Source of the DNA: a virus
Taxonomy: Duplodnaviria; Caudoviricetes
Reading direction: 5' to 3' (one strand)
Length of the DNA stretch: 64,000 nucleotides
IMG/VR virus record: IMGVR_UViG_3300020577_004796
Location: 9,144 to 73,143 of that record
How positions within the stretch are numbered: position 1 is the first letter of the stretch; every line of letters begins with the position of its first letter. The notes under the pieces were generated by a model. The model searched no databases. It worked only from the letters and a program-made list of their open reading frames with translations, and was not told the origin of the DNA. A program made the translations under genes and the position numbers. This document shows positions 1-64,000 of the stretch, piece by piece.

Positions 1-489
1 ATTTCCTTTATGTGATTCAGACATTCTTTTTTTAGTTTCTAAAGAAGCCTTTTGTCCTTTTTTGGCAGTTGATCTTCCTTTTCTAGAAATTGACATTTTA
101 AATCTAACTTCTTCTGATCGTTTTCCTTTAGAATATGTATTTCCTAACATTTTACTTCTGAGTCTCGATTTATCTTCTTTAGTCATTTTACGATAATCTT
201 TATTATCATGACCACCTTTTAATATATTTGCGAGAGTTCCTGTGTTATACTTTATTCTACCATAATAATCTATTAGTAATATTTCAATTTTATTCGCTTC
301 TTCTAAGCTTAGGTTTTCTGCAATTTTGTACTTTTCTATTTCTCCATTATTTAAAGAAAATATATTTTTCCAAATACTATTTCTTCTTTTATGATTTATT
401 CTATCAGTACCTTCTTTACCTATACCAATATAGAAAACTTCGTCTTTATCTGGTCTTATATGTTTATAAATATAATACCTATTTTCCAT
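1..489 (-). CDS. GIY-YIG-like homing endonuclease with NUMOD3-like repeats, truncated at window edge
   Basis: Translated by hand (not in ORF track): MENRYYIYKHIRPDKDEVFYIGIGK...GTLANILKGG...RMSESHKGN. ATG at 489 overlaps the TAA of the upstream gene. Paralog of 4920-5597. Confidence 0.8.
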   Translation of the reverse strand, partial: MENRYYIYKHIRPDKDEVFYIGIGKEGTDRINHKRRNSIWKNIFSLNNGEIEKYKIAENLSLEEANKIEILLIDYYGRIKYNTGTLANILKGGHDNKDYRKMTKEDKSRLRSKMLGNTYSKGKRSEEVRFKMSISRKGRSTAKKGQKASLETKKRMSESHKGN

Positions 490-1760
490 TATCGTTTAAA
501 TATATCCTTACCGGGTTTTGTTATAGTTAATCTTGTTTTACTAGAACTACTTTCTTCTATTCCAGAAGATGTGCTTGCTCTATTACCTTGTTCTGTTTTT
601 AATTTTTTTACAGTAGATTCTGTATTTGCGTTTTTACCTTTCTGAATAAGTGCATTTTCATAACCTTCTTCGTCTTCTAATAGCCATAAAACTTTAGCTA
701 TTTTACTGTAATTAGGTTCTTGATATTGAAACTTTTCCAAAAGGTGGCCCAATAGGTTTGTATTTCCGCCACTGATTGATTTATAATTAGCTTCGGTAAG
801 GCCTGCGTATAACGCATTTTGTTTTTTAGAATCTATTTTAAGACCACCTATTTCAGCAGGCTTTAATACTTCATAAACATTCTGTCTGTATTTTTCAGCA
901 GCCAGCCTTCTTTGTTCATTAATTCTATTCTGCTCTTCTATTTGAAATTGAACAGTTTGCTCTTGCATTCTATCCAATTTAGGCTTAAGCATCTTAGCTT
1001 TTTTATCTATTTGACCTAGATCTTTCCACTCTTCAACTTGTTCCTGTATTTCGGAAGTTTCCCAGTCTGGATTGGCGTTTCTTAAATATTGTACAACAAT
1101 TGCTTCTTGATCATTTTCATTCTCAGGATCAAGTGATCTAACTTCTTCAACTCGACCTAATGCCTGGAAAAGACCCTTTAAGTCTCTACCATTCTTATTT
1201 ATATAATAATCTGCTGCTAATTGTAATTCTTCCGGTAGTGAATCAAAAAACTGTTGTGGTATTTCTTCCTTTACTTTGTTTTCTTTGATTTTCACATTCT
1301 CATCGATCAGGGCGTGTAAGTCTTTCTTAGACAGTCCGGCTAGATATTCATCTACAGGAACTTTGTCATCGTAATCATCAAAAGGAACAAATTCTTTTAA
1401 ATCTATCTTTTCTTTGACATATTCTACGAGGGCATCTTTACTCGTCTTTGCACGTCCAATGGAAGGATCTTCGTCTGGAACGTTTTCTAAATCTAGAAGC
1501 TGATCATTTAAATCAACTGGAATTTCAAACTTTTGCTCTGTTTCTTTTTCTTTTTCTTCATTTCCTATTGGTGCAGCTACTTCTGTTTTAGTCTTTTCTT
1601 CTATTACAGAATCTGTTTTAGGATTAAAGTTATTTAGAGCACTTGTATCAACAACAGCTCTAGAAAATATAGGAGCGGGCGTTAAAATAGAATTGCCGTC
1701 AAGACCTCCAAAATCATTTAAATCTATCTCTACTTCTGATAGAGTATTTACATCTTGCAT
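489..1760 (-). CDS. Probable capsid scaffolding-like protein (crAss-like head module)
   Basis: 423 aa, acidic N-terminal half, helical/coiled C-terminal half; lies downstream of the portal in the order typical of crAss-like head modules. Function inferred from synteny. Confidence 0.55.
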   Translation of the reverse strand: MQDVNTLSEVEIDLNDFGGLDGNSILTPAPIFSRAVVDTSALNNFNPKTDSVIEEKTKTEVAAPIGNEEKEKETEQKFEIPVDLNDQLLDLENVPDEDPSIGRAKTSKDALVEYVKEKIDLKEFVPFDDYDDKVPVDEYLAGLSKKDLHALIDENVKIKENKVKEEIPQQFFDSLPEELQLAADYYINKNGRDLKGLFQALGRVEEVRSLDPENENDQEAIVVQYLRNANPDWETSEIQEQVEEWKDLGQIDKKAKMLKPKLDRMQEQTVQFQIEEQNRINEQRRLAAEKYRQNVYEVLKPAEIGGLKIDSKKQNALYAGLTEANYKSISGGNTNLLGHLLEKFQYQEPNYSKIAKVLWLLEDEEGYENALIQKGKNANTESTVKKLKTEQGNRASTSSGIEESSSSKTRLTITKPGKDIFKR

Positions 1761-1900
1761 ACTTATTGGTTTTTATGGGAACTGTCTAGAAATATCGACA
1801 GTAAAAATATAATGAAAATATACTTACAAAGTTTAAAAAAAAAGTCGAGCGCGCGACTAAGACTATTACGTATTTTTTGCTTTATCTTCTGCTTCAGTTG

Positions 1901-2182
1901 TCATATGAAATCTATTTTATTACTATATATGTCTATAACTTCTTCACCTTCATAAACTCTACTAGTTTCTGAATATTGGTTATAATCTTTTAATAATAAT
2001 ATCATTTCTTCTATAGATTTGGTTCCAGTAACGTTACTCGTAAGACTTTCTATGAATCTACGTTCTATAAAAAGATACACATCACTATATACCTGATTCC
2101 AACATTTCTGAACGATTGCTTCTGAAGCATTTGTTTCTATAAGGCCGCGCTCTATACCATCACTAAATAATCTATATATCAT
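1901..2182 (-). CDS. Hypothetical protein
   Basis: 93-aa ORF directly after the portal stop codon. Confidence 0.5.
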   Translation of the reverse strand: MIYRLFSDGIERGLIETNASEAIVQKCWNQVYSDVYLFIERRFIESLTSNVTGTKSIEEMILLLKDYNQYSETSRVYEGEEVIDIYSNKIDFI

Positions 2183-2185
2183 AAT

Positions 2186-4927
2186 TTATTTTTTTGCAGC
2201 TGGTTTAGGTTTCTGTGCATTTTTCTTTCGTAAAGCCATAAGCTCTTGCCTTGTACGATTCTCTTCAGCTCGCACCTTATCTGCTTGCACTTTAAGATTA
2301 TCTTGCTTTAATTTAGTATCATCAGCATGTTTTTGTCTGTCAAAATTCATTTGTTCTGTCCACTGTTGCTGACTTTGCATTTGCTCCATAGCATCTTGGA
2401 AAGCTCCTTCTGATGCTGCAGCGTCATCTGTTGACGCAGCTCTACCTGCTGACATTATTTCAGCTATAAGAATTTTAGCTTGACGATCTTTTTCATTTTG
2501 AATGTCTTCGTGAGACCATTCTTTTTCAGCTAAATCTTGCTGCAAAGCAAGTTGCTCTTCATGTTGGCGTTTTTCCTGTTCTATTTCTGCTTGCCTTTCT
2601 TTTTGTTCTCTTTCTTCTATTTGTTTAAGATTGTCATTAAGATCTGCTAAGTTATTTATTTGTAGGAGCTTACCCAGGTCAAAGATGGTGGCGCCAGTTG
2701 TATTATTATTTAATAATAACTGTTTGATATTAGATAATATTTGACGTGCGTTTACTTTAACTACAGGATAAACATTAATATCACGTAGAAGAAGCTGTGT
2801 GCCATCTATATTAAATACTACTTTTTCATTATTTGTAGTAATATATTGAAGCTGAACTGAAGGATTTCTTGATTGATAATATTGAGCTAATTCAGTTCTC
2901 ATCTGATGAACTCTTGGCATCAAATAATCACAATGCTCTATAAAATGCATTTCAGTTTGATCATAAGATTTTCTTATAGATTCCTCATATTCTTTTGCAC
3001 TGGTTTCTTGACCAACAGCTTGTGCCATTCTCTGAGCGTTCATGCCTATTATTTTATAACACTGCTGCTCGTAAAAATTAGATATATTAATTCTGGACAT
3101 TAACCTATCTGTCTGGCTAAGATCCATATGAGTAAAATTATTAAAGTGACCCCCTTGCATATTCTGCAAAGAAGTATCTAAAGGCAGCATCTGAAAATTC
3201 TTCATTGCTAAAAATGCCTTTTGATAGCTATTGGGCCCCCAATCTTCTCCTAAGGAATGTTTTGGAAGGGTGTTACCATCTAATAGAACAACCGTTCCTA
3301 ATTCATCTATAAGAATATCTGCTATTTGGTTACAAACCATATTATAACCAATTTGTGAGGGTAACATTTTAGCTACCATTGGTACAGATACGGTATTTCT
3401 ATCACCGAATACACAACCTTCTACTGGCAATTTAACTCCATAAAGATTGTCATCTCCTTTAAATTGAAACGGAAGCCTACCTGGCTTATTTGTAGTTATA
3501 CCAATATACATTGGTTGAATACCACCAGGGTTATTCATACCCCACCAAGCAGGTCTATTAGGGCCTATTTTAATACCACCCCATACATCATTAATCCAAA
3601 TCCAATCTATATGTTCTCCATAGATAAGATTATATTTAGACTCTTCTTTATATAAAGTTGTATCATATTTTGGTTTACAGGTAACTACATAGTTTTCATC
3701 AACTATGTCCATTTCTGGAATACCCTGTTCATTTATCTTTGTTAAGTGACCTACTTTTCTTTGGCTTTTCCAGTAGATGGTGGTTACTCGGAGTAAATAG
3801 GATTGCCCAAAATCTTGAAGATCCTCTGAACCCATTAAAATTTCCTGCACAACGTCTCCATTTCTGTTTGTAACGTCATATTCAGAAACAAATTGGCGAT
3901 ATTGTAAAGACGGCATTTGTGTATTCCAATCATGAGAATGAGTAGAATCATAATAAGATCCATCATTTTGCATGTTTCCTAAGAGATAACCAGCTGCTCT
4001 AATTGGATAAATTGCTTCTATATTTTTAATTTGGTCAGCAGTCATCAACCACCCATATTTATCTACAACATCAGCAGCAGTCATAAGATCGATCATGCCA
4101 ACATAATTAGCTTGAGAGATCCAACGTCTATCTGGTGATTTATGATAAAAGACTTGAGGAGGATTCCAAAGTTCTACTTCATAATCATTTTCTTTCATTT
4201 TCTGATGCCAGAACTCAGAATCTGTAATAAGTTTGTCAGTAAACCCACGCTCTTCCAATTCGTCCATATGAAAGCGTTGGTCATCAACTTGCTTTTGATG
4301 CTCTGCCCACTCTACATAAATATTACGATAACCAGTTCTGTAGAACTGTTCCAGGTTAGGGAGTTGTTTTAGTGCATCTGGTTGTAATTGAGCCTGTGCT
4401 TCTGGAGTATTCATATCAACTCCCATTTTAGAGAGTTTCAGTTGAACCTTCATCTCAGCCTGGGCAAGAAGAATTGATTCTAGCTTTTCAGACTTATCTT
4501 GTTCCATTTCAGAAGTAGATATTGGATCTACTGCCTGAAACATTAATTTTGCTTGTCTTTTAGAAAATTCAGTACGAAATGAATCTATTATTGTTGGAAT
4601 TAACGGATAAAATTTTAATTCCAGCATTTCTTGAGTATTTTCAGTAAGAGTCTCTAGCATTTGACTCATATCTGAATTTTCCTCTTTTATATAATCAGAT
4701 CTTTCTATTATTCCCCTAGCAGCTTTATAGAACTTAAGTAACTTTGGGGCACGACGTTTCATTTGTTTTATGCCCTGCCATTCCAAAAAGTCCATATTCC
4801 AACCCACCCACTGTTCATCCTTCTCTTCAAAAGGTATCATCTGGAGTGGCTGTGTTAAACTGCCAAGTATATTGTTTTTAGTTTTAGCCCCCTTAAGAAG
4901 CGACATTGCGTTTAAAATTTTACTCAT
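2186..4927 (-). CDS. Portal protein
   Basis: 913 aa, downstream of TerL; features of crAss-like portals (KLKFYPLIP, WNPPQVFYHKSPD, LKLPVEG-like segment, C-terminal coiled coil). Confidence 0.85.
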   Translation of the reverse strand: MSKILNAMSLLKGAKTKNNILGSLTQPLQMIPFEEKDEQWVGWNMDFLEWQGIKQMKRRAPKLLKFYKAARGIIERSDYIKEENSDMSQMLETLTENTQEMLELKFYPLIPTIIDSFRTEFSKRQAKLMFQAVDPISTSEMEQDKSEKLESILLAQAEMKVQLKLSKMGVDMNTPEAQAQLQPDALKQLPNLEQFYRTGYRNIYVEWAEHQKQVDDQRFHMDELEERGFTDKLITDSEFWHQKMKENDYEVELWNPPQVFYHKSPDRRWISQANYVGMIDLMTAADVVDKYGWLMTADQIKNIEAIYPIRAAGYLLGNMQNDGSYYDSTHSHDWNTQMPSLQYRQFVSEYDVTNRNGDVVQEILMGSEDLQDFGQSYLLRVTTIYWKSQRKVGHLTKINEQGIPEMDIVDENYVVTCKPKYDTTLYKEESKYNLIYGEHIDWIWINDVWGGIKIGPNRPAWWGMNNPGGIQPMYIGITTNKPGRLPFQFKGDDNLYGVKLPVEGCVFGDRNTVSVPMVAKMLPSQIGYNMVCNQIADILIDELGTVVLLDGNTLPKHSLGEDWGPNSYQKAFLAMKNFQMLPLDTSLQNMQGGHFNNFTHMDLSQTDRLMSRINISNFYEQQCYKIIGMNAQRMAQAVGQETSAKEYEESIRKSYDQTEMHFIEHCDYLMPRVHQMRTELAQYYQSRNPSVQLQYITTNNEKVVFNIDGTQLLLRDINVYPVVKVNARQILSNIKQLLLNNNTTGATIFDLGKLLQINNLADLNDNLKQIEEREQKERQAEIEQEKRQHEEQLALQQDLAEKEWSHEDIQNEKDRQAKILIAEIMSAGRAASTDDAAASEGAFQDAMEQMQSQQQWTEQMNFDRQKHADDTKLKQDNLKVQADKVRAEENRTRQELMALRKKNAQKPKPAAKK

Positions 4928-5597
4928 TTGTTAGCTTTTTAAAATCACTCATATAAACAATATTTGTTTTATTTCTACTTTGTCCAGCTAACATAGCATT
5001 AAGAGTAGTTCTTTTCATATTTAAATACAAAGCTGCTTCTTTTATATTTTTAAATATTTTATTTGTTTTTGTATCTATAACTTGTTTTGAAACAACATTT
5101 TTTAATTTTTGCATTCCTTCTTCTGAAAACTGTCTTTTTTGTCCAGTTATCGCTTTTTTCATTTTTTCTATTCTTTCTTTAGAATGCTTTTTTCCTAACT
5201 GTACATTTCTATTAATTTCCTTATGCCATTCTGGCAATGGTTTCCCAAAATTTGGATTATTTTCTCCAGACAAAGAAAGGGATCGTTTTAATCTCGTATA
5301 TGTAGATTGAACAACTCCTAAAACTCCCTCTCCACCATCTGTTAAATTACATAAAGTTCCGGTTCCTGTATTTATTCTACCAATTCTTTCTATTAATTCT
5401 ACTTCTATTTTACACGCTTCTTCCCATGTTAAATTGTCATATATTATATTAATAATATAATCTGGATTTCTTTTTACAATAGCTTGCCATAATTTATTTC
5501 TCCCCTTTGTAGTATAAGCTCTTTTTATAGTTTTTCCTATACCAACGTAAAAAATTTCATTTTTATCTGGTCTTATATGTTGATATACTATAGCCAT
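4920..5597 (-). CDS. Free-standing GIY-YIG-like homing endonuclease (NUMOD3/NUMOD1-like C-terminus)
   Basis: IVYQHIRPDKNEIFYVGIG, LCNLTDGGEG, SGENNPNFGK; inserted between terL and portal. Confidence 0.8.
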   Translation of the reverse strand: MAIVYQHIRPDKNEIFYVGIGKTIKRAYTTKGRNKLWQAIVKRNPDYIINIIYDNLTWEEACKIEVELIERIGRINTGTGTLCNLTDGGEGVLGVVQSTYTRLKRSLSLSGENNPNFGKPLPEWHKEINRNVQLGKKHSKERIEKMKKAITGQKRQFSEEGMQKLKNVVSKQVIDTKTNKIFKNIKEAALYLNMKRTTLNAMLAGQSRNKTNIVYMSDFKKLTNE

Positions 5598-5599
5598 CG

Positions 5600-7804
5600 T
5601 TATCTGTAATGTTTAAATGGCGAACCCTTTGAATAAGGATTAGCCTTTTTAGGACCTGTCGGACCAGTCCCATACAAGAAGTTACGAAAATTATCTGAAC
5701 TTTCCAAATTTTTCTCTTCTTTTTCTACTTTTCTGTGAAATCCCAGGTTAGCCTGTTGAATTTTAGCAAAAGTAACCAACGCACAATAAGCTACAATTCG
5801 GTCATAGTTTCCCTTACCGTCTTCATAAGCCATCATTTCTCTAAGCAGCATTATATCAGGAATTCGTTCTATACCATATGTATTTTTAACAACAATTTGG
5901 GTATCTTGCTTATAGACCGTATCTAAAACTTCCTTAAGATATTCAATTCCGTAGCCTAATAGGTGATTCCAAACAGGAACTGAATTCTTCCAACCATACT
6001 CTTGATAAGTTTCAGATTGACCCTTCATATCTTTATTAAATACCAAGAGCTGAGATCTTGGCACCAACATATGTTGTTTTTTCTGATTTATCATATGTGT
6101 TATAAAGTTTGACTTATTTGCTTCCACAATAGTCCAAGCGTTATAAAGATCTATTAACATCTCAGCTCTATCATGAGTTTTATTAATATCATCAAATCTA
6201 CCGCACCACCAAGCTACTATCTTATCACCTTCTAATCTATTTTCTATTTTCTTATCTAATCCAATTTTAGTTACTTCTGTAGTTGCTTTATAGATATATA
6301 TAGAAAATAATGAATCTGAAGTACTAGTTTTACCACTGTCAACGGGATCGACGCTAGCATAATAAGTTCCCCAATCAATTCTTCCTTCTGGTGGACGTTC
6401 GTGTATACAAACAACCCCCTCTTTATTTTCCATTCCCCTTTTTATTGGGAAATCTATTATTGGTAGATCGTTAGTTCTTTTGATTTCTACTTTCCCCTTA
6501 TCATCTCTTTCTAACTTTACATGCTCAATTGGATATTCTTTATCTTCAATTCTTTTAATTTGTTTGCTGACCAGGTGCATGGGGAACACTGATTCATTTC
6601 TATAAGCAAAAGCTTCATGTATGTTAATTGGTTTCTGAGAAATTCTAAGTTGATAAAGCGATGCACTCAGTTCCTTTTTCCATACAAGGCGTTCTTCTGC
6701 GATAGCTTTTAATGATTCTTCTACTAAAGAATTACCATACTTATCTATATATGGAGGCATTGACCATTGTTCTGGTATAAATAATCCAGATTTTCCTAGG
6801 GTTCCTTTCTCGTCCAGAAGGTTGGTGTCCACTGGGTATATACCGTGTGCTTCCGGATAAAGCATCATTTGCTTCAAAGGCTGACACTTAGCAAGATCAC
6901 CTACGGAACCAGCAGCTATAAATAATCCAGTAGTTATCATACCACTGGATAAGGCTGGTCTAATAAATTCATAAGTTGTGTCCATTTTTGGAGCTATACC
7001 AGCTTCTTCATGATAAAATATAGTGGTTGAACCACCTACACCAGACGTAGGATCATTTTCAAAAGAGTAACCAGTTATTGTGGAGTCATTACCAATATAA
7101 ATCTCTTTACCATCAACTGTACCCTTAGCTCGTTGTTGCCATGTCAAAGTTTTATCAGGATCGCATCCTCTATACCAACCAGTGTTTCTGTTTAGAACCT
7201 TTCTGTATTCATTAAGAAATTTCCAGTCACCTTTTTCATTGATATAGTCTTTAAGAGAAGCGCCTATTTTTAAAGTAGCTCCCTCTTCAAACCAGAATTG
7301 ATTTATAATCTTAGCCAGGTGAAAGTAGGAGGAACCAATTTGTCGTTTCTTTAACAACGCCACGTGTGTGTAGTGTAGCTCTGCTAAGTGTTCATATAAT
7401 GCTATATGATAGTGGGTGTCCCATATTTCTGGAAAAAAGAAACCCTTCTTGGCTTTATCGTATATTTTAAGAAAGTTAATCCAAAAATAATAATCCCTGG
7501 TTAAGTACCAAGTTTTACCATTATTGTTGAATATTACTCCTTTTCTACATTTATCTTTTTCTTGTTTACCCCAATAATGAAGATAGTCCCTAGAATTGAG
7601 TGGGTCTTTAGTATAAAGTCCATCTATGGCAAATCTTCTAGCCTGTTCATTGAATTTTTCAATAGTTTCGTCAAATGCATATTGGCCGGGCTCCTTGAAT
7701 AGCGATTTAACGAATTCCTTGTACTCTTCTCTGTCATTAAATACAGTAGTAGTCCATTGGCCTTCAGTCCAAGTTGGTATCTCTATATAGGGCTCTAAAT
7801 TCAT
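5600..7804 (-). CDS. terL: Terminase large subunit
   Basis: 734 aa; Walker A-like LKKRQIGSSY, Walker B FYHEEAG, RNase H-like nuclease ASVDPVD, IVEAN and NYDRIVA motifs. Confidence 0.93.
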   Translation of the reverse strand: MNLEPYIEIPTWTEGQWTTTVFNDREEYKEFVKSLFKEPGQYAFDETIEKFNEQARRFAIDGLYTKDPLNSRDYLHYWGKQEKDKCRKGVIFNNNGKTWYLTRDYYFWINFLKIYDKAKKGFFFPEIWDTHYHIALYEHLAELHYTHVALLKKRQIGSSYFHLAKIINQFWFEEGATLKIGASLKDYINEKGDWKFLNEYRKVLNRNTGWYRGCDPDKTLTWQQRAKGTVDGKEIYIGNDSTITGYSFENDPTSGVGGSTTIFYHEEAGIAPKMDTTYEFIRPALSSGMITTGLFIAAGSVGDLAKCQPLKQMMLYPEAHGIYPVDTNLLDEKGTLGKSGLFIPEQWSMPPYIDKYGNSLVEESLKAIAEERLVWKKELSASLYQLRISQKPINIHEAFAYRNESVFPMHLVSKQIKRIEDKEYPIEHVKLERDDKGKVEIKRTNDLPIIDFPIKRGMENKEGVVCIHERPPEGRIDWGTYYASVDPVDSGKTSTSDSLFSIYIYKATTEVTKIGLDKKIENRLEGDKIVAWWCGRFDDINKTHDRAEMLIDLYNAWTIVEANKSNFITHMINQKKQHMLVPRSQLLVFNKDMKGQSETYQEYGWKNSVPVWNHLLGYGIEYLKEVLDTVYKQDTQIVVKNTYGIERIPDIMLLREMMAYEDGKGNYDRIVAYCALVTFAKIQQANLGFHRKVEKEEKNLESSDNFRNFLYGTGPTGPKKANPYSKGSPFKHYR

Positions 7805-8475
7805 TTCTTATTTTTACTGTAAACTTCTAATATTTCGTTTACTATTTCGTCTCGATGATTTTCTAATAATGTAACAATAGCGTAATCCTTAACGTATCTC
7901 ATATTATCACATATAAAGTCAAAACCTGAATTCTTTTCGTCTTTTAAATCTATCTGATCAGTATCTCCACAAAAAATAAGTTTAGATCCTTTACACAAAC
8001 GAGTTTGTAAAAGTTTAAGCTGTCTATGTGTAAGATTCTGTGATTCATCTATAACAGCTACACAATTTTTAAGATTGCGACCGCGCATGAGGCCTACTGG
8101 TATAATTCTTATACGATCTTCTTTTATTAAATTATCTATTGATTCTTTTCCATAAAGATCATACAGGGCGTCTTGTAAGGGGGCAATATAAGGTTCAAGC
8201 TTAGAATCAATTCCACCTGGTAAAATACCAACCTCTTCCCCTGCTGTTACTATAGATCTAGATAAGATGATTCTATCTATTTCTTTATGAAACAACATGT
8301 CCAGAGCAACTTGAATGGCAACCATTGTTTTACCTGATCCTGCCATCCCTCTAAGCACAGTAACTTTATTTGCTAATATTTGTTCCTTTGCTTCTCGTTG
8401 TTCCTTATTTAATTCTATTCTAAAATGAATTGGATTTTTTGTTACTTTTACTTTTCTTTTAGGTGTTTGTTCCAT
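7801..8475 (-). CDS. phoH: PhoH-family ATPase
   Basis: GMAGSGKT, ILSRSIV, ILPG, MRGRNL, IDESQN, GDTDQID, HRDEIV. Confidence 0.95.
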   Translation of the reverse strand: MEQTPKRKVKVTKNPIHFRIELNKEQREAKEQILANKVTVLRGMAGSGKTMVAIQVALDMLFHKEIDRIILSRSIVTAGEEVGILPGGIDSKLEPYIAPLQDALYDLYGKESIDNLIKEDRIRIIPVGLMRGRNLKNCVAVIDESQNLTHRQLKLLQTRLCKGSKLIFCGDTDQIDLKDEKNSGFDFICDNMRYVKDYAIVTLLENHRDEIVNEILEVYSKNKK

Positions 8476-9045
8476 TTATATTTGTTTTGAATGAATCCAG
8501 TAATTTTGATTTAAAAAGTTATATGTGTTTGTTGTGTATTCTGTTGCTATCCAACTTAAAATAGTATCATCCGCAACTGATATATTTTTATTTACAAAGT
8601 CTTCTGTTAATTCGTATACTTTTTCATAAGTTAATACTTTTTGTAAAAGTTCGCTTTTAAATATTAATAACTGACCAGAGAAGTGACGTTTATTATTATC
8701 ATCCTGTATTCCACCAAAATCGAACTCGTGTTCTAAGGGATTTTTTAAAATCTGAATATCGGAATCAACTATAACAACATATTTATAGTTTCTTATTTTA
8801 ATTTCTTTTAATTTTTTAATGTAAGGAATTACATTACCTCTACCCCCATAATTATCATAGCTGGGGTGATACCACATGTTGAATTCAGAATCTCCAAATG
8901 TATTATAATCATCATCTTCTGCAAATATAATTATTTCTATATTTGGAATTTTTTCTAAGAACGATTTATGACATCTTAACGCAATCAGTTCATCTCTTTT
9001 ACAAACTCTAATTATTATTAAGTTTTTCATATTTAATTGATCCAT
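8476..9045 (-). CDS. Putative glycosyl/nucleotide-diphospho-sugar transferase
   Basis: DXD-like VIVDSDIQI, FSGQL and ADDTILS motifs; position in the glycan island. Confidence 0.5.
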   Translation of the reverse strand: MDQLNMKNLIIIRVCKRDELIALRCHKSFLEKIPNIEIIIFAEDDDYNTFGDSEFNMWYHPSYDNYGGRGNVIPYIKKLKEIKIRNYKYVVIVDSDIQILKNPLEHEFDFGGIQDDNNKRHFSGQLLIFKSELLQKVLTYEKVYELTEDFVNKNISVADDTILSWIATEYTTNTYNFLNQNYWIHSKQI

Positions 9046-9632
9046 TCAATTCTTGTTTCTAATAAAACACCACCTAATTGCATTTTATTAAACTTAGTAA
9101 CATCTATAGAATTTGATACTAAAGCTGCACAAGCTCCTTTTGTGTTCACATTCAATCTATACTTAAATAAGTGCCAAATTTTATCTAATTTATAATCACC
9201 CGCTCCTACTGCTTCAGTATCGTGTATTACTATTAAAGGAACTTTGTTACTTATTTTTTCAATCAATTCCCAGCGTTCTTCTCCAGGTGAATGGTCAACC
9301 AGACAAATATCAATATTATCTATTGATTCAATAATTGAATATGGAGTTCTATCACATATTAATTTGTGATTATTTGATTCCATGAATTTATATTTATCCA
9401 GCCACTCTTGACTATAATCATAAGAAATAAGATTTCTGTTATTATTTACTAAACAGTGAAGATGTGATGTACTCCCGTCACCGCAACCCAATTCTACTAT
9501 AGCGCCTTCTTTTAAAATATTACAAGCTAGATATAATAAAGATCTATGATTGCACCAGTTTAAAATGCCATTTAAAAAACCACAATTGTCTTCTTTTTCT
9601 ATTTGGTTTAACCAATCTTGAGTAAATTCCAT
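9033..9632 (-). CDS. Class I SAM-dependent methyltransferase
   Basis: IVELGCGDGST motif I, LVDH and IVIHDT motifs as in sugar O-methyltransferase-like proteins. Confidence 0.65.
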   Translation of the reverse strand: MEFTQDWLNQIEKEDNCGFLNGILNWCNHRSLLYLACNILKEGAIVELGCGDGSTSHLHCLVNNNRNLISYDYSQEWLDKYKFMESNNHKLICDRTPYSIIESIDNIDICLVDHSPGEERWELIEKISNKVPLIVIHDTEAVGAGDYKLDKIWHLFKYRLNVNTKGACAALVSNSIDVTKFNKMQLGGVLLETRIEWIN

Positions 9633-10432
9633 TATAAATTAAATATTTTTTTAAAACTTAATTTGTAGTTATCAATCCATTTCCAATCTACTTCTGGATA
9701 AATTGAAGTACACATATCTACCAATCTATCGGTTCCTGCGTCTCCCCAGGCTTCTCCAGAGAGGTGGCAATCATGGATTTGAACTTTTGGCTTTATCCAA
9801 TTATATCTATCCCATCTTCCTAATGGTAACCCACTATTTCCTGGATCAGTTCCACGATGTATGAAATTAACAGAATGAAAACCCTGAAGAGTTCTAAGCT
9901 TACCAGTAAGTATATCTTGATCACATCCCCAAGCAATGTACCAGTCTCCAGCTTCTTTGCGAGCAAATGTTTCTAAATCCGCATCCACATTAAAAGGAGC
10001 AAATAACTCTTTCCATTTTTTTACTGGCATTCCTACATAACACATTGGAATTTGACTAAAGCCTGTTAAATCATACCCAAACGAATTTACTTTATCATAA
10101 TCTCTATTGAGAAAGTCAGAAGCTATAAACATGTCTGCATCTGACATAATACAATAATCATCATCAGGATAATCCTTAGCCATATACATTCTTTCACATT
10201 GTGTATATAATGCTTTATTTTGTGTAGTAGAAACTTTATTTATATGTTTAAAATCAAACTTTACATCAAGATCTAATAATGTCCTAATGATTAACTCAGA
10301 TTGTTCGCTGTTTACATTGTTAAACACAATATAAGGAATCCACCCTTGAATGGACCAACTTTTACATACAAATGGTAATAAATATAAATAGCTGGGGTTA
10401 TCGTCTACAGCTAGCATTACTCGTTTAGTCAT
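9632..10432 (-). CDS. Putative glycosyltransferase (GT-A-like)
   Basis: IMSDADMF DXD motif, WGCDQDIL; island context. Confidence 0.5.
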   Translation of the reverse strand: MTKRVMLAVDDNPSYLYLLPFVCKSWSIQGWIPYIVFNNVNSEQSELIIRTLLDLDVKFDFKHINKVSTTQNKALYTQCERMYMAKDYPDDDYCIMSDADMFIASDFLNRDYDKVNSFGYDLTGFSQIPMCYVGMPVKKWKELFAPFNVDADLETFARKEAGDWYIAWGCDQDILTGKLRTLQGFHSVNFIHRGTDPGNSGLPLGRWDRYNWIKPKVQIHDCHLSGEAWGDAGTDRLVDMCTSIYPEVDWKWIDNYKLSFKKIFNL

Positions 10433-11303
10433 TATTTTCTTTTTTTAACATTTCTGAAGTTATGTGCCAATAAAATATATCTGGATATTTACGTTCTATC
10501 TGTTCAAAATATTCAGAGTTCTTTTCGTGTTTTTGTAAAAACTTAAGAACTGGTTCCATTATAAATCCAGCTTGACCAATATGATTAACTAAAATATTAG
10601 TTTCCCTCATAGCAGGGGGGATATCTTCTACAGTAATATCTTGAATGTAATTAAAACAATCGCCTCTAAATGATTGAGGTAGGCCAAGTACGTAATGCTC
10701 AGTCATAGATTTTGATACTCTTGGTAAAACAACTTGATTAAGAAAAGTCTGATCACTACCTTTCTGGGAAAGATTTATTGTTTTATCGAGTTCTAGCATT
10801 CTTTCAAATGTTCTGACTTCTAAACACTTCCTTAGTTCATTTGTTTGAAAGCCTATCATTCCACCCATAAGTGGTATTCCATGCGATGTGCTATCAGTTA
10901 TAGCATGCGCTACTCTACCATTTTTTATCCAATAATCAACAGCTTGACGTTCTCTATAGGTTGGTAAGGAATCAATGTCCCTGCAAATAATTCTATCGTA
11001 TTTTTGAACTCCTTCAGTATCTTGTAAAAACACAGGAACCATTCTAAATAACATCATCTCACATAATGGTTTTCTAGGCATTACTGAAATATTAAGAGTT
11101 CTCCTGTTTACATGATAGTCAAAGAATTCTTTATAAGGAGAATTATATGTTTGCTCGTCCAGGGTAAGGTGCATTATCCACTGTGGGAACAATAATTTAT
11201 ACATTCTTAGATTTAAAGAAAGATAGCGTATGTAACTTTTAAAATCATAACAGTTATCATAACTAGCGTCATATCCAAATAAAGCTTGTGATATACAATT
11301 CAT
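10425..11303 (-). CDS. Putative glycosyltransferase (GT-A-like)
   Basis: ICRDIDS DXD motif, LMGGMIG, GSDQTFLN. Confidence 0.55.
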   Translation of the reverse strand: MNCISQALFGYDASYDNCYDFKSYIRYLSLNLRMYKLLFPQWIMHLTLDEQTYNSPYKEFFDYHVNRRTLNISVMPRKPLCEMMLFRMVPVFLQDTEGVQKYDRIICRDIDSLPTYRERQAVDYWIKNGRVAHAITDSTSHGIPLMGGMIGFQTNELRKCLEVRTFERMLELDKTINLSQKGSDQTFLNQVVLPRVSKSMTEHYVLGLPQSFRGDCFNYIQDITVEDIPPAMRETNILVNHIGQAGFIMEPVLKFLQKHEKNSEYFEQIERKYPDIFYWHITSEMLKKENND

Positions 11304-11304
11304 A

Positions 11305-11853
11305 TTATTTATTACTTATATATTTATAGTGATATAATGTTGGTTCAATCCAAATTTCTTTTTTTAAGAGTTTACTCTTACAAATCTGCATAGCCCAATC
11401 TGTATCTTCTCCAAAGTTCTTTTCTGGAAATTTAAACTGTTTAGCTATTTCTGATTTTATTACATTTAAATGATTTGGCGGCCTATAATATATCCCATCT
11501 TTTTCAAAGTATGAATCGTATCTTATGGAATGTATAAAGGTTTTTGCATCAGCTCCATTAGTAGTTATCTCACCAGTTAATGAGCAACAATCTGGACCAT
11601 GTTTTATTGCATCTAAAACAAGTTCTATATAATTATCACAAACATCGTCATCGTCATCTATGAAGCATAAATACTTACCTTCGGCTTTTTCTAAGAGTTT
11701 ATTTCTTTTTTCTCCTACAGAAACATCATCACCACCAGCAACTATTATTTCCACTTCCTTAGTATTTTTCATTTGACCTTTTAATTTACTTAAAAGTTCA
11801 AGCAGAACAAGTTGCCTCTTTTTTAAACTACAAATTAATATAGATAATAGCAT
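11305..11853 (-). CDS. Glycosyltransferase family 2
   Basis: LSILICS, GEKRNKLL, YLCFIDDDD, GEDTDW. Confidence 0.85.
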   Translation of the reverse strand: MLLSILICSLKKRQLVLLELLSKLKGQMKNTKEVEIIVAGGDDVSVGEKRNKLLEKAEGKYLCFIDDDDDVCDNYIELVLDAIKHGPDCCSLTGEITTNGADAKTFIHSIRYDSYFEKDGIYYRPPNHLNVIKSEIAKQFKFPEKNFGEDTDWAMQICKSKLLKKEIWIEPTLYHYKYISNK

Positions 11854-12533
11854 TATATTAAACCCTCTTTATATTCGTTTACAAAATTTACTAAATCAAA
11901 GTTCTTAAGCTTACGTTCATGAAAAAGAGTTTCACCTTGCTTCCAAGTAAGATCATTTTTTATATTAATCTCGTCCTTTTTCATACCACCCACTATGTAA
12001 TGATTATGCTTAAATAATAAATCTAAACTAATACATCTATCTAACATATAAGCAACACTTGACATTTCTGAATCACAGAACATATGCGAGTACCCTGGAA
12101 AGTAAATATATCCAAATCTATTATAATACTCTCTATCCATTATTGGAATTGTTATGATAAATGGTTGTATACCATCTTTTACCTTTACTATAAAATCCTT
12201 TTTATCATGTAAAAAAGCGTATAATAAACGATCCCAATGACTGGGGCAATCAAAATCATCTGATACAACAATAAGTAAATCTCCAGTAGATATCATTGCT
12301 GCATTATTGATAGCTTGTATTGCTGTTTTATTATCTGAAACTAATACCTGTATATTTGGAAAATTTCTAGAAAATATCTTTTTATATTCTTCTACATAAG
12401 GATCAGTTTCGTCAATGCTTAAAATATATTCTATTTCTATAGAAGGGTCAGTAGCTCTGTTGAGCCAAATTAAAGCAGTCTTTAGAGCCATTGAAACTCT
12501 TTGCCTAGACGGATGCAGTAGTGATATTTTCAT
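11853..12533 (-). CDS. Glycosyltransferase family 2-like protein
   Basis: [28 protein letters not shown]. Confidence 0.7.
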
Positions 12534-13419
12534 TTATTAATTTTTGTAACCCATCTCGTAAACTAATTTTATGTTTCCAACCCAGGTTGTTTATTTTTGT
12601 ACAATCTAACACTTTCCTAAAAGTACCATCTGGCATGGAGGTGTCAGGTTCTATTTTTCCAGTAAAATTAGTTAGTTGTGCTATGATACTAGCTAATTCT
12701 AAAATACTATACTCTTCCCCGGTTCCAACATTTATTGTTTCTGATTCATTATAATTCTCCATTAAAAATAAACAGGCATTAGCTAAATCATCAACGTGCA
12801 TGAACTCTCGCATGGGGGCTCCCGTACCCCATATTACACCTATGCCTTCTCTGAATTTACGTATTAATGCTGGTATAACATGTGAGTTGTTTAGATTATA
12901 ATTATCATTAGGACCATATAGATTACAAGGCATTGCACTTATAAAATTACATCCATACTGTTCTTTATAATACTGACACATTTTTATACCACTTATCTTG
13001 GCCAGGGCATAGGCTTCGTTTGTTGATTCTAATTCACCAGTAAGAAGATATTCTTCTTTTATTGGTTGCATACAATGCTTTGGATAAATACAGCTTGACC
13101 CTAAGAATAATAATTTTTTTACTCCAAAAGACCTAGCTGCTTCTATAACATTATTTTGAATCTGTAAGTTGTCATAAAGAAAACTAGCTTTCTTTTTTGA
13201 ATTTGCCAAGATTCCACCAACTCTAGCTGCTACTAAAAATACATAATCAGGTTGGTACTGTTGAAAAAACTTTCTTACATCATACTGCCTACGCAAATCG
13301 CAAATGTTACTATTAAATCCTATAATGTTGGTAAATCCCTCTTTTTTTAATTCCCTCTCCAAAGCAGAGCCTACCATTCCGTATCTTCCTGCGATGAAGA
13401 TTTTACTATTTTTTTCCAT
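12505..13419 (-). CDS. fcl: GDP-L-fucose synthase
   Basis: [55 protein letters not shown]. Confidence 0.95.
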
Positions 13420-14423
13420 TTAATATCTACTTGTATCATTTCTTTTATAATAGCCTTTAAATCATATTTTGGCTTCCATCCTAATATCTTTCTTGCTTTA
13501 GTTGAATCGCCTATTAATAAATCAACTTCAGTAGGTCGAAAATATACAGGATCAACTTTAACTAAAACAGTGCCATCTTCAGAGTCTATTCCTATTTCAT
13601 CTAAACCAGAGCCTATGAATTTTAAATTAATTCCTACTTCTTTAAAGGCCATTTTACAAAAATCTCTAACTGTAGTGGTTATGCCAGTTGCAATAACATA
13701 GTCATCTGGGGTATCCTGCTGCAACATTAACCATGCAGCTTCCATATAATCCCTAGTGTGCCCCCAGTCTCGTTGAGCATCTAGGTTTCCTAATCTTATA
13801 ACTTCACCTCGTCCAATGGCCCTTGTTATTTTTCTAGTAACGAATGTTTCGCCTCTAGTTGGACCCTCGTGATTAAAAAGTATACCATTACAAGCGAACA
13901 TGTTATAAGCTTCTCTGTAATTTTTTGTAATCCAATAACCAAATGTTTTAGCTACACCATATGGAGATCTTGGATAAAAAGCTGTTGTTTCTGTTTGTGG
14001 AACTTCTTGTACTTTTCCGTACATTTCAGAAGAACTGGCTTGGTAATATTTTATTTCATTCATTCTACCAGAATTTCTTATAGCTTCTAAAAGTCTAACG
14101 GTTCCTGTAGCTATTACATCTGTAGTATATTCTGGAATTTCAAATGAAACTTGCACATGACTCATTGCGGCTAAATTATATATTTCATCTGGCTTTGTTT
14201 CCTGGATCAGCCTAAAAAGAGAAGCCCCATCAGTCATATCTCCATAATGTAAATGGAAGTCTTTATTATTAAATACACTGTCTATTCTATCAGTATTTAT
14301 TAAAGAAGTTCTTCTTTTTACTCCGTGTACAATGTAATTCTTTTCCAGGAGAAGTGTGGCTAAAGTAGCGCCATCCATTCCGGTAACTCCTGTAATTAAA
14401 GCAACTTTTTGTTTTCCTTCCAT
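13371..14423 (-). CDS. gmd: GDP-mannose 4,6-dehydratase
   Basis: [61 protein letters not shown]. Confidence 0.97.
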
Positions 14424-15091
14424 TTTTTATAATGTCCTGCTGTGGTACTAATCACAGAATCTGCATGTTTAAAATAATATTGTTCCTCTTCAGTTAGGTT
14501 ATTCCAATCTTGATACCAAGGTTGATGCTTACAAGTAAATTCTCCAGCTATTCTAAGCGCAGTATAATCATAATCTCTTTTTGGATCAATTACACAAAAA
14601 GTTGTATCTACTGGAGCTACATATAATTCTTTTCCCTTATAAGGTACTGGCTTTAGCCAATATTTAGTTTCTATAGTTTTTATTAATTTTGTTAACTCTG
14701 TATCTGGTAAATCACTTATATCTATAGCTAGTCCTATTTTTTTTATAGCAGAATGTTTAATAATATCAATCATTTCTTCTATAAACCCATATGGAGTGTA
14801 TGGGTTTAAAATTATATCGGAATCAGTATAAACTATCCAGTCATTATTTCTAAAACGTTCTATTATATTTTCTTCCCAAAGAGCGCGGTGACCTTTAGTG
14901 GAATCCGAATGTATTACTTTAATAATCTCATTAGCTTCCATATAAGTATACCATTCAATTAACTCTGGATATGTACTATTCATATCTAAAATATAAATAT
15001 TATTATAACCTCTGTCAATTAAATCAAGAACTAACTGCCTAGTTGTAGTTAGAAGGTTTTTATTATTGATTATGATTGGTATATTAAACAT
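14396..15091 (-). CDS. Putative glycosyltransferase (GT-A-like)
   Basis: [26 protein letters not shown]. Confidence 0.65.
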
Positions 15092-15092
15092 C

Positions 15093-15686
15093 TTAATTAT
15101 GTATAGTTAAACATTTATTTATTTTGCGAATCGATTTAATTAATCCTGATTTTAAAAGATCTCTTACAAACATTCCATCTGCACAAAATTCTTCTGGTTT
15201 ATTTATTCCAACTTTTCTAGCTATTTCTGTGCGAACTCTAAAATTTCCCCAATCCATTCTACCTATACTTGGGTGTGTATCTATTATTCCACCATAACCA
15301 AAAATATGATTTATACCATTAAAATATAAAAAATCTTCATTATGATTAGTCATTTCTTCTACTGCTGTGGGTATCCAATAATCATGTGCGCTAGACTGAA
15401 TAACATATTCTGTATCTATTAAATTATTAAGAGCGTCAATTCTATTATAACAACCCCAAGCTTCTGTGTTAATTAAACTTTCAACATAAACAATTCTGGA
15501 ATCTTTAAAACTTTCTACAATACTTCTTGCCAATTTATCTGTACCATTATGGTAAATAATAGTTTTCCAACTAGAATTTGTTTGTGATAACAAAGAACCT
15601 ATATAAGAATATACACCAGTATAATCTTTGAACATAGGAGCAACAAACGTTACTTTTGATTCTTCCGATTTTTGTATCTTTTGCAT
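15093..15686 (-). CDS. Glycosyltransferase family 2-like protein
   Basis: WGCYNR, SAHDYW, RMDWGNF, ADGMFV. Confidence 0.6.
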   Translation of the reverse strand: MQKIQKSEESKVTFVAPMFKDYTGVYSYIGSLLSQTNSSWKTIIYHNGTDKLARSIVESFKDSRIVYVESLINTEAWGCYNRIDALNNLIDTEYVIQSSAHDYWIPTAVEEMTNHNEDFLYFNGINHIFGYGGIIDTHPSIGRMDWGNFRVRTEIARKVGINKPEEFCADGMFVRDLLKSGLIKSIRKINKCLTIHN

Positions 15687-16216
15687 TCTGGTAATCTTCG
15701 TTTAACAATGTTACATAAATTTGCACATGATAAATTATATTTATTTGCTATTTCTTTTGTAGATAATTCTAAATTTAAATAATCTATTTTTAACTTTTCA
15801 ATAAATTCATCACTATATCTTAAATTTGGACGTCCTATATCTCGAATTATGCCTAACTCTTTTTCCAAACTTCTTACTCTTTTCATTCCTTCGGATATCT
15901 TACTTTTAGATTCCTGGGAGTGCTTTCCACCCTTACCACCTTCTTTAATATTTAACATTTCATAACCTAAATCTTTAAAAGCAGCTATAAAATTAATTTC
16001 TAATTTATCTAATATTTCTTGAGTTATATCTTTCGACAATTCTATTAAATTATCATATTTGTGATTTAATCCGCCATATTTTAATAATGATTTTTGAAGC
16101 AGTGGTTGATAAGGGCAATATTCTCTTTTATAATCACTTATTCTATGATCTATATCCCAAGACTGTCCAATATAAATTTTACCAGAGGGCGATTCTATTT
16201 TATAAATTCCTATCAT
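15650..16216 (-). CDS. GIY-YIG homing endonuclease
   Basis: MIGIYKIESPSGKIYIGQS, LNIKEGG, HSQESKSKIS. Confidence 0.9.
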   Translation of the reverse strand: MIGIYKIESPSGKIYIGQSWDIDHRISDYKREYCPYQPLLQKSLLKYGGLNHKYDNLIELSKDITQEILDKLEINFIAAFKDLGYEMLNIKEGGKGGKHSQESKSKISEGMKRVRSLEKELGIIRDIGRPNLRYSDEFIEKLKIDYLNLELSTKEIANKYNLSCANLCNIVKRRLPECKRYKNRKNQK

Positions 16217-16701
16217 ATTAGTTTATAAAGGTCTACTTGTTTTTCTCCTACTTTAAATACACCTACGGGATTGCATCTTAATCCATCGTAATTCATGTCT
16301 TTTATTGAGCCTGTATCAAATATATGGTACTGATCCAGGTTAGGGAGGCGATTTTCTTTTGAGAGTTCTTTTAAATTTTGTATTTTAAAAGCTTTGGATT
16401 GTATTACAGAACAATTAATAAATAAGTCTGGAGTTATATCTAAAAATTCATTTTGCTTAGCTAAGACTACACAATCTGTAGGTATATTTTTCCAGCAATT
16501 ATTTTTCCATTCATCTGTTGTTTGCCACCAAAACTTCTTTATTTGGCAATTATGTTCTTTAGCTATTTCTAAAGTTTTATCTTTAGAATCTTTATCAAAA
16601 ATATAAATGGTAGCTATAGGAATTCTTTCTTTATACCAACTTATCCAGGATAAGAGGGTTGCTTCATTGTTTTCAGTTTTTGTAAAGATGCTTACTCTCA
16701 T
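16213..16701 (-). CDS. Short/degenerate GT2-like protein
   Basis: NNEATLLSWISWY, IFDKDSKDKT N-terminal GT2-like signature; the DXD region is eroded. Confidence 0.45.
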   Translation of the reverse strand: MRVSIFTKTENNEATLLSWISWYKERIPIATIYIFDKDSKDKTLEIAKEHNCQIKKFWWQTTDEWKNNCWKNIPTDCVVLAKQNEFLDITPDLFINCSVIQSKAFKIQNLKELSKENRLPNLDQYHIFDTGSIKDMNYDGLRCNPVGVFKVGEKQVDLYKLI

Positions 16702-17213
16702 TATACTTGTGAAATAAATTTATCGCCTCTTATATTAATTTTTACATCTTCCATAAACGCTTTGTAACCTTTGTTATAATTTTCGTATAATCCGTTTATT
16801 TCTTTAAGCGCCTTCATGTAATCTGTCATAGAGCCATCTTTACCTGAATCTGGTATAGTTTCATCAATAAAAGTACTTATTTTATCTATACCTATTTTAA
16901 GAGATCTCCAGATTCTTGCGCTAGGCATATCAAACATTTCTCTACATCTATCCAATGCTACCTGGATAAGAGGATCATCTAAACTAAAATCAATATCTAA
17001 ATCAGAAAGAATTGATGCCTCCCTATCTTCTTCCCGCATTGCTAAATAAGGATTATCATCTGGATTCCAAGAACAAGTATATTGTAAGTAAGCAAATATC
17101 TTTAGATACTTCTTAGGATACTTCTTCATGATATCATTAAGATAGTTAATTGTAAAGCAATGCGCGGTCGGCACTACTTTTTCATTACTTATGTCAAATA
17201 ATTTTATATACAT
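16701..17213 (-). CDS. Conserved crAss-like hypothetical protein (possible small terminase by position)
   Basis: KLFDISNEKVVPTAHC, NPDDNPY; upstream of the terL operon. Function is inference only. Confidence 0.4.
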   Translation of the reverse strand: MYIKLFDISNEKVVPTAHCFTINYLNDIMKKYPKKYLKIFAYLQYTCSWNPDDNPYLAMREEDREASILSDLDIDFSLDDPLIQVALDRCREMFDMPSARIWRSLKIGIDKISTFIDETIPDSGKDGSMTDYMKALKEINGLYENYNKGYKAFMEDVKINIRGDKFISQV

Positions 17214-17431
17214 TATAGTTGAGTTGCTATTAAGACAAACTTATTTTTTACGTACTTAAAAAATTTAACATCTTCAATGACAAACTTGTACCCCAAATAA
17301 TCAGATTGTTCGCCAATAAACATTTGTGTAAGTTCCTCTTGATCATAAGGTAGACAATTTTCATCTAGATCTATTACCCATATATCACCTTCACTTTTGA
17401 TACTTACTTGTTCTCGTATGATTTCTCTCAT
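17213..17431 (-). CDS. Hypothetical protein
   Basis: 72-aa ORF coupled to the next gene. Confidence 0.45.
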   Translation of the reverse strand: MREIIREQVSIKSEGDIWVIDLDENCLPYDQEELTQMFIGEQSDYLGYKFVIEDVKFFKYVKNKFVLIATQL

Positions 17432-17573
17432 TTTTGCTTCTTTAGTTGGAGTAAAAGATTACTCATTTCTTTTAAAATTTTTATTGTACTATTTATGTTT
17501 TTATTATTAAGTTCTTCTATGTTGTTTAGTTTCTCGTTTAATTTTTCTAATTTTTCTATTGTTTCTTCTCTTG

Positions 17574-18656
17574 TCATTTAGTTATAAGCTTAGAAAATAC
17601 ATTGTATCTTTTACTTGCCCAGGTATGGATGTCGTAATTCTCTTTCATGTATTCTGCAATTTTTTTACCCCACACTTTTATTTCTTCTGGATTTTTTAAA
17701 CAGAATTTTATATTATTGTACCAGTCGCCCCACATTATAGGAAGATGCTCGAGCTCAGTGTAAGGTTCTACTTTTGAAACAATACATGGTAATTCCCTAG
17801 TAGCCGCCTCTATAATCTTAAGTACACTCTTATGTCTATTAAATTCATTATAAACTAATGGAACTAAAACAACATCAGCTTGATCGTAGAAAGACATATG
17901 TTCTTGTACAGGCTTTGTATCTAATATTTGATAGGAATCTGTTCTTTTAAAGATACTAGCCATCCGGTCCCATTGACAATGTTTGCCGCCTTTTAAAGGA
18001 TTAAATCCAGCCAGCGTAAATAAGGCATGATCTTTAATCCATTTATCACCACCAATTCTGTCAAATTTGTTTTTAAGTTCAAGAACATCTTGATAATGCG
18101 TAGAGCCACCAGCATAAAGAAAATTAGTTTTGTTTAGATATCTTATGCCGGAGTATAATTCATCTGGTTTGTAATGGACCTGACCAAAAGGGACAGCGTT
18201 AAACATTACTAAACAATTTTTATTAAGATTTAACTCTTCTACTTTTTTAGCTATGGAATTAGTAGCTGTAAATACAACATCAGCTAATTTTATTATTTCT
18301 TGTATTTTAAGATTGTGCCCTTGCTTGTACCATAAATCATGTACAGGATGCACTGAACTCATTTCCCAATAGTCATCTAAATCAACTACTATCTTTACAC
18401 CAGCTGCTTTTTTTTCCTGTAACCAATTTAAATCTTCTGTTTGAAGAGACCCGTTAAAGAATATAATGTCTGGTTCAAAAGCATCTATCTCTGGGACTGT
18501 GCCAGCTATGTGAGTATCAGTTTCTCTTATAAATGTACCTTTAGGATAAAACAATTTTACAGAATCATCCGTACTCCAAGACATATATTCTAAAGGAAGT
18601 AATATTCTATAAAAAGAACATCCATTATAAGGTTTAACTAAAGCTGCTACTCTCAC
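17574..18656 (-). CDS. GT-B fold glycosyltransferase (GT4-like)
   Basis: GCSFYRILLP, VVDLDDYW, YAGGSTHYQD, VPLVYNEFNRHKSVLKIIEA, IVSKVEPY. Confidence 0.8.
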   Translation of the reverse strand: MRVAALVKPYNGCSFYRILLPLEYMSWSTDDSVKLFYPKGTFIRETDTHIAGTVPEIDAFEPDIIFFNGSLQTEDLNWLQEKKAAGVKIVVDLDDYWEMSSVHPVHDLWYKQGHNLKIQEIIKLADVVFTATNSIAKKVEELNLNKNCLVMFNAVPFGQVHYKPDELYSGIRYLNKTNFLYAGGSTHYQDVLELKNKFDRIGGDKWIKDHALFTLAGFNPLKGGKHCQWDRMASIFKRTDSYQILDTKPVQEHMSFYDQADVVLVPLVYNEFNRHKSVLKIIEAATRELPCIVSKVEPYTELEHLPIMWGDWYNNIKFCLKNPEEIKVWGKKIAEYMKENYDIHTWASKRYNVFSKLITK

Positions 18657-19450
18657 TTAATATATTTTAAAATTAATTCTACTTCTTTCTTTAAGTATGG
18701 TATTTGATATTTATCTACCCTTTCTACTATAGGATCACCATTAGCATCTCTAGCTATTTGTTTATTACCCAATCTATCACGATCTACTTCTTTGAAAATG
18801 ATATGATTTAATATTAAACTTCCTGGCTTTAACTTAGGATTATGTCTAAGTATAATATACATATAAAGACTTAACTGTATATTATATAAACTTAACTTAC
18901 AATCAGAAAGATGACTTAAAGGTTTTAAAAGTTTTTTCTCTTTACCATCCCAACTAACATATCCTTTCGTGGTTAATTCTTTATTAGTTTTAAAGTCTGT
19001 TATGTTAACTTTGTTATTCCTAACTTCTACTAAATCAGACTGACCACATATTCCGTAAGAGTGTAAATAACAGAAGTGTTCTGGATAAACGTGATTGTTT
19101 TCTAATTTCTGCTCTGGAGCATATTTAATATCATCCAAAAGAATAGGCTTAACTACGTGAATTATATCCCCTTCTTTTTCTATTGAATTTATTTCACAAA
19201 TTAATTTTTCCTGTTGAGCATGATACCAATTGCCCAAATCTTTAGCTGTAGTACTTATATCATCCCAAGCTTTAAGTATCTCCTCTTGAGTCATCCCGTA
19301 CCACTTAGACTTCTTATTCTTAGAAGACTTTAAAGCGATTGCTGGACCATCAAATGGTTCTTGAAAAAGCTTAGTAAGCTGAGTTACTGATTTCCATTCA
19401 GTCCCATCATCTGATGAATATTTATGATCTTTATCTGTAAATTTTACCAT
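18653..19450 (-). CDS. PD-(D/E)XK family nuclease
   Basis: KSVTQL, GNWYH, GICGQSDLV, ITDFKTNK, YNIQLSLY. Confidence 0.85.
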   Translation of the reverse strand: MVKFTDKDHKYSSDDGTEWKSVTQLTKLFQEPFDGPAIALKSSKNKKSKWYGMTQEEILKAWDDISTTAKDLGNWYHAQQEKLICEINSIEKEGDIIHVVKPILLDDIKYAPEQKLENNHVYPEHFCYLHSYGICGQSDLVEVRNNKVNITDFKTNKELTTKGYVSWDGKEKKLLKPLSHLSDCKLSLYNIQLSLYMYIILRHNPKLKPGSLILNHIIFKEVDRDRLGNKQIARDANGDPIVERVDKYQIPYLKKEVELILKYIK

Positions 19451-19752
19451 TATATATCTTTAACTTCCCAAAGAGGCTCTTGTCCTATATCTTTTAAAGA
19501 ACAATAACTATCTTTACTTGCACATTTTGCTTTTAACGCACAACCACATTGACCACATGTTTCTTGACCAGGTAAGAATGCCTTTTCTGATGTTCCTTTT
19601 TCATCGTAAAATCCACACTTATTAGATCTACAAATTTTAATTCTTTCAGCCGCCATCCTCTTCACTGGATCAGACCCAAAATATTTATTCCACCACCCCT
19701 GAACTATCTTTGCTCTGTTCTTCCAAGCGTATTTGAGCTGCTCTGTATTCAT
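19450..19752 (-). CDS. Small Cys-rich (Zn-binding) protein
   Basis: CRSNKC, CGQCGC, CASKDSYC. Confidence 0.55.
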   Translation of the reverse strand: MNTEQLKYAWKNRAKIVQGWWNKYFGSDPVKRMAAERIKICRSNKCGFYDEKGTSEKAFLPGQETCGQCGCALKAKCASKDSYCSLKDIGQEPLWEVKDI

Positions 19753-20113
19753 GTTGTTTTTGTATTGTTGCTGTTCTTTTATCTTTTCTTTGTTGAATCT
19801 TTATTTTATTCCTTGCTATTCTTTCCAGTTGCTCTTCTACATTTCTTAGAATAGAAGTTTTTCGAATCCCTTCTGGCCACTTTAAAATAGATTCTTTCAT
19901 TTCTAAAAAATCTCTTTCTTTGTGGTCTAAGACACGCTCTTTTAAATAAAAGTTACCCATTTTTTCTACTTGAATACAAGGCTCTTCCATTTCAGAAAGC
20001 TTTTGTCGTAATTCTTTATAGTAAAAAGCTACAACAATTTCACAAGTTTTTTCTTTGAAACCAGTTAATTCAGCTGTTTTTGGTATTAGAGTTTTAGCCT
20101 TAATTGGTTTCAT
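19685..20113 (-). CDS. HU/IHF-like DNA-binding protein
   Basis: LIPKTAELTG...IQVEKMGNFYLK resembles the HU/IHF helix plus G-F turn. Confidence 0.5.
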   Translation of the reverse strand: MKPIKAKTLIPKTAELTGFKEKTCEIVVAFYYKELRQKLSEMEEPCIQVEKMGNFYLKERVLDHKERDFLEMKESILKWPEGIRKTSILRNVEEQLERIARNKIKIQQRKDKRTATIQKQHEYRAAQIRLEEQSKDSSGVVE

Positions 20114-20519
20114 AACAAAGTAATTGTAAATCTAAAAGAGTTCCGTTTTCAATATGAACCCCCAAATTTTTTGAGAGACTTATTAAATGTTTATCCGATT
20201 TTATTATAAAACCTAAATCTACTAATTTACCAACAGAGTTCCTAGCAGATTGTTCTGAACTAAAGATATATTTGTTTTTAATATTAGAATCATCTAATCC
20301 TAACTGCAACTGTCTCGTATACCAAGTAGATTCTGTCTTAGTTAAAAGTTTACAAAACGCAGCTAATTCTATACGATCAAGTAAAGCTAAGACGACTAAA
20401 CTATCTAAAGAAGTTTCAGTCAAAACAATCCCAGACAGAGTCGACCAAATTTGTATTTGTATTCGGACGAACTCTGTTCTGGAAAGCTTCTTTTTAACTT
20501 GTACTTGTTTTACTTTCAT
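20100..20519 (-). CDS. Hypothetical protein, possible winged HTH
   Basis: SARNSVGKLVDLGFIIK. Confidence 0.4.
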   Translation of the reverse strand: MKVKQVQVKKKLSRTEFVRIQIQIWSTLSGIVLTETSLDSLVVLALLDRIELAAFCKLLTKTESTWYTRQLQLGLDDSNIKNKYIFSSEQSARNSVGKLVDLGFIIKSDKHLISLSKNLGVHIENGTLLDLQLLCYETN

Positions 20520-20770
20520 TAAGCTGTTGTTTCTTGCGAGGCCATTGCAGCCTCTGCTTCTTTTTTCATTTCTTCGATATCTGAGGGAGCTGGAGATCCT
20601 TGTGGTTTACCAAACTCGTCCTGAAACATCTTTGTTATTTTAATTTCATTATACTTTTCAAGAACTTGTTTTGTTATTAATTCTTGAAGTTTTGTTTGCA
20701 ATTCTTGATATTCAATTGCTTCCTTAAGCTGAGTTATAGCTTGCTCTCTTGTTATTTCTGTTTGTTCCAT
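20519..20770 (-). CDS. Hypothetical coiled-coil protein
   Basis: 83-aa ORF. Confidence 0.5.
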   Translation of the reverse strand: MEQTEITREQAITQLKEAIEYQELQTKLQELITKQVLEKYNEIKITKMFQDEFGKPQGSPAPSDIEEMKKEAEAAMASQETTA

Positions 20771-20811
20771 AATAAAATATACAACTTTTTTTTGAATTAA
20801 ACAAATTTTAG

Positions 20812-21171
20812 TTAAACTTTTTTAGTTTCTTTTATTTTATGGAAGTCATTCCACTTCTTTGCAAAACGGTCCAAATTACCTATAATAGATAACTGAAGGC
20901 CATCTGAAAGACAAAGATCAACTGAATCCATTGCTGGGTTTTCTGGGTTCTCGGCCAACTCTTCTAAAGAAGAAGTTTCTATAGCAGCTATGAACTTTGA
21001 AGGATCTATTAGTATCCTAGAAGGATATGCTTTAGGTACTGACTTCGCATCCATTTCTAGATCTCTTTTCCATTCGTCACCTTCCTGGGGCTCTTCTTCC
21101 TGTGACTTTAAATAATCTCGGTACTCTTTTCCTAGGTAAGTTCTAATTTCTAATTCAAGTAGTTTACTCAC
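20812..21171 (-). CDS. Hypothetical protein
   Basis: 119-aa ORF downstream of the promoter at 21202-21233. Confidence 0.55.
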   Translation of the reverse strand: MSKLLELEIRTYLGKEYRDYLKSQEEEPQEGDEWKRDLEMDAKSVPKAYPSRILIDPSKFIAAIETSSLEELAENPENPAMDSVDLCLSDGLQLSIIGNLDRFAKKWNDFHKIKETKKV

Positions 21172-21201
21172 TTTCTTTAATTTTAATGTTCATTTATAAT
21201 A

Positions 21202-21233
21202 CAAAGGTACGACAATATATTGATATTTCCAAA
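21202..21233 (-). promoter_or_regulatory. Bacteroidota housekeeping-sigma promoter
   Basis: Minus strand reads TTTG-N20-TACCTTTG. Confidence 0.8.
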
Positions 21234-21605
21234 CTTTTTATGTTTAATTTTTAAGATTTATTGTCTTAACCAGGGATAGCAAATTCTACCACTAGCTTTG
21301 GTAATGAAAGGAGGTAAGAAAAAACAAGTTATCCCCCTTCCCCCTTAAGGAAGATAACTTATAAGTTCTTACACTAGCTCAGTATAAAGTTAAGTTAGGC
21401 TCAAAAGGCACACAAGTTTTCGAAAGTACTCAGTTGATTTAAAAGATTCATTGATCTCGGTCCTACTAGAGGTTCGATATGCCTGAATACTCGTTACAAA
21501 AAGCTATTAGACGAGAAATAAAATACCCCAGAGGAGTCAGGCCACTCCAACTGGGGTAAGACACTTTCGTGTCAAATGTCTTTAATGGGGCCTGCCATAT
21601 ATTTA

Positions 21606-21637
21606 CAAAGGTACGAAACCTTTATGATTTTACCAAA
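21606..21637 (-). promoter_or_regulatory. Bacteroidota housekeeping-sigma promoter
   Basis: Minus strand reads TTTG-N20-TACCTTTG. Confidence 0.75.
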
Positions 21638-21647
21638 TTTATTTTTG

Positions 21648-21718
21648 CACGGATAGAATGAATCGAACACTCGTTAAAGGTTTTGGAGGCCCTTGTACTG
21701 CCACTGTACGATATCCGT
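21648..21718 (-). tRNA. trnW: tRNA-Trp(CCA)
   Basis: Acceptor ACGGATA/TATCCGT, D-arm GTAC/GTAC, anticodon loop CTCCAAA, T-arm GAGTG-TTCGATT-CATTC; CCA end not encoded. Confidence 0.9.
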
Positions 21719-21826
21719 AAATAAGATAAGAAAACTAGCGTCTGGTTCAAACAGAGCTCACGCCGATATTCACTAGACTAATCTAGCTAGCCCCTGCTAT
21801 AGAAGGTCCTTCTAGCTTTCTTATTG

Positions 21827-21900
21827 TTGCGGCGGCTGGCTACGATCCAGCGATCTTGTGGTTATGAGCCACACGAGATAGTCCCCTTCTCCACGCCACA
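21827..21900 (-). tRNA. trnM: tRNA-Met(CAT), fMet-like architecture
   Basis: Acceptor TGTGGCG/CGCCGCA, anticodon arm TGTGG-CTCATAA-CCACA, variable AGATC, T-arm GCTGG-ATCGTAG-CCAGC. Confidence 0.88.
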
Positions 21901-21951
21901 ATGTACTAATAATATACTAACTTATTTTTAATCTAACAAATATTTGTTTTT

Positions 21952-22197
21952 CTAATACCTAGGTTCTGCTTTATTCTGTAAAAGAAAATCCCCAAAAGCA
22001 GCAAAGAATTCGTGCTCATCATCTATCTGGATCAGCTCTCCTATCTGTTTAAAAGTCATTCCACCCAAATTAGGATTAAGGGCCATATCCCTAGCATCTT
22101 TACATCTAATCTTCCAATCCTGCTCTCTAGGTGCCCTTTCTTGACCTTCCTGGGCCCCTTCCTGCCCTTCTATCTGTTCTTCTATACTATTCTCCAT
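21952..22197 (-). CDS. Hypothetical protein
   Basis: 81-aa ORF. Confidence 0.5.
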   Translation of the reverse strand: MENSIEEQIEGQEGAQEGQERAPREQDWKIRCKDARDMALNPNLGGMTFKQIGELIQIDDEHEFFAAFGDFLLQNKAEPRY

Positions 22198-22429
22198 ATA
22201 AATTATCTTTTAAAGCTTTCTCAAACATTTTCATACCTTCTTCTCCAGTGAATACGCTAGGATGTCCAGGAATTCTAATCTCATATCCCCAATTGCCATG
22301 ATCTATTATTCTAGGGTATTCTTCTTTTAATATTTTTAAAACCGTTGCTTCAATTTGCTCTTTTGTGATTTTCTCTATAATTCTCTTTTTCTTTTTAAAT
22401 GAAGAGAAATTTAAAAACTTTTTTTTCAT
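22187..22429 (-). CDS. Hypothetical protein; first gene of the leftward unit
   Basis: 80-aa ORF next to the strand switch. Confidence 0.45.
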   Translation of the reverse strand: MKKKFLNFSSFKKKKRIIEKITKEQIEATVLKILKEEYPRIIDHGNWGYEIRIPGHPSVFTGEEGMKMFEKALKDNLYGE

Positions 22430-22884
22430 ATTATTATTTTTTCACACCTTTGCCGCCCCTACCTGTTAAAAGATAACTAATAGCATAGGTACAAACAATA
22501 AAGACAATTAAATCTGGTATGTATCTCATATAACAAAGATACAACAAATAATCCATTTAACCAAATAAAGTTTCGTAATAAAACTAATTTTTTGTTATTT
22601 GTTACGTAAAAATATTTTTTATAAAATTTTTCTAGGAAAAAATTGACTGGATTAGTGAGGCTTAAAACTTTATATAATATTTTTTGTACAGAAATTCGAG
22701 TGTTAGAACTAACCCTAGTAGACATCCCTCTGTTTGTTTCGGGGGCAAGTACCCCCCGTACAAGTATCTCGTGTTGCGTTTCACGTAACACCTCATCTTG
22801 TTTCGTCTTCATGTTTTGTATTTCTCTTATTATACAACAGGTGCGTGACTACCTGTCTAAAACAAAGTGTCGCTCTCGTGCGTT

Positions 22885-23526
22885 ATGAAACAACCACGTA
22901 TTGTATTGTTGACCCGTTTGACGGGCAGTTCTCTCGCTAAGTTCCCATCTGTAGCATGGATTAACGGCGACAGGACAAAGATTGCTTCCATAGAGAAGAA
23001 TCTTCGTGACCAAATCCTTGAGGTTGCGGGTATTGAGAAGGGCGATGACCTTGCCCAATTGTCTTCGGACGCTCAACACGTAAACATCTACGCTTTGATA
23101 GGTACTCGTACCTTGACAGCGCAGGTTGCTACTGATGAGCAGGTTGCCATGAATACTGGTGCTAATGCGGCTAACAACCCTACAGCAGACCAGTTGGGTC
23201 ATGTCTTCCCTAATCCGCTGGACGAAAGCCAAATGCTCATCACCGTGGAGCCTTACTATCAGGACTTAGTCCTCAAGGTATCGGACACCACAGCAGGTCT
23301 CATCGACCAACTGTCAGGTGAAGAGGAATCAGCCGCATGGTCAGCATTCGAAGTGGCTAATGAAAAGCTTGCCGCTTCATTCACCAAAGCAGTTGCCGCA
23401 GAAAGCCTCAAGGCTGAACAGCGTGCTAAGCTTGCTGAACTGAATGCAAAACGTGCAGCCCTCAAGGCTAAAGAGCTCACAGGCGCTCCTGCACCACAGC
23501 CTGAAACCGAAAACGTTGAGGGATAA
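22885..23526 (+). CDS. First rightward (early) gene; Ala-rich protein with C-terminal coiled coil
   Basis: Likely ATG at 22885 (MKQPRIV); visibly more GC-rich than the rest of the window; followed by a terminator. Confidence 0.7.
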   Translation: MKQPRIVLLTRLTGSSLAKFPSVAWINGDRTKIASIEKNLRDQILEVAGIEKGDDLAQLSSDAQHVNIYALIGTRTLTAQVATDEQVAMNTGANAANNPTADQLGHVFPNPLDESQMLITVEPYYQDLVLKVSDTTAGLIDQLSGEEESAAWSAFEVANEKLAASFTKAVAAESLKAEQRAKLAELNAKRAALKAKELTGAPAPQPETENVEG

Positions 23527-23568
23527 TCTCATCGTTCGGTAAGTTCTTTGAAATATGATTGAAGATAA

Positions 23569-23612
23569 TGGACTACATTGTGCCGTAATGGTACCGTGTA
23601 GTCCTTATTTTT
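23569..23612 (+). terminator. Intrinsic terminator
   Basis: GGACTACA...TGTAGTCC stem followed by TTATTTTT. Confidence 0.65.
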
Positions 23613-23622
23613 CTCTCATACG

Positions 23623-23784
23623 CGAATGAGTTTGGTACTATTGGTGCTCCCTTCGGTCGCTAATTAATAATGCTCGTTCCTCGCGTCCTACCCATTTGGC
23701 TGGTCAAGTCCCATCAGCAGAGCGAATGAGTAACGTATGCACGAATGAGTAGTCTATTGACGTCCGAACATGACGCGAATGAGT
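23623..23784 (+). repeat. Four direct copies of CGAATGAGT
   Basis: Exact copies at 23623, 23723, 23742 and 23776 in non-coding DNA. Confidence 0.85.
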
Positions 23785-24180
23785 AACCTGTCCTACGGGA
23801 TTTAATCATTTAATAACCAAATTGACCAGTTTAATCATATTTGCATATTATTAGTCATCTAGTATATGATTTATCATAGGAACTAGATTGAAAAGTCTCA
23901 GTTTACTACTAATAATATGTAATAATGTCTTTATATGATACGTTTAAACACTAACACACATTTCTTATGTTTACCTTTATTCACTCTACACTCAAAAAGT
24001 TTGGATTGAGCGACTAAGACTATTATGTGGGTGAAATGTATAAATATACATCCTAAAATGTTGCAAGGGCTTAACTTACCCTTCTATCTCTAAGGAGATA
24101 CTGGTTACAACAAAATATTCAAATCCCAAATGTAATTTTAATTATTTAGAGCGTAAGTCTACGATACAGGCATTAATACA

Positions 24181-24381
24181 ATGTACGAAGTATTAAAAGA
24201 AATAGGAAAAACCAAGGGTATTCTTGGTATCATTGATGCAATCTATGGTGAATCATTAGCTTCAGCTATGGATGCAGGCTATGATAATCTAACGACAGAA
24301 CAGAAAGCTACTAACTTTAGAAGGTTATGTGATTATAATGCTGAATCATTTATCAAAAGACTTAAAGAAGATATTAAATAA
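24181..24381 (+). CDS. Hypothetical protein
   Basis: 66-aa ORF. Confidence 0.45.
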   Translation: MYEVLKEIGKTKGILGIIDAIYGESLASAMDAGYDNLTTEQKATNFRRLCDYNAESFIKRLKEDIK

Positions 24382-24634
24382 CCTTTGAATACATCCAATA
24401 TAGATAGTAATGTCTTGAGGATGTGTTCTTATATTGCTTCTTTAGATAAGGGCGGTGCCAATAATTATAGTTATAAGTATTAGGACACATTAATTATTCG
24501 CATCCACCTTATCTAAAGAATTGTAATGCACCACAACTCAGAGGTATAACCAATCCTCACTGATTATATGAACTAATGGCTCAATGCAGAGTTGACTTGA
24601 TTCGTACTCAAGATATATCAGTCTTCCCAAGGGA

Positions 24635-24666
24635 TTTGGAATTGTTAATAATAAGTTGTACCTTTG
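24635..24666 (+). promoter_or_regulatory. Bacteroidota promoter driving the GIY-YIG gene
   Basis: TTTG-N20-TACCTTTG, 4 nt before ATG 24671. Confidence 0.8.
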
Positions 24667-24670
24667 TGGT

Positions 24671-25213
24671 ATGATTTACATATATACAATTACAAGTCCT
24701 ACGGGAAGGGTTTATGTGGGACAGACCATTAATCCTACAAAGAGAAAACACCTCTATAAGTCATTACATTGTAAGACACAATATCTCATTTATAATTCCA
24801 TATTGAAATATGGCTGGGATGCACATGTGTTTACTGTTATAGCAGAATTACCTATCGAATATGGAGATGATGCAGAAATAGCATATATTTCCTATTATAG
24901 GGCCTATCATACTGATGGTGGACTTAATCTTACTACAGGAGGATTACGCCCTAAAATGACTGTAGAAACAAAACAGAAACTATCTGCTGCTATTATGGGA
25001 GCAAAGAATGCCAGAGCTAAGAAACTATATCAATATACATTAGATAAACAACTCATTAAAATATGGGATTGTATGAAATGTATTGAGAGAGAACTTGGTT
25101 ATGGTACATCTTGGTTATCTATAGCAGCTAAAAATAATAAACAAGCTTACGGCTATCTATGGTCATATGAACCTCTGCAAGGGCTAGATGAATGGGTAAT
25201 CTGTTCATGGTAA
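24671..25213 (+). CDS. GIY-YIG homing endonuclease with NUMOD1-like C-terminus
   Basis: MIYIYTITSPTGRVYVGQT, LNLTTGG, AYGYLWSY. Confidence 0.9.
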   Translation: MIYIYTITSPTGRVYVGQTINPTKRKHLYKSLHCKTQYLIYNSILKYGWDAHVFTVIAELPIEYGDDAEIAYISYYRAYHTDGGLNLTTGGLRPKMTVETKQKLSAAIMGAKNARAKKLYQYTLDKQLIKIWDCMKCIERELGYGTSWLSIAAKNNKQAYGYLWSYEPLQGLDEWVICSW

Positions 25214-25438
25214 CTCTCAGAGTGTAAAAGCCAGTTACAATAGAGTGCAGAGGGAAAATACCTATATATCCTATCTTTTTGTTATAACTTATTGATAATC
25301 AATGAATGTATGTCAAGTTTACTTTACATTTTGTAAAGTTTAGTGTACATTTGTAATAGACCCTGATCACAATCTTGGTTTATTACCTATTTTCTCTTAT
25401 CTCTCATTTATTACTAACTATTAATAACTTATAGCATT

Positions 25439-25702
25439 ATGTCACAAGAATATACAAATGGATGGATTGGTCTCACTAAATCCAAGTGGACTGAAATGAA
25501 CAATACTATCTCTAATCAATTACCAGTATTCTGTCGTGTATCTTCAGGATTAGGTTTATGTGCTGAAGAAACATTAAGAGCTAATGGTATTCATCCTGAC
25601 TTTGTTCCTATAGTATTTAAAAGTAATTACTCTACTATAGGTAAACTACTACTAGAAATAGAACAAGTTGTTCCTATTACTTATGTAGATATTCCTGATT
25701 AA
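25439..25702 (+). CDS. Hypothetical protein
   Basis: 87-aa ORF. Confidence 0.5.
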   Translation: MSQEYTNGWIGLTKSKWTEMNNTISNQLPVFCRVSSGLGLCAEETLRANGIHPDFVPIVFKSNYSTIGKLLLEIEQVVPITYVDIPD

Positions 25703-26358
25703 ATGCATTTATCAATATTTTCATATTAGTTAAAACTCTCATGTTTACCAAGTAAACAAAATGCGTATAAACCAGAGTAATGTGATCTTTATGATCTTAA
25801 GCCTCTACGGACTATTTGTTTACTATTATTCTATTCTTCTTAAGAATAGTTTGTTCTTAGGTATAGAATAGATTTCTCATGATTCGATCTCTTATTCTTA
25901 TGTTTAACTGAAAAATGCAAGGCAGTTCCACACATATATGTATTTCTAGAATACGTATAAAACTCTAATAATTAGGTTCTTTAAATCCAGTAAGCGATTA
26001 ACGCTGGAAGATTTCATCCCTAACATTGTAAAGAGTAAATATATAGATAAGTTAGGCATAACTGATTCTATTAACATTGTGTATTATAACTATTTCTTCT
26101 TGAGATAGATAGTAGCAGTGGCTGTGATGTGGTAAGAACTAATAAGTATTATATAAATAACAGTTATATAATATGAAAATGTTCTGATGCAGATAATGCA
26201 TAACAAATCAAGATTATCCTAAGGTTCTCATATCTAGACTGGTGTTACCTGGAAGATATGTAATAGCACATGGTTTTGAGAGTCCATGTGCTATTATTTT
26301 TACTTATTTTCACACTAATACATAAATGCAAATCATTCACTCATAAAGCAATTTTATT

Positions 26359-26955
26359 ATGATACGTTACAAACTCACAGATCAGAACATGAAAACTTAT
26401 AATGGTTTTCAATGGAAAATAGGTAAGAAAATGATTACTTCTGGTTCAGGAGAATTATGTAGTTCAGGATGGCTTCATTGTTATTCCGATCCTAATTTAG
26501 CTATTCTTTTCAATCCTATTCATGCAAATATTCAAAATCCAAGACTCTTTAAAGTTGAATGTGCGGGTTTACATAAAACAGATAAAGGATTAAAGGAAGG
26601 ATTTACAGAAATGACTATAATAGAAGAAATAACAATTCCAAGTATTTCTTCTATTCAAAAAATAGAATTTTCTATATATTGTTCTTTACAAGTATATAAA
26701 GATTCTAACTATGTTAATTGGGCTAATAATTGGCTAAATAATATAGATCGTTCAGAGTCAGCAGCACGGACAGCAGCATGGACAGCAGCACGGACAGCAG
26801 AGTCAGCAGCATGGACAGCAGCACAGGCAGCACAGGCAGCAGAGTCAGCAGCATGGACAGCAGAGTCAGCAGCACAGGCAGCAGAGTCAGCAGCACGGAC
26901 AGCAGCAATTGATTTTATCTCTATTATTAATAAAGTATTAAATCGTACAAAATGA
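26359..26955 (+). CDS. Phage protein with Ala-rich low-complexity repeat (AAWTAA/AESAA)
   Basis: N-terminal YKLTD...GWLHCY...LFKVE domain plus a repeat tract. Confidence 0.7.
   Translation: MIRYKLTDQNMKTYNGFQWKIGKKMITSGSGELCSSGWLHCYSDPNLAILFNPIHANIQNPRLFKVECAGLHKTDKGLKEGFTEMTIIEEITIPSISSIQKIEFSIYCSLQVYKDSNYVNWANNWLNNIDRSESAARTAAWTAARTAESAAWTAAQAAQAAESAAWTAESAAQAAESAARTAAIDFISIINKVLNRTK
26755..26908 (+). repeat. Coding tandem repeat built from GCAGCA/GAGTCA/TGGACA units
   Basis: In-frame 9-12-nt unit shuffling within the 26359 ORF. Confidence 0.85.
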
Positions 26956-27250
26956 AAAAGCTCATTAAACTAATGCATTCTCTTACTTGTAAAGTATGTG
27001 GATGGCATATAAGACATTGTAAATGTCATTAATTTAATTCTTCAGATAGAATACAATGAAAATGTTGCGTTATATGATGCAAATTATTAAATACTTGCAT
27101 TATTCTATCTAAAGAATTAAATGCATACCAAACCTCAGAGGAGTTATATCCCTCACTGATTAGACAATAACTTAACACGGTAACAATTCTGTAATGTTTA
27201 AACTGATTCAAAAGGATTAAAATGTTTCAGTACATGGTTTTACAGGACGA

Positions 27251-27355
27251 GGAGGATGTTGGCTTGAAAGCAGCAATCATTTAAAGAGTGGGATGGCAAA
27301 TATGTTTTTTCTATTTTTATAGAGATAAATACCCTTTGGCGTAACAGCACACTCC
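27251..27355 (+). ncRNA. 23S rRNA H43/H44 (uL11-binding domain) mimic, copy 1
   Basis: GGAG-GATGTTGGCTTGAAAGCAGCAATCATTTAAAGAGT-[insert]-GCGTAACAGCAC-A-CTCC aligns base for base with 23S nt ~1052-1107. Confidence 0.8.
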
Positions 27356-27605
27356 AAGTTAAGTTTAATCAGTCTTTCTCCCAAAGAGTGAGGTGTTGTA
27401 ATGAGATAGGCAGGTCCCCAAAGACGGATAATAATGTAAATTAAAGAAACCGTGTTTACTACTAGCTAAGTGATTAGAAACGTAGACTAGCAATAGGTCA
27501 GCGGTAAAGAGCATGTATCTCTATTACAACAAGGTATATTGGGTGCTGATAGGAAAGACTATCCCTCTTCGGAGGTTATTCAATTCACTCATTAAAACAA
27601 TACTA

Positions 27606-27944
27606 ATGAAAAAGACATACATATTCAGATATGATACAAAGGATGGTAAATTCTTAGGCTATCATTATGATAGTTTCTGTACTACAGGTAACAGTGTTAT
27701 AGAAGCTAAAAGATATCCAATGACTACAGAAGTACTTCCAGAACAAATGAAGACCATTCGGGAGAATCTGGAATCATTATGTAAGAGATATACTAATAAC
27801 ATGTTCCATGGGCATCCTGTAGCTGATGTCATACTCTCTGAAGAAGAACTGACAGAGTCCGTAGAACAACAGTACCCACATACCATGAAATGGGCCAGAA
27901 TAGAACTGGTAGATGGAGAAATACAAACTGTATCAACTCCTTAA
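27606..27944 (+). CDS. Hypothetical early protein
   Basis: Likely start MKKTYIF after a TTCACTCATT leader. Confidence 0.6.
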   Translation: MKKTYIFRYDTKDGKFLGYHYDSFCTTGNSVIEAKRYPMTTEVLPEQMKTIRENLESLCKRYTNNMFHGHPVADVILSEEELTESVEQQYPHTMKWARIELVDGEIQTVSTP

Positions 27945-27971
27945 TTCACTCACTTTAAAAACACATCAGGT

Positions 27972-28295
27972 ATGAACGCTAAACAAGAATTCCTAGGACA
28001 TATAGGAACCCGTATAGTAAAATGTGCTATAATACGAATAGGAGATATATATATGGATGAAGATGTAATAACTAACCTATTACCTGTAGGAGCATCTAGT
28101 ACACAGTCAGAAACATTTCTGCAGAGTATAGATAGAAATTACAATAATGGGTATGGTACTCAAGAACTATTTGGTACTATATGGTATACTGATGGTACCT
28201 GGTCTAGCAGAGGTGAATATGATGGCAGTGAATGGTGGGAACATCATAAATGCCCGGATATACCAAAAGAACTACAACAGAAGCAATATCTATAG
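27972..28295 (+). CDS. Conserved-looking phage hypothetical protein
   Basis: YNNGYGTQELFGTIWYTDGTWSSRGEYDGSEWW motif of a common small phage family. Confidence 0.65.
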   Translation: MNAKQEFLGHIGTRIVKCAIIRIGDIYMDEDVITNLLPVGASSTQSETFLQSIDRNYNNGYGTQELFGTIWYTDGTWSSRGEYDGSEWWEHHKCPDIPKELQQKQYL

Positions 28296-28503
28296 GTGGT
28301 GTGGTAGAGAATGTTGGCTTGAAAGTAGCCATCATCTAAGGAGTAGGTGAGAACCCTAAGCACAGTGGCAATCTCTGGTAATGGGAGATATGAAGTGGGC
28401 ATGGGATAAATTCAAAAGTTGGGTGGATTAAACGCCACTACCTGGTAGTCATTATACCAGCCTTTTGGTGTAACAACACACTCTGTCACATCATCTATAG
28501 ATA
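28287..28503 (+). ncRNA. 23S rRNA H43/H44 mimic, copy 2, on a 22-bp closing stem
   Basis: AGAG-AATGTTGGCTTGAAAGTAGCCATCATCTAAGGAGT-[insert]-GTGTAACAACAC-A-CTCT; closing stem 28288-28309/28481-28502 is fully paired with 4 G-U. Confidence 0.85.
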
Positions 28504-28527
28504 CTTATAGTAAAACAACAATATCCC

Positions 28528-28660
28528 CCTCTGTAGGGGTAGTGGTAGAAAATGATATATAGCAGTTAAGTCAAAGATCCGGAAAATGGCCCATGGAGGT
28601 ACTAGACACACCTGGTCATCTGCAGTATGGATATATCAGCTACCATTACCTCTACAGAGG
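28528..28660 (+). ncRNA. Long-stem structured RNA element B
   Basis: 21-bp stem CCTCTGTAGGGGTAGTGGTAG/CTACCATTACCTCTACAGAGG (2 G-U) enclosing further stems. Confidence 0.6.
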
Positions 28661-28731
28661 ATTAAGTTAACAACAGTACAGATATTAATACCTTTGTATA
28701 ACAATCACTCACAAATAAAACAACTAACAAA

Positions 28732-28823
28732 TACCTGTAGAGTATGGTGTAGAACTTAGAAAGAACTAATAAGTGTGGGTAAAATGCTGTGGCTAATAAC
28801 CATATACATCATCTCTACAGGTA
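28732..28823 (+). ncRNA. Long-stem structured RNA element C
   Basis: ACCTGTAGAG(T)ATGGTGTA/TACATCAT-CTCTACAGGT stem. Confidence 0.55.
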
Positions 28824-28838
28824 ATATAAAACATTAAA

Positions 28839-29042
28839 ATGGGAAAGAATACTGCAAGGAATAATCCAGGTAAAGTTAATGGTGATATTGGTCAGGGAGT
28901 AAAACGTAAGGACAACCCAGAACTATGGCATAAACTACACGGACATGCTGTAAACTATAAAGGTAAAAGACACAATAATGCATTAGGCTCACTATACGGG
29001 AAACCTGATAGAGAAGAATATTATAAATACGAATCTGAATAA
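28839..29042 (+). CDS. Hypothetical small basic protein
   Basis: 67-aa ORF. Confidence 0.4.
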   Translation: MGKNTARNNPGKVNGDIGQGVKRKDNPELWHKLHGHAVNYKGKRHNNALGSLYGKPDREEYYKYESE

Positions 29043-29361
29043 ACACTCTGAAGTAAGCCTTGTTGTAATAGGTATAAGTATTAGGGTCTCTGATGTAATA
29101 TTCAGGCTTGTCTAACCTTTTAACAACTATTACAACAGGCTTATGGAAGAGTATTAAACAATGACTATTTAAAAAATAACTTATGAGATATAGATTTGAT
29201 ACTTGTTATAATAAACAAAAAACCAGCACATGGCTGCATTTTTATATCTTACCTTCTATAGGATTTGAAATGCAAAAACCTAAATTAGCAGCGAGATATT
29301 GGGAATTTCATTTTGGCTGGTTATTTTGGAATCTTATTATATCGTTTTAAACAATATTAAT

Positions 29362-29571
29362 ATGGCTACTAAATTTATAACTCTAAATAGAGCAAAAGAC
29401 CTTGAAGTAAGTATAGGTTGGCTTTCTAATTATCAAAATAAATCTGGAGAAAAACATGTAATTGGTAATTCTTTAGAGGATATAGATGCAGAAGCTACTG
29501 AAAAACTTAAACAACTTTCAAAGTTAAATAAAGAACGTGAAAGTTTATTAACTTGGTTCAAACAATATTGA
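29362..29571 (+). CDS. Hypothetical protein
   Basis: Likely start MATKF. Confidence 0.45.
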   Translation: MATKFITLNRAKDLEVSIGWLSNYQNKSGEKHVIGNSLEDIDAEATEKLKQLSKLNKERESLLTWFKQY

Positions 29572-29592
29572 TAACACATAAAAGCAAACAAC

Positions 29593-29757
29593 ATGAAAAA
29601 GTCAACAATAATACTTGGTATAATATCTCTGATACTGTTCATCTGTAGTGCCATCTATGACAGTCCCATACTGTTCATGATAGGGTTCGCTACCTGTATA
29701 ACAGCATGTCTGATACAGGGATGGGATACATGGTCAGCAGGAGATGATGAAGAATAA
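29593..29757 (+). CDS. Small membrane protein (54 aa)
   Basis: Hand translation MKKSTIILGIISLILFICSAIYDSPILFMIGFATCITACLIQGWDTWSAGDDEE; two hydrophobic segments. Confidence 0.5.
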   Translation: MKKSTIILGIISLILFICSAIYDSPILFMIGFATCITACLIQGWDTWSAGDDEE

Positions 29758-29783
29758 GTTCACTCACTAAAAATAAAAACATT

Positions 29784-30092
29784 ATGACACCAATACAACA
29801 GAAAATAGAAGAATACCGGGAGTGGCTACAGGAAGAAGTTAGAGTACGGAAAGGAGCTATTAATATGGGAGCAGCAATGATGGGAATGGGATATGAAGAT
29901 GCCCTGCAGAAACTAGACACTATGTTCCCCGTGGAACATACATCAGAAGAACCTACAATGTCAGACCTCATCATGGATACTGTAGATATACCGGTAGATG
30001 ATGGACCTATAGAAGAAGAATGGGCTCGTAAAGACATAAAACAGGAACTGGGTATAGCAGATGAAACTGATAATATCTATCCAAAACACTAA
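29784..30092 (+). CDS. Hypothetical acidic protein
   Basis: 102-aa ORF after a TTCACTCAC leader. Confidence 0.6.
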   Translation: MTPIQQKIEEYREWLQEEVRVRKGAINMGAAMMGMGYEDALQKLDTMFPVEHTSEEPTMSDLIMDTVDIPVDDGPIEEEWARKDIKQELGIADETDNIYPKH

Positions 30093-30107
30093 ATCAAAAC
30101 AACATAT

Positions 30108-31502
30108 ATGGAACAGAACAAAGCAGGACCTAATGGTCTCCCAACAGAGTATCAGATATACATCAGTGATGATAACTCAGAAGAAGGAAAAGAACTAATA
30201 AATAATAAAGCTGCTACTAAAGGTCATAGTCATGGAAGACATCGAACATATGGATCTTCTGGATACTATCATATCAAGGAGAATATGTGGTTCTACTATG
30301 GTACCAAGAGAACTGATATAGCAGAGATATCCTATGAAGACTGGAAGAAAGCTCTCACTGAACCATCTACAGGTTATAAGGTAGGAGACTGGATCACTAT
30401 ACTGAATGGTGGCTGTAGGGTAGGCCCAGGAATGCAAGGGCATAAACTAGTAGGTAATAGTTATCAGATATCATCAGTAGACCGGCAAACTCCTACAGAG
30501 TGGAAATACACATTAGAGGGAAATCCTGTCCAAACATCAGCAATAGTATGGGATAAAGCTACTATGGGTAGTCAACCCTACATCAGGCCGGCAGCACCTG
30601 AAGAAATAGCTAAGGCTACCGGTATACCTCTACCAACAGAGAGTAAAGAATGGGTACCAAAAGTAGGTGAGTGGGTAGTGACAACCTCTACAGAATACAA
30701 CTATACTGAGAATGGAGAAACAGGTAAAGTAGGTACAGTATACCAGGTACAGGAGGTGCTAAAAGATAAAGCTGGAGACTGGTACAGAAGAACTAAAGGG
30801 GCTACTGATGGTGCTAAAGTAATATCTCTCAGACCAGCCACTTCAGAAGAAATCAGAAAAGCTCAATCTAAGAATGGTAAGGAATGGGTATGTACTAGTG
30901 AAGATGGGGTGGAGTTGTATGATGGGAATATGGGATATTGGACCGAGTTAAAAGAAGGTACCTGGAAATGGTGTACTACCTGCCATATAAGTAAAGCACA
31001 TATAGCAAAAGGTTGTAGTCTAACTACAGGAAACTTCAAAGTATTCTCCACAGAACAAGCAGCTAAAGAATGGATAAGCCGTCAAAGTACATCAGGGGAA
31101 TGTAGGGAACCATGGTCACCAATACCGGTAACTGATGGACAAGTAAGAAACACTGCCAAAATAGGACAGAATGCAACATGTAGAGCAGGAAACTATAAAG
31201 GGCAATGGGGTGAAATAGTGAAAATGGATAAAGGGTTCTGGTATGACCTAAAAATGAAAGATGAAGAAGTAGTAACATGTTATCCATCAGAAATAGAAGA
31301 AATAAGAGTAAACAAATCAATAATCAATTCACAAACAAAAACCAAAACAAACAGTTATGGGAACATCACGGAGAGCGACGCAGACAGCGTCAGAGCAATT
31401 AAATTATCGTCAATTACGCGAACAGTCGGACGATCAACTGAAGGACCAGCAGTTGCAATACGACGTAAGAAGCAACCTAAACGGGTTGTCAGAGTATATT
31501 AA
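30108..31502 (+). CDS. Modular protein with repeated small beta-domains (KVG[DE]W...RPA..EEI)
   Basis: Internal repeats YKVGDWITI/VPKVGEWVV and RPAAPEEIAKA/RPATSEEIRKA. Confidence 0.65.
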   Translation: MEQNKAGPNGLPTEYQIYISDDNSEEGKELINNKAATKGHSHGRHRTYGSSGYYHIKENMWFYYGTKRTDIAEISYEDWKKALTEPSTGYKVGDWITILNGGCRVGPGMQGHKLVGNSYQISSVDRQTPTEWKYTLEGNPVQTSAIVWDKATMGSQPYIRPAAPEEIAKATGIPLPTESKEWVPKVGEWVVTTSTEYNYTENGETGKVGTVYQVQEVLKDKAGDWYRRTKGATDGAKVISLRPATSEEIRKAQSKNGKEWVCTSEDGVELYDGNMGYWTELKEGTWKWCTTCHISKAHIAKGCSLTTGNFKVFSTEQAAKEWISRQSTSGECREPWSPIPVTDGQVRNTAKIGQNATCRAGNYKGQWGEIVKMDKGFWYDLKMKDEEVVTCYPSEIEEIRVNKSIINSQTKTKTNSYGNITESDADSVRAIKLSSITRTVGRSTEGPAVAIRRKKQPKRVVRVY

Positions 31503-31692
31503 CAAGACTTCGCGTGAACTCGATGAAGCCAAGAAAAATCTTCAAAACGAATACAGACGTGAGAAGATCGACTGGGAAATAGTTGCACAATGTAAGGACG
31601 CTATTAGCGATCTGGAAGCCGGCCTTGCGTCTTTGAAAGAAGACCGCCAAATGCTCTTTCCTGATTGGAAAGAAGTAGCTACTGAAGACTAA
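31357..31692 (+). CDS. Coiled-coil hypothetical protein overlapping the previous ORF
   Basis: 111 aa with heptad pattern; overlaps 30108-31502 by 146 nt. Confidence 0.6.
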   Translation: MGTSRRATQTASEQLNYRQLREQSDDQLKDQQLQYDVRSNLNGLSEYINKTSRELDEAKKNLQNEYRREKIDWEIVAQCKDAISDLEAGLASLKEDRQMLFPDWKEVATED

Positions 31693-31791
31693 TGAAGCTC
31701 GGGCCACAGTGCCTCCGAATGTAGCCAAAGGGTAGATATACTCTGCGGCTACATTCATCTTTTTAATGTTTAAATCTTTTATAAATAAAAC

Positions 31792-32167
31792 GGGCCCGAA
31801 AGGCAATCGACTTGCAATATTAAGAGCAACAGACATGCAGGGAAGGTGTGTTGACCACTAATACACGCACAACAACAAATGCTAAAGTTAGCAAAAGCGC
31901 TATGACCTTTGGTCGTACTCGCACGATTGATGTTACTTCTTTCGCCCGCCCACGTGGCCTGGCGTTTGCAGCCTAACACCACTTCTGGTGAGAAGTAAAC
32001 ACACCAAAAACTGTTTTGAAATCTCAGTAAAGGATACCTTGACGTTGGAAGTAGATGTAAAGTATGCATAACTTCATAGTTTGATAGAACAATAAACTGA
32101 TCTAAAGCATGTGAAAAGACTGTATTATTAAATTGTAAACACGTTCGTTCGAATCGAACCGGGTCCA
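31792..32167 (+). ncRNA. ssrA: tmRNA (transfer-messenger RNA)
   Basis: Acceptor GGGCCCG/CGGGTCC with G3-U70 and A73; T-arm GTTCG-TTCGAAT-CGAAC; CAGACATGC/GCATGTGAAAAGACTG pairing; tag frame 31881-31976 ends LAFAA-stop. Confidence 0.95.
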
Positions 32168-32232
32168 CGAATCCACAATAAATTTGGCGAGTCCACTTTT
32201 ATTAAGAAATTCAGCCAAGTAAGAATGGCGCC

Positions 32233-32272
32233 AGGAGGAGTGCTGAATTAGGCAGTATCTCCTCCTTTTTTT
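32233..32272 (+). terminator. Intrinsic terminator after tmRNA
   Basis: GGAGGAG...CTCCTCC stem plus T7 tract. Confidence 0.75.
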
Positions 32273-32293
32273 AACTCACTTAAAACTTATTTT

Positions 32294-35200
32294 ATGTCAC
32301 TCATTCTAAAATTACTTTTAAGCATTTGTATATTAATACTTCCGTGCTGCTTTAAATTACCTGTACAACAAATAGTAAATTTAGAACTATGTTCTTTATT
32401 TATTAATATTTGTTTGTTTATAGTAGTTCCTACAAAAAGGAAACCTAAATCACGTATGTATATTCATTATTTATATTTTACTGACGGAGATATAATACGT
32501 ATAGAAAGTAAAGATTCGCGTCCAATAACAGCTTATCTTTCAAGTTCTAAATACTTTCCACATAAAGAAGTTTACGATACATATACTTTATAATCTTTAA
32601 AATTAATTTTATGTGGTTATACACGCACGGGGAAGATGGTTTTGAAATAGGACCATTTGATGCTTTTACTAGAGCTGCTGCTATAAAAGCTGTACATTTA
32701 GCGATAAAGGAAGAGTTTGAGCCTGAATCAAAATCGTACGTTAAAATGCTTATCCAGGAGTTTAGGGAGAATCCTACATATCTACGGAAACTAAGTAAAG
32801 AACAACAAGAAAATATCAAACGAAACTATAATTTTTTGAGAGGTATGTAAATGATGCTTATATGCAGACAGGATGAGTTAGACGTCTAGCTAATGTCAAC
32901 AATATTTTCCGCTTTAAAGGTATAACCGTAATTATGGCACCTCTCATTTTTATTCACTCACAAACTCACTGTTATGTATACTTCAAAAGTTAATTATTTA
33001 AAAACACTACCCATAGGGGATTTCATTATCTTTTGTTTATTATGTTTTCTTTCTTACATATGTGTAATACTATATTTAATCTTGTTTCATGAAGATATTT
33101 TTGGCAAGCTATTTGTAAATATAAAAAACTGGCTCAAAAAACCAATTTGGTAACTTAAACTTATTCATATGTTTGTACTCGAAGGATCTCCGTTGCTTCT
33201 TAATCTAATTATTTACAATACTTATAAAATTAGATTTGGATCAAAAATTAATTATGAGCTTTATTATGAGCTTATGAATCAAATAATAACTTAACCAGGT
33301 ATGTGAGTGGATGCTATCAACCTAGGCCGTTTAAAGGGTACAGAGACAACTAGCAAATAAATAATCGACCACCACATACCTGGATAAGAACTCAAAACAT
33401 TTAACTCACTCAAAAAATCATTTTGATATGTACAACAATTATTTAATATACATAATGGGGTTCATAGTTGCTTTTCTAATAACAAGGTCTATTGCAAAAG
33501 TAATAGTGAAAGACATGGAAGGATCTGCTGCAAATCCAGGATGGGGGGCACTAACAGCTAGAGTTCTCCTTTCTTTTGGTAGTTGGATTACTGTTTTTAG
33601 TAGTTTGATAATGATAATAGTTTATTTAATTTATAAATTTATCGAAAATAAAAAAATAGGTGATCCACCTAGCTGGCTATAACTAATTTTTAACCATTTC
33701 AAATTATTTCATATGATACGCTCAATATCAATAATCGCACTTACGTTGGTAATAATAATATTTATCATAGGAGTTGGTGCGTTTATAAGTTCAAGACCAG
33801 ATCCCCCAAGAAAGCCAAATATTGTCACTAACAAATACTTTACTTCACGTAACAATTATCCATTAATTTGCCAATACGAAGCAACAAATATTTATGGTTA
33901 CACTGAAGATTCGTGTGATAAGTACGATGTAGGTGACACATTAAAAACTTTTAAATAAAAAACATGCCTAAAACAAAAAATTGGTTACAAGAACACATCG
34001 GAAAGAATATTCAGATAATTAAATCTGATGAATCAGATATTATTACTGTCTTAGACGAAGAACACGTAGAGATCTTGTTTAACCAACAAGATACTTATGT
34101 ATATGAGGAGATCGGTCCCATCAATGTAACAATCGTAGAAGATGCTTCAGAAATAATACAAGAAGAATCTTTTGCGGATCAATGGTTAGACAATCAAGCT
34201 AATAAGTATTAATGCACCTTATACGTTATTGGTTCAAAAAAACTGAATTTGAACGAATGATAAACGATTGCCATCGCTATGATTTGTTTCACAGACGCAG
34301 AATTTATACATTTTGGGGTAAAAGAAAAACATATTAAAGTATAGTAGGGGGTCCAGGAACATGTAAGAGTGTACAATGTATGCCTTTGTATCGTAAACCC
34401 TCTACTACATATTTTATCACTCACTCAAATCAAACATATGATACTCATAGCAATAATAGAAATGCCTGAAGAACACCAAAATCTTTCAAGAACTGTTATG
34501 GTATTTGGTGAAATCGAGTTACAAGCGCAAGAAGAAACAGTGGATGCTGAAGTAGAAGTAATCTCTTCGTGTCCATTACAATAAACTTTATCAAAATCTA
34601 TATGGGTTGTGAGGAATCCCATTTTATATAAAAACTCTCTCTAACGAAAAAACCAAGATATACGTTAGATTGTTTGCAGCACTTGGGCGCCTCTTGCGTG
34701 AGATCTTTAACGTGAAGAGAAGATGCGTTGCGCGAAAAGCTATATGCATTATGCGATTCGTTTATAGAAGAGCTGGTCCAGAAAGATGGTTTGGGTTAAC
34801 CCCCGAATCCTGGACCAGTTTTTTATTACTTACTCATTAAATATTATTTATTAACCATAAAAAACAACTCAAATGAAACACTTGCTGTCACGCACACATT
34901 TGCCCAGAATTAAAGCTTTCACTTTCACACATAAAGGAAGTGACCCAGAAGTATTGGATATTGTTGTTTATGCAAGTAATGCACAAGCTGCAGCTCATAA
35001 ACTAAAAGTTCCTGCCGGAAGAAAAAAAGAAGATTACAAATTAAAGCCCGATGAAACTGTCAAAGAAGAAAAAGAGAAAACTGTTCAAACTCTTAGTTAA
35101 TCAACTCATTTTTAACAAATATTAAATTGATTTTATGAAATTAAATGTAAATTCTTGGTATGGTAGGCTTTATTTGTCTACTTATGGTAAAGACAACACA

Positions 35201-37708
35201 GATACTTTACCAAATAATATATGTTCATTCTTTTGGCCATTACTCTTTGCCATAATACTGTTTCCTTTATGTTGGCCGGGCCACGTAATAAATCTATTCA
35301 CACCTAAAACTATGAATAGAACAAACGCTTTACAAACTGCTTTCCATTTACCAGCTTCTTTGTTTTTTGGAATACTTATAGCTTTGACAATGAATATCAA
35401 ACAAATGGATTTGATGCGACTTTATTTGTATGGATTTATGGCGTTCGTATTTTTTTTCTTTTTTATTTTTGCTTTAGCTTTTGCTTGTTTTTATATTTCA
35501 GATAAAATAAAAGAAAGGCGCCCACTCACCCCTAAGAAAGTTAATCCGATTGTAGCCGGGTTTAGAGCCATTAAAGGTAAATATTGCACCCCCGTTACCT
35601 GGGAAAGAAAATAATTAACTCACATTAAACTTAAAAGCGTATGAAACTCCTTTGCGTTTTATTAATAACATTACCTTACTTATATTTTGCTTTCCAAGCC
35701 ATAAGAAGGTTGGTGATACCTAAAAAGACTAATTTAACAGCTAAGCAATATTCTGAAGAAGTTGCTTTTCAAGCAGCTGTGGAAACAGTATGTGGTGCAG
35801 CCTGTTTTTTGGGATTCATACTGCTTTTTCTGTTTATTTAACTTATCCAGGATGACGGGGAGATTCCAACAACGCTTTGATTGTACATAAAGAGGCGGAG
35901 GGCTCCCCATCTAACTGGTATTACTCACACTCAACTGTTAGGTTATGCTCACAAACACACTCGAAACACTCATTCAATCAAAAAATCCAACTAATGGTTC
36001 AAAACTTTGGTATATTCTTGAATTTAACAATCAATTAGCTGGTAAAATAACACCAGAAGTTAAAATCCAAGGGGATTGTTTTATACCATTAGGCTCTTAT
36101 GTATGTGGAAAATGCATCCTTAAAGATGTAACAATTCCTTATAATACCGGAATAATAAGTCTTTCTGTACATAAAGAGCATGACAAAGTCGGTAAAATAG
36201 GTGATTTTGAATTGGTCAAAGACTTCAGAATCGCACGAGGAGTTTATGTTTCTGGATTAATTCGTAAATCAGATCACGAATATATGAACGCTCGTATTAT
36301 TTTAGGGTATGATTTATGTGTGTATAACAGAAATCATACTTCTAAACAAACCTACAAAAAAATACAGAAACAAAAACTTTGAGCCTGTAACCTATAAACT
36401 CTATCACTCTTTAAATTTGCAAGTATGAATGAAACTATAAAGAAATTAGAAAATGATTTTGAGGTACAGTCTTTAGAAATCCTTGAACAAAAAGAAAGCA
36501 TACTTGCTGATTCTTATTGGCAAAATCTAGCTTGGTTTAAAGAAATATGCAGATCAAAATCATTTAAAAGATTAAAGCAAGCTAAGGCTGTCGAGAAAAT
36601 AAGAAATGAATGGATCGAAGTACAACAACAAATTATTTTACTCAAAAAACAAACTCAATGAAAAGAAATCCATTACCGTTTATTATCATATACATGCTAC
36701 TTTTAGCAGTATTTTTTGTTATGTCAGCAAAGTCATGTCCGGGCCAAAGCTTTGGATTTAACACTGACACCTATCGTAAAGTATGTGTATCAGAGGAGCC
36801 AATTCCTTTATTTAACGTATTTGTAAACGATTCTTTGTGTGTTGAAGCCATAGAATTAACCACTGATAATTTGAAAGAATTATCTAATATGGAAAAACAT
36901 TACCTAGTTACTACAGACGGAATAGCTGTTTGTCTTTACAGAAATAGATATTGTATATTTCTGCCTGATACAAAAACTAAGTATGTTGTAACTTCCTTTC
37001 AAAATAAACCTGTTAATTATCATCTTGTGTGGTTTATCCAGGAGATAAGGAAGTGGCGCGCTCTAAATAATTCCATCACTTCAAATTAAATAAAATGAAA
37101 AAGCATTATTTAGCGACATCTGTGTTTACTACACAGCAAAAAGTTCTAAGGGGGGAAGATCTGGAAGAAATTATAGATTTACCTAAACCATGTAAAGAAT
37201 TTAAATCCGTAGCAGCGCTTCAATTAATGAATTTTCATTTTGTATCTACTGAAGAAATTCTTAATCCCTGGGCAAGAACTATTGCTGATCAGCATTTTCG
37301 TAACATTCATCTAAACTAAAACTCATGCATAAAAAACTTTTAATACTTTTTGGAGTATTGTTATTATTTTCTTCTTGTGAAGAAGCAAGTAAATTTAAAG
37401 TAACAATATATGCAAACAAGCACGGTACTTTTTGCGAATACTTAGTTGATTCTGCAAAAATGGTTGGGAACCGTTATGTGTTTAAATATAAAGATAGACA
37501 TTGTAACTATCCTCAGCAAACAGAAGAAACTACTAATTGGGTTACACCCGCATCTGGTACAAATACACATGTTGAAGTTAGACCACCATTGGAAGAACAA
37601 CTAACTAAACAAACAGAAGAACGTAAGAAAATACTTAGTTTTCTTATGGCGTTAGGCTGTGGAGTGACTCTTATTTTTATTTCACGTTCTTTAAAAAAAA
37701 TTTTATAA
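32294..37708 (+). other. Cluster of ~18 small early hypothetical genes, several membrane-type (e.g. 32611, 33428, 33713, 33964, 34873, 35135, 35641, 35945, 36425, 36658, 37095, 37325)
   Basis: Co-oriented short ORFs, most preceded by a (T/A)(C/A)CTCA leader and separated by hairpins; no recognisable motifs. Confidence 0.6.
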
Positions 37709-37900
37709 TGCTACAGTCAATAATTTTCTTTTTTGCATTATTAAGTAGTTTCACGGGTATTTTTGGCATAGCATTAATATCAAACGATAAAAAAGATAAA
37801 CGCCTTGTATTGTTAGGTGTAATATCTCTTTTAACCTGCTGGTTATTATAGAGTTATTTTTATCATATTTCTTAACAATTCACTAAACCAACAAAAAAAA

Positions 37901-38788
37901 ATGAAACAAAAAACGATTCAATTAGACAAAGAGCTTGAAATGATAGCTCAAAATGACGAAAAAGCGTTTGAACCTTTGCAAGAAGTAAAACTTCTTTTGG
38001 CCGGAGATCATCAACAAGATGTTAACTTGATGCGGAGCCTTGCTGGTAATTCTAAACTTATCCAGCAGGAGAAGATTGTTGGTGCCCAGTTAGAACTCGA
38101 AAGGTTCAACAGCCAATATGGTAAAACTTTTACTATAGATCAAATCAAAGCTTTGGCTGTAAAATATCACCTGCGCTTTTTGCATTCTACTAAATTTAAG
38201 GGAGACATGGATATCCAGGTTATCTCTAAAGTAAAAGAGTTTGCAAAAGAATACGAAGTCTCCTGCCTGGACGAGCATAGCCTCGGAACAAAATTCTTTA
38301 TTATGGCACCGGCCGAATCTTTTCATATGACAACACGTTCTTTGAAAAGTGTTCGTGCCCAGGAAAAAGAAGAAGCTCGTAGGAAGCTTATGCTGGAGCG
38401 TGATCCTATTCTTTTCTATAAGATAGATCAAAAGCATTATCGCATGATCCACAAATGGGGCCGTGATCTCACAGCATCGAGAGCCACTATGGGCTGGTAT
38501 TGGAAGAACTTCAAGAATTACTCTAAAGCAAACAGAATTGCGGTAGGTATTCTGTTTGTTCTTTCTGCTATTCTGATGAATGTCAAGTTATCAACATTGT
38601 CAGAAACAGAAACATTCCAGAAGTATTTCAATAGCGGATTGGTTTTCAGTTTCGCTAATCTATTACTATTGTTAGTAATGGGCCTTGTTTTGGCTTTCCG
38701 TTTAGGTCGCGTTCAAAAAGAAGGTGAGCCTCGTGAAGCTTTATTTGGCGAAACCAATTGGGATCAGTCTGAATTAATTTTGATGTAA
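37901..38788 (+). CDS. Conserved-looking phage protein with C-terminal TM helices; distant paralog of 44717-45571
   Basis: FTIDQIKALAVKY, FFIMAP, DPILFY, IHKWG. Confidence 0.65.
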   Translation: MKQKTIQLDKELEMIAQNDEKAFEPLQEVKLLLAGDHQQDVNLMRSLAGNSKLIQQEKIVGAQLELERFNSQYGKTFTIDQIKALAVKYHLRFLHSTKFKGDMDIQVISKVKEFAKEYEVSCLDEHSLGTKFFIMAPAESFHMTTRSLKSVRAQEKEEARRKLMLERDPILFYKIDQKHYRMIHKWGRDLTASRATMGWYWKNFKNYSKANRIAVGILFVLSAILMNVKLSTLSETETFQKYFNSGLVFSFANLLLLLVMGLVLAFRLGRVQKEGEPREALFGETNWDQSELILM

Positions 38789-39049
38789 AAACCGGAACTA
38801 TAAGTTTTCCTGACAGGAAATGAAAATGTGCTTTCAGTTTAGTGTCAGCAGACTGGGAGGAGTGATAGATTAAGGTTGAGGGGAGAGACCCGAGATTCTT
38901 GATTTCACGATGCATCTAGCGCATTGAAATAAGGCTAACGAATCCAAGCCTTAAAGTGGATTTAGCTGTGGTATAGGTAATCTTTTTGTAGTTGTGGTTC
39001 AATTCCCACTATAATTAGATTGCCTTTACTACAGTTTATTTAAAAAATT

Positions 39050-39400
39050 ATGAAAAACGAAGAAAGATTTTTTACAGTGTATCTTTCTAATGATACACAA
39101 AGATCAATAAAAGCCAAAAGTCCTGATATTGCTTATATAAGAGTTCTCAGTTTTATCTTAACCAGAGAGATGGATAATGAAATTCTCTATATTGTAGATG
39201 AAAAAGATAAAAAGATTTACTACGATTTAGAGTGGGCTGTTATTATGAACGACGGAGATAGCTTAGAAAGAATAAGTGGTAACCCACCAACATACACTGA
39301 AAAAGAAGTACTTGAAGCAATTTTAAGTTATTGTAGATATATAGGCAACGTACCTGCTTCTGCAGAACATTATTTTAACACACAAGTAAAAAAGAAATAA
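39050..39400 (+). CDS. Hypothetical protein
   Basis: 116-aa ORF. Confidence 0.5.
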   Translation: MKNEERFFTVYLSNDTQRSIKAKSPDIAYIRVLSFILTREMDNEILYIVDEKDKKIYYDLEWAVIMNDGDSLERISGNPPTYTEKEVLEAILSYCRYIGNVPASAEHYFNTQVKKK

Positions 39401-40012
39401 AAATGGGCGATAAGAAAAATTCTCCGTTACGCAACCAAAGAAGAAAGAATGTGGTAGAAAGACTATCACAACAATTAAAAGATAATGTAAAGTTGGTAAA
39501 GCAAGCTGGTACCGACTCCCTTATCCTGGAAGAGCCCTTATCAGAAAATGATAAAAAAAGAATTCTAACAGAATTATCTACCTTAGAAAGTAGAATAACA
39601 TATTAAGATCTCATAAAAGGAGAAGTAGCCAGTTATCGTAAGACTGGTGTCTCTGGAGGGGTTGTGCGATGGTAACGGGTTGGCCGTAAGTAAGAAGGTG
39701 AAACAGACGACTTTGTCTCATCGAGGGGACATATACAGCACTTTTAGGGTACGAAGCGTTATACATCACTGAAAATTGGTCCATACAATTTATAGGAGGA
39801 GGGAACTACTTTCTAATCAGTAGTGGTTGAAGTCCACTGTACCCGCTAATAAAAATACTGCAATATTGCAATCGTAGCTTAAATTTTCCAAGAGCATGGA
39901 TACGAGCATAAGAGGACCCACTAACACATAGTCTCGCGACTATAAAGATTATATAGAAACCAACTATTACAAATCTTAGTAAGAATTTGTAGGGGAATAG
40001 TTGGTTTCTTCT

Positions 40013-40465
40013 TCACTTGTTTTTATTTTTACCTCTATAATTACAAGTTTGAGCATGGCAATTAGGACATAAGATTTCAAGATTTTCTAATGTATGATTA
40101 AAACAATTTCCATCTATATGATTTAATTCAATAGGTATTTTTACATTATTCCACATTTCTAGATTACATTTTTCACATTTATGTTCTTTTACTTTTTCTT
40201 TAATTAATCTATTTTTAAGTTTAAATGTGTGATATTGTGGATATTTACCATTTAATATATCTTTTAGAGGATAAACTTGCTTGATGTTGGGTTTCTTACT
40301 TCCTTTTGATCCCTGATTAGGTTTGTATATGTTAAACTTAATCGCATATTTTTTAAAAGTATTAAAGTGAAGATTTGTTTTAGAACAAGCTTCACGCATA
40401 GTGTTAGAAGCCTCAATTGCATTTTTAATAATCGTTTCGATATTTAATTTATCTGTTGTAGTCAT
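40013..40465 (-). CDS. HNH endonuclease, inverted relative to its neighbours
   Basis: CEKC...IELNHIDGNCFNHTLENLEILCPNCH; likely start MTTTDK at 40465 behind a TTTG-N20-TATATTAT promoter. Confidence 0.9.
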   Translation of the reverse strand: MTTTDKLNIETIIKNAIEASNTMREACSKTNLHFNTFKKYAIKFNIYKPNQGSKGSKKPNIKQVYPLKDILNGKYPQYHTFKLKNRLIKEKVKEHKCEKCNLEMWNNVKIPIELNHIDGNCFNHTLENLEILCPNCHAQTCNYRGKNKNK

Positions 40466-40708
40466 ATATATAATATACGAACAATAATCGAGACTGCCAA
40501 ATCTACATGTATATGAAACACACTCCAGAAGAATACAAAAAGAAAAAAGAATACGAAGCTCTTTATAAGAAAATAGGAAAAGATAGAGCTCGTGTTCGTA
40601 AAAATAAACGTTGTACAAAACGCAGAGATAATTGGAAAAGTAAATATAGCGGAATTTGTCCTAGATGCGGTAGAAGTAAGTATGGAGATGATTGCTGGTA
40701 AATAATTC

Positions 40709-40765
40709 AACGAGGTAGTTCAGTGGTAGAATTTGTGTCGGCGTGTTCGATTCCGCCCCTCGTTA
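40709..40765 (+). ncRNA. tRNA-like element lacking an anticodon arm
   Basis: AACGAGG/CCTCGTT acceptor, D-arm GTTC-AGTGGTA-GAAT, T-arm GGCGTG-TTCGATT-CCGCC; only TTGTGTC in between. Confidence 0.7.
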
Positions 40766-41184
40766 CTCACTAATACCATAATATGTTTGTATGGAACAAA
40801 ATAAGAAGTTTATTGACAGTTAGGAATACTGTCTTTTCCAGAAAAAGGTTATGTGATATATGTCATCAGAATGACGGCCACCACCTGTTACTGGACAAGA
40901 AAAGCTTAGCATGTCACATTTGCTGGAATAAATGCAACAAGAACAAGTATAGTTACTACGGAAAAAAATGAAATGGAAACCACACAACCTAAAGCAAAGA
41001 GATACACAGCAGAAACAAACGAATTACCTTTACAACTTGTCTATGATTTTAAAAAAACACCATACGATAAGTTTCTGTTGAATAGAATGAAACGAGATCA
41101 GAAAGAAAAAACTTTTCATGGATTTAATCGTGACACTCTTTTGCGAAAACTAAAGGAGTCTCCAAGATTGTCAAAGTTATTAAA

Positions 41185-41646
41185 ATGATATTTGACACAG
41201 ATCAAGCCCTCACTAATTATTATCAAAACGCTATAAGTGATTTAGTAAAATCAAATGCGATCATAAACGATGATCAACATGGTAATAATTTATGGGCTTC
41301 TAATACTTATGGCAACACATTCTCATTTAATATAAAATGTGCAGAATCTAAAAATATACAAATAGCAGGCTTTTCTCTTGAAAAAATGCCCAGCTGTGAT
41401 CGTATTTTACTTTCCACCCATTCCTGGGTAAGTAGAAAATATCAAAAAATAGGTTTAGGCACACTTTTAAATCAAATGCGAATAGATATAGCCAAAAGAT
41501 TAGGATACAAAATATTAATGTGTACTAATAGAGAAGATAATATAGCACAACGCAGAATTCTCTCAAAAAATGGTTGGAAAGATATTTATACCATGCCTGG
41601 AGATAAACTCACAGATAATGTATATTTATCAGTAATCGATTTATAA
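41185..41646 (+). CDS. GNAT-family acetyltransferase
   Basis: VSRKYQKIGLGT acetyl-CoA motif A, NIAQRRILSKNGW motif B. Confidence 0.8.
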   Translation: MIFDTDQALTNYYQNAISDLVKSNAIINDDQHGNNLWASNTYGNTFSFNIKCAESKNIQIAGFSLEKMPSCDRILLSTHSWVSRKYQKIGLGTLLNQMRIDIAKRLGYKILMCTNREDNIAQRRILSKNGWKDIYTMPGDKLTDNVYLSVIDL

Positions 41647-42178
41647 GTCTATCATAATATCCAAAAGATAGCTTACTTTCATCAGTAGAAATACCAAAGT
41701 GAAATACAACGTGGGACGTTCTATTTTGTGGGTACTTATTTAAATAAGTATGATGAAAGGACATGGTGGCATGATGTAATGGACAGCATGAATCTCTTCT
41801 AAAGATTTCGTTCCAGTTCGAACCTGGATGCTACTACAAAAATAAATTTGGTAAATTAATATAATAAGAAGTGTGTGGTAGTAAAATCGAACGCTAGAAA
41901 GAGGATAGCATTTACATATGTATCCAGATAGATACATCCGTAGCTGAGAATCTCCACTATTCCTTATTATATTTATATTTTTTCACTTATCAAAACTCAC
42001 GTTATGACAAAACAAAAAGTAATCGAGTTCCTTGAAAGACAAGGAGCCAGATGCCGTTATTCAGGCAAAGAAAAAACATTGTACATACAGCGCCCATCTT
42101 CCTGGACAAGTAATTCAGAGATAGTAATAGGGCAGAAGTATGGTATTCTTCCAGACTTTCAACTAAAGGAGGTAGAAA

Positions 42179-44695
42179 ATGAATGATTCAAATAAACATG
42201 CCTTACAGGAAGACGATACTGCACTTGCTAATCTTAAACAGGAGTTAGAGCGTGTCATAATCAAAGTAAACTACCATTTTCAATCAGGATATGAAAGACA
42301 TGTTAATTTACAAACACCTGAATCAATCTTTCTAAATTTTCTTAAAAAGGAAATAACGGTAATACCAGCTGCATTTATCTATAGAATTTGTAAAAAAGAT
42401 TTTATTTTAACAATGCAAGATGGTTTTGTAACCAATTTATCATTTAATGCTCGTTCATATAAATATGATTGGAACAACTTAGATTACCGGCTCAGCTTAC
42501 TTGCAGCCACAGCAAAAACTTTAGATTACAAACATCTAAAAAGTATTTCTCACACATTAGATAAGTTTTATCAAGTAATGTCAAAATCAACTCAAGATAT
42601 TCAAAATTTTTCATTTAAATAAACAACTAAAATGTCTACAGAAAACACAGTACAGTCGCAACAAGATGGCGGCAAAGATGCAAAAAGGTTTGATCAGAAC
42701 TTAAAAAAGTTCATGTCACTTTTCTCTGGAAAAGCCAATCCCTTCAAAAATAAGATCCCTAACTCTGAAGTTAGCGGATTTATTGATGAGATGCTTGAAG
42801 AAAACCGACAAGAAGTTATCGAGCGTTTCAAAGTAAAAGGAAAAGCACTTATCCTGAAAAAAGTACAATTCGATAAGTTTGTTAAAGAAGAACAAGCTAA
42901 GACGGAAAAGGCTATTCTCGAAAAGAAAAAAGAGTTTTCCAAAGAAATGGAAGCTCTTTTCCAAGAAATGGAAAGCATCGATGAGTTGGCCAAAGGTGTC
43001 GCAGATGTAATTGATGATATAACAACAAATGACTCTGCATCAACAGCTGACAGCGTATCTAAAGATTAAACAAGAACTAATGGATGACTTAAAAGTACAA
43101 GTTTATGATGAAGCGCAAGAACGCGTTGAATACATCTTAAACATACTTACAAAATCAGAGCTTGTTTTAGTACATGATACAGTTGGTGAATGTAACCCAG
43201 ACATCATCAAAACTGAAAAGGAAAAGTTGGAAATTGCCAAAGATATAGCTCAATGTGTTTTAGAAGAAGAAATCTTGAGTTATGGCTGGATTCAGCAAAT
43301 TCTATTTTGGAAGAAATTCAAAAGATTAAACAATGTTTGGGAAGTATTAAACAATGGTTAAAAAAGAACATATTATACTCAAGGAACCAAATGTTGGGGA
43401 TTTTGTATTATATGAAAAGTGGAATCCAGTTAGAAAAAGATTACACACCGATGTAGGAGTAGTAGGAAGGGAATATTACGGAAATGGCCAGTTCATAATC
43501 CACGGCGTGCCTAGACCTAAAGATAGTATACTTTTAGTATTAACTTTAGACGGTTATTTAGAACAGCAAAATTTACGTAATGTCTCTTCCTCTATTTCTG
43601 CGTTACAATCAAAATTCCTATGAGTAAGAAAAACAGAATCAGAACACTATTTTCGGGAAGTCCACCAAAAAAGAAGCTAACAAAAGAGGAGAAGTGTCGA
43701 GCGACACTCGCTTCTCTGGAAGATAAACTAAAGAAAGGGGTTGGTGTTTTACCAGATAAGGATATTACAGATTTAAAAAATAAAATCTCTAATTTAGAAC
43801 ACACCCTAGGATTAAGTTACAGTTAGAACTTAACGAATGGAAACTTCTCAAAATGCACGTCTACGAGAACGTGCAGAAGCATATCTTACTAATGGTAAGT
43901 GGGACCCTTTTAAATCTCAAAGAATAGCTGAGGATTATAAGGAGAAATACATTAACTTACAAAAACAAAGGAGAAGCAGAAATATAAGAGACTGGATTTT
44001 AGAAAATAAAAATGAAATCATAGATTTAAAAGAATTTGAAAGCAATATATCAAAAGTATATATTTCAGAAGAAGAAACTATGGTAACAAAAAAACTTTCT
44101 CCTTTACAACTCTTTAGGCAACTTCCTAATCCACGCAAACAAATTCGCGAACAAAACTTAATTTCTCCTACTCAAGATCGTAAAAAAGTTGATAAAACTC
44201 CTTATTATTTAGAACGTAGGGCCATATTAAGTTATTAAAAAATATTTATGGAATACGGAAAAAAAGATACCGAAATCATAGACTGCAAATGTCCAAATGA
44301 GTTTCAAGATAAACGCTACGGTAAAAATCGTAGAGTAGCTAATCATGCTCCCTCCAAAGGTTCTCAAAAAAATCGTTATAGATGTACTTCTTGTTTAAAA
44401 GAAGTAAACGTAAATTAATAACATCCGGGTGAGAATAAGAATAAAAAATTTAAAGGACCAATCTAAATCTTCCATTCTTTCCGCAATAATGTTTATATTT
44501 AAATCTAATATACATAAAAAGCTAACAGTACGTAGAATGAGAATCTATTTATTGAAAGCTCAAGTGGTAATAGATGAAGATGAGACAAAAGAATTAATGG
44601 ATGAGCTATACGAAGACTCAAAAACTAATCCCTGGGTAGATATAAAAAGAGATTTGGAACTTGGTACTTATTCTTGTGTTTATAGTTTTATTTGA
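42179..44695 (+). other. Run of small hypothetical genes (42179, 42632, 43029, 43354, 43620, 43837, 44429)
   Basis: Tightly packed co-oriented ORFs; 42632-43069 is coiled-coil. Confidence 0.6.
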
Positions 44696-44716
44696 TTACA
44701 TACTAAATTAATTAAA

Positions 44717-45571
44717 ATGTTTTTTAAAAAAAAAGGCAAAAGTAACCCAATGGGTCTTAGTCCAGAGGATAGGTACTTGAATGACTTATCTCAATTAGAA
44801 GCTCTTGAGCTTAAGAAGAGAGAAGAAATTTCACGAAAAGAGGAACAATTAATGCGAGATCATCCATTAACCTCTTCCGGAAGAATTGTAACTACTCGAG
44901 AAAAGCAAAATGCTTTAGTAGAAGAAATACATCAATCTTTTGACTCTGCTTCTGAAGAAGCACTTAAGGAAGCTCAAAAGATTATTTCTACTATTTCTTT
45001 AAATGAAGTAGCATTGCTCAAAAAAGAGCTAGGCTTTACTAGGGCAGCAGGAGTTTTGGAAAACGAAGGATCTTTAAGAAAAAAACAACGTCTTGAAGAA
45101 AAAATACAGATGTTTTCTTATTACCAACAATATTACCCTCAATATAAGTTTATACAAGAAGACGCTGTAAAAGACTTGTGTATCAAGTATTCACTTGCAT
45201 TGGGGGACGCATCTCTATACCAAGGGGACATCCCCATGAAAAATCTTCTGGAAATAAAGAACTTCGATAAGAATTCTATTAAAGAATTTGACCAAGTGTA
45301 TATTATTTGGTCACATGGGTATGCACGAGCTATATCTAATACTGAATATAACTCAATGGTTGCCACTGGTCAATTACTTCGTATGCCACAACAATCTTTT
45401 CATATCTGTGCTCCTGCTTCAGAAATGAACATGCAAGGTAAAATACTTGCTAATGGTTATCAAATAATTGATGCTCTAGTTCTTTATCCAGTAAGGGGTG
45501 GTTATATCATCGTAAGCAAATGGGGGAAAGAAGGTGAAGACCCATCTTTAGTAAATGAAAAAGCTAATTAA
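44717..45571 (+). CDS. Conserved-looking phage protein; distant paralog of 37901-38788
   Basis: YPQYKFIQEDAVKDLCIKY, FHICAP, DALVLY, VSKWG. Confidence 0.65.
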   Translation: MFFKKKGKSNPMGLSPEDRYLNDLSQLEALELKKREEISRKEEQLMRDHPLTSSGRIVTTREKQNALVEEIHQSFDSASEEALKEAQKIISTISLNEVALLKKELGFTRAAGVLENEGSLRKKQRLEEKIQMFSYYQQYYPQYKFIQEDAVKDLCIKYSLALGDASLYQGDIPMKNLLEIKNFDKNSIKEFDQVYIIWSHGYARAISNTEYNSMVATGQLLRMPQQSFHICAPASEMNMQGKILANGYQIIDALVLYPVRGGYIIVSKWGKEGEDPSLVNEKAN

Positions 45572-46047
45572 AGAAAAACTTAGAGGTGAGTAAGGGACCT
45601 TAAAGTAGGTGAGAATCCTACATTTTTATGAAATCTTGGATAAAAAAAATAAAACAGTATTTTAAAGATAAAGATAATCTGAAGTTTAAGAATAAAATGG
45701 AAGTACTTTATAGACAAGAACTGCTTACGCAACCCCATACTTGGGAAATAGGTAATCTTGATCATGGTAAAGGACGTGCAATTTATGTCTGTTCCAGATG
45801 TGAGGAAGCTCATACTATAAAAAGTAATGATTTATTCAACACAGATTCTCATTATCAAATTTTAAAAAAAACTGTCGGCCCCTGCATTCCAGAAAAACTA
45901 TCAAATGAACACCTTGAGCTAGGTGGAGAGTCATGAACAAATTTATAAAAAACACTTTAAAAGCAGTAATAGTTGTTACTGTTCCAGTAGTATTGGTAGG
46001 CACTGCCCTATTTCTCCTGGATGAAATAAACTTTAAAAAACAAAAAA

Positions 46048-46560
46048 ATGGAAAGAAAATCTCCTACTAGAAATCTAGTCGCAGTGAACAGGTCCACTTC
46101 TGTTGTAAAATCTACACAAGTAAAACGCGCCGGTAAAATACAAGATTTACCTAAAATTCCAGAAAATAAGGAATACAGAGTTATTTTTAACAATGAGATG
46201 TCAGAAGTTGAAATAAAACGTGGCTCTAAAGTAATTTGCTCTGCTGCGCTAAGCTTCGATGATGTAAACTGTTCTTGTGGCATACAAGATGCAGATGGCT
46301 TAGGTCAATATGCAAGTATGTTTAAACATTTGGGAGTAAGTTGTCCAAATCGTAAGGAATTGATAAAAGAAGCACTTCTTTTAAATATACATCATATAAA
46401 AGATGAAGAAAATGCAGCTTTTGTTATTGTTTCTAATAACAACCAGAAAGGAAACGAATTAATCAACGAAATATGTGATGAAATTTGTATTTCTTGTACT
46501 GATTATCGTCCGAACCCTAACATGAACAACGCCACAACCATTCGTGCCTGGTTTATTTAA
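46048..46560 (+). CDS. Hypothetical protein, tandem paralog A
   Basis: CSCGI...AFVIVSNN...DYRPNPN. Confidence 0.6.
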   Translation: MERKSPTRNLVAVNRSTSVVKSTQVKRAGKIQDLPKIPENKEYRVIFNNEMSEVEIKRGSKVICSAALSFDDVNCSCGIQDADGLGQYASMFKHLGVSCPNRKELIKEALLLNIHHIKDEENAAFVIVSNNNQKGNELINEICDEICISCTDYRPNPNMNNATTIRAWFI

Positions 46561-47124
46561 ATGGAGCCTCGAATATTTAATAGATTCAAGCAGTATCAAA
46601 CAAATTATGAAAACGTTCACGAACAATTAAGAGAAATAATGAATACACAATCAATAGCACCCGTTCGTGTAAATCGCGATGGGTCTCCAGATAAGAGATT
46701 TAAGGCAAATAAAACCCCTAATCCTGGAACAGCTAATACACAAGAAGTACAAAAAGAAGCTCCTGAATGGACTTATGCATTAAATGCAAACGGATATACT
46801 TTTCAAAATAAAAGTAAAGCAATAATACATACTACTGCGTTATCTATTTCTGGCGCCTCTATTTCTTGTGGAGTTAGGCAATTAAGTAATGTTAGTAGCT
46901 TATCCAGAGCAGTGGCTATAGGTGTGCCAAGGCCACTTGTTATGCAAGCTTTATCTGAATTCATTGTCAAATGTAAAAAAGATAATAAATCAGCATATTT
47001 AATAGTTTCTAATAATGATAGAGCTAAAGAATCAAATGACATGATTAAAGAAATTGCCGTAACAAAAACAGAATACAGACGCAATCCAAATAGCGGAAAT
47101 CCTGTATTTGTAGCTGTACTTTAA
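46561..47124 (+). CDS. Hypothetical protein, tandem paralog B
   Basis: ISCGV...AYLIVSNN...EYRRNPN. Confidence 0.6.
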   Translation: MEPRIFNRFKQYQTNYENVHEQLREIMNTQSIAPVRVNRDGSPDKRFKANKTPNPGTANTQEVQKEAPEWTYALNANGYTFQNKSKAIIHTTALSISGASISCGVRQLSNVSSLSRAVAIGVPRPLVMQALSEFIVKCKKDNKSAYLIVSNNDRAKESNDMIKEIAVTKTEYRRNPNSGNPVFVAVL

Positions 47125-47128
47125 TAAA

Positions 47129-47160
47129 TTTGGTAGATTGACAGATTTTTAGTATCTTTG
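47129..47160 (+). promoter_or_regulatory. Bacteroidota promoter
   Basis: TTTG-N20-TATCTTTG. Confidence 0.8.
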
Positions 47161-47166
47161 TATTCT

Positions 47167-47538
47167 ATGCAAAGAAAACTAAAAACCTGTTCTGTCTGTG
47201 GTAAAGAATGCTACTTATTCTCGCATGGTCGTTGTAAACAATGTGCCGCAAAAGACTATAAGAAACCCACCTCTTCTGGGAAAGTAAAACCTATTTCTGA
47301 TAAGAGAAAAAAAAGATTAGAGAAATATAAAGAAATAAGAGATAAATTCTTAAAAGACAACCCCGTATGCATGTTTCCTGGATGTAAGTCCAAAGAAGTA
47401 GAATGTCATCATGCTTCAGGAAGAAGTGGAGATTCATTATTTAACGATTTAATAAGTCTTTGTAGACAACATCATATTTGGGTAGAGACACATCCCAAAG
47501 AAGCTAAAGAACTAAATTTATCAAAAACAAGACTATGA
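47167..47538 (+). CDS. Zn-finger/HNH-family nuclease
   Basis: CSVC, CKQC, CMFPGC...ECHH...LCRQHH. Confidence 0.7.
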   Translation: MQRKLKTCSVCGKECYLFSHGRCKQCAAKDYKKPTSSGKVKPISDKRKKRLEKYKEIRDKFLKDNPVCMFPGCKSKEVECHHASGRSGDSLFNDLISLCRQHHIWVETHPKEAKELNLSKTRL

Positions 47539-47716
47539 ATAAATATCGCAAACGTACATATATATTAATCTGTTTAATACTATTCATAATCATATTTAGT
47601 TATTTATGGTTTACAGATCATGGCGCGCAAATGTCTAGAAAAGATTGGTTGGGTATAGTACTAATAGAAATAGTAGCTCAACTTGGTATTTTTTATATGG
47701 AAAAAGATGAAACTTT

Positions 47717-48034
47717 ATGAGATTTTTCTTAGATAAAAAAGATAAATCTTTACCAGAAGGGGTTGAGCGCACCCTCACCAACCTGGAAAAGGGAAAATAT
47801 TTAATAATAATACATTCCCTAGACACAACAACTGAGTCTGTTCTAAGAAGATATTATTTCACCTTAGTAGACAACGTTTCTTCATTTTCAGGAGATACAA
47901 ATCAAGTAATACATACAAGATTCAAGAAACATCAAGAAATAAATAGTACAAAAGATTTTAAAGTAGAAGATTGGAAAGTATTTATTGATGATTTTAAACA
48001 GTATATTTTCTATAAGTTAGATTACTTATTATGA
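47717..48034 (+). CDS. Possible NinB/Orf-like recombination protein
   Basis: RRYYF...IHTRFK...STKDFKVEDWKVFID pattern. Confidence 0.4.
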   Translation: MRFFLDKKDKSLPEGVERTLTNLEKGKYLIIIHSLDTTTESVLRRYYFTLVDNVSSFSGDTNQVIHTRFKKHQEINSTKDFKVEDWKVFIDDFKQYIFYKLDYLL

Positions 48035-49059
48035 TTAAAAACATGTTAGAAACAGTAATTCCTATGCGGGAATTAAAGAAAGCTGGAGAGGTTGATGTTC
48101 CTACAATGGCTCCAGAGGTTAGGTATGATTATCTGACTATCTACGATCAAATGGGTAAAGTCTTGGCCAGGAGTAACGGGCACGCCATGAATAGTACAAT
48201 AAGGCTTGTATATCATGGAGTGATGTTTATAGCTACACCAGGGCATGAGGACGCGGAAATATCCATTGAATTCTTTGGATTATCAGAACAAATAAGCAAA
48301 GAAGAAGAATACGCTAATTTACATTTAATACACTGAATATGACACCAGAAAAAAGTGAGGTAGTAGTAAGCGTTCTAGCTACAATTCTGTTTTTTGTAAT
48401 TTTATTAATAATATTCAGTACAATTTAACTACATTAAGCGAAAAAGGGTTTGTAGTAGGTATAAAGACGAGTAACCCTGAGATAATATCAAAACCCCTTA
48501 AGACCGCTCTAGATTATACTAATGTAGTTAAACCCCATAAGCCTGGAAAAGAACAAAAGAATGAACATAACACAAGAAGGAGAAGAACAAGAGAAGATGA
48601 AAAAGAAAAGTATAAAAGGAACAACACCCCCTGTTGATCCAAGAACTGACAGAGATTCAAATAAAAAAGTAAAGAATACTCTCCATGCATTAGGTATGAA
48701 GAAGATTGAAGAAGAAATAAAAGCAATACGTAATTCAGACAATGACAACATTTAATAGGAATAAACTTGTTTGTCAAAAAATGGAAGACCTTCTAGAAAC
48801 AATAAAAGAAGCTAATGAAGATAACACTTGGAAAAGAGGGCAGCTATACTGTATAATTGAAATCTTAGAAGACGAAATGGATGATATAGAACTAAAGGGG
48901 GTAGAAGGTTGAAAAATAAAAAGGAAACAGTTGTTATTCTTGTTGAAGAACTTGTTAGAGATAGTAAATTCTTACAATGTCTATATCGCGCTGGTATAGA
49001 TAAATGGGAAGGATTTGAAGTAGCTCGTAAAGAATTTTTACAAAAAGAAAAGGAGGTGA

Positions 49060-50015
49060 ATGACGGATAAATTACAATTATATGATTGGGAGTGTGTCTT
49101 GGGATACGCTTGTGTTACTTTTTTATCTTATAAAACAGGTAAACATAAAGTATTTGAGATAGATGATGATGTAGGAATATCTCAGAGAGATGCGTTAGTG
49201 GATTTTATCCAGGGAAAAATGTTGGTTGGTTACAATAGCTTAACCTTCGATAATCTCTTAACTAACTATTGTATTAAACATAAGAATGTTAGAGCTGCTG
49301 ATCTTTACGAATTAACTAGTAGAATTATCAACGGCCAAAAGAATAATCCTGATTTCAATCTATACAAAGAATTTAGTAATTATCTAAACTCCGCAGATTA
49401 TGAATCTATAGATTTAATGAGACTCTTATTTTCAAAGAAATTAAGAGTTTCTTTGAAAGAATTAGAATGTTCTTTAAATTATGTTTCAGTACAGGAGTTT
49501 TTGCATCCATTTAATATAACTTTAGATAAACATCAAAAAGAAGAACTTAAAGAGTATAACTTAGTAGACTGTAAAGCTACAAAGCTAGTCTTAGATCGTT
49601 CTATGGAAAGTTTAAGATTACGTAGATGGGTTCAAGAAGAGTATGGAATAGATACTTTTTCTATGGATGGTGTAACTTTAGGTGCAAAGATATTAGAAAC
49701 TGAATATTATAAAGCTACTGGAGATACAAAATTTACTAAATTAAGAACGGTTCGAGATTTTATCAAAATTAAAGATGTTATATTACCATTTATAAAATTT
49801 GAAACTGAACCATTTAAAGAAGTTTTAAACGTTTATAAATCTCATACGTGGTATTCTAAAGATTTTGATGAAGAACTTTTTAAAGATAATAGTCTTTTAT
49901 ATGAGCCTTTAATAAAAGGATTTAAATTTAAGTTTAGTTTAGGTGGCGCCCATGGCTACACTCAACCTAATGTATGGGAAAGTAATAGTGAATATGACAT
50001 CATAAGTGTCGACGT
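49060..50015 (+). CDS. Family B DNA polymerase, exon 1 (3'-5' exonuclease to motif A)
   Basis: YDWEC, GYNSLTFD, YNLVDC, GGAHG, ends DV; spliced join 49060-50015 + 51027-51945 gives 624 aa. Confidence 0.9.
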
Positions 50016-51026
50016 AAATTAAACCTCTGCGTCGTAACCTTGTTAATTGCTGGAAAACTAATTAAATAGTAGATGAGTAAAATAGATGAGTAGTGTAGGC
50101 TGTTATCATTTGGTATAAAGGCACCTCGAATCTACTATTTATATGTCAATCAGCAGCCGAGCCTCGTAAGAGGAAGGTTCAGAGACTATCGAAAACACGT
50201 AATAATATACGGAAGTGAGTAGAGTAGGAGGAAACTCCGAAACACAAGGCAATTCAAAATAAATTTGGTAAATTGGATAATATGTTGTATATTTTAAGGA
50301 TAATACCTTAAATATGCAATATAACAGAAAAAGAGATTTAGGGAAATGCGGAATTTATCTTATAAGAAATAAGATAAACAATAAAATATATATAGGAAAA
50401 GCAAAATGTATAGATCGTAGAATAAAACAGCATATTACACTGCTTAATCGAAAATCTAAAGACGAAAACCCACATTTAATTAATGCTTGGCATAAATATG
50501 GAAAAGATGCTTTTGAATATATAGTTTTAGAATATCTTGATTTTAATGAAGAACAAATAAAAGAGCGAGAATGTTTTTGGATAACTCATTTAAACGCACT
50601 AGATCCGAAAGTAGGATATAATCTTAGATTAGATTCTTCCACAGGAATGATAACTTCTGAAGAAACAAAATTAAAATTAAGAGAATCCAGAAATAAACGA
50701 TCTATTAAATTTCCTGAATTAAATAAAAAAGTAGGGGAAATAACTAGAGAGTTTTGGAAAAATAACCCAGAAGCGAGAGAACAGATGAGTAAAAATGTTA
50801 AATTAGCAAAGCAAAAAAAGTATAGATATTTGCAATATGACAAAGAAATGAATCTTATTCAAATTTGGGATACCGTTGAAGAAATCCTAAAAATAAATCC
50901 GAATTACAAATGGCAAAATATATATGCAGCATCGAATGGTAATAAACCAACAATGTATGGTTATATATGGCGTAAAGAATTGAAGATATAGTCCGACACT
51001 CTTAGAAATAAGAGATTACAGACCCG
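50016..51026 (+). mobile_element. Group I intron in PolB
   Basis: P AATTGCTGGAAA, Q AATCAGCAG, R GTTCAGAGACTA, S AAGATATAGTCC; P1 GACGU/GCGUC with U-G; P10 AAACCTCT pairs with the 3' exon AGAGGGTTT; terminal G. Confidence 0.9.
50314..50991 (+). CDS. Intron-encoded GIY-YIG homing endonuclease
   Basis: CGIYLIRNKINNKIYIGKA, GYNLR, MYGYIWR. Confidence 0.92.
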   Translation: MQYNRKRDLGKCGIYLIRNKINNKIYIGKAKCIDRRIKQHITLLNRKSKDENPHLINAWHKYGKDAFEYIVLEYLDFNEEQIKERECFWITHLNALDPKVGYNLRLDSSTGMITSEETKLKLRESRNKRSIKFPELNKKVGEITREFWKNNPEAREQMSKNVKLAKQKKYRYLQYDKEMNLIQIWDTVEEILKINPNYKWQNIYAASNGNKPTMYGYIWRKELKI

Positions 51027-51945
51027 AGAGGGTTTCTATCCTAGTCAAATGATTGAATATCTATTTTTTCCTGAACATTTAAATAAAGAAGTATTACGAG
51101 ATATATTTATAAAGATAGGAGAGCGAAGAAACGTAGCTAAGAAGGCTGGAGATATGGTTGTAAGTGATACTCTAAAGTTAGCTAGAAATGGCCCTTATGG
51201 GCTTTTAGGCTCACAATACAGCTGGTTATTTGATCATAAAGCTAGGTTATCTATTTGTGCTAATGGTCAGCTAATGTTAGCGATGTTAGTAGAAAAATTC
51301 TTCCAAAATAATATAAAACTCCTAGATATAAATACAGATGGTACTTACATTTATTTGCATAAATCTCAAAGAAATAAATTTCAAGAAATCATAAAGTGGT
51401 GGGAAGATTTAACAAAGATGAAGATGGAGCAAACTAAATTTGAAAAGATTTGGTTTTTAAATACAGCTGATTACTTTGGAACTTACTACAAAAAAGATAA
51501 ACTTGAAACAAAATGTAAAGGTATATTCTTAGAAAAAGTTGAACTAGGAAAAGGAATGGAATTTCCTATAATAGCTGAAGCGGTTAAGAATTATTTTTTA
51601 AATAATGTTTCTATTGAAGATACTATTTATGGATGTAAAGATATACTTAAATTTTGTGCTTACAGAAAATTAAAAAAAGGAACACAGTGTTTTCATAACT
51701 TAAAAGAACAACAAAGAGTAAATAGATTTTTTGCATGTCTAGGAGGGGCATATTTATATTCAAGATCTAAAGACGAAAAAACAGGAAAAATAAGAATAAC
51801 TAATATGTTAAAGAGTAGTGGGGTTGAATTACTCAATTTTGTGGATAATAAAAAAATAGAAGAAAGGAGAATTAATTTTGGTTTTTATCTTTCAAGTGCG
51901 CGTAAAATAATGCATACTATTGAAGGAGATCCAAAGCTCTTCTAG
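51027..51945 (+). CDS. Family B DNA polymerase, exon 2
   Basis: Restores DVEGFYPS; KLARNGPYG motif B; INTDG motif C. Confidence 0.9.
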
Positions 51946-51963
51946 TGTAGAGAAAAGTGAAAT

Positions 51964-52668
51964 ATGATAAAAGAAGAACAAGGAGAAATTAAGTTAAGTT
52001 TTGGAAAAGAAGTAATTCAGCGTTTAAGAGAATATGATATAGGTGCTGCTCATATGGGAAGTGCTGCTATAATTCTCTTGGGATTATTTAATGACGAATT
52101 AGATATTTTAGATGAATTAGATGGTAATAATCGAGATAAAGGAGCGTTAACTTTACAAAAACAATTAGAACGTAAAGGACTCCTACTTCCTGGTGAAGAA
52201 AATAATTTTGTCTTATCCAGAAGGGGCGGGGAGTTAGCTACTTTTATAATGTCTCAACAAGATCAACTTTTAGAAAAACAAATCGAATATGTAGATAAAG
52301 AAACTGGTGAAGTAATAGAAGTAAAAGACTGGTTGAAGGAGTTTAATCATATATTTCCAAGTTCTAATGATCAACATAGGCATTTGAGATCAGATTCTGG
52401 GACAATACAAAGAAAAATGACTAAATTTCAAGAATTACATCCATTTGATAAGGAGGTAATTTTAGAAGCAACCCGTTTATATATTTCTGAACAAGAACAA
52501 AGTCCTGAAGGGCACCGATTCACTGTAAATTCTAGTAATTTTATAGGTAGATTTGATAAACAAGGTCGTGAAGAGTCTAGTGATTTAGCTGCTTTATGTG
52601 AAAGAGTTTTAGAAGAACGTAAAAATCCTCAAAGCAAGTATGATAGTAGATTTTTAGATACTGCATAA
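51964..52668 (+). CDS. Conserved replication-module hypothetical protein (wHTH-like N-terminus)
   Basis: Between PolB and helicase; FNHIFP...LR, NSSNFI. Confidence 0.5.
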   Translation: MIKEEQGEIKLSFGKEVIQRLREYDIGAAHMGSAAIILLGLFNDELDILDELDGNNRDKGALTLQKQLERKGLLLPGEENNFVLSRRGGELATFIMSQQDQLLEKQIEYVDKETGEVIEVKDWLKEFNHIFPSSNDQHRHLRSDSGTIQRKMTKFQELHPFDKEVILEATRLYISEQEQSPEGHRFTVNSSNFIGRFDKQGREESSDLAALCERVLEERKNPQSKYDSRFLDTA

Positions 52669-52993
52669 TATGAAATACAAAGTAATGACAAATGAACCAG
52701 TAGAAAATTGGTCTGAAACACAACTTGTTGATTATTTAGTTAATAATGGTATCTTAAAATTAGACTTTATTCGTGCTAAACAATTATCAGATTACCAAAT
52801 GATTAAATTAATTAAAGAAGAACAAGAAAGTGTTAGAAGAAGAAATAGCGATAATGTTTGCTAGATGGATTAATCTTAGCTATTATCAAGATGATGTAGA
52901 TAATGATTTATGGCATCCTTTAGATGATTCTAGTGAAGAATGGACAACAAAACAATTATTTGATCAATTTATAAATGAGTAGAGGAGGTAAGC

Positions 52994-54055
52994 TTGTTAT
53001 ATGATAGGACAATAAAAGAGATACTTGAGAAGAAGAAAAGAAAAGAAGAGGGTAAATTTAACGGTGTACCATTTTGTTTCGATCGCTATTCCGAGTATTT
53101 TGATAGCTTAGATAAAGGTATGTATTTAGGCATACTTGGTGGCACTGGTGTGGGTAAATCATCGTTAAAACATCATATGATTTATTCTATAATGGATTTT
53201 TCTACTAAAAACGACTATCCTGTAATGATTCTAGATTTTTCTTTAGAAGATCCAGAAACGGAAGTTTGTAAAAAAAGAATGATCCACTATCTCTGGAAAA
53301 GACACAAAGTAGATTTAAATTTAAAGTACTTAAATTCGAGAGATCGACCTTTAGATGATAAATATACAGATCTTATCCAGAAGGATGAGTTATTTTGGAG
53401 GAAATTTGAAAGTTCTGTTGCTGTTATAAATAACTGCACGACTCCAAATGAAATTCATACAATGTGTGAAAAAGCATATGAAAAATATGGTGATTCGAGG
53501 CATTATTTTGTTTTTGTAGATAACTATGCTAATATCTGTAAAGATGAGCACGATTTAACAGAGTGGGCGGCAACTCGTCGCTGGAGTCGTAATATAGCCC
53601 GTTTAAGGCTGTGTAAGACGCTTAACATGACAGTTATAGGTATACTACAGCAAAATCTGGAAACCGAACAGAATGCCATGAGGAATGCAGGAAAAGGCTC
53701 ATTACTATCTATTGAACCAAATATGTCTAGTATAGGTGATAATCGCGTAATAGCTAGAGATTTATATTGCTTATTAGCTTTATGGTCTCCTTGGCGATAC
53801 GAGATAGAACAATATCCTTATTCTGGCGCATATAATGTTAAGGTTTTGAGAGATAGATTTAGAAGTTTATTAATGCTTAAAAATAATCACGGTCCAATTG
53901 CTCCCCGATTGGGATTACTTTTTGACGGTAAACATGAAATATTTGAAGAAATGCCTCCCGTAGAAGATAAAGAAGCATTAGATAAATTATACACTAAAAT
54001 TTTAAACGAAGAAAAGCAAAAGAAAATGAAAAATCCCACCTTCTGGGAAAGCTAA
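52994..54055 (+). CDS. DnaB-like (SF4) replicative helicase
   Basis: GGTGVGKS, FSLED, VFVDNY, ILQQN; TTG start. Confidence 0.85.
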   Translation: MLYDRTIKEILEKKKRKEEGKFNGVPFCFDRYSEYFDSLDKGMYLGILGGTGVGKSSLKHHMIYSIMDFSTKNDYPVMILDFSLEDPETEVCKKRMIHYLWKRHKVDLNLKYLNSRDRPLDDKYTDLIQKDELFWRKFESSVAVINNCTTPNEIHTMCEKAYEKYGDSRHYFVFVDNYANICKDEHDLTEWAATRRWSRNIARLRLCKTLNMTVIGILQQNLETEQNAMRNAGKGSLLSIEPNMSSIGDNRVIARDLYCLLALWSPWRYEIEQYPYSGAYNVKVLRDRFRSLLMLKNNHGPIAPRLGLLFDGKHEIFEEMPPVEDKEALDKLYTKILNEEKQKKMKNPTFWES

Positions 54056-54443
54056 CATGGAAATAAAGAAAAACAAGATTTATGCATCAGGACCAAGTTT
54101 AGAATTAGGTAGATTTAAAACAATTGAAGATTTACGAGAAGAATTAGCTAAGCCAGAGTACAAAAATGAACACATTATTGATCCGTGGTATAGCGAAGAT
54201 GAATCTGGATTCAGTACTCATGTATACAGAGAAGAAACAGACGAAGAGTACTTAAAAAGATGTGAAGAACATAATAAAAGAATCGCACAACAAGAACAGT
54301 ATGAGTATGAGAATTTTTTAAAATTAAAAGAAAAATATGAGAAAAAAGATTAGGTAGATTGAGAAAATAATCGTAACTTTGTAGAAGATGAGTGAAAAAG
54401 TGAAAATGAAAAACAAAAGGAGGAAGATATCGGAAAGGTAGCA

Positions 54444-55178
54444 ATGGTGCTCGGATCGAGCAAATCAGGTAAAACAACAAGTATAAGGACATTAGATCCA
54501 ACGAAAACAATAGTGTTTAGTCCCTTGGCAAAAGGATTGCCATTTGAAGGAAGCTCTAAACATTATACGGTATGGGATAAAGAAAAGAATCCCAAAGGTA
54601 ACATTATAAGAACATCAAGTTCAAAAGCTATAGTACAATGGTTGAAGCATATAAGTAATTCTTTACCAGATGTGAATGTGGCAATAGTTGATGATAATAC
54701 GTTTGTTACCGCAAAAGAATTAGATCGTCGTAGAGATGAACGTACGTATGATAAATTTAATGACATTGCTCATGACTTTTTAGAATTAGCAGAAGTAGCT
54801 AATTCTTTAAGAACTGATTTAAATGTTTATATTTTACATCATACTACAACAGATGGTGATGGTATATTAGAACCACAAAAAACAAAAGCAGCTACATTTG
54901 GCAAACTTATTGACGAAAAGCTTCATGGTATGGAGAGTCAATTTGAAATAGTTTTCCTTGCCAATAAATTAATTGATGAAGATAAAAACATATCTTATAA
55001 ATTTAAAACGAGAGATGCTTATTCAACATGTGGAACACCACTAGGTATGTTCGAAGACGAACTAATAGATAATGATTTAAGAATGATAGACGAACGCATA
55101 CGTTGTTATTATAACGGAAATTGCGAAGAATCAACAGAAGAACCAAAAACTAAAAGAAAGGAGAAAGTAAATGAATAA
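54444..55178 (+). CDS. AAA-family ATPase (Sak4/AAA_24-like)
   Basis: GSSKSGKT, IVDD, ILHHT, ESQFEIV, GTPLGMF. Confidence 0.8.
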   Translation: MVLGSSKSGKTTSIRTLDPTKTIVFSPLAKGLPFEGSSKHYTVWDKEKNPKGNIIRTSSSKAIVQWLKHISNSLPDVNVAIVDDNTFVTAKELDRRRDERTYDKFNDIAHDFLELAEVANSLRTDLNVYILHHTTTDGDGILEPQKTKAATFGKLIDEKLHGMESQFEIVFLANKLIDEDKNISYKFKTRDAYSTCGTPLGMFEDELIDNDLRMIDERIRCYYNGNCEESTEEPKTKRKEKVNE

Positions 55179-55437
55179 TGATTTTTTAGTATCAACAAGT
55201 ACAAAATACGATACATCGAATATTTCTTTAAGAAGAGAAAGCTTAAGTATGGCTAGAGCGTATCATAGAAGAGGGTCTGGTTTTATGCCAAATACAGCTA
55301 ATCCACATGACCCAGCACCTTCAGCACAAGCAATAATTGAAACAGCTGAAGAATTTTATCAATATTTAACACAAGATCAAAACCAATAGTATTTATTGGA
55401 CTCAATTAAAAACAATCGAAAAAACTAAAAAACAAAT

Positions 55438-56061
55438 ATGAATAAAAACGTGAATACGACTAGTGCAGAGACTTATAATTTTTCAAATATTAAGGTAGAA
55501 GAACAAGTAAAATGGTTACAACCAGGTAGATATTTATTAGGAATAAATAAAGCAGAATATATAAAGCCAGATGGTACTAAACAAGATGGTACTAAAAAGA
55601 CGCCTCTGTTAAAAGTAACTTTCCAGGGAGAGGACGGGATGATTGATGTAAATATGTACGTTACTCCTAAAGCTTTTCAAAGATTCCAATATTTATATAC
55701 TAATTGGTTTGAAAAAGAATGTACTACAGACTTTTCTAACGAAAAGAATCCTACTGATGCTGTAGGTATGTTCTTTGAAAAAGCATTTAATTCAACAACA
55801 GCGAAAAAGATAAAGAAAAATATAATAGTAGGCGGTAGAGCTTCTACTACTGGTAAAATGTTTGCAGAATTGCCATTTATTAATTTTATCATACAAGAGG
55901 GAGAAACGTTCACTTATGGACCCTTTGCTCCCGGGTCAGCTGATTACATTATTTATTGTAAACCAGCTCCCATAACACCAGCATCACATACAGATAATGC
56001 TATGTTAAGTGAAGTTCCTTTTGCGATAGAAGAAACTTCTACGGATGATTTACCGTTCTAA
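55438..56061 (+). CDS. Putative single-stranded DNA-binding protein
   Basis: OB-fold-like beta pattern, acidic tail ending DDLPF; follows the AAA ATPase. Confidence 0.65.
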   Translation: MNKNVNTTSAETYNFSNIKVEEQVKWLQPGRYLLGINKAEYIKPDGTKQDGTKKTPLLKVTFQGEDGMIDVNMYVTPKAFQRFQYLYTNWFEKECTTDFSNEKNPTDAVGMFFEKAFNSTTAKKIKKNIIVGGRASTTGKMFAELPFINFIIQEGETFTYGPFAPGSADYIIYCKPAPITPASHTDNAMLSEVPFAIEETSTDDLPF

Positions 56062-56265
56062 TATTAACAATATTGTGCATCCCTGTGCAATATCCTGACA
56101 GCCAAGGGAGACTTTATTTTTATAGAGTCTCCCGCTTTTTTAAAATAATTATGACAAAAACATATTATACAACACCAGGAAGTTTAAATTTTTGAAGTAA
56201 AAATAGATAAACCAACTATTCTTCATGCAAAATATGATCCAATAACAACAGTAATAACAATAACA

Positions 56266-56397
56266 ATGAACACAATCAAAAAAAAATCAGAAGGACCGAA
56301 GTCAAAGAAAGTAGTAGCACCAAAAGCTACATCAGTGAAGAAAACAAAAGTGCCTAGTAAAAAAGCAGTAGCAAGGCAATCTCGTAAAAGAGGATAA
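56266..56397 (+). CDS. Small Lys-rich histone-H1-like peptide (43 aa)
   Basis: Hand translation MNTIKKKSEGPKSKKVVAPKATSVKKTKVPSKKAVARQSRKRG. Confidence 0.5.
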   Translation: MNTIKKKSEGPKSKKVVAPKATSVKKTKVPSKKAVARQSRKRG

Positions 56398-56434
56398 GAA
56401 TGTTGGGCGCCACGCCCCTCATTACACACAACCC

Positions 56435-56465
56435 AAGGAGCATTCGAAAGAGTGCTCCTTTTTTA
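56435..56465 (+). terminator. Intrinsic terminator
   Basis: AAGGAGCATTC-GAAA-GAGTGCTCCTT plus T tract. Confidence 0.8.
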
Positions 56466-56469
56466 ATTT

Positions 56470-56778
56470 ATGACAACAGAACAGAAAAATCAAGTAATAG
56501 CTAAGTTAGTAGAGACTAATTCTTATGAATATAACTTAAGAAAGTCCGTAGAAGAACTTCTAGAATTAGCAGAAGTTATAATGAAAAAATTAAACAAAAA
56601 AGATGGTCCGAAAGAACCAAAAGATCAAGAAATTGTCGAGGAAATAGGTGATGTAACTATTAGACTTCATATACTTGGTTTTATGTTTGGTAACAATAAT
56701 GTTAATGACAGAGTTGAAGATAAATTAACAAAGTTTAATGATTATTTAAAAAAAGGTAAATATATTGGTAAGATATGA
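56470..56778 (+). CDS. MazG-like nucleotide pyrophosphohydrolase
   Basis: VEELLEL...EEIGDV. Confidence 0.7.
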   Translation: MTTEQKNQVIAKLVETNSYEYNLRKSVEELLELAEVIMKKLNKKDGPKEPKDQEIVEEIGDVTIRLHILGFMFGNNNVNDRVEDKLTKFNDYLKKGKYIGKI

Positions 56779-57872
56779 GTGTAGCTGAGCATGCAGCATT
56801 TTTACAAAGAACACAAAAAGAATTTATGGAAAAGGATTCCTATAATTTTAGTACAATTAAATGTCCTATAAAATTAACAGCTTCTTATATCTTAAGTAGA
56901 GTTTCTGATACTCAGATTATTTGGCATTATATAGGTAGAGTACAAATAGGACGCGCTATAAAAAATCCTTTTAGAACTGATAAGACACCTTCCGCTACAT
57001 TTTTTATAGGGGATAGTGGAGATTTATGTCTTTGGGATTTTCGTGATAAGCGAGTATGGAATTGCTTTCAAATAGTTATGTCTATATTTAATTGTGATTT
57101 CAATAAAGCTCTTACCCAGATAGCGGAGGATTTTGGTTTAATAGATATAAAAACCAGAAAAGTATCTTCTAAGCTTCAATTAGAAGCAGCTGAACTTGAC
57201 CAGGAGTATAGGAAGGGCACACTAATTCAATTTACCCATAAATCCTGGGAAAAAGGAATAGGTAAGCCTTTGAGTTACTGGCAACAATATGAAATAACAG
57301 TAGACGAATTAAGAAGAGAGCGAGTATTTTGTGTTGATAGATTATTTATCAACAAAAAAGAAATTATCAATACCACTAATGAGCCAAGATTTGTTTATTT
57401 AGAAAAGGATATTGATGGTAAAGATTTAGTGAAAGTTTATTTACCTTATGCAAAAGGTGGTCAAAAATGGTATAGTAATGTACCTTTAACGACTCCATTT
57501 GGCTTTCAGACACTACCAATGACAGATAAATTAGTAGTTCCCTGTAAAAGTAAAAAAGACGAAATATTAATTAAACGAATCTTTCCCGAATGCTTTTCTG
57601 TTCAGAATGAATCAAGAGGTGCATTTTCCAAAGAAGTACTTGATATTATTGATCGTCATTATGACCGCGTAATGTTAATCTTTGGTAGTGATCCACATGC
57701 TCTTCAAGTTACAAAAGAAATATGTGAAGAAATGGGGCCTAAATGGGGGTTCTTTCATACACCTATTCAAGACTATGAACGTCATCAGATTGAAGATCCT
57801 GCTGGATTTGTAAAGATGTATGGCTTTGATGAATTAACAACATTATTTGATAAAGCAAATTTATTAACTTAA
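56775..57872 (+). CDS. DNA primase (crAss-type)
   Basis: NPFRTDKTPSA, LWDF, KSKKD, SVQNES, FGSD, EDPAGF. Confidence 0.8.
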   Translation: MSVAEHAAFLQRTQKEFMEKDSYNFSTIKCPIKLTASYILSRVSDTQIIWHYIGRVQIGRAIKNPFRTDKTPSATFFIGDSGDLCLWDFRDKRVWNCFQIVMSIFNCDFNKALTQIAEDFGLIDIKTRKVSSKLQLEAAELDQEYRKGTLIQFTHKSWEKGIGKPLSYWQQYEITVDELRRERVFCVDRLFINKKEIINTTNEPRFVYLEKDIDGKDLVKVYLPYAKGGQKWYSNVPLTTPFGFQTLPMTDKLVVPCKSKKDEILIKRIFPECFSVQNESRGAFSKEVLDIIDRHYDRVMLIFGSDPHALQVTKEICEEMGPKWGFFHTPIQDYERHQIEDPAGFVKMYGFDELTTLFDKANLLT

Positions 57873-57876
57873 ATAT

Positions 57877-58362
57877 ATGAAAAAACAACTAAACGTAAAG
57901 ACGATTAATCAAGGAGAACTGCTTGTTTTGTTAGGAAGTATCAAAGGTGCTAAATTTTGCACTATTGTTACTGAAACAGAGCCTAAGCAAAAAGCAAATA
58001 CTCCATTTGCTGGTGTTTTAAAGAAAGCGACAACAAATGTAACGCTTAATGCAAATTTTGGCAACTCGGCCAGAAGGGCTGGGAGAACTGCTCCAATACA
58101 AGAGCGTAAATGGGGTAAAAAAGTAGGCGGTTCCCCTTTAGTTGTTAATAAGGGCACAATGTATTTGCACGCCAAAGCTAATGCTAAATCAAAAAAAGTA
58201 TCCTTTCACCTGGGAGAGACAGAACTCACCCAAGATGATGTGAAAGTATTAAACACATTCATCACTCCAAAGAAAGCACAATTAGTTCCTATAGTTAACT
58301 ATAAAATAGATAACATAAAAGAGCTAAAGATCGATAATACTCACCTCATAATAAAAGATTAA
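57877..58362 (+). CDS. Basic hypothetical phage protein
   Basis: 161 aa; RKWG, YKIDNI. Confidence 0.55.
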   Translation: MKKQLNVKTINQGELLVLLGSIKGAKFCTIVTETEPKQKANTPFAGVLKKATTNVTLNANFGNSARRAGRTAPIQERKWGKKVGGSPLVVNKGTMYLHAKANAKSKKVSFHLGETELTQDDVKVLNTFITPKKAQLVPIVNYKIDNIKELKIDNTHLIIKD

Positions 58363-59945
58363 TGTCTGCAAAATTAATAGGAATACCGGGCTATAAAACA
58401 GAAACTTCTTTTGGTGCTGGGCTAACACATCTGGAATACATAAGTGAATTTGGTTTTCCAAGAATTCTTATGCCACACGAAGAAACATTTGAGGGCATAG
58501 ATGCTCTTTACCTTCCGGGCGGATTAGATATTAATCCATCTACTTATGGAAAAGTTCCTCGTTTCAAAACTTCTAATCAGGATGTATTTAAGCAGTTCTT
58601 TTTAGATAATCGGTTAGATTGGTTCATACAAAATAGGATACCAATCTTTGCTGTATGTATGGGCGCACAAGCATTAGCTTGTCGCTTTGGAGCTACTTTA
58701 ATTCAAAATTTAAAGTATCATCCACAATCTAAAGACAGATGGGTAGAGGGGCACTCTGTAATACTTAAAGGAGGCATTCTTAAAGATTATAATGAGAAAA
58801 CTCCACCTAAAGAACGACTTCAGTTGAATTCACATCACCATCAAGGAATAATTATTCCTGAAGATAATAAAGAATTGGAAGTCTTAGCTTGGTTTAATGA
58901 TTATGACGGTAGGATAGTTGAAGTGGCTCGCCACAGAACACTTCCTATAGTTATGTGCCAACACCACCCTAAATACTTTGGGGCCTGTTAAAGTAATTTA
59001 ATAGTAAACTTTGGTTAAATTCAGGGGATTCCTTCATGTAATTGGAAAATCCTGACCTAAGATATAGTCTAAATGATTATATAAAGAGCAACGACTAGAC
59101 ATTGAACCTTAATATATTATTAAGAATATAATATGTCCACGAAAAACCAATAACTTTTAATTCTTCTTGGTGGTTTCGATATTTTTCTGTATATTATATT
59201 ATGCAGAAGAGTTATTTAGTTTCAAATATTGAGGATTTATACAAAACAGGAATCTATAAGATTACTTGTACTATTAATAATAAAATATATATTGGTTCTG
59301 CTTGCGGAATTAGTCACACTTCAAAAAAACAGAGAGGTTTTGCAAAGCGCTGGCAAGAACATATTAATAGACTTAGATCAAATTCTCATAGAAATAAACA
59401 TCTTCAATCAGCTTGGGATAAGTATGGAGAAGATTCTTTTATATTTGAAATTATTGAATTTTGTAATTCACAAAATGTAGAAATAAGAGAAAACTATTAT
59501 ATAAATTTTTATAAATCGTTTGATCACGAAATAGGATTTAATATATTAGGAGGACATTTAGCAAATTACAAAAAGAAAACACAAGAACAAAAAGATAAAA
59601 TATCCTTAGCTTTAAAAGGAAAAAAAAGACCATTAGAGATAGTCAAAAAATGGAGTAGTAAGGTTCAACAAATTAATAATAATGGAATTGTTATTGCTGA
59701 ATATTACTCTATGTCTGAAGCAGAGCGTCAAACTGGCATTATGCGACAAGATATAGGACAAGCTATAATTGGTAGAAAAATGAAAAAAGCTGGTGGATAT
59801 TTTTGGAAAAAAGTTAAAGATATAGTCTGAACATATAGGATGATAAACTATATGAAATAAAGGATAAAGAGCCTTTATGATAACAAGTTTGGAAGAACTT
59901 TATGATGAACTTTCAACGCATTTATTTAACGAAATATTAAAATGA
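58362..59945 (+). CDS. Class I glutamine amidotransferase / peptidase C26, intron-split (join 58362-58970, 59892-59945; 220 aa)
   Basis: LPGGLDINP, AVCMGAQ, NSHHHQ; splicing restores catalytic QHHP|EE. Confidence 0.88.
58971..59891 (+). mobile_element. Group I intron in GATase 1
   Basis: P1 CCCU/GGGG; P AAATTCAGGGGA, Q AATCCTGAC, R GCAACGACTA, S AAGATATAGTCT; P10 CTTT/GAAG; terminal G at 59891. Confidence 0.88.
59201..59830 (+). CDS. Intron-encoded GIY-YIG homing endonuclease
   Basis: TGIYKITCTINNKIYIGSA, GFNI, AGGYFWK. Confidence 0.92.
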   Translation: MQKSYLVSNIEDLYKTGIYKITCTINNKIYIGSACGISHTSKKQRGFAKRWQEHINRLRSNSHRNKHLQSAWDKYGEDSFIFEIIEFCNSQNVEIRENYYINFYKSFDHEIGFNILGGHLANYKKKTQEQKDKISLALKGKKRPLEIVKKWSSKVQQINNNGIVIAEYYSMSEAERQTGIMRQDIGQAIIGRKMKKAGGYFWKKVKDIV

Positions 59946-60661
59946 AAGAAAGATTAACTAGGCATTTTGGAGGGGACTGGGCGCATCTGCTCGGTCCCTT
60001 TCTAAATTCTTCAGAATTTGAACAAATAGGTAGAACCCTGCTTCCTTTAAAAGATGTAGTTACACCTAATTTATCAGATGTATTTCGTTGTTTTAGAGAA
60101 TGCCCTGTTTGGAAATTACATACAGTTATAGTTAATACTTCTGCATACGCATTTAAAACTTACTCTGGTGAATTAACTGCAGACGGCTTAGCACTTTCCG
60201 CTAGAAACGACGAAGATGTTCCTATATTATTAGAAGAGGTTTATAAATGTATTGATGAAACAATTTATGCAAATCAATACCTACCTGGAGGAACCTATAA
60301 TGATGAATTAGAAATAGTTGGTAATGATCTTGTACATTGGGCTAGACAAGGCATCCTTCTACTAAATTGTTCGTTAACAACCATTCAAGGTAAAGAAAAC
60401 GAACATAATGATTTATGGCGACCATTTGTACAGTATGTTATTAAAGCAATAAATGAACATCGTGATGCAATAGGTTATATTTTAATGGGTAGTCATGCAA
60501 TGTCATTACAACCATTAATTACCAATCAAACGCATCAAGTATTCACTTGTGAATCGCCAATGGCCGCTAGATATTACAAACGGTCGTGGAAACACAATGA
60601 TGCTTTTCGTTTATTACACAATTACCATGTTTCAAAAAATAACAACGTAATAAAATGGTAG
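59942..60661 (+). CDS. Uracil-DNA glycosylase family 1 homolog with degenerate catalytic motifs
   Basis: WAHLL, VFRCF, WARQGILLLNCSLT, W.PF, ILMGSHA retained; GQDPY and HPSP replaced. Confidence 0.8.
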   Translation: MKERLTRHFGGDWAHLLGPFLNSSEFEQIGRTLLPLKDVVTPNLSDVFRCFRECPVWKLHTVIVNTSAYAFKTYSGELTADGLALSARNDEDVPILLEEVYKCIDETIYANQYLPGGTYNDELEIVGNDLVHWARQGILLLNCSLTTIQGKENEHNDLWRPFVQYVIKAINEHRDAIGYILMGSHAMSLQPLITNQTHQVFTCESPMAARYYKRSWKHNDAFRLLHNYHVSKNNNVIKW

Positions 60662-60933
60662 CTAATTTTGGAAAAGTAACACCAATAACTTTTGAAGTAG
60701 GTATTATTCACGCTTTAAATAGTGTGGAAGGTAAAGCCTGCCGCATAGGATTAAAAGTTAAATACTTAGGGGAACGCGATTGGATAGTAATTTATCTTTG
60801 GATGGACCCCGATTGGAAAAACAAAGATGTATATGAAAAAGGGTATAAAGCAATAAGAAAAAGAGGAGAGTTAATGTTAGAAGAATCAGCAATAGTTGAA
60901 GAAGCTAAATTATCTTCTATATTAGTAATTTAA
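60655..60933 (+). CDS. Hypothetical protein
   Basis: 92-aa ORF. Confidence 0.45.
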   Translation: MVANFGKVTPITFEVGIIHALNSVEGKACRIGLKVKYLGERDWIVIYLWMDPDWKNKDVYEKGYKAIRKRGELMLEESAIVEEAKLSSILVI

Positions 60934-60941
60934 TTAATAAA

Positions 60942-62150
60942 ATGAAAATAACAGATTTAAAAGAAGGAAGTAGAGTAAGATTTACGGCAGACGCTGCAAA
61001 ATATGGCAACGGTTATATTACTGAAATAAAGAAATATAATTTATGGGGTCGTATTGCTACAGCAGAAGAGCGTACAAAATATTATAATCCACCGGGATAT
61101 GCTTTAGTTTTTTATCATCACGTAAATAAAAACTTTTTAGTTAATCCTTTACTAATGCCTCAAGATCTCGAATTGATTCCAGAAAGTGAATATGAAAAAT
61201 ATGACACTTATGTGAAAAATTATAATGATGACTTAGAAAGTCGAGTTACTAAATTACGTGAAGCTTATAAAAACGAACCAAAAGTAAACTTTACGCATCG
61301 TAAATTTGATTTTTTAAGTAAACAAGATCTTGCGACAAATCATACAGCAGCACAACTTGGTACATGGAATCGTGAAAAAAATACATTTACACCATCATCT
61401 ACACAACGTAATGCTACTTGTTGTGCTTTTACTAAAACTATTTCTGATATTCAAGTTTTTATACCTAAGGCCTGGTTAAACTATTATGGTTATAATACTT
61501 ATGATTTAGTTGCTTGGTTTAAGTTCTTAACCAGGTGTGAGATCGGTTTTGAATATGAATACTTAGGAGATTGTGAATTGCCTAAAGAATTTCCTGGACC
61601 CAGGGGTCTTAACATAGAGGAAGTCTTCACTCCTATTTCACAAAATCATATATCTTTAAGAGGAAGTTTAGGTTATGTTTCTGTACGTTTTAAAGGACAG
61701 AGGCATTCAATGCTAACTTATCTTAACTTTATATGCATTAGGTATTTATATGATAACTGTTACTGGAACATACCAGGATTAGCTATGAAAATTAAAAAGT
61801 CTCTGGGTAAAGCAGTTACTCATTGGCAAGCTCTTTTAATGGCGCATCTTAATTATGACTATAATGGTTATTATAATTTAGTAGCACAATCGTCTAATGG
61901 CACTAACACAACACTTGTAAATCCGTTTCAATCTCCAAACGATGTTATTAAAAAACTAACACCTAAAGTAATTCCTGGTGGTGGGATTTCTATGAACGGT
62001 TCGTTTGAATATTTAAAAAATGCATTTACTAGATCGGAATTAGATAAATATTTTAAAGATGAGGACTTTATTGGACTTTTAAAATATATAAAATCGAAAC
62101 TTCCAGAACAAAAAATAGTTAAAAAAAAAGAAGTTTTAGAACATGCTTGA
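60942..62150 (+). CDS. Hypothetical protein of the amidoligase cluster
   Basis: 402 aa directly upstream of the COOH-NH2 ligase. Confidence 0.55.
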   Translation: MKITDLKEGSRVRFTADAAKYGNGYITEIKKYNLWGRIATAEERTKYYNPPGYALVFYHHVNKNFLVNPLLMPQDLELIPESEYEKYDTYVKNYNDDLESRVTKLREAYKNEPKVNFTHRKFDFLSKQDLATNHTAAQLGTWNREKNTFTPSSTQRNATCCAFTKTISDIQVFIPKAWLNYYGYNTYDLVAWFKFLTRCEIGFEYEYLGDCELPKEFPGPRGLNIEEVFTPISQNHISLRGSLGYVSVRFKGQRHSMLTYLNFICIRYLYDNCYWNIPGLAMKIKKSLGKAVTHWQALLMAHLNYDYNGYYNLVAQSSNGTNTTLVNPFQSPNDVIKKLTPKVIPGGGISMNGSFEYLKNAFTRSELDKYFKDEDFIGLLKYIKSKLPEQKIVKKKEVLEHA

Positions 62151-62958
62151 AAAGCAAAACAAAATAACACAAGTTTCAATAGGGAGCGATTGCGAATGGT
62201 TTCTGGAAAACATTATAACTGGAGAAATAGTTTCTGCAGAAAACATTATAAAGGGTACCAAAAAAGACCCGTATAGATTTGATCCAGAAAACAAGTATTA
62301 CGCAACCTCTTTAGATTGCGTTTTAAGTGAAGGTAACATTCCTCCAACAAAAACTCCCTTAGAATTTTATTTGGCTTTGGAAAAACTCCGTAATTATATT
62401 GATTCTAATTTACCAGAAGAATTAATTACAGTAGCAATTCCTTCTGCTAGATTAAAAGATAAGTATTTACAAACCGAAACTGCCCGCACATTCGGATGTG
62501 AGGCAAGCTTCAATTGCTGGACAGATGAAGAAGTAAAACCAGAAGCAACTGGAGACAATTTAAGAAGTGCTGGACTCCATATCCATGTGGGATATAAGGA
62601 TTCTACAGAAGAAACAAATAAAGAGATAATAAAAGCAATGGACTTATTTTTGGGAGTTCCAAGTGTGCTTTTAGAACCTAAAAACGAAAGACGTAAAGTA
62701 GGTTACGGTCAAGCTGGTAATTATAGACATCAGCCCTATGGAGGTGTAGAATATCGCTCATTATCATCCCACTTTTCTTCTGGAAAAGATCTAATTCAAT
62801 GGTGTTTTAGAAATACAGAGAAAGCTATTGAGTTTGTTAATACTGGAGGAATCCAGAGAATATCAATGATGGGTGATGTAATACAACAAACAATTAACAC
62901 AGAAAATAAAGACTTAGCAAAGCATCTGTGTGATGAATTTAAAATCGAGTTAGTATAA
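62143..62958 (+). CDS. phiEco32-like COOH-NH2 ligase (type 2)
   Basis: IGSDCEWF, SEGNIPP, FGCEASFNCW, LRSAGLHIHVGY, RRKVGYGQAGNYR, GVEYRSLS. Confidence 0.88.
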   Translation: MLEKQNKITQVSIGSDCEWFLENIITGEIVSAENIIKGTKKDPYRFDPENKYYATSLDCVLSEGNIPPTKTPLEFYLALEKLRNYIDSNLPEELITVAIPSARLKDKYLQTETARTFGCEASFNCWTDEEVKPEATGDNLRSAGLHIHVGYKDSTEETNKEIIKAMDLFLGVPSVLLEPKNERRKVGYGQAGNYRHQPYGGVEYRSLSSHFSSGKDLIQWCFRNTEKAIEFVNTGGIQRISMMGDVIQQTINTENKDLAKHLCDEFKIELV

Positions 62959-63549
62959 ATGACAGAAATAAATAATAATTTACTAGTACAAAGAACAGAA
63001 CAAAAAAAAGAAAGAAAAATATATTGTATTCGTGGAGCACGTGGCTACGCTGGATGGATGAATGGAACGATTGTTCCTACCATTGAAGAAGCCGACTTAA
63101 TTGTTGCTCCGGGTGGATCGGATATAGATCCTCGCTTATACGGCAGAACACAACATCACCAATTTGCATGGGGGTCTACTCGCATGGAAAATGATGGAGA
63201 GTTGGAAGATCTGAAAAAAGCCATTAGGCTGGGTAAGAAAATATGGGGGACTTGTAAAGGTATTCAATATGGTTCTGCTTTATCCGGTGGTCTTTTAGTT
63301 GCAGATGTTTCACATCCGTATAAACATCCTATAAAAACAGAAGACGGAAAAACGCTTATAGTAAATTCAATGCATCATCAGCTCTGTTATCCTTTTAATC
63401 TTCCAAAAGATGAATATCGTATCATAGGTTGGTCAGAAGGGATTTCAAATCACTATGACGATGTAGACGGGACACAAATGGAAGTTCCAGTAGAGCCGGA
63501 AATATTATATTTTCCTAAAACAAACTATTTAGGAACACAATTCCACCCT
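62959..63549 (+). CDS. Second class I glutamine amidotransferase / C26, exon 1
   Basis: PGGSDIDP, GTCKGIQ, NSMHHQ, ends GTQFHP at an intron junction; exon 2 lies beyond the window. Confidence 0.85.
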
Positions 63550-64000
63550 TAACTTGGGGGTGATAAAATCGAATGAATTGCTGGAACGCTAAAGAGAAAT
63601 CTAAGCCAATCAGCAGCCAAGCTATTTAGGAATAAATAGAAGGTTCAACGACTAATAGTATACCACCAGAACGGTGATGAAACTAACACGAGCGTTCGAT
63701 ATATATACGTTCAATTAAATATTGTTTCTCAATTAATTCACCATTATTAGCGTGAATTTGTAAAGTACTTTTGCAAAAATCAATAGCAATTTGTACCTCT
63801 TTTAGTGTTTTATACACATTTATAGTATTATTTATTACATCTGTAACTTTTATAACAAATTTTTTAGAAATAACAGGTTTTACTAACTCTGGGTATTTAT
63901 ATTTCCAAATATAACCACCTGCGGTTTTTTGATTAGGAATTTTTCTACACGTTTTATATATTCCTACTCTACATATTCCTGTTTGTCTAGCAGCTTCTGC
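63550..64000 (+). mobile_element. Group I intron in GATase 2 (5' part)
   Basis: P1 CACCCU/GGGGTG; P AATTGCTGGAA, Q AATCAGCAG, R GTTCAACGACTA; S and 3' end outside the window. Confidence 0.85.
63683..64000 (-). CDS. C-terminus of a NUMOD1-type homing-endonuclease-like ORF, antisense to the intron
   Basis: Hand translation AEAARQTGICRVGIYKTCR...KTAGGYIWKY...YKTLKEVQ...ERSC-stop. Confidence 0.7.
   Translation of the reverse strand, partial: AEAARQTGICRVGIYKTCRKIPNQKTAGGYIWKYKYPELVKPVISKKFVIKVTDVINNTINVYKTLKEVQIAIDFCKSTLQIHANNGELIEKQYLIERIYIERSC

Follow-up and report, generated by a model that had tools for sequence, protein, structure and literature searches.

The window analyzed here is a stretch of 64,000 nucleotides from an uncultured crAss-like phage, taken from a 73-kb IMG/VR record (IMGVR_UViG_3300020577_004796) with an estimated completeness of 61%. 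The large terminase of the phage has 25% identity to those of crAss-like phages of Bacteroidota. [quoted passage not shown] In the ribosome, the GAC binds uL11 and docks EF-G, EF-Tu and RelA-bound tRNA, and it is the target of thiopeptides and of one ADP-ribosylating toxin. Copy 1 is intergenic, lying in a 557-nt gap with small + strand ORFs on either side, within an early + strand block, and no ORF of ≥40 amino acids overlapped 27247–27356 on either strand. A second copy of the element (copy 2) is located ≈1 kb downstream. The neighbors of the two copies include DUF7666, phrog_3972 (with relatives in T5-like phages) and a GIY-YIG homing endonuclease, while the remaining small ORFs had no matches; these ORFs are uninformative on function. 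Around copy 1, sequences resembling promoters and terminators were no more frequent than expected by chance and were likewise uninformative.

Copy 1 consists of two halves separated by an insertion (Table 1). The 5' half (27250–27289, +), AGGAGGAUGUUGGCUUGAAAGCAGCAAUCAUUUAAAGAGU, corresponds to E. coli 23S residues 1051–1090, and the 3' half (27339–27356, +), GCGUAACAGCACACUCCA, to residues 1091–1108, in both cases without a gap. An earlier note on this DNA had described a gap-free alignment to E. coli 23S apart from an insertion of ≈49 nt between 1090 and 1091, and this is what we observed, the insertion being made up of a 45-nt hairpin and the tetranucleotide UUUG. The note had also read the closing helix as compensated, with GGAG/CUCC for CCAG/CUGG, and the two strands were found at the expected positions; the helix comprises 4 bp only. 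The tertiary positions that it listed as retained are all present in copy 1: U1060 (27259), A1088 (27287), G1071 (27270), C1072 (27271), C1092 (27340), G1099 (27347), U1082 (27281), A1086 (27285) and A1095 (27343). Copy 1 thereby has all of the listed GAC tertiary contacts, namely 1072/1092–1099, G1071/G1091–C1100, U1060–A1088 and 1082–1086. Relative to E. coli 23S, the changes are A1067G, G1068A, C1076A, A1089G, A1090U, U1097C and U1101A. H43 thus has G1067/A1068 in place of A/G and A1076 in place of C, and carries a G1062/A1076 mismatch, while U1060, G1071 and C1072 are kept. The inserted hairpin is AU-rich, with nothing conserved inside, and is the shortest among the sampled members of the family described below, copy 1 being the most compact member encountered in this analysis. 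The minimum-free-energy fold of copy 1 was unexceptional (z = −1.9), as expected for a fold that is held by tertiary contacts.

Table 1. Parts of copy 1 and position of copy 2 in the window. Numbers in brackets are E. coli 23S rRNA residues.
Feature	Position	Strand	Basis or remark
5' strand of the closing helix (top of H42, 1051–1056)	27250–27255	+	Sequence
Closing helix, GGAG paired with CUCC	27251–27254 with 27352–27355	+	Replaces E. coli CCAG/CUGG
H43 hairpin (1057–1081) with the 1065–1073 loop	27256–27280	+	Sequence; BLAST to E. coli 23S gene
Mini-hairpin UUAAA (U1082–A1086), single closing pair 1082–1086 and two stacked adenines	27281–27285	+	Sequence
GAGU (1087–1090), H44 base and A1088, partner of U1060	27286–27289	+	Sequence
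Inserted AU-rich hairpin, 45 nt, starting with GGG and ending with CCC	27290–27334	+	Sequence
Linker UUUG, joining the insertion to G1091	27335–27338	+	Sequence
Distal H44 (1091–1102), G1091–C1100, C1092–G1099, loop GUAACA with A1095; A1101, C1102	27339–27350	+	
A1103 and 3' strand of the closing helix (1104–1108)	27351–27356	+	Sequence, family pairing
Copy 2 of the GAC-mimic RNA	28290–28500	+	Core 28305–28344 and 28468–28485; insertion 28345–28463

The resemblance to rRNA is well above chance. When positions 27247–27292 were compared by BLAST, the 23S gene was matched in 5,426 of 5,426 complete E. coli genomes, with ≈92% identity over 36 nt (E = 1e-4), and the H43 20-mer occurred twice in the window, compared with no occurrence in 100 shuffles. 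These 36 nt are the only part of the 4 kb around copy 1 that aligned to E. coli 23S, whereas genuine rRNA loci gave 1,100–2,860 aligned nt in the same test, and the rRNA models of Rfam 15 had no match at copy 1. Copy 1 is therefore not a fragment of an rRNA gene, in agreement with the earlier note, which had reached this view from the lack of flanking rRNA.

Copy 2 has an insertion of 119 nt at exactly the same site as copy 1, is closed by a 20-bp stem, and its core is 85% identical to that of copy 1 over 41 nt. The two copies use alternative, isosteric partners at the tertiary contacts. The earlier description of "bacterial-type covariants" is right for copy 1, which has the C/C–G triple and U1082–A1086; copy 2 has U1072 with U1092–A1099, and C1082–G1086. 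Neither copy keeps A1067 or G1068.

Scanning with sequence patterns and with a covariance model yielded well over 150 distinct relatives of this RNA in viral, metagenome and bacterial contigs. With an IUPAC pattern that covered the 5' half, 40 stretches were retrieved from IMG/VR; 39 were stand-alone elements with an insertion after GAGU, and one was a true 23S gene. A looser 5' pattern gave further members, and a metagenome scan with the pattern yielded at least 119 stretches. Run against one genome per prokaryote species, the 5' pattern matched eight real rRNAs, from Patescibacteria and Latescibacterota, and six stand-alone copies. Patescibacteria 23S rRNA naturally has the U/U–A triple. The stand-alone copies include one in a prophage of the cultured Flintibacter muris DSM 110149, and the others were in MAGs of Lachnospiraceae, Bacteroidales and Candidatus Limenecus. 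A covariance model (R1), built from 16 members with copy 1 among the seed, gave 106 matches in 100 sources. Copy 2 scored 113.4 bits with this model; copy 1 scored 100.8 bits, but this score is not independent, since copy 1 is in the seed. By the same model, the 73-kb record contains two copies only. Five other large phage records contain one copy each.

As a control for ascertainment, a scan of IMG/VR was restricted to the family-specific 3' half, TTTGGCGTAAYAGCACAC. It returned at least 118 stretches, and R1 found 99 matches in 100 new loci from it. Two samples were used for the sequence comparisons that follow. The first consisted of 74 unique complete members, for which the search pattern did not include residues 1092 and 1099 and left the 3' halves unforced; the second was collected by the 3' half only, leaving the 5' half free to vary. 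Copy 1 has all of the features of the family: the GAC core, the covarying insertion at 1090/1091, GAGU, UUU(G/A), A1101 and a closing helix of its own.

In the first sample, the triple formed by 1072 with the 1092–1099 pair was C/C–G in 69 and U/U–A in five of the 74 members, with no exceptions; among 100 members, 94 had C/C/G, five U/U/A and one a U–G wobble. The 1057–1081 pair was A–U in 68 members and C–G in six, and 1082–1086 was C–G in 43, U–A in 27, A–U in two and mismatched in two. All five pairs of the closing helix (1051–1055/1104–1108) were changed on both sides across the family. All four Watson–Crick types occur in the closing helix and in the first three insertion pairs, the latter being paired in 93–100% of members. 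Altogether, 96.6% of cells were paired, compared with 80.4% in shuffles, and the covariation score was 0.401 versus 0.118, a value reached by none of the 500 shuffles (sliding the partners gave at most 0.146). The 3'-half sample behaved in the same way, with 94.6% of cells paired versus 73.7% in shuffles, a covariation of 0.46 versus 0.11 (again reached by none of 500 shuffles, and at most 0.15 with partners slid), and 14 of 20 pairs changed on both sides. Here, the 1058–1080 pair was UA in 27, GC in 25 and AU in 19 cases and was never unpaired, and 1061–1077 was often non-standard (24 cells), showing that these two residues do not behave as a Watson–Crick pair in the family.

The contacts described for the GAC of rRNA are C1072/C1092, C1072–G1099, G1071/G1091 and G1071–C1100, together with the single pair U1082–A1086, which is C–G in Haloarcula (PMC2952862). 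The covariation occurs at exactly the contacts listed there, and the GAC fold is under selection in the phage RNA. Homologs that keep the covarying contacts, which the earlier note had asked for, were found in the 74-member as well as the 3'-half sample. Together, these comparisons strongly support the view that copy 1 mimics the H43/H44 GTPase-associated center as a free-standing element and keeps its tertiary contacts.

The insertion site, between 1090 and 1091, was identical in every member. The inserted sequences ranged from 45 nt in copy 1 to ≈315 nt (54–315 nt in the other members) and fell into 51 similarity clusters among the 74 members. Insertions of the ≈280–315-nt class have a conserved, ornate domain in common. 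In seven members of the ≈310-nt class, a hairpin UAGUAC(GAGA/AGAA)GGAA in a covarying stem aligned with E. coli 2653–2665, the sarcin–ricin loop (SRL). Some members have a second hairpin insertion site, at 1077/1078. The insertion at 1090/1091 breaks the H44 stack.

We considered whether the insertion might be another piece of rRNA, or an SRL in general. Both ideas were rejected: a sensitive BLAST search of the 74 insertions against E. coli 23S gave words at chance level only, and an SRL pattern run across the same insertions matched only the ≈310-nt class, leaving copy 1, copy 2 and most members without a match. There was also no SRL-like site above chance in the window. An intron was likewise rejected, as there was no group I model match at this position, the insertions are as small as 45 nt, and the helix abuts both junctions.

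The 3' halves of the 74 members, which lay outside the search pattern, were highly conserved. The junction UUU and residues G1091, G1093, U1094, A1095, A1098, C1100, A1101 and C1102 were invariant, and A1103 was kept in 73 members; the base after the UUU was G in 67, A in six and U in one. In the 3'-half sample, G1087 was invariant (83 of 83), as was U1090 (81 of 81), and because this sample was collected with the 3' half only, their conservation was not forced by the search. Other positions were more relaxed. Residue 1096 was variable (A in 58, G in 14 of the 74 members), as was 1097. A1067 was kept in 82–86% of members, and in the unbiased 5' halves, 1067 was A in 82%, 1068 was G in 74% and 1070 was A in 77%.

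In rRNA, the exposed tips of the GAC are invariant because they are touched by factors, tRNA and thiopeptides, whereas uL11 recognizes the shape of the domain. The pattern in the phage RNA, with the nucleotides that form the fold fixed and the exposed tips (1067, 1068, 1096 and 1097) looser, fits a protein that would bind the fold, such as uL11, and fits it better than it does factor or thiostrepton contacts. Contacts of thiostrepton or EF-G at 1067 are unlikely to be the selected feature, given that A1067 is found in only 82–86% of members, that 1096 and 1097 vary, and that copy 1 has G1067/A1068. The G1067 of copy 1 would in itself argue against recognition of the thiostrepton type. Binding of uL10, which the earlier note had also suggested, found no support. 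The closing helix is an ordinary covarying duplex that has neither conserved H42 sequence nor a kink-turn, so the uL10 site of H42 has no counterpart in the phage RNA.

The genomic context of the family points to tRNA genes. A tRNA gene was found within 2 kb in 47 of the 74 unique members (within 500 nt in 42), and on the same strand in all 47. Many members are directly flanked by tRNAs, and tmRNAs are often near. The proximity of tRNA genes, without exception in the same orientation, characterizes the element as a stable-RNA gene that is presumably co-expressed with tRNAs. Neither copy of the window phage has this location in a tRNA array on the same strand; their nearest tRNA genes are 5–6 kb away on the opposite strand, and ARAGORN predicted a tmRNA on the same strand, 3.3 kb downstream. 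No conserved adjacent protein family emerged from an all-against-all comparison of 1,099 neighboring ORFs, which showed lineage-specific synteny only. In one group of ≈200-kb (jumbo) phages, a gene for a CCA-adding enzyme is located 100 nt downstream of the RNA, and in the Flintibacter muris prophage, the RNA adjoins a polynucleotide kinase-phosphatase/RNA ligase fusion. No uL11 gene was found in the record of the window phage or in five large phage records with the RNA, so that a uL11 partner, if there is one, has to come from the host.

From these sequence comparisons, we tentatively propose that the gene encodes a small, stable non-coding RNA with the GAC fold that may act in trans by imitating the uL11-binding base of the ribosomal stalk. 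In the structure indicated by sequence and covariation, H43 and H44 would lie next to each other, held by the base triples of G1071 and C1072 and by U1060–A1088, with the 1082–1086 mini-hairpin sitting in the junction and a short helix closing the domain in place of H42. The variable hairpin would project from H44 at 1090/1091 through the conserved GAGU/UUUG junction. In most relatives, the RNA would be transcribed as part of a tRNA array and probably released by tRNA processing. Once transcribed and folded like the GAC, the free RNA would present the surface that uL11 reads on the ribosome and could thus bind the uL11 of the host. Drawing uL11 off the ribosomes might then blunt RelA-dependent (p)ppGpp signaling, leading to a relaxed, RelA-blind state. 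Alternatively, the RNA might serve as a surrogate site for other readers of the GAC surface. Titration of uL11 was ranked first because the conservation points to the fold and not to the tips that contact factors. Counting against it, a stoichiometric decoy would face tens of thousands of ribosomes as competitors. The G1062/A1076 mismatch, G1067/A1068 and the 4-bp closing helix of copy 1 also speak against this reading, and the break in the H44 stack caused by the insertion may affect access to the face that uL11 reads. The SRL copies in the long relatives, together with the RNA-repair and CCA-adding neighbors, point to factor binding or counter-defense over simple uL11 titration. These readings (titration of uL11, a decoy for toxins and a site for factors) are not mutually exclusive. 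The functions suggested in the earlier note, namely a uL11 decoy, a damper of stringent-response signaling or a sink for an rRNA-targeting enzyme, are thereby plausible candidates.

A role in counter-defense is a serious alternative but less probable, and we consider it somewhat unlikely. The RNA would in that case be a surrogate substrate or a tightly bound pseudo-substrate for ADP-ribosyltransferases, nucleases or methylases, of the host or of competitors, that attack the GAC, shielding the ribosomes during infection, by a logic that parallels that of phage tRNA arrays, which replace tRNAs hit by anticodon nucleases. We know of no anti-phage defense system that targets the GAC, and since enzymes turn over, a decoy substrate would protect poorly unless the enzyme became trapped. 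A toxin directed at the GAC does exist: Tre23 ADP-ribosylates 23S H44 at bases 1095–1098, thereby blocking the GTPase of EF-G (PMC8661411). The phage RNA reproduces this target hairpin, and 1096 and 1097 are the variable positions in an otherwise invariant loop. The occurrence of the RNA inside tRNA arrays would also suit this role, as would the subclass that copies the SRL, the other classic ribotoxin target. The CCA-adding enzyme of the jumbo-phage group and the kinase-phosphatase/ligase fusion of the Flintibacter muris prophage point in the same direction, but such associations were found in three lineages only, and these neighbors are absent in the window phage.

Less probable still is that the RNA, with uL11 bound and with an SRL copy in the long forms, imitates the factor site and sequesters translational GTPases and other readers, or triggers GTPase activity off the ribosome. 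The candidates would be EF-G, EF-Tu, IF2, RF3, HflX, BipA and RelA/tRNA, and the outcome, at the same low probability, would be a reprogramming of host translation. The seven members of the ≈310-nt class with an SRL-like hairpin in a covarying stem would agree with such a role, and so would the invariant A1095 and the A1067 kept in most members. On the other hand, copy 1, copy 2 and most members lack an SRL-like element, and neither copy in the window phage retains A1067 or G1068. Isolated GAC RNA, lacking the remainder of the ribosome, is not known to be a tight binder of factors, which also counts against this reading.

It is improbable that the GAC fold is only a handle, a stable, protein-protected carrier for a functional cargo in the variable insertion. 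The extreme diversity of the insertions (51 clusters, 45–315 nt), the conserved ornate domains that some of them form and the second insertion site at 1077/1078 might suggest so. However, the GAC core and the junction are the sole part common to all members, the cargo of copy 1 is a minimal AU-rich hairpin with nothing conserved, and a carrier alone could do without the complete set of tertiary contacts of one particular rRNA domain. Finally, a cis-regulatory leader of the ribosomal-protein type, for which rRNA mimicry is a known principle, or a dead rRNA fragment gained by recombination, as the 92% identity of the core to rRNA over 36 nt might suggest, is very improbable and was excluded by context and covariation, there being no ribosomal-protein gene nearby, no Rfam leader match at E ≤ 10, an element with a closing helix of its own that usually has tRNA genes on its flanks, and compensatory changes across more than 150 diverged copies.

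We could not find a description of this large phage RNA family in Rfam 15 or in the literature searched. At the gathering score, Rfam 15 reported only tRNA, tmRNA and a group I intron elsewhere in the window and 14 related loci, and at E ≤ 10 it gave no relevant match to either copy or to one long member, which settled the question of novelty in Rfam that the earlier note had raised. A full-text literature search revealed no description of a phage GAC-mimic RNA.

Compared with the GAC of 23S rRNA (E. coli 1051–1108, the minimal fragment that binds uL11 and thiostrepton), the phage RNA has the same secondary structure, the same tertiary contacts and the same loop nucleotides, G1093, U1094, A1095 and A1098. 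It differs in that it stands alone, closed by a short, arbitrary helix, carries a hairpin and UUUG at 1090/1091 and A at 1101, and is relaxed at 1067, 1068, 1096 and 1097, while pairs that are fixed in rRNA, such as 1058–1080, covary freely. To our knowledge, rRNA mimicry outside the ribosome is otherwise known only from short, cis-acting leaders of ribosomal-protein operons. Such leaders, exemplified by the L10 leader (RF00557), which imitates the uL10 site in H42, likewise copy an rRNA site off the ribosome, but they are cis-acting 5' UTRs with a local motif only, whereas the phage RNA is a self-contained gene for a whole tertiary domain. With no ribosomal-protein gene nearby and no Rfam match, it does not belong to RF00557. 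Phage tRNAs and tmRNA in arrays share the niche and the strand of the phage RNA, and presumably its transcription and processing, but the RNA is not tRNA-shaped, is not recognized by ARAGORN or by tRNA and tmRNA models, and imitates rRNA. 6S RNA is a decoy that imitates an open promoter and titrates a protein. The decoy logic proposed here is alike, but target and fold differ, and for the phage RNA the decoy action is only inferred.

The family thus represents a complete rRNA tertiary domain that exists as a stand-alone gene and is maintained by selection in hundreds of phages, sampled from the gut, the rumen, soil and water. It would supply natural covariation data on the GAC fold and natural expansion sites of the GAC at 1090/1091 and 1077/1078, and is a potential source of compact, natural uL11-binding RNAs for structural work. 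The member in the prophage of the cultured Flintibacter muris DSM 110149 makes the question directly testable. On balance, we favor the view that free-standing replicas of the GAC, some with an added copy of the SRL, are encoded by phages that infect many bacterial phyla, and that these constitute a new class of trans-acting RNAs that imitate the factor site. Such RNAs would, as seems reasonably likely, either capture uL11 or other readers of the stalk base, with effects on the stringent response and translation, or neutralize toxins that target the ribosome. If the RNA does act as a decoy, it would represent a new viral route to manipulate translation, the stringent response and ribosome-directed immunity.

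In members of the family whose insertion between positions 1090 and 1091 is about 310 nt long, the insertion contains a hairpin that aligns with the sarcin–ricin loop (UAGUAC-GAGA/AGAA-GGAA), with covariation in the stem. Six loci with this hairpin are listed in the table. In these members a single RNA therefore reproduces the two halves of the ribosome's GTPase centre. The family has a second expansion site, at about 1077|1078, where a hairpin is inserted 3' of GCAGCCA in the 3' strand of H43, coinciding with the place of the bulged U1078 in rRNA. It was seen in the 5' halves at loci L224, L244, L278, L243, L238, L258, L282, L208, L189, L273 and L223.

The insertion of copy 2 in the window resembles that of the member at locus L097, which likewise has a U/U–A triple. 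The combination G1067/A1068, which is rare in the family (4 of 74 members), is present in both copies of the window phage. The divergent second copy on one metagenome contig (L114) has a shortened H43 loop, the pair U1092–A1099 and the loop CGAAAA, and shows that there are relatives more distant than the sequence patterns can reach. In true 23S rRNAs of Patescibacteria (L045, L049, L053 and L055–L057) the triple is U1072/U1092–A1099, while in those of Latescibacterota (L044 and L046) it is apparently G1072 with G1092–C1099. These triples are natural covariation, in cellular rRNA, of a triple that is also found in the mimic.

Features in the window and at other loci.
Feature	Location	Strand	Details
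Copy 2 of mimic	window 28290-28500	+	20-bp closing stem; 119-nt insertion; U1072/U1092-A1099 triple; C1082-G1086
Inverted repeat	window 27032-27122		AU-rich, 22-bp, 95% complementary; 125 nt upstream of copy 1
Long-stem hairpins, further	window 28528-28660		
Small ORF separating copies 1 and 2	window 27972-28295		phrog_3972, unknown function
GIY-YIG homing endonuclease ORF	window 24656-25213		2 kb upstream of copy 1
tRNA-Trp + tRNA-Met	window 21647-21900	-	
tmRNA	window 31792-32168	+	ARAGORN prediction
tRNA-Arg	window 41765-41837	+	
Group I intron	window 63540-63765		58 bits
Sarcin-ricin-loop-like hairpin	L088:2758-2796		
Sarcin-ricin-loop-like hairpin	L009:7825-7863	-	
Sarcin-ricin-loop-like hairpin	L132:831-869		
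Sarcin-ricin-loop-like hairpin	L022:8410-8448		
Sarcin-ricin-loop-like hairpin	L092:4754-4792		
Sarcin-ricin-loop-like hairpin	L144:2449-2487		
Divergent second copy, one metagenome contig	L114:4131-4268	-	36 bits
CCA-adding enzyme	L108:2077-3543		PolyA_pol head + HD domain
Member in cultured isolate Flintibacter muris DSM 110149	L051:1109-1306 (NZ_CALPCP010000004.1)		prophage-like region

When the inverted repeat upstream of copy 1 was compared with Rfam, only miRNA-like matches at chance level were obtained. DNA-level relatives of the small ORF between the two copies (76–81% over ~100 nt) occur among T5-like Escherichia and Salmonella phages and also in some phages infecting Klebsiella or Pectobacterium, whereas the terminase of the window phage is crAss-like.

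Elsewhere, in a group of phages of ~180–220 kb (L108 and its relatives L005, L015, L122 and others), the mimic is followed, 100 nt downstream, by the start of the CCA-adding enzyme; a homologue with 30% identity lies ~5 kb from the mimic at locus L078. The F. muris member has a tail-fibre gene on one side. On the other lies a polynucleotide kinase-phosphatase/RNA ligase fusion of 730 aa, after which come several DNA methyltransferases. This isolate might offer an experimental system.

Follow-up and report, generated by a model that had tools for sequence, protein, structure and literature searches.

Why would a phage carry, away from any ribosomal RNA gene, two RNA elements that reproduce a functional centre of the ribosome? 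The question is raised by a 64,000-nucleotide stretch of phage DNA (the window, to whose first letter all positions below refer), in which a first-pass annotation had read the segment from 28287 to 28503 as the second of two mimics of the GAC. The GAC, or GTPase-associated centre, is the portion of 23S rRNA to which protein uL11 binds and with which the translation GTPases make contact. Few RNA tertiary folds have been studied as well, and EF-G, EF-Tu, RelA-bound tRNA, thiopeptide antibiotics and at least one interbacterial toxin dock there. We use mimic as a name for the fold only, binding of uL11 or of factors by the phage RNA being a prediction. The parts of the second mimic (copy 2), with bases in E. 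coli numbering, and its neighbour in the window (copy 1) are as follows.

27251-27355, + strand: copy 1, a member of the same RNA family, with C1072, C1092-G1099 and U1082-A1086
28287-28503, + strand: copy 2, the whole GAC-mimic RNA with its extended closing stem; the MFE fold closes with 23 bp, z = -5.2
28287-28309, + strand: copy 2 closing stem, 5' arm; its H42-like top AGAG corresponds to E. coli 1052-1055
28311-28335, + strand: copy 2 H43-like hairpin, A1057-U1081; loop UUGAAAGUA, which includes G1067 and U1072 (28326)
28336-28340, + strand: copy 2 tertiary pair C1082 (28336)...G1086 (28340), whose counterpart in copy 1 is U...A
28341-28344, + strand: copy 2 lower H44, 5' strand GAGU (1087-1090)
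28345-28467, + strand: copy 2 multi-hairpin insert, 123 nt, with its own closing helix (28345-28347 with 28461-28463)
28464-28467, + strand: copy 2 UUU-G linker, the end of the insert; family-invariant (108 of 109 members among the matches listed)
28468-28480, + strand: copy 2 upper H44 and junction, with G1091, U1092 (28469), loop GUAACA, A1095 (28472), A1099 (28476), C1100, A1101, C1102 and A1103
28481-28503, + strand: copy 2 closing stem, 3' arm, pairing with 28287-28309

The register of copy 2 (window coordinate = E. coli number + 27254) is confirmed by alignment of the copies to real Bacteroidota 23S rRNA. A 33-nt pattern spanning H43 and positions 1082-1090 is found without mismatch in both copies, and has no match at all in 100 dinucleotide-preserving shuffles of the window. 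Copy 2 carries the loop UU(A/G)(G/A)AAG(C/U)A followed by (U/C/A)UAA(A/G/U)GAGU, which is the H43 motif of the family described below; after U1090 comes the insert, self-closed by a helix and followed by UUUG, and the remainder, 28468-28503, fits G(C/U)GUANNA(G/A)CACA, with A1101, and then the stem that pairs back to the 5' flank. The compensated AGAG/CTCT helix that had been annotated is there, and the long stem that extends it, originally counted as 22 bp, has 23 bp, with four non-Watson-Crick pairs that are all G-U and otherwise no mismatch; the family median is about 9 bp. By MFE none of 200 shuffles folds as well as copy 2. The G-U pairs of the closing stem appear only when the + strand is read, and it is from the + strand that the RNA is read. 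The 5' arm of the stem covers the last 9 nt of ORF 27972-28295, stop codon included. We conclude that copy 2 is probably the gene for a stable non-coding RNA.

The differences between the copies that the annotation listed at coupled tertiary positions are all present: copy 2 has U1072, U1092-A1099, C1082 and G1086 where copy 1 has C, C-G, U and A. The two inserts occupy the same site, between 1090 and 1091, copy 2 indeed having the larger, multi-hairpin one (123 nt, against 49 nt including the linker in copy 1), and they share the ending that had been noticed, a closing strand and then UUU-G, which in copy 1 lies at 27335-27338. The closing stem of copy 1 is short, GGAG/CUCC (4 bp), and adjoins no ORF end. 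The two cores are 87% identical, the mean pairwise identity in the family being 84%.

How widespread is this element? Pattern scans of IMG/VR recover more than 120 distinct elements of the same architecture. A scan with the H43 motif only gave 43 viral loci, of which 42 combine the insert with the UUUG linker and A1101, the remaining one (L037) being a true 23S gene; these 42 loci and the window copies all run from H43 through GAGU, a variable self-closed insert, UUUG and GCGUANNAGCACA to the closing stem. A scan with the 3' motif gave at least 120 loci, and 101 to 109 unique elements were parsed among the matches listed. Two other scans returned mostly chance matches: filtering on the 5' motif left 7 of 117 viral loci for a 14-base pattern of the U1092-A1099 form (U-type), and about 10 real loci of 120 in bacterial genome contigs. 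These roughly 10 members in bacterial assemblies lie mostly on MAG contigs, from Firmicutes, Actinobacteria, Proteobacteria and Bdellovibrionota.

The insert, always at its one fixed site, ranges from about 20 to about 370 nt across the members among the matches listed. A module G(G/A)UA(A/G), placed 16-18 nt from the insert 3' end, recurs in 46 of 97 inserts among the matches listed, against 18 expected. It is seen as CACCCC-(G/U)-UAAC or GAAA-(U/C/A)GG-UAAGG, often after AUGAUGU (L032, L035, L064, L075, L086, and 28440-28460 of the window), and the third pair of its small hairpin covaries as G-U, G-C and U-A. At some loci (L052, L084, L095, L128, L129, L137) there seems to be another insertion besides, following A1077 on the 3' side of H43.

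Members are also carried by cultured phages: Cronobacter phage GAP32 (L480:2493-2738, that is, record 289513-289758), Pectobacterium phage CBB, Serratia phage BF, the Erwinia pEa_SNUABM phages, Yersinia fHe-Yen9-04, Xanthomonas XacN1 and XbC2, Acinetobacter ME3, Pseudomonas pf16 and Aeromonas 4_4572. The element lies there in an unannotated gap or under a 'hypothetical protein' call, and the latter is also the case in Kaldavass and Milchi. The jumbo phages GAP32, CBB, BF, XbC2, Kaldavass, pEa_SNUABM_12 and others have a full member, 81-90% identical with the insert included. PA5oct, which we checked as a possible expression record for its ncRNAs, is absent among the blastn matches.

Is it the fold that selection maintains? 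The first-pass annotation held that it is, and named covariation among homologues as one check. In 54 non-redundant members standard pairing is found in 91.8% of cells, against 68% in shuffles, and the covariation score is 0.60, compared with 0.16 for shuffles and at most 0.19 for slid partners; none of 500 shuffles reaches 0.60. Changes on both sides occur in the closing stem, at 1057/1081, 1058/1080 and 1062/1076, and in the insert-closing helix, the last covarying at all 4 of its counted pairs. In the same 54 members G1087-C1102 is found in 53, U1090-A1101 in all, and a standard pair at 1082/1086 in 46. Thus with more than 120 distinct phage elements whose helices covary far above shuffled and slid controls, selection on the folded RNA is borne out.

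The coupled positions behave as had been claimed. Among the matches listed, the members with C1092-G1099 have C1072 in 99 of 99 cases, and those with U1092-A1099 have U1072 in 9 of 9, position 1072 having been left free in the searches; the triple therefore switches together in 108 of 108 members. At 1082/1086, among 101 members in the matches listed, U-A is found 42 times, C-G 36 times and A-U 8 times. Since the U-type members have U-A, C-G or A-U at 1082/1086, the two switches are unlinked, and across the family the coupled swaps are mutually independent. The triple C1072/C1092/G1099, as well as that of G1071 with G1091-C1100, has been described in the ribosome (PMC2952862, PMC8614978). In the phage RNA the 1072/1092/1099 triple and the 1082/1086 pair hold H43 against H44.

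Invariant or nearly so are U1060, G1071 and A1088 (108 of 109 members each), A1069, A1073, A1077, A1084-85, and G1093, U1094, A1095 and A1098 (109 of 109), the pair G1091-C1100 being likewise present in 109 of 109; the looser positions are 1067, 1068, 1070, 1096 and 1097. Of A1067 and A1095, the exposed positions that contact ligands in the rRNA fold, the second never changes; at the first, G stands in 18 of the 109 members, both window copies among them. At 1096, G is found in 23 of 109, all these counts being over the matches listed. Throughout this large phage family purifying selection acts on the GAC fold, down to the triple and the pair at 1082/1086. That the copies are not decayed rRNA captures, as the annotation also maintained, is supported by the covariation, and by A1101, the UUUG linker and the self-closed insert, which are common to all members and absent from rRNA. 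By the same token A1101, the linker and the shared insert site argue for what would be a single origin of the family and not serial captures from host rRNA.

What distinguishes the two copies from each other? The nine U-type members are copy 2 and L021, L185, L223, L237, L240, L247, L252 and L254. Each copy has closer relatives in other phages, the nearest to copy 2 being L185, itself U-type, at 96%, so that a duplication followed by a coordinated switch is not required. Two copies in one record are rare, found in 1 of 29 carrier records, the remaining 28 having one each; what seemed to be tandem copies in L006, L083, L121 and L144 involved false 5' matches, and in G111 a further 3' motif matched by chance. 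In 8 other phage records, 3 of which are at least 97% complete, a U-type element stands alone; the idea of copy 2 as a specialised second copy is therefore rejected, and we take it as an equivalent, isosteric form. We infer that copy 2, with its U-U-A triple and its C-G pair, keeps the same target by isosteric replacement, and nothing points to different ligands for copies 1 and 2.

Tracking of the host was considered as well and rejected. Three real Bacteroidota 23S genes have the C-type triple with U-A at 1082/1086. Copy 1 has A1076 with G1062, a mismatch found in 8 of 109 members among the matches listed, and it is Bacteroidota-like at A1076 only; since A1076 comes without its partner U1062, there is no clear mimicry of a host variant. 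In most bacteria position 1062-1076 is G-C. The mimic family is mostly G-C there too, and Bacteroidota 23S (L481-L483) has U1062-A1076 or C1062-U1076.

The phage of the window is, by its portal and large terminase, a distant crAss-like phage, its TerL being about 25% identical to those of crAss-like phages of Bacteroidota. The GAC element is absent from its 15 nearest IMG/VR relatives (TerL 53-61% identical; 8 of them are 98-100% complete), so that it was either acquired sideways or lost by the relatives, and is dispensable. For 108 unique elements among the matches listed, all 427 tRNA genes within 3 kb lie on the element's strand; 68 of these elements have a tRNA within 3 kb and 42 have one within 100 nt. 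Neither window copy is close to a tRNA. When ORFs within 4 kb were clustered over 125 loci, no conserved protein neighbour emerged beyond close relatives. No uL11 homologue or domain is encoded in 5 mimic-bearing phages, so any uL11 ligand would be the host's.

In the window itself, the ORF upstream of copy 2 (27972-28295) is early and belongs to phrog_3972, with small proteins of no assigned function as neighbours; synteny is of no help, as IMG/VR contains no relatives of a neighbouring 464-aa protein, and a sigma-70 promoter scan was uninformative (18 sites, 20.5 expected). Further long-stem cassettes lie on the + strand at 28520-28666 and 28730-28826, and also at 27032-27122. One such cassette has 21-nt arms, 90% complementary, around 91 nt, and the 5' arms of the cassettes resemble the closing stem of copy 2 (AATA..CT(A/G)TAG..GGTAGA); the two downstream of copy 2 have similar long closing stems and different interiors. 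Such hairpins may serve RNase III-type processing of the early transcript. Copy 1 is preceded by an inverted repeat of 22 nt.

A probable phage tmRNA at 31792-32170 (+) is called by ARAGORN, with the tag AQQQMLKLAKAL, and matches RF00023 over its full length at 41.7 bits (gathering 47), E = 4.6e-15 in a 1-kb search. Genes for tmRNA occur at 5 of 124 family loci and at 1 of 141 control loci, one example being L011:8864-9133, about 200 nt downstream of its mimic. The window also holds a group I intron (RF00028, 63540-63765, +, 58.3 bits), and an ORF at 24656-25213 (+) matches GIY-YIG homing endonuclease families.

What could such an RNA do for a phage? In the mechanism that we propose, the ends of the RNA would fold it into a self-closed copy of the GAC, comprising the top of H42, H43 and H44, with the variable extra arm leaving H44 between 1090 and 1091. 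Most relatives, lying inside tRNA arrays, would be released by tRNA processing; in the window phage the RNA would sit within an early mRNA, and its 23-bp stem, unusually long, probably allows double-strand processing, by RNase III for instance, or stabilises the RNA. Off the ribosome, the RNA would be a decoy that titrates a GAC ligand, most likely free host uL11, and such titration could blunt uL11-dependent signalling, for example RelA activation. The isolated rRNA GAC domain, as a 58-nt fragment, binds uL11 by itself, and hence the phage RNA would be expected to act as a uL11 decoy. The invariant stem of H43 and the junction agree with this, as they do with folding alone. On balance we favour, with moderate confidence, the view that the free-standing folded GAC mimic titrates a GAC ligand, most likely host uL11.

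Several considerations temper this view. Conservation of the core can be explained by folding alone, so that uL11 is not singled out among the GAC ligands, and the tips at 1067 and 1096 are somewhat relaxed, which speaks against a faithful factor-binding site. Against the decoy stands also that titrating only free uL11 would bring no obvious quick benefit to a lytic phage. Moreover, the uL11 explanation gives the UUUG linker and the recurrent insert module no role. A stronger version, which we entertain only tentatively, is that phages of many lineages use the mimic as a weapon, one that would disarm uL11-dependent signalling such as the RelA stringent response or intercept a GAC-directed effector of immunity or of a competitor. 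Were this true, the mimic would be without precedent as an rRNA-domain decoy and would found a new class of RNA for host takeover or counter-defence, with two isosteric versions coexisting in the window phage.

How do other explanations compare? Phage tRNAs are thought to offset anticodon nucleases, and by analogy the mimic could be a substitute substrate for a toxin, from the host or a competitor, whose target is the GAC: an enzyme modifying or cutting H43/H44 would be drawn to the decoy and the ribosomes spared. There is a precedent for a toxin at this site, Tre23, which ADP-ribosylates H44 of 23S rRNA at nucleotides 1095-1098 and thereby blocks EF-G GTPase (PMC8661411). The invariance of G1093, U1094, A1095 and A1098 would suit such a substrate, as would the fact that the element is accessory, patchy (witness the 15 nearest relatives) and found among tRNA genes, traits typical of counter-defence cargo. 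However, there is free variation at 1096 and 1097, two positions of the Tre23 target, a literature search gave no anti-phage system targeting the GAC, and the family extends over phages of many phyla, in contrast to the sporadic occurrence of such toxins. We regard a toxin substrate as a serious rival, though an unlikely one. Doubtful to a greater degree is the idea that the GAC fold serves only as a stable, protein-coated handle and that the variable insert, its cargo, is the working part. The wide range of insert lengths at one fixed site, the two neighbouring cassettes with similar long closing stems and differing interiors, and the module recurring in about half of the inserts are what it would lead one to expect. 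What is conserved is nevertheless the GAC core; cargo is not required, since members with minimal inserts of 22-45 nt exist, copy 1 included; and a mere handle would not need invariant exposed positions such as A1095.

It is more improbable again that copy 2 is a cis-acting element of the early transcript, serving 3'-end formation or RNase III processing for the upstream gene, with its likeness to rRNA secondary. Such a role would account for a stem that begins within the last 9 nt of ORF 27972-28295, for a length of 23 bp that is rare in the family and for the recurrence of similar long stems along the early region, but it leaves unexplained the conserved interior and the tRNA-array context without a conserved upstream gene, and copy 1 has only its 4-bp stem with no ORF end adjoining. 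Finally, one might think of a captured and decaying fragment of host 23S, or of remnants of LSU exons around a group I intron at site 1090. In favour are an identity of about 80% between the 5' half and real 23S, and an insert with U before it and G as its last base, which is the pattern of group I introns. Yet the flanks are not rRNA, being an ORF end and another cassette, with no H41/H45 continuity; the covariation and the family-specific common features oppose decay; and 23S of the host phylum has U1062-A1076, U1101 and a C-type triple, unlike copy 2. As for an intron, the insert ends pair with each other, inserts go down to about 22 nt, and Rfam has no match at the site although the same search found RF00028 at 63540-63765. 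This last explanation is already contradicted by the evidence above and we give it hardly any credence.

The preferred reading, a decoy for a GAC ligand, thus concerns a large phage RNA family for which no earlier description was found in Rfam or the literature. Searched at the gathering score and with E up to 10, Rfam has no match at copy 1 or copy 2, and on 13 family loci it gives only tRNA, tmRNA and one intron; our literature search found no description of a phage GAC-mimic RNA. A survey of structured RNAs in IMG/VR reported no overlap with rRNA predictions (PMC10690425), and the GAC-mimic family may be among its anonymous candidates.

Why should this matter? A natural family with well over a hundred distinct members reproduces the GAC outside the ribosome. 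It amounts to an independent evolutionary experiment on the GAC fold, in which the bases of the triple change together and three alternatives occur at 1082/1086. It may point to an unrecognised phage interference with translation control or immunity, and it would offer RNA engineering a compact natural module predicted to bind uL11 and thiopeptides. Since cultured carriers exist, among them GAP32, CBB, BF and pf16, the question is directly testable.

The closest known relative is the bacterial 23S GAC itself (E. coli nt 1051-1108), where uL11 and thiostrepton bind; the phage RNA shares its secondary structure and loop sequences. Kept or covarying are U1060/A1088, G1071 with G1091-C1100, the 1072/1092/1099 and 1082/1086 contacts, and the loop closure G1093-A1098. 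In contrast to the rRNA domain, the phage RNA is a free-standing gene with non-rRNA flanks and its own closing stem; it has an extra helix and the UUUG linker between 1090 and 1091; and it has the pair U1090-A1101 where rRNA has U1101, with 1067, 1068 and 1096 relaxed. The mRNA leaders of r-proteins (L10, L1) are likewise extra-ribosomal RNAs that reproduce the rRNA binding site of a protein, and the competition with rRNA for an r-protein would be alike if uL11 binds the phage RNA. Leaders of this kind act in cis, in front of bacterial r-protein genes, and reproduce no more than a small motif, whereas the phage RNA copies the whole 58-nt domain nearly base for base and is found among tRNA genes, with no r-protein gene nearby and no match to an Rfam leader.

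Among phage RNAs, ROOL and GOLLD are large phage-borne non-coding RNAs near tRNA islands (PMC12286853). The GAC mimics resemble them in their phage and tRNA-array context and in having no partner protein gene; they differ in being much smaller and in their rRNA-like conserved core, which is not reported for ROOL or GOLLD, and the Rfam models of ROOL and GOLLD have no match in the window or in 13 family loci. Phages are likewise known to interfere with processes of the host through RNAs that imitate one of its own, namely phage tRNAs and the antitoxin mimic pseudo-ToxI (PMC3475682). What sets the present family apart from these is the molecule imitated, which here is a functional centre of the ribosome.

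Follow-up and report, generated by a model that had tools for sequence, protein, structure and literature searches.

The window, i.e., the whole 64-kb stretch of DNA that was analysed, comprises bases 9144-73143 of a 73-kb IMG/VR virus record with a completeness of ~61%. Between two small genes, gene B and gene C, the window displays three hairpins, E1, E2, and E3 (Table 1), and the flanking genes of this array all lie on the + strand. The nearest tRNA genes are located at 21.6-21.9 kb and 41.8 kb and the tmRNA at 31.8 kb, so that the array does not lie among tRNA genes. Five sites in the window carry the strong promoter form TTTGG-N19-20-GTAYCTTTG, which we take to be the Bacteroidota promoter type (-33 TTTG, -7 TAnnTTTG) and which points to Bacteroidota as the host phylum; one of them (24635-24666) is placed upstream of the array region. 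Directly behind this promoter lies an ORF with weak likeness to GIY-YIG/NUMOD3 homing endonucleases (24656-25213, + strand). Elsewhere, a group I intron is found near the window end (63540-63765, + strand; Rfam, 58 bits), and one ORF of the early region (19000-48000) matches the GNAT families Acetyltransf_3 and Acetyltransf_1 (E 9e-5), the former being the type to which the acetyltransferases of ribosomal proteins, RimJ and RimL, belong.

The small early genes of this region share the motif TCACTCA, followed by an A-rich run; in six or more of these genes, at 26.3-33.5 kb, TCACTCA stands 20-26 nt 5' of the ATG. The window contains 12 copies of TCACTCA, of which 10 are + strand copies at 26.3-34.4 kb, and TCACTCA is read as a leader or start-site motif. 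The spacer between E2 and E3 comprises (i) a -7 box-like TACCTTTG at 28689-28696, in the extended form seen in the strong TTTG-N-TAnnTTTG promoters of the window but lacking their -33 TTTG, and (ii) the leader motif TCACTCA..AAAACA at 28705-28722; in the case of gene C, E3 intervenes between this motif and the ATG. E3 is probably placed behind its own weak promoter. Given the TAG stop codon in the E1 stem base and the gene C leader motif at 28705, E1 and E2 would belong to the gene B trailer and E3 to the gene C leader, and the map of ORFs and promoters is compatible with the stems lying between functional units of one longer transcript.

Table 1. Coordinates of the hairpins, flanking genes, and transcription signals in the window
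Feature	Position	Strand	Description
Promoter-form sites	21202-21233, 21606-21637, 22534-22565	-	TTTGG-N19-20-GTAYCTTTG
Promoter-form sites	24635-24666, 47129-47160	+	TTTGG-N19-20-GTAYCTTTG
TCACTCA leader motif	26337, 27585, 27946, 28705, 29760, 32954, 33406	+	Small early genes
H0	27032-27122		22-bp hairpin upstream of E0; lone mismatch C-A on the + strand, G-U on the - strand
E0	27246-27355	+	Shorter paralog of the E1 core; 4-bp closing helix, small insert
X	27394-27532	+	Downstream of E0; 15-16-bp stem, one bulge, 105-nt interior
Gene B	27972-28295	+	Small gene; stop TAG 28293-28295 inside the E1 stem base
E1	28287-28503	+	23-bp closing stem around a look-alike of 23S H42-H44
E2	28528-28660	+	21-bp stem, 28528-48 / 28640-60, 2 G-U
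E2-E3 spacer	28689-28722	+	-7-like box, then leader motif
E3	28732-28823	+	11 + 8-bp stem, bulged U at 28743, 1 G-U
Gene C	28839-29042	+	Small gene; ATG 28839, stop at 29042
E4	29053-29144	+	18-bp stem, one bulge, directly after gene C

Architecture of the hairpins

The E1 stem comprises 23 unbroken pairs (28287-28309 / 28481-28503), four of them G-U. The 21-bp stem of E2 is followed inwards by an AAAA/G internal loop and an 8-bp A-U helix (28553-60 / 28631-38), within which lies the innermost interior of 70 nt, and the bulged stem of E3 encloses an interior of 53 nt. A 17-codon frame on the + strand (28784-28837) opens in the E3 loop, crosses the 3' arm, and ends one base ahead of the gene C ATG. 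The three adjacent, G-U-containing long stems described in the earlier note are thus present at the coordinates it gives, on the + strand and 19-23 bp long. The 551-nt stretch folds with -167 kcal/mol, z = -6.1 on the + strand versus z = -1.9 on the - strand, a difference due to the seven non-Watson-Crick pairs in the three stems, all of which are G-U on the + strand. With respect to the ~20 bp or more of double-stranded RNA expected of RNase III processing stems, E1 (23 bp) and E2 (21 bp, plus the 8-bp helix) are long enough, and E3 (19 bp with a bulge) is borderline.

No T-run was found 3' of E1, E2, or E3 when the sequence was inspected, and the three closing stems are missing from the output of a terminator scan, whose four hits in the region comprise three - strand hairpins and one small hairpin in the E1 interior (28442-28460). 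The stems are also exceptional in length. At a span of up to 320 nt, no unbroken stem on either strand of the 64-kb window is longer than those of E1 and E2, and a 20-kb segment contains three stems of at least 20 bp versus 0-1 in twelve shuffles. Across the complete genomes of three related phages (365 kb, both strands; TerL 55-57% identical), one single stem of at least 20 bp was detected, in a 49-nt hairpin, so long stems with large interiors are not a habit of the phage group.

Other long-stem hairpins, including H0, X, and E4, occur near the array. X covers the first ATG of ORF 27513-27944 as listed; the true start of this ORF is probably the ATG at 27606 because a leader motif is located at 27585; with this start, the segment 26956-27605 would become a second gene-free RNA block containing H0, E0, and X. 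The 3' arms of X (27514-27532) and E4 (29127-29137) have the 11-mer CTATTACAACA in common, and the 5' arms UUGUUGUAAUAG; X and E4 may form a second small stem family, a likeness that is not significant alone (E 1.5). Further downstream, a hairpin at 33249-33470 (+ strand) displays a 20-bp outer stem with six G-U pairs (z -5.4) and an inner 11+4-bp hairpin (33295-33383). The outer stem spans the TCACTCA at 33406 and the ATG of the ORF 33428-33679, its 3' arm corresponding to the first codons, and may serve translational control.

The rRNA-like interior of E1 and its relatives

The interior of E1 matches positions 1053-1080 of E. coli 23S rRNA (89%, E 2e-4), in agreement with the earlier proposal that the first loop mimics rRNA. 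The rRNA-like core is divided into two segments, at about 28307-28346 and 28464-28483, by an insert of ~115 nt. E0, located upstream of gene B, matches 23S positions 1056-1087 (91%, E 5e-7), and both E1 and E0 contain the H43 segment (23S 1057-1081). An exact-word scan with the shared 19-mer gathered relatives from large phage contigs and metagenomes. The aligned relatives all comprise (i) the H43 segment, (ii) an insert of 37-302 nt at one point, (iii) a GYGUAAYARC H44 loop, and (iv) a closing helix of 4-23 bp. E1 contains the H44 loop and the closing helix, which corresponds to the top of H42; in the family alignment it reads GUGUAACAAC followed by CAC-UC, paired with GAG before AAUG. At the positions equivalent to C1072, C1092, and G1099, E1 displays U, U, and A, a concerted change that swaps the triple for U1072/U1092-A1099, and the long stem runs coaxially on from the H42-top analogue. 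On these alignments, the E1 interior is assigned to a phage RNA family that copies the H42-H44 GTPase-associated centre of 23S rRNA. This family of look-alikes is absent from Rfam 15, and full-text literature searches for a described phage look-alike of the GTPase centre returned nothing relevant.

The phage-type UUGAAAG loop is common to E1, E0, and the relatives in large phage contigs. Most relatives, L010, L154, and L156 among them, adjoin tRNA genes, a location that E1 does not have. The L154 look-alike (5368-5679, + strand), on a metagenome contig, begins 2 nt after a tRNA-Tyr gene and has a closing stem of 22 bp with one G-U pair, whose sequence is unrelated to that of E1, i.e., an independent long stem. 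An 8.3-kb contig binned with 'Candidatus Limenecus' (L165) carries two look-alikes 1.2 kb apart, at 4005 and 5213 (+ strand), one with the phage-type UUGAAAG loop and the other with an rRNA-type UUAGAAG loop. In another relative (L009, - strand, oriented 816-850), the 302-nt insert includes a hairpin with GGUACGAGAGGAAGG, a sequence that resembles the 23S rRNA sarcin-ricin loop.

Paralogy of the stems and divergence of their interiors

The 5' arms of E1 and E2 agree at 19 of 24 positions, the best non-self match of the E1 24-mer in the window, where all others reach at most 16. Random 24-mers align as well in 0.04% of cases for E1/E2, 1% for E2/E3, and 2.5% for E1/E3, so that the related 5' arms reported earlier are borne out, more weakly for E2/E3. 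Read in register from the common CURUAG base, 18 pairs of E1 and E2 comprise 11 identical, 3 one-sided, and 4 compensatory changes; the 16 pairs of E2 and E3, with the bulged U of E3 removed, comprise 11 identical, 1 one-sided, and 4 compensatory. Neither comparison contains a broken pair. The compensatory changes and the lack of any broken pair argue for selection on pairing, a pattern predicted neither by transposase-bound terminal repeats nor by neutral decay. Accordingly read, the three stems are paralogs whose pairing has been kept by selection after duplication, the paralogy of E3 being modestly significant at 1% of random 24-mers. The similarity between E1 and E2 continues through GARAAUG, the opening bases of the E1 rRNA-like core, which hints that E2 descended from an E1-like element.

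Beyond the stems, the interiors of E1, E2, and E3 bear no mutual likeness, as the earlier note had it. The 91-nt interior of E2 folds alone no better than shuffled sequence (z -0.3). Compared by BLAST with E. coli 16S, 23S, and 5S rRNA, E2, E3, and the spacers display 7-12-mers at chance level, the best match of the E2 and E3 interiors being a 10-mer (E 0.46), and in Rfam no element matched at the gathering score, with chance-level matches only at E up to 10. Relatives of the E2 and E3 interiors were found neither by BLAST in ~950 kb of related and family loci nor in three related genomes; exact scans with a 22-mer of the E2 interior in metagenome and genome collections, and with a 25-mer of the E3 interior in viral contigs, gave 0 hits. 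Within the window, sense and antisense matches to the interiors are limited to AT-rich 13-14-mers. Two candidate motifs were rejected: GGUACUAGAC of E2 as a sarcin-ricin loop, since a GAGA-type loop would lack its closing pair, and UCCGGAA as an SRP-like element, being a 7-mer only. The interiors of E2 and E3 are best seen as spacers or lineage-specific regulators.

The search for the array in other genomes started from its neighbours. Genes B and C led to 18 + 2 loci, none with the hairpins, and such stems were not found downstream of the gene B homologs elsewhere. In one of these loci (L032), gene C is 87% identical, the upstream region consists of ordinary small genes with no hairpin, and the similarity to the window starts exactly at the 3' end of E3. 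The 464-aa neighbour protein used as a query returned no loci and TerL returned 80 related loci; five whole related records gave no DNA match to E1-E3, the rRNA-like core included. Pattern scans of the collections with the E1/E2 5' arm consensus gave 0 hits, and those with the stem base, top, and 3' arm gave two hits, both attributable to chance and lacking extended pairing. The stem family seems confined to this genome, with the reservation that near-identical records may be masked in the searches. Since the stems have no relatives in other records, their conservation rests on three paralogs of one genome.

Possible roles of the stems and comparison with known systems

The feature that is both common to E1, E2, and E3 and selected is the stem, not the interior, and the elements are therefore read as processing or stabilising modules. 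This reading, to which we assign slightly less than an even chance, regards the stems as selected double-stranded modules in early transcripts, of RNase III-processing or end-protecting type. E1-E3 would be hairpin modules of early + strand phage transcripts, in which the common 19-23-bp closing helix, about two turns of double-stranded RNA, would serve both as processing and as end-protecting module. The host RNase III, or the pairing of the ends alone, would define and stabilise the enclosed RNA and detach it from the mRNAs on either side. The E1 stem would release or protect the rRNA look-alike, and the copies in E2 and E3 would serve the flanking messages or act as lineage-specific regulators. 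A Pfam scan of the 41 early-region ORFs revealed none that would encode RNase III, an RNA ligase, a reverse transcriptase, or an enzyme of RNA repair, and with no RNase III gene among them the enzyme has to be assumed to come from the host. Against processing, three stems within 540 nt exceed the needs of simple mRNA punctuation.

An unlikely alternative treats the stems as purely structural closing helices not cut by RNase III, with E1 imitating full-length H42 and with E2 and E3 as decayed duplicates. The coaxial arrangement of the E1 stem with the H42-top analogue fits this proposal, as does its length, 23 bp being near that of H42 (~25 nt per strand, read from the E. coli sequence). The closing helix of the family varies from 4 to 23 bp, reaching 22 bp in L154, and the E1/E2 similarity through GARAATG suggests the descent of E2 from an E1-like element. 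The stems, however, bear no sequence likeness to E. coli H42, and decay would not preserve all pairs through four compensatory changes each.

The earlier note envisaged a modular carrier platform, each stem presenting a distinct functional small RNA, so that the E2 and E3 interiors would be new decoys or regulators; this we regard as quite unlikely. Homologous stems do surround interiors unrelated to each other, one of which clearly looks functional: E1 is the sole element with a demonstrable payload, and for E1 the idea of stems loaded with cargo stands. The same idea finds no support in E2 and E3, whose interiors have no rRNA likeness, Rfam match, or relatives in any search, that of E2 folding like shuffled sequence. 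The wider platform finds no echo in the records searched, in none of which the stems occur and among which the 87% identical gene C relative lacks the hairpin. Unconserved and weakly folded interiors in E2 and E3 are in keeping with processing or stabilising stems rather than with a proven carrier system. A bolder version, in which the duplicated RNase III-cut stem would be a reusable cassette for decoy RNAs and the E2 and E3 payloads would be new functional RNAs acting, as would the E1 look-alike, on host translation or defence factors, is very doubtful.

It is also improbable that the hairpins regulate the flanking genes, by termination or attenuation downstream of gene B and by acting on translation or stability from the gene C leader. 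E1 begins in the gene B stop codon, E3 with its 17-codon frame lies between the leader motif and the gene C ATG, and at 33249-33470 a comparable stem of 20 bp surrounds both the leader motif and the start codon of a different gene; nevertheless, the stems lack a T-run after them, their interiors (50-170 nt) do not resemble those of terminators, and the E1 interior belongs to an independent RNA family that elsewhere occurs among tRNA genes. DNA-level elements, such as miniature inverted-repeat mobile elements, cruciforms, or recombination sites, are highly improbable: the layout is that of terminal inverted repeats flanking variable interiors, and the L032 gene C homolog lacks E3, its similarity starting at the E3 3' end, but there are no target-site duplications, only three local copies exist, with none elsewhere in the genome or the collections, and the mismatches are all G-U on one strand, in arms that co-vary and keep no consensus.

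Should the stems prove to be modules for processing or end protection, E1 would illustrate how a free-standing copy of the GTPase-associated centre is released and stabilised without neighbouring tRNA genes, and stem mutations or an rnc host would give a handle on the role of a widespread but undescribed RNA family. The three paralogs further provide within-genome covariation for a structure without relatives elsewhere; otherwise, the array is a local feature of one uncultured phage.

Processing stalks for RNase III are well established, as the helices formed by the sequences flanking 16S and 23S rRNA in their operons and as the R sites of T7 early RNA, and the pairing of both ends is also a form of end protection in stable RNAs. 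The E1-E3 stems resemble such stalks in their length of about two helical turns, their G-U pairs, and the absence of a T-run, and they would likewise arise from sequences on both sides of an RNA within a polycistronic transcript. RNase III cleavage determinants have been described as proximal and distal box pairs (PMC1540722). Compared to T7 R1.1, which combines a short helix with an internal loop, the E1-E3 stems are near-perfect and show no sequence likeness, and they differ from RNase III stalks in general in that they form a tandem of three paralogs, two of which enclose sequence without visible function. Intrinsic terminators are G+C-rich, with a short loop and a T-run, features that E1-E3 do not combine, and miniature inverted-repeat elements differ by their dispersed copies, target duplications, and consensus-keeping repeats.

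Among the look-alikes of the GTPase-associated centre (E. coli 1051-1108), E1 and E0 display the H43/H44 sequences, the closing helix, and the same insert point, whereas their location is not among tRNA genes, and the E1 stem has two paralogs without the rRNA-like core. The E1 closing helix (23 bp) is one of the two longest seen in the family. In the same manner as the stalks of rRNA operons enclose rRNA, the E1 stem encloses an rRNA-like domain.
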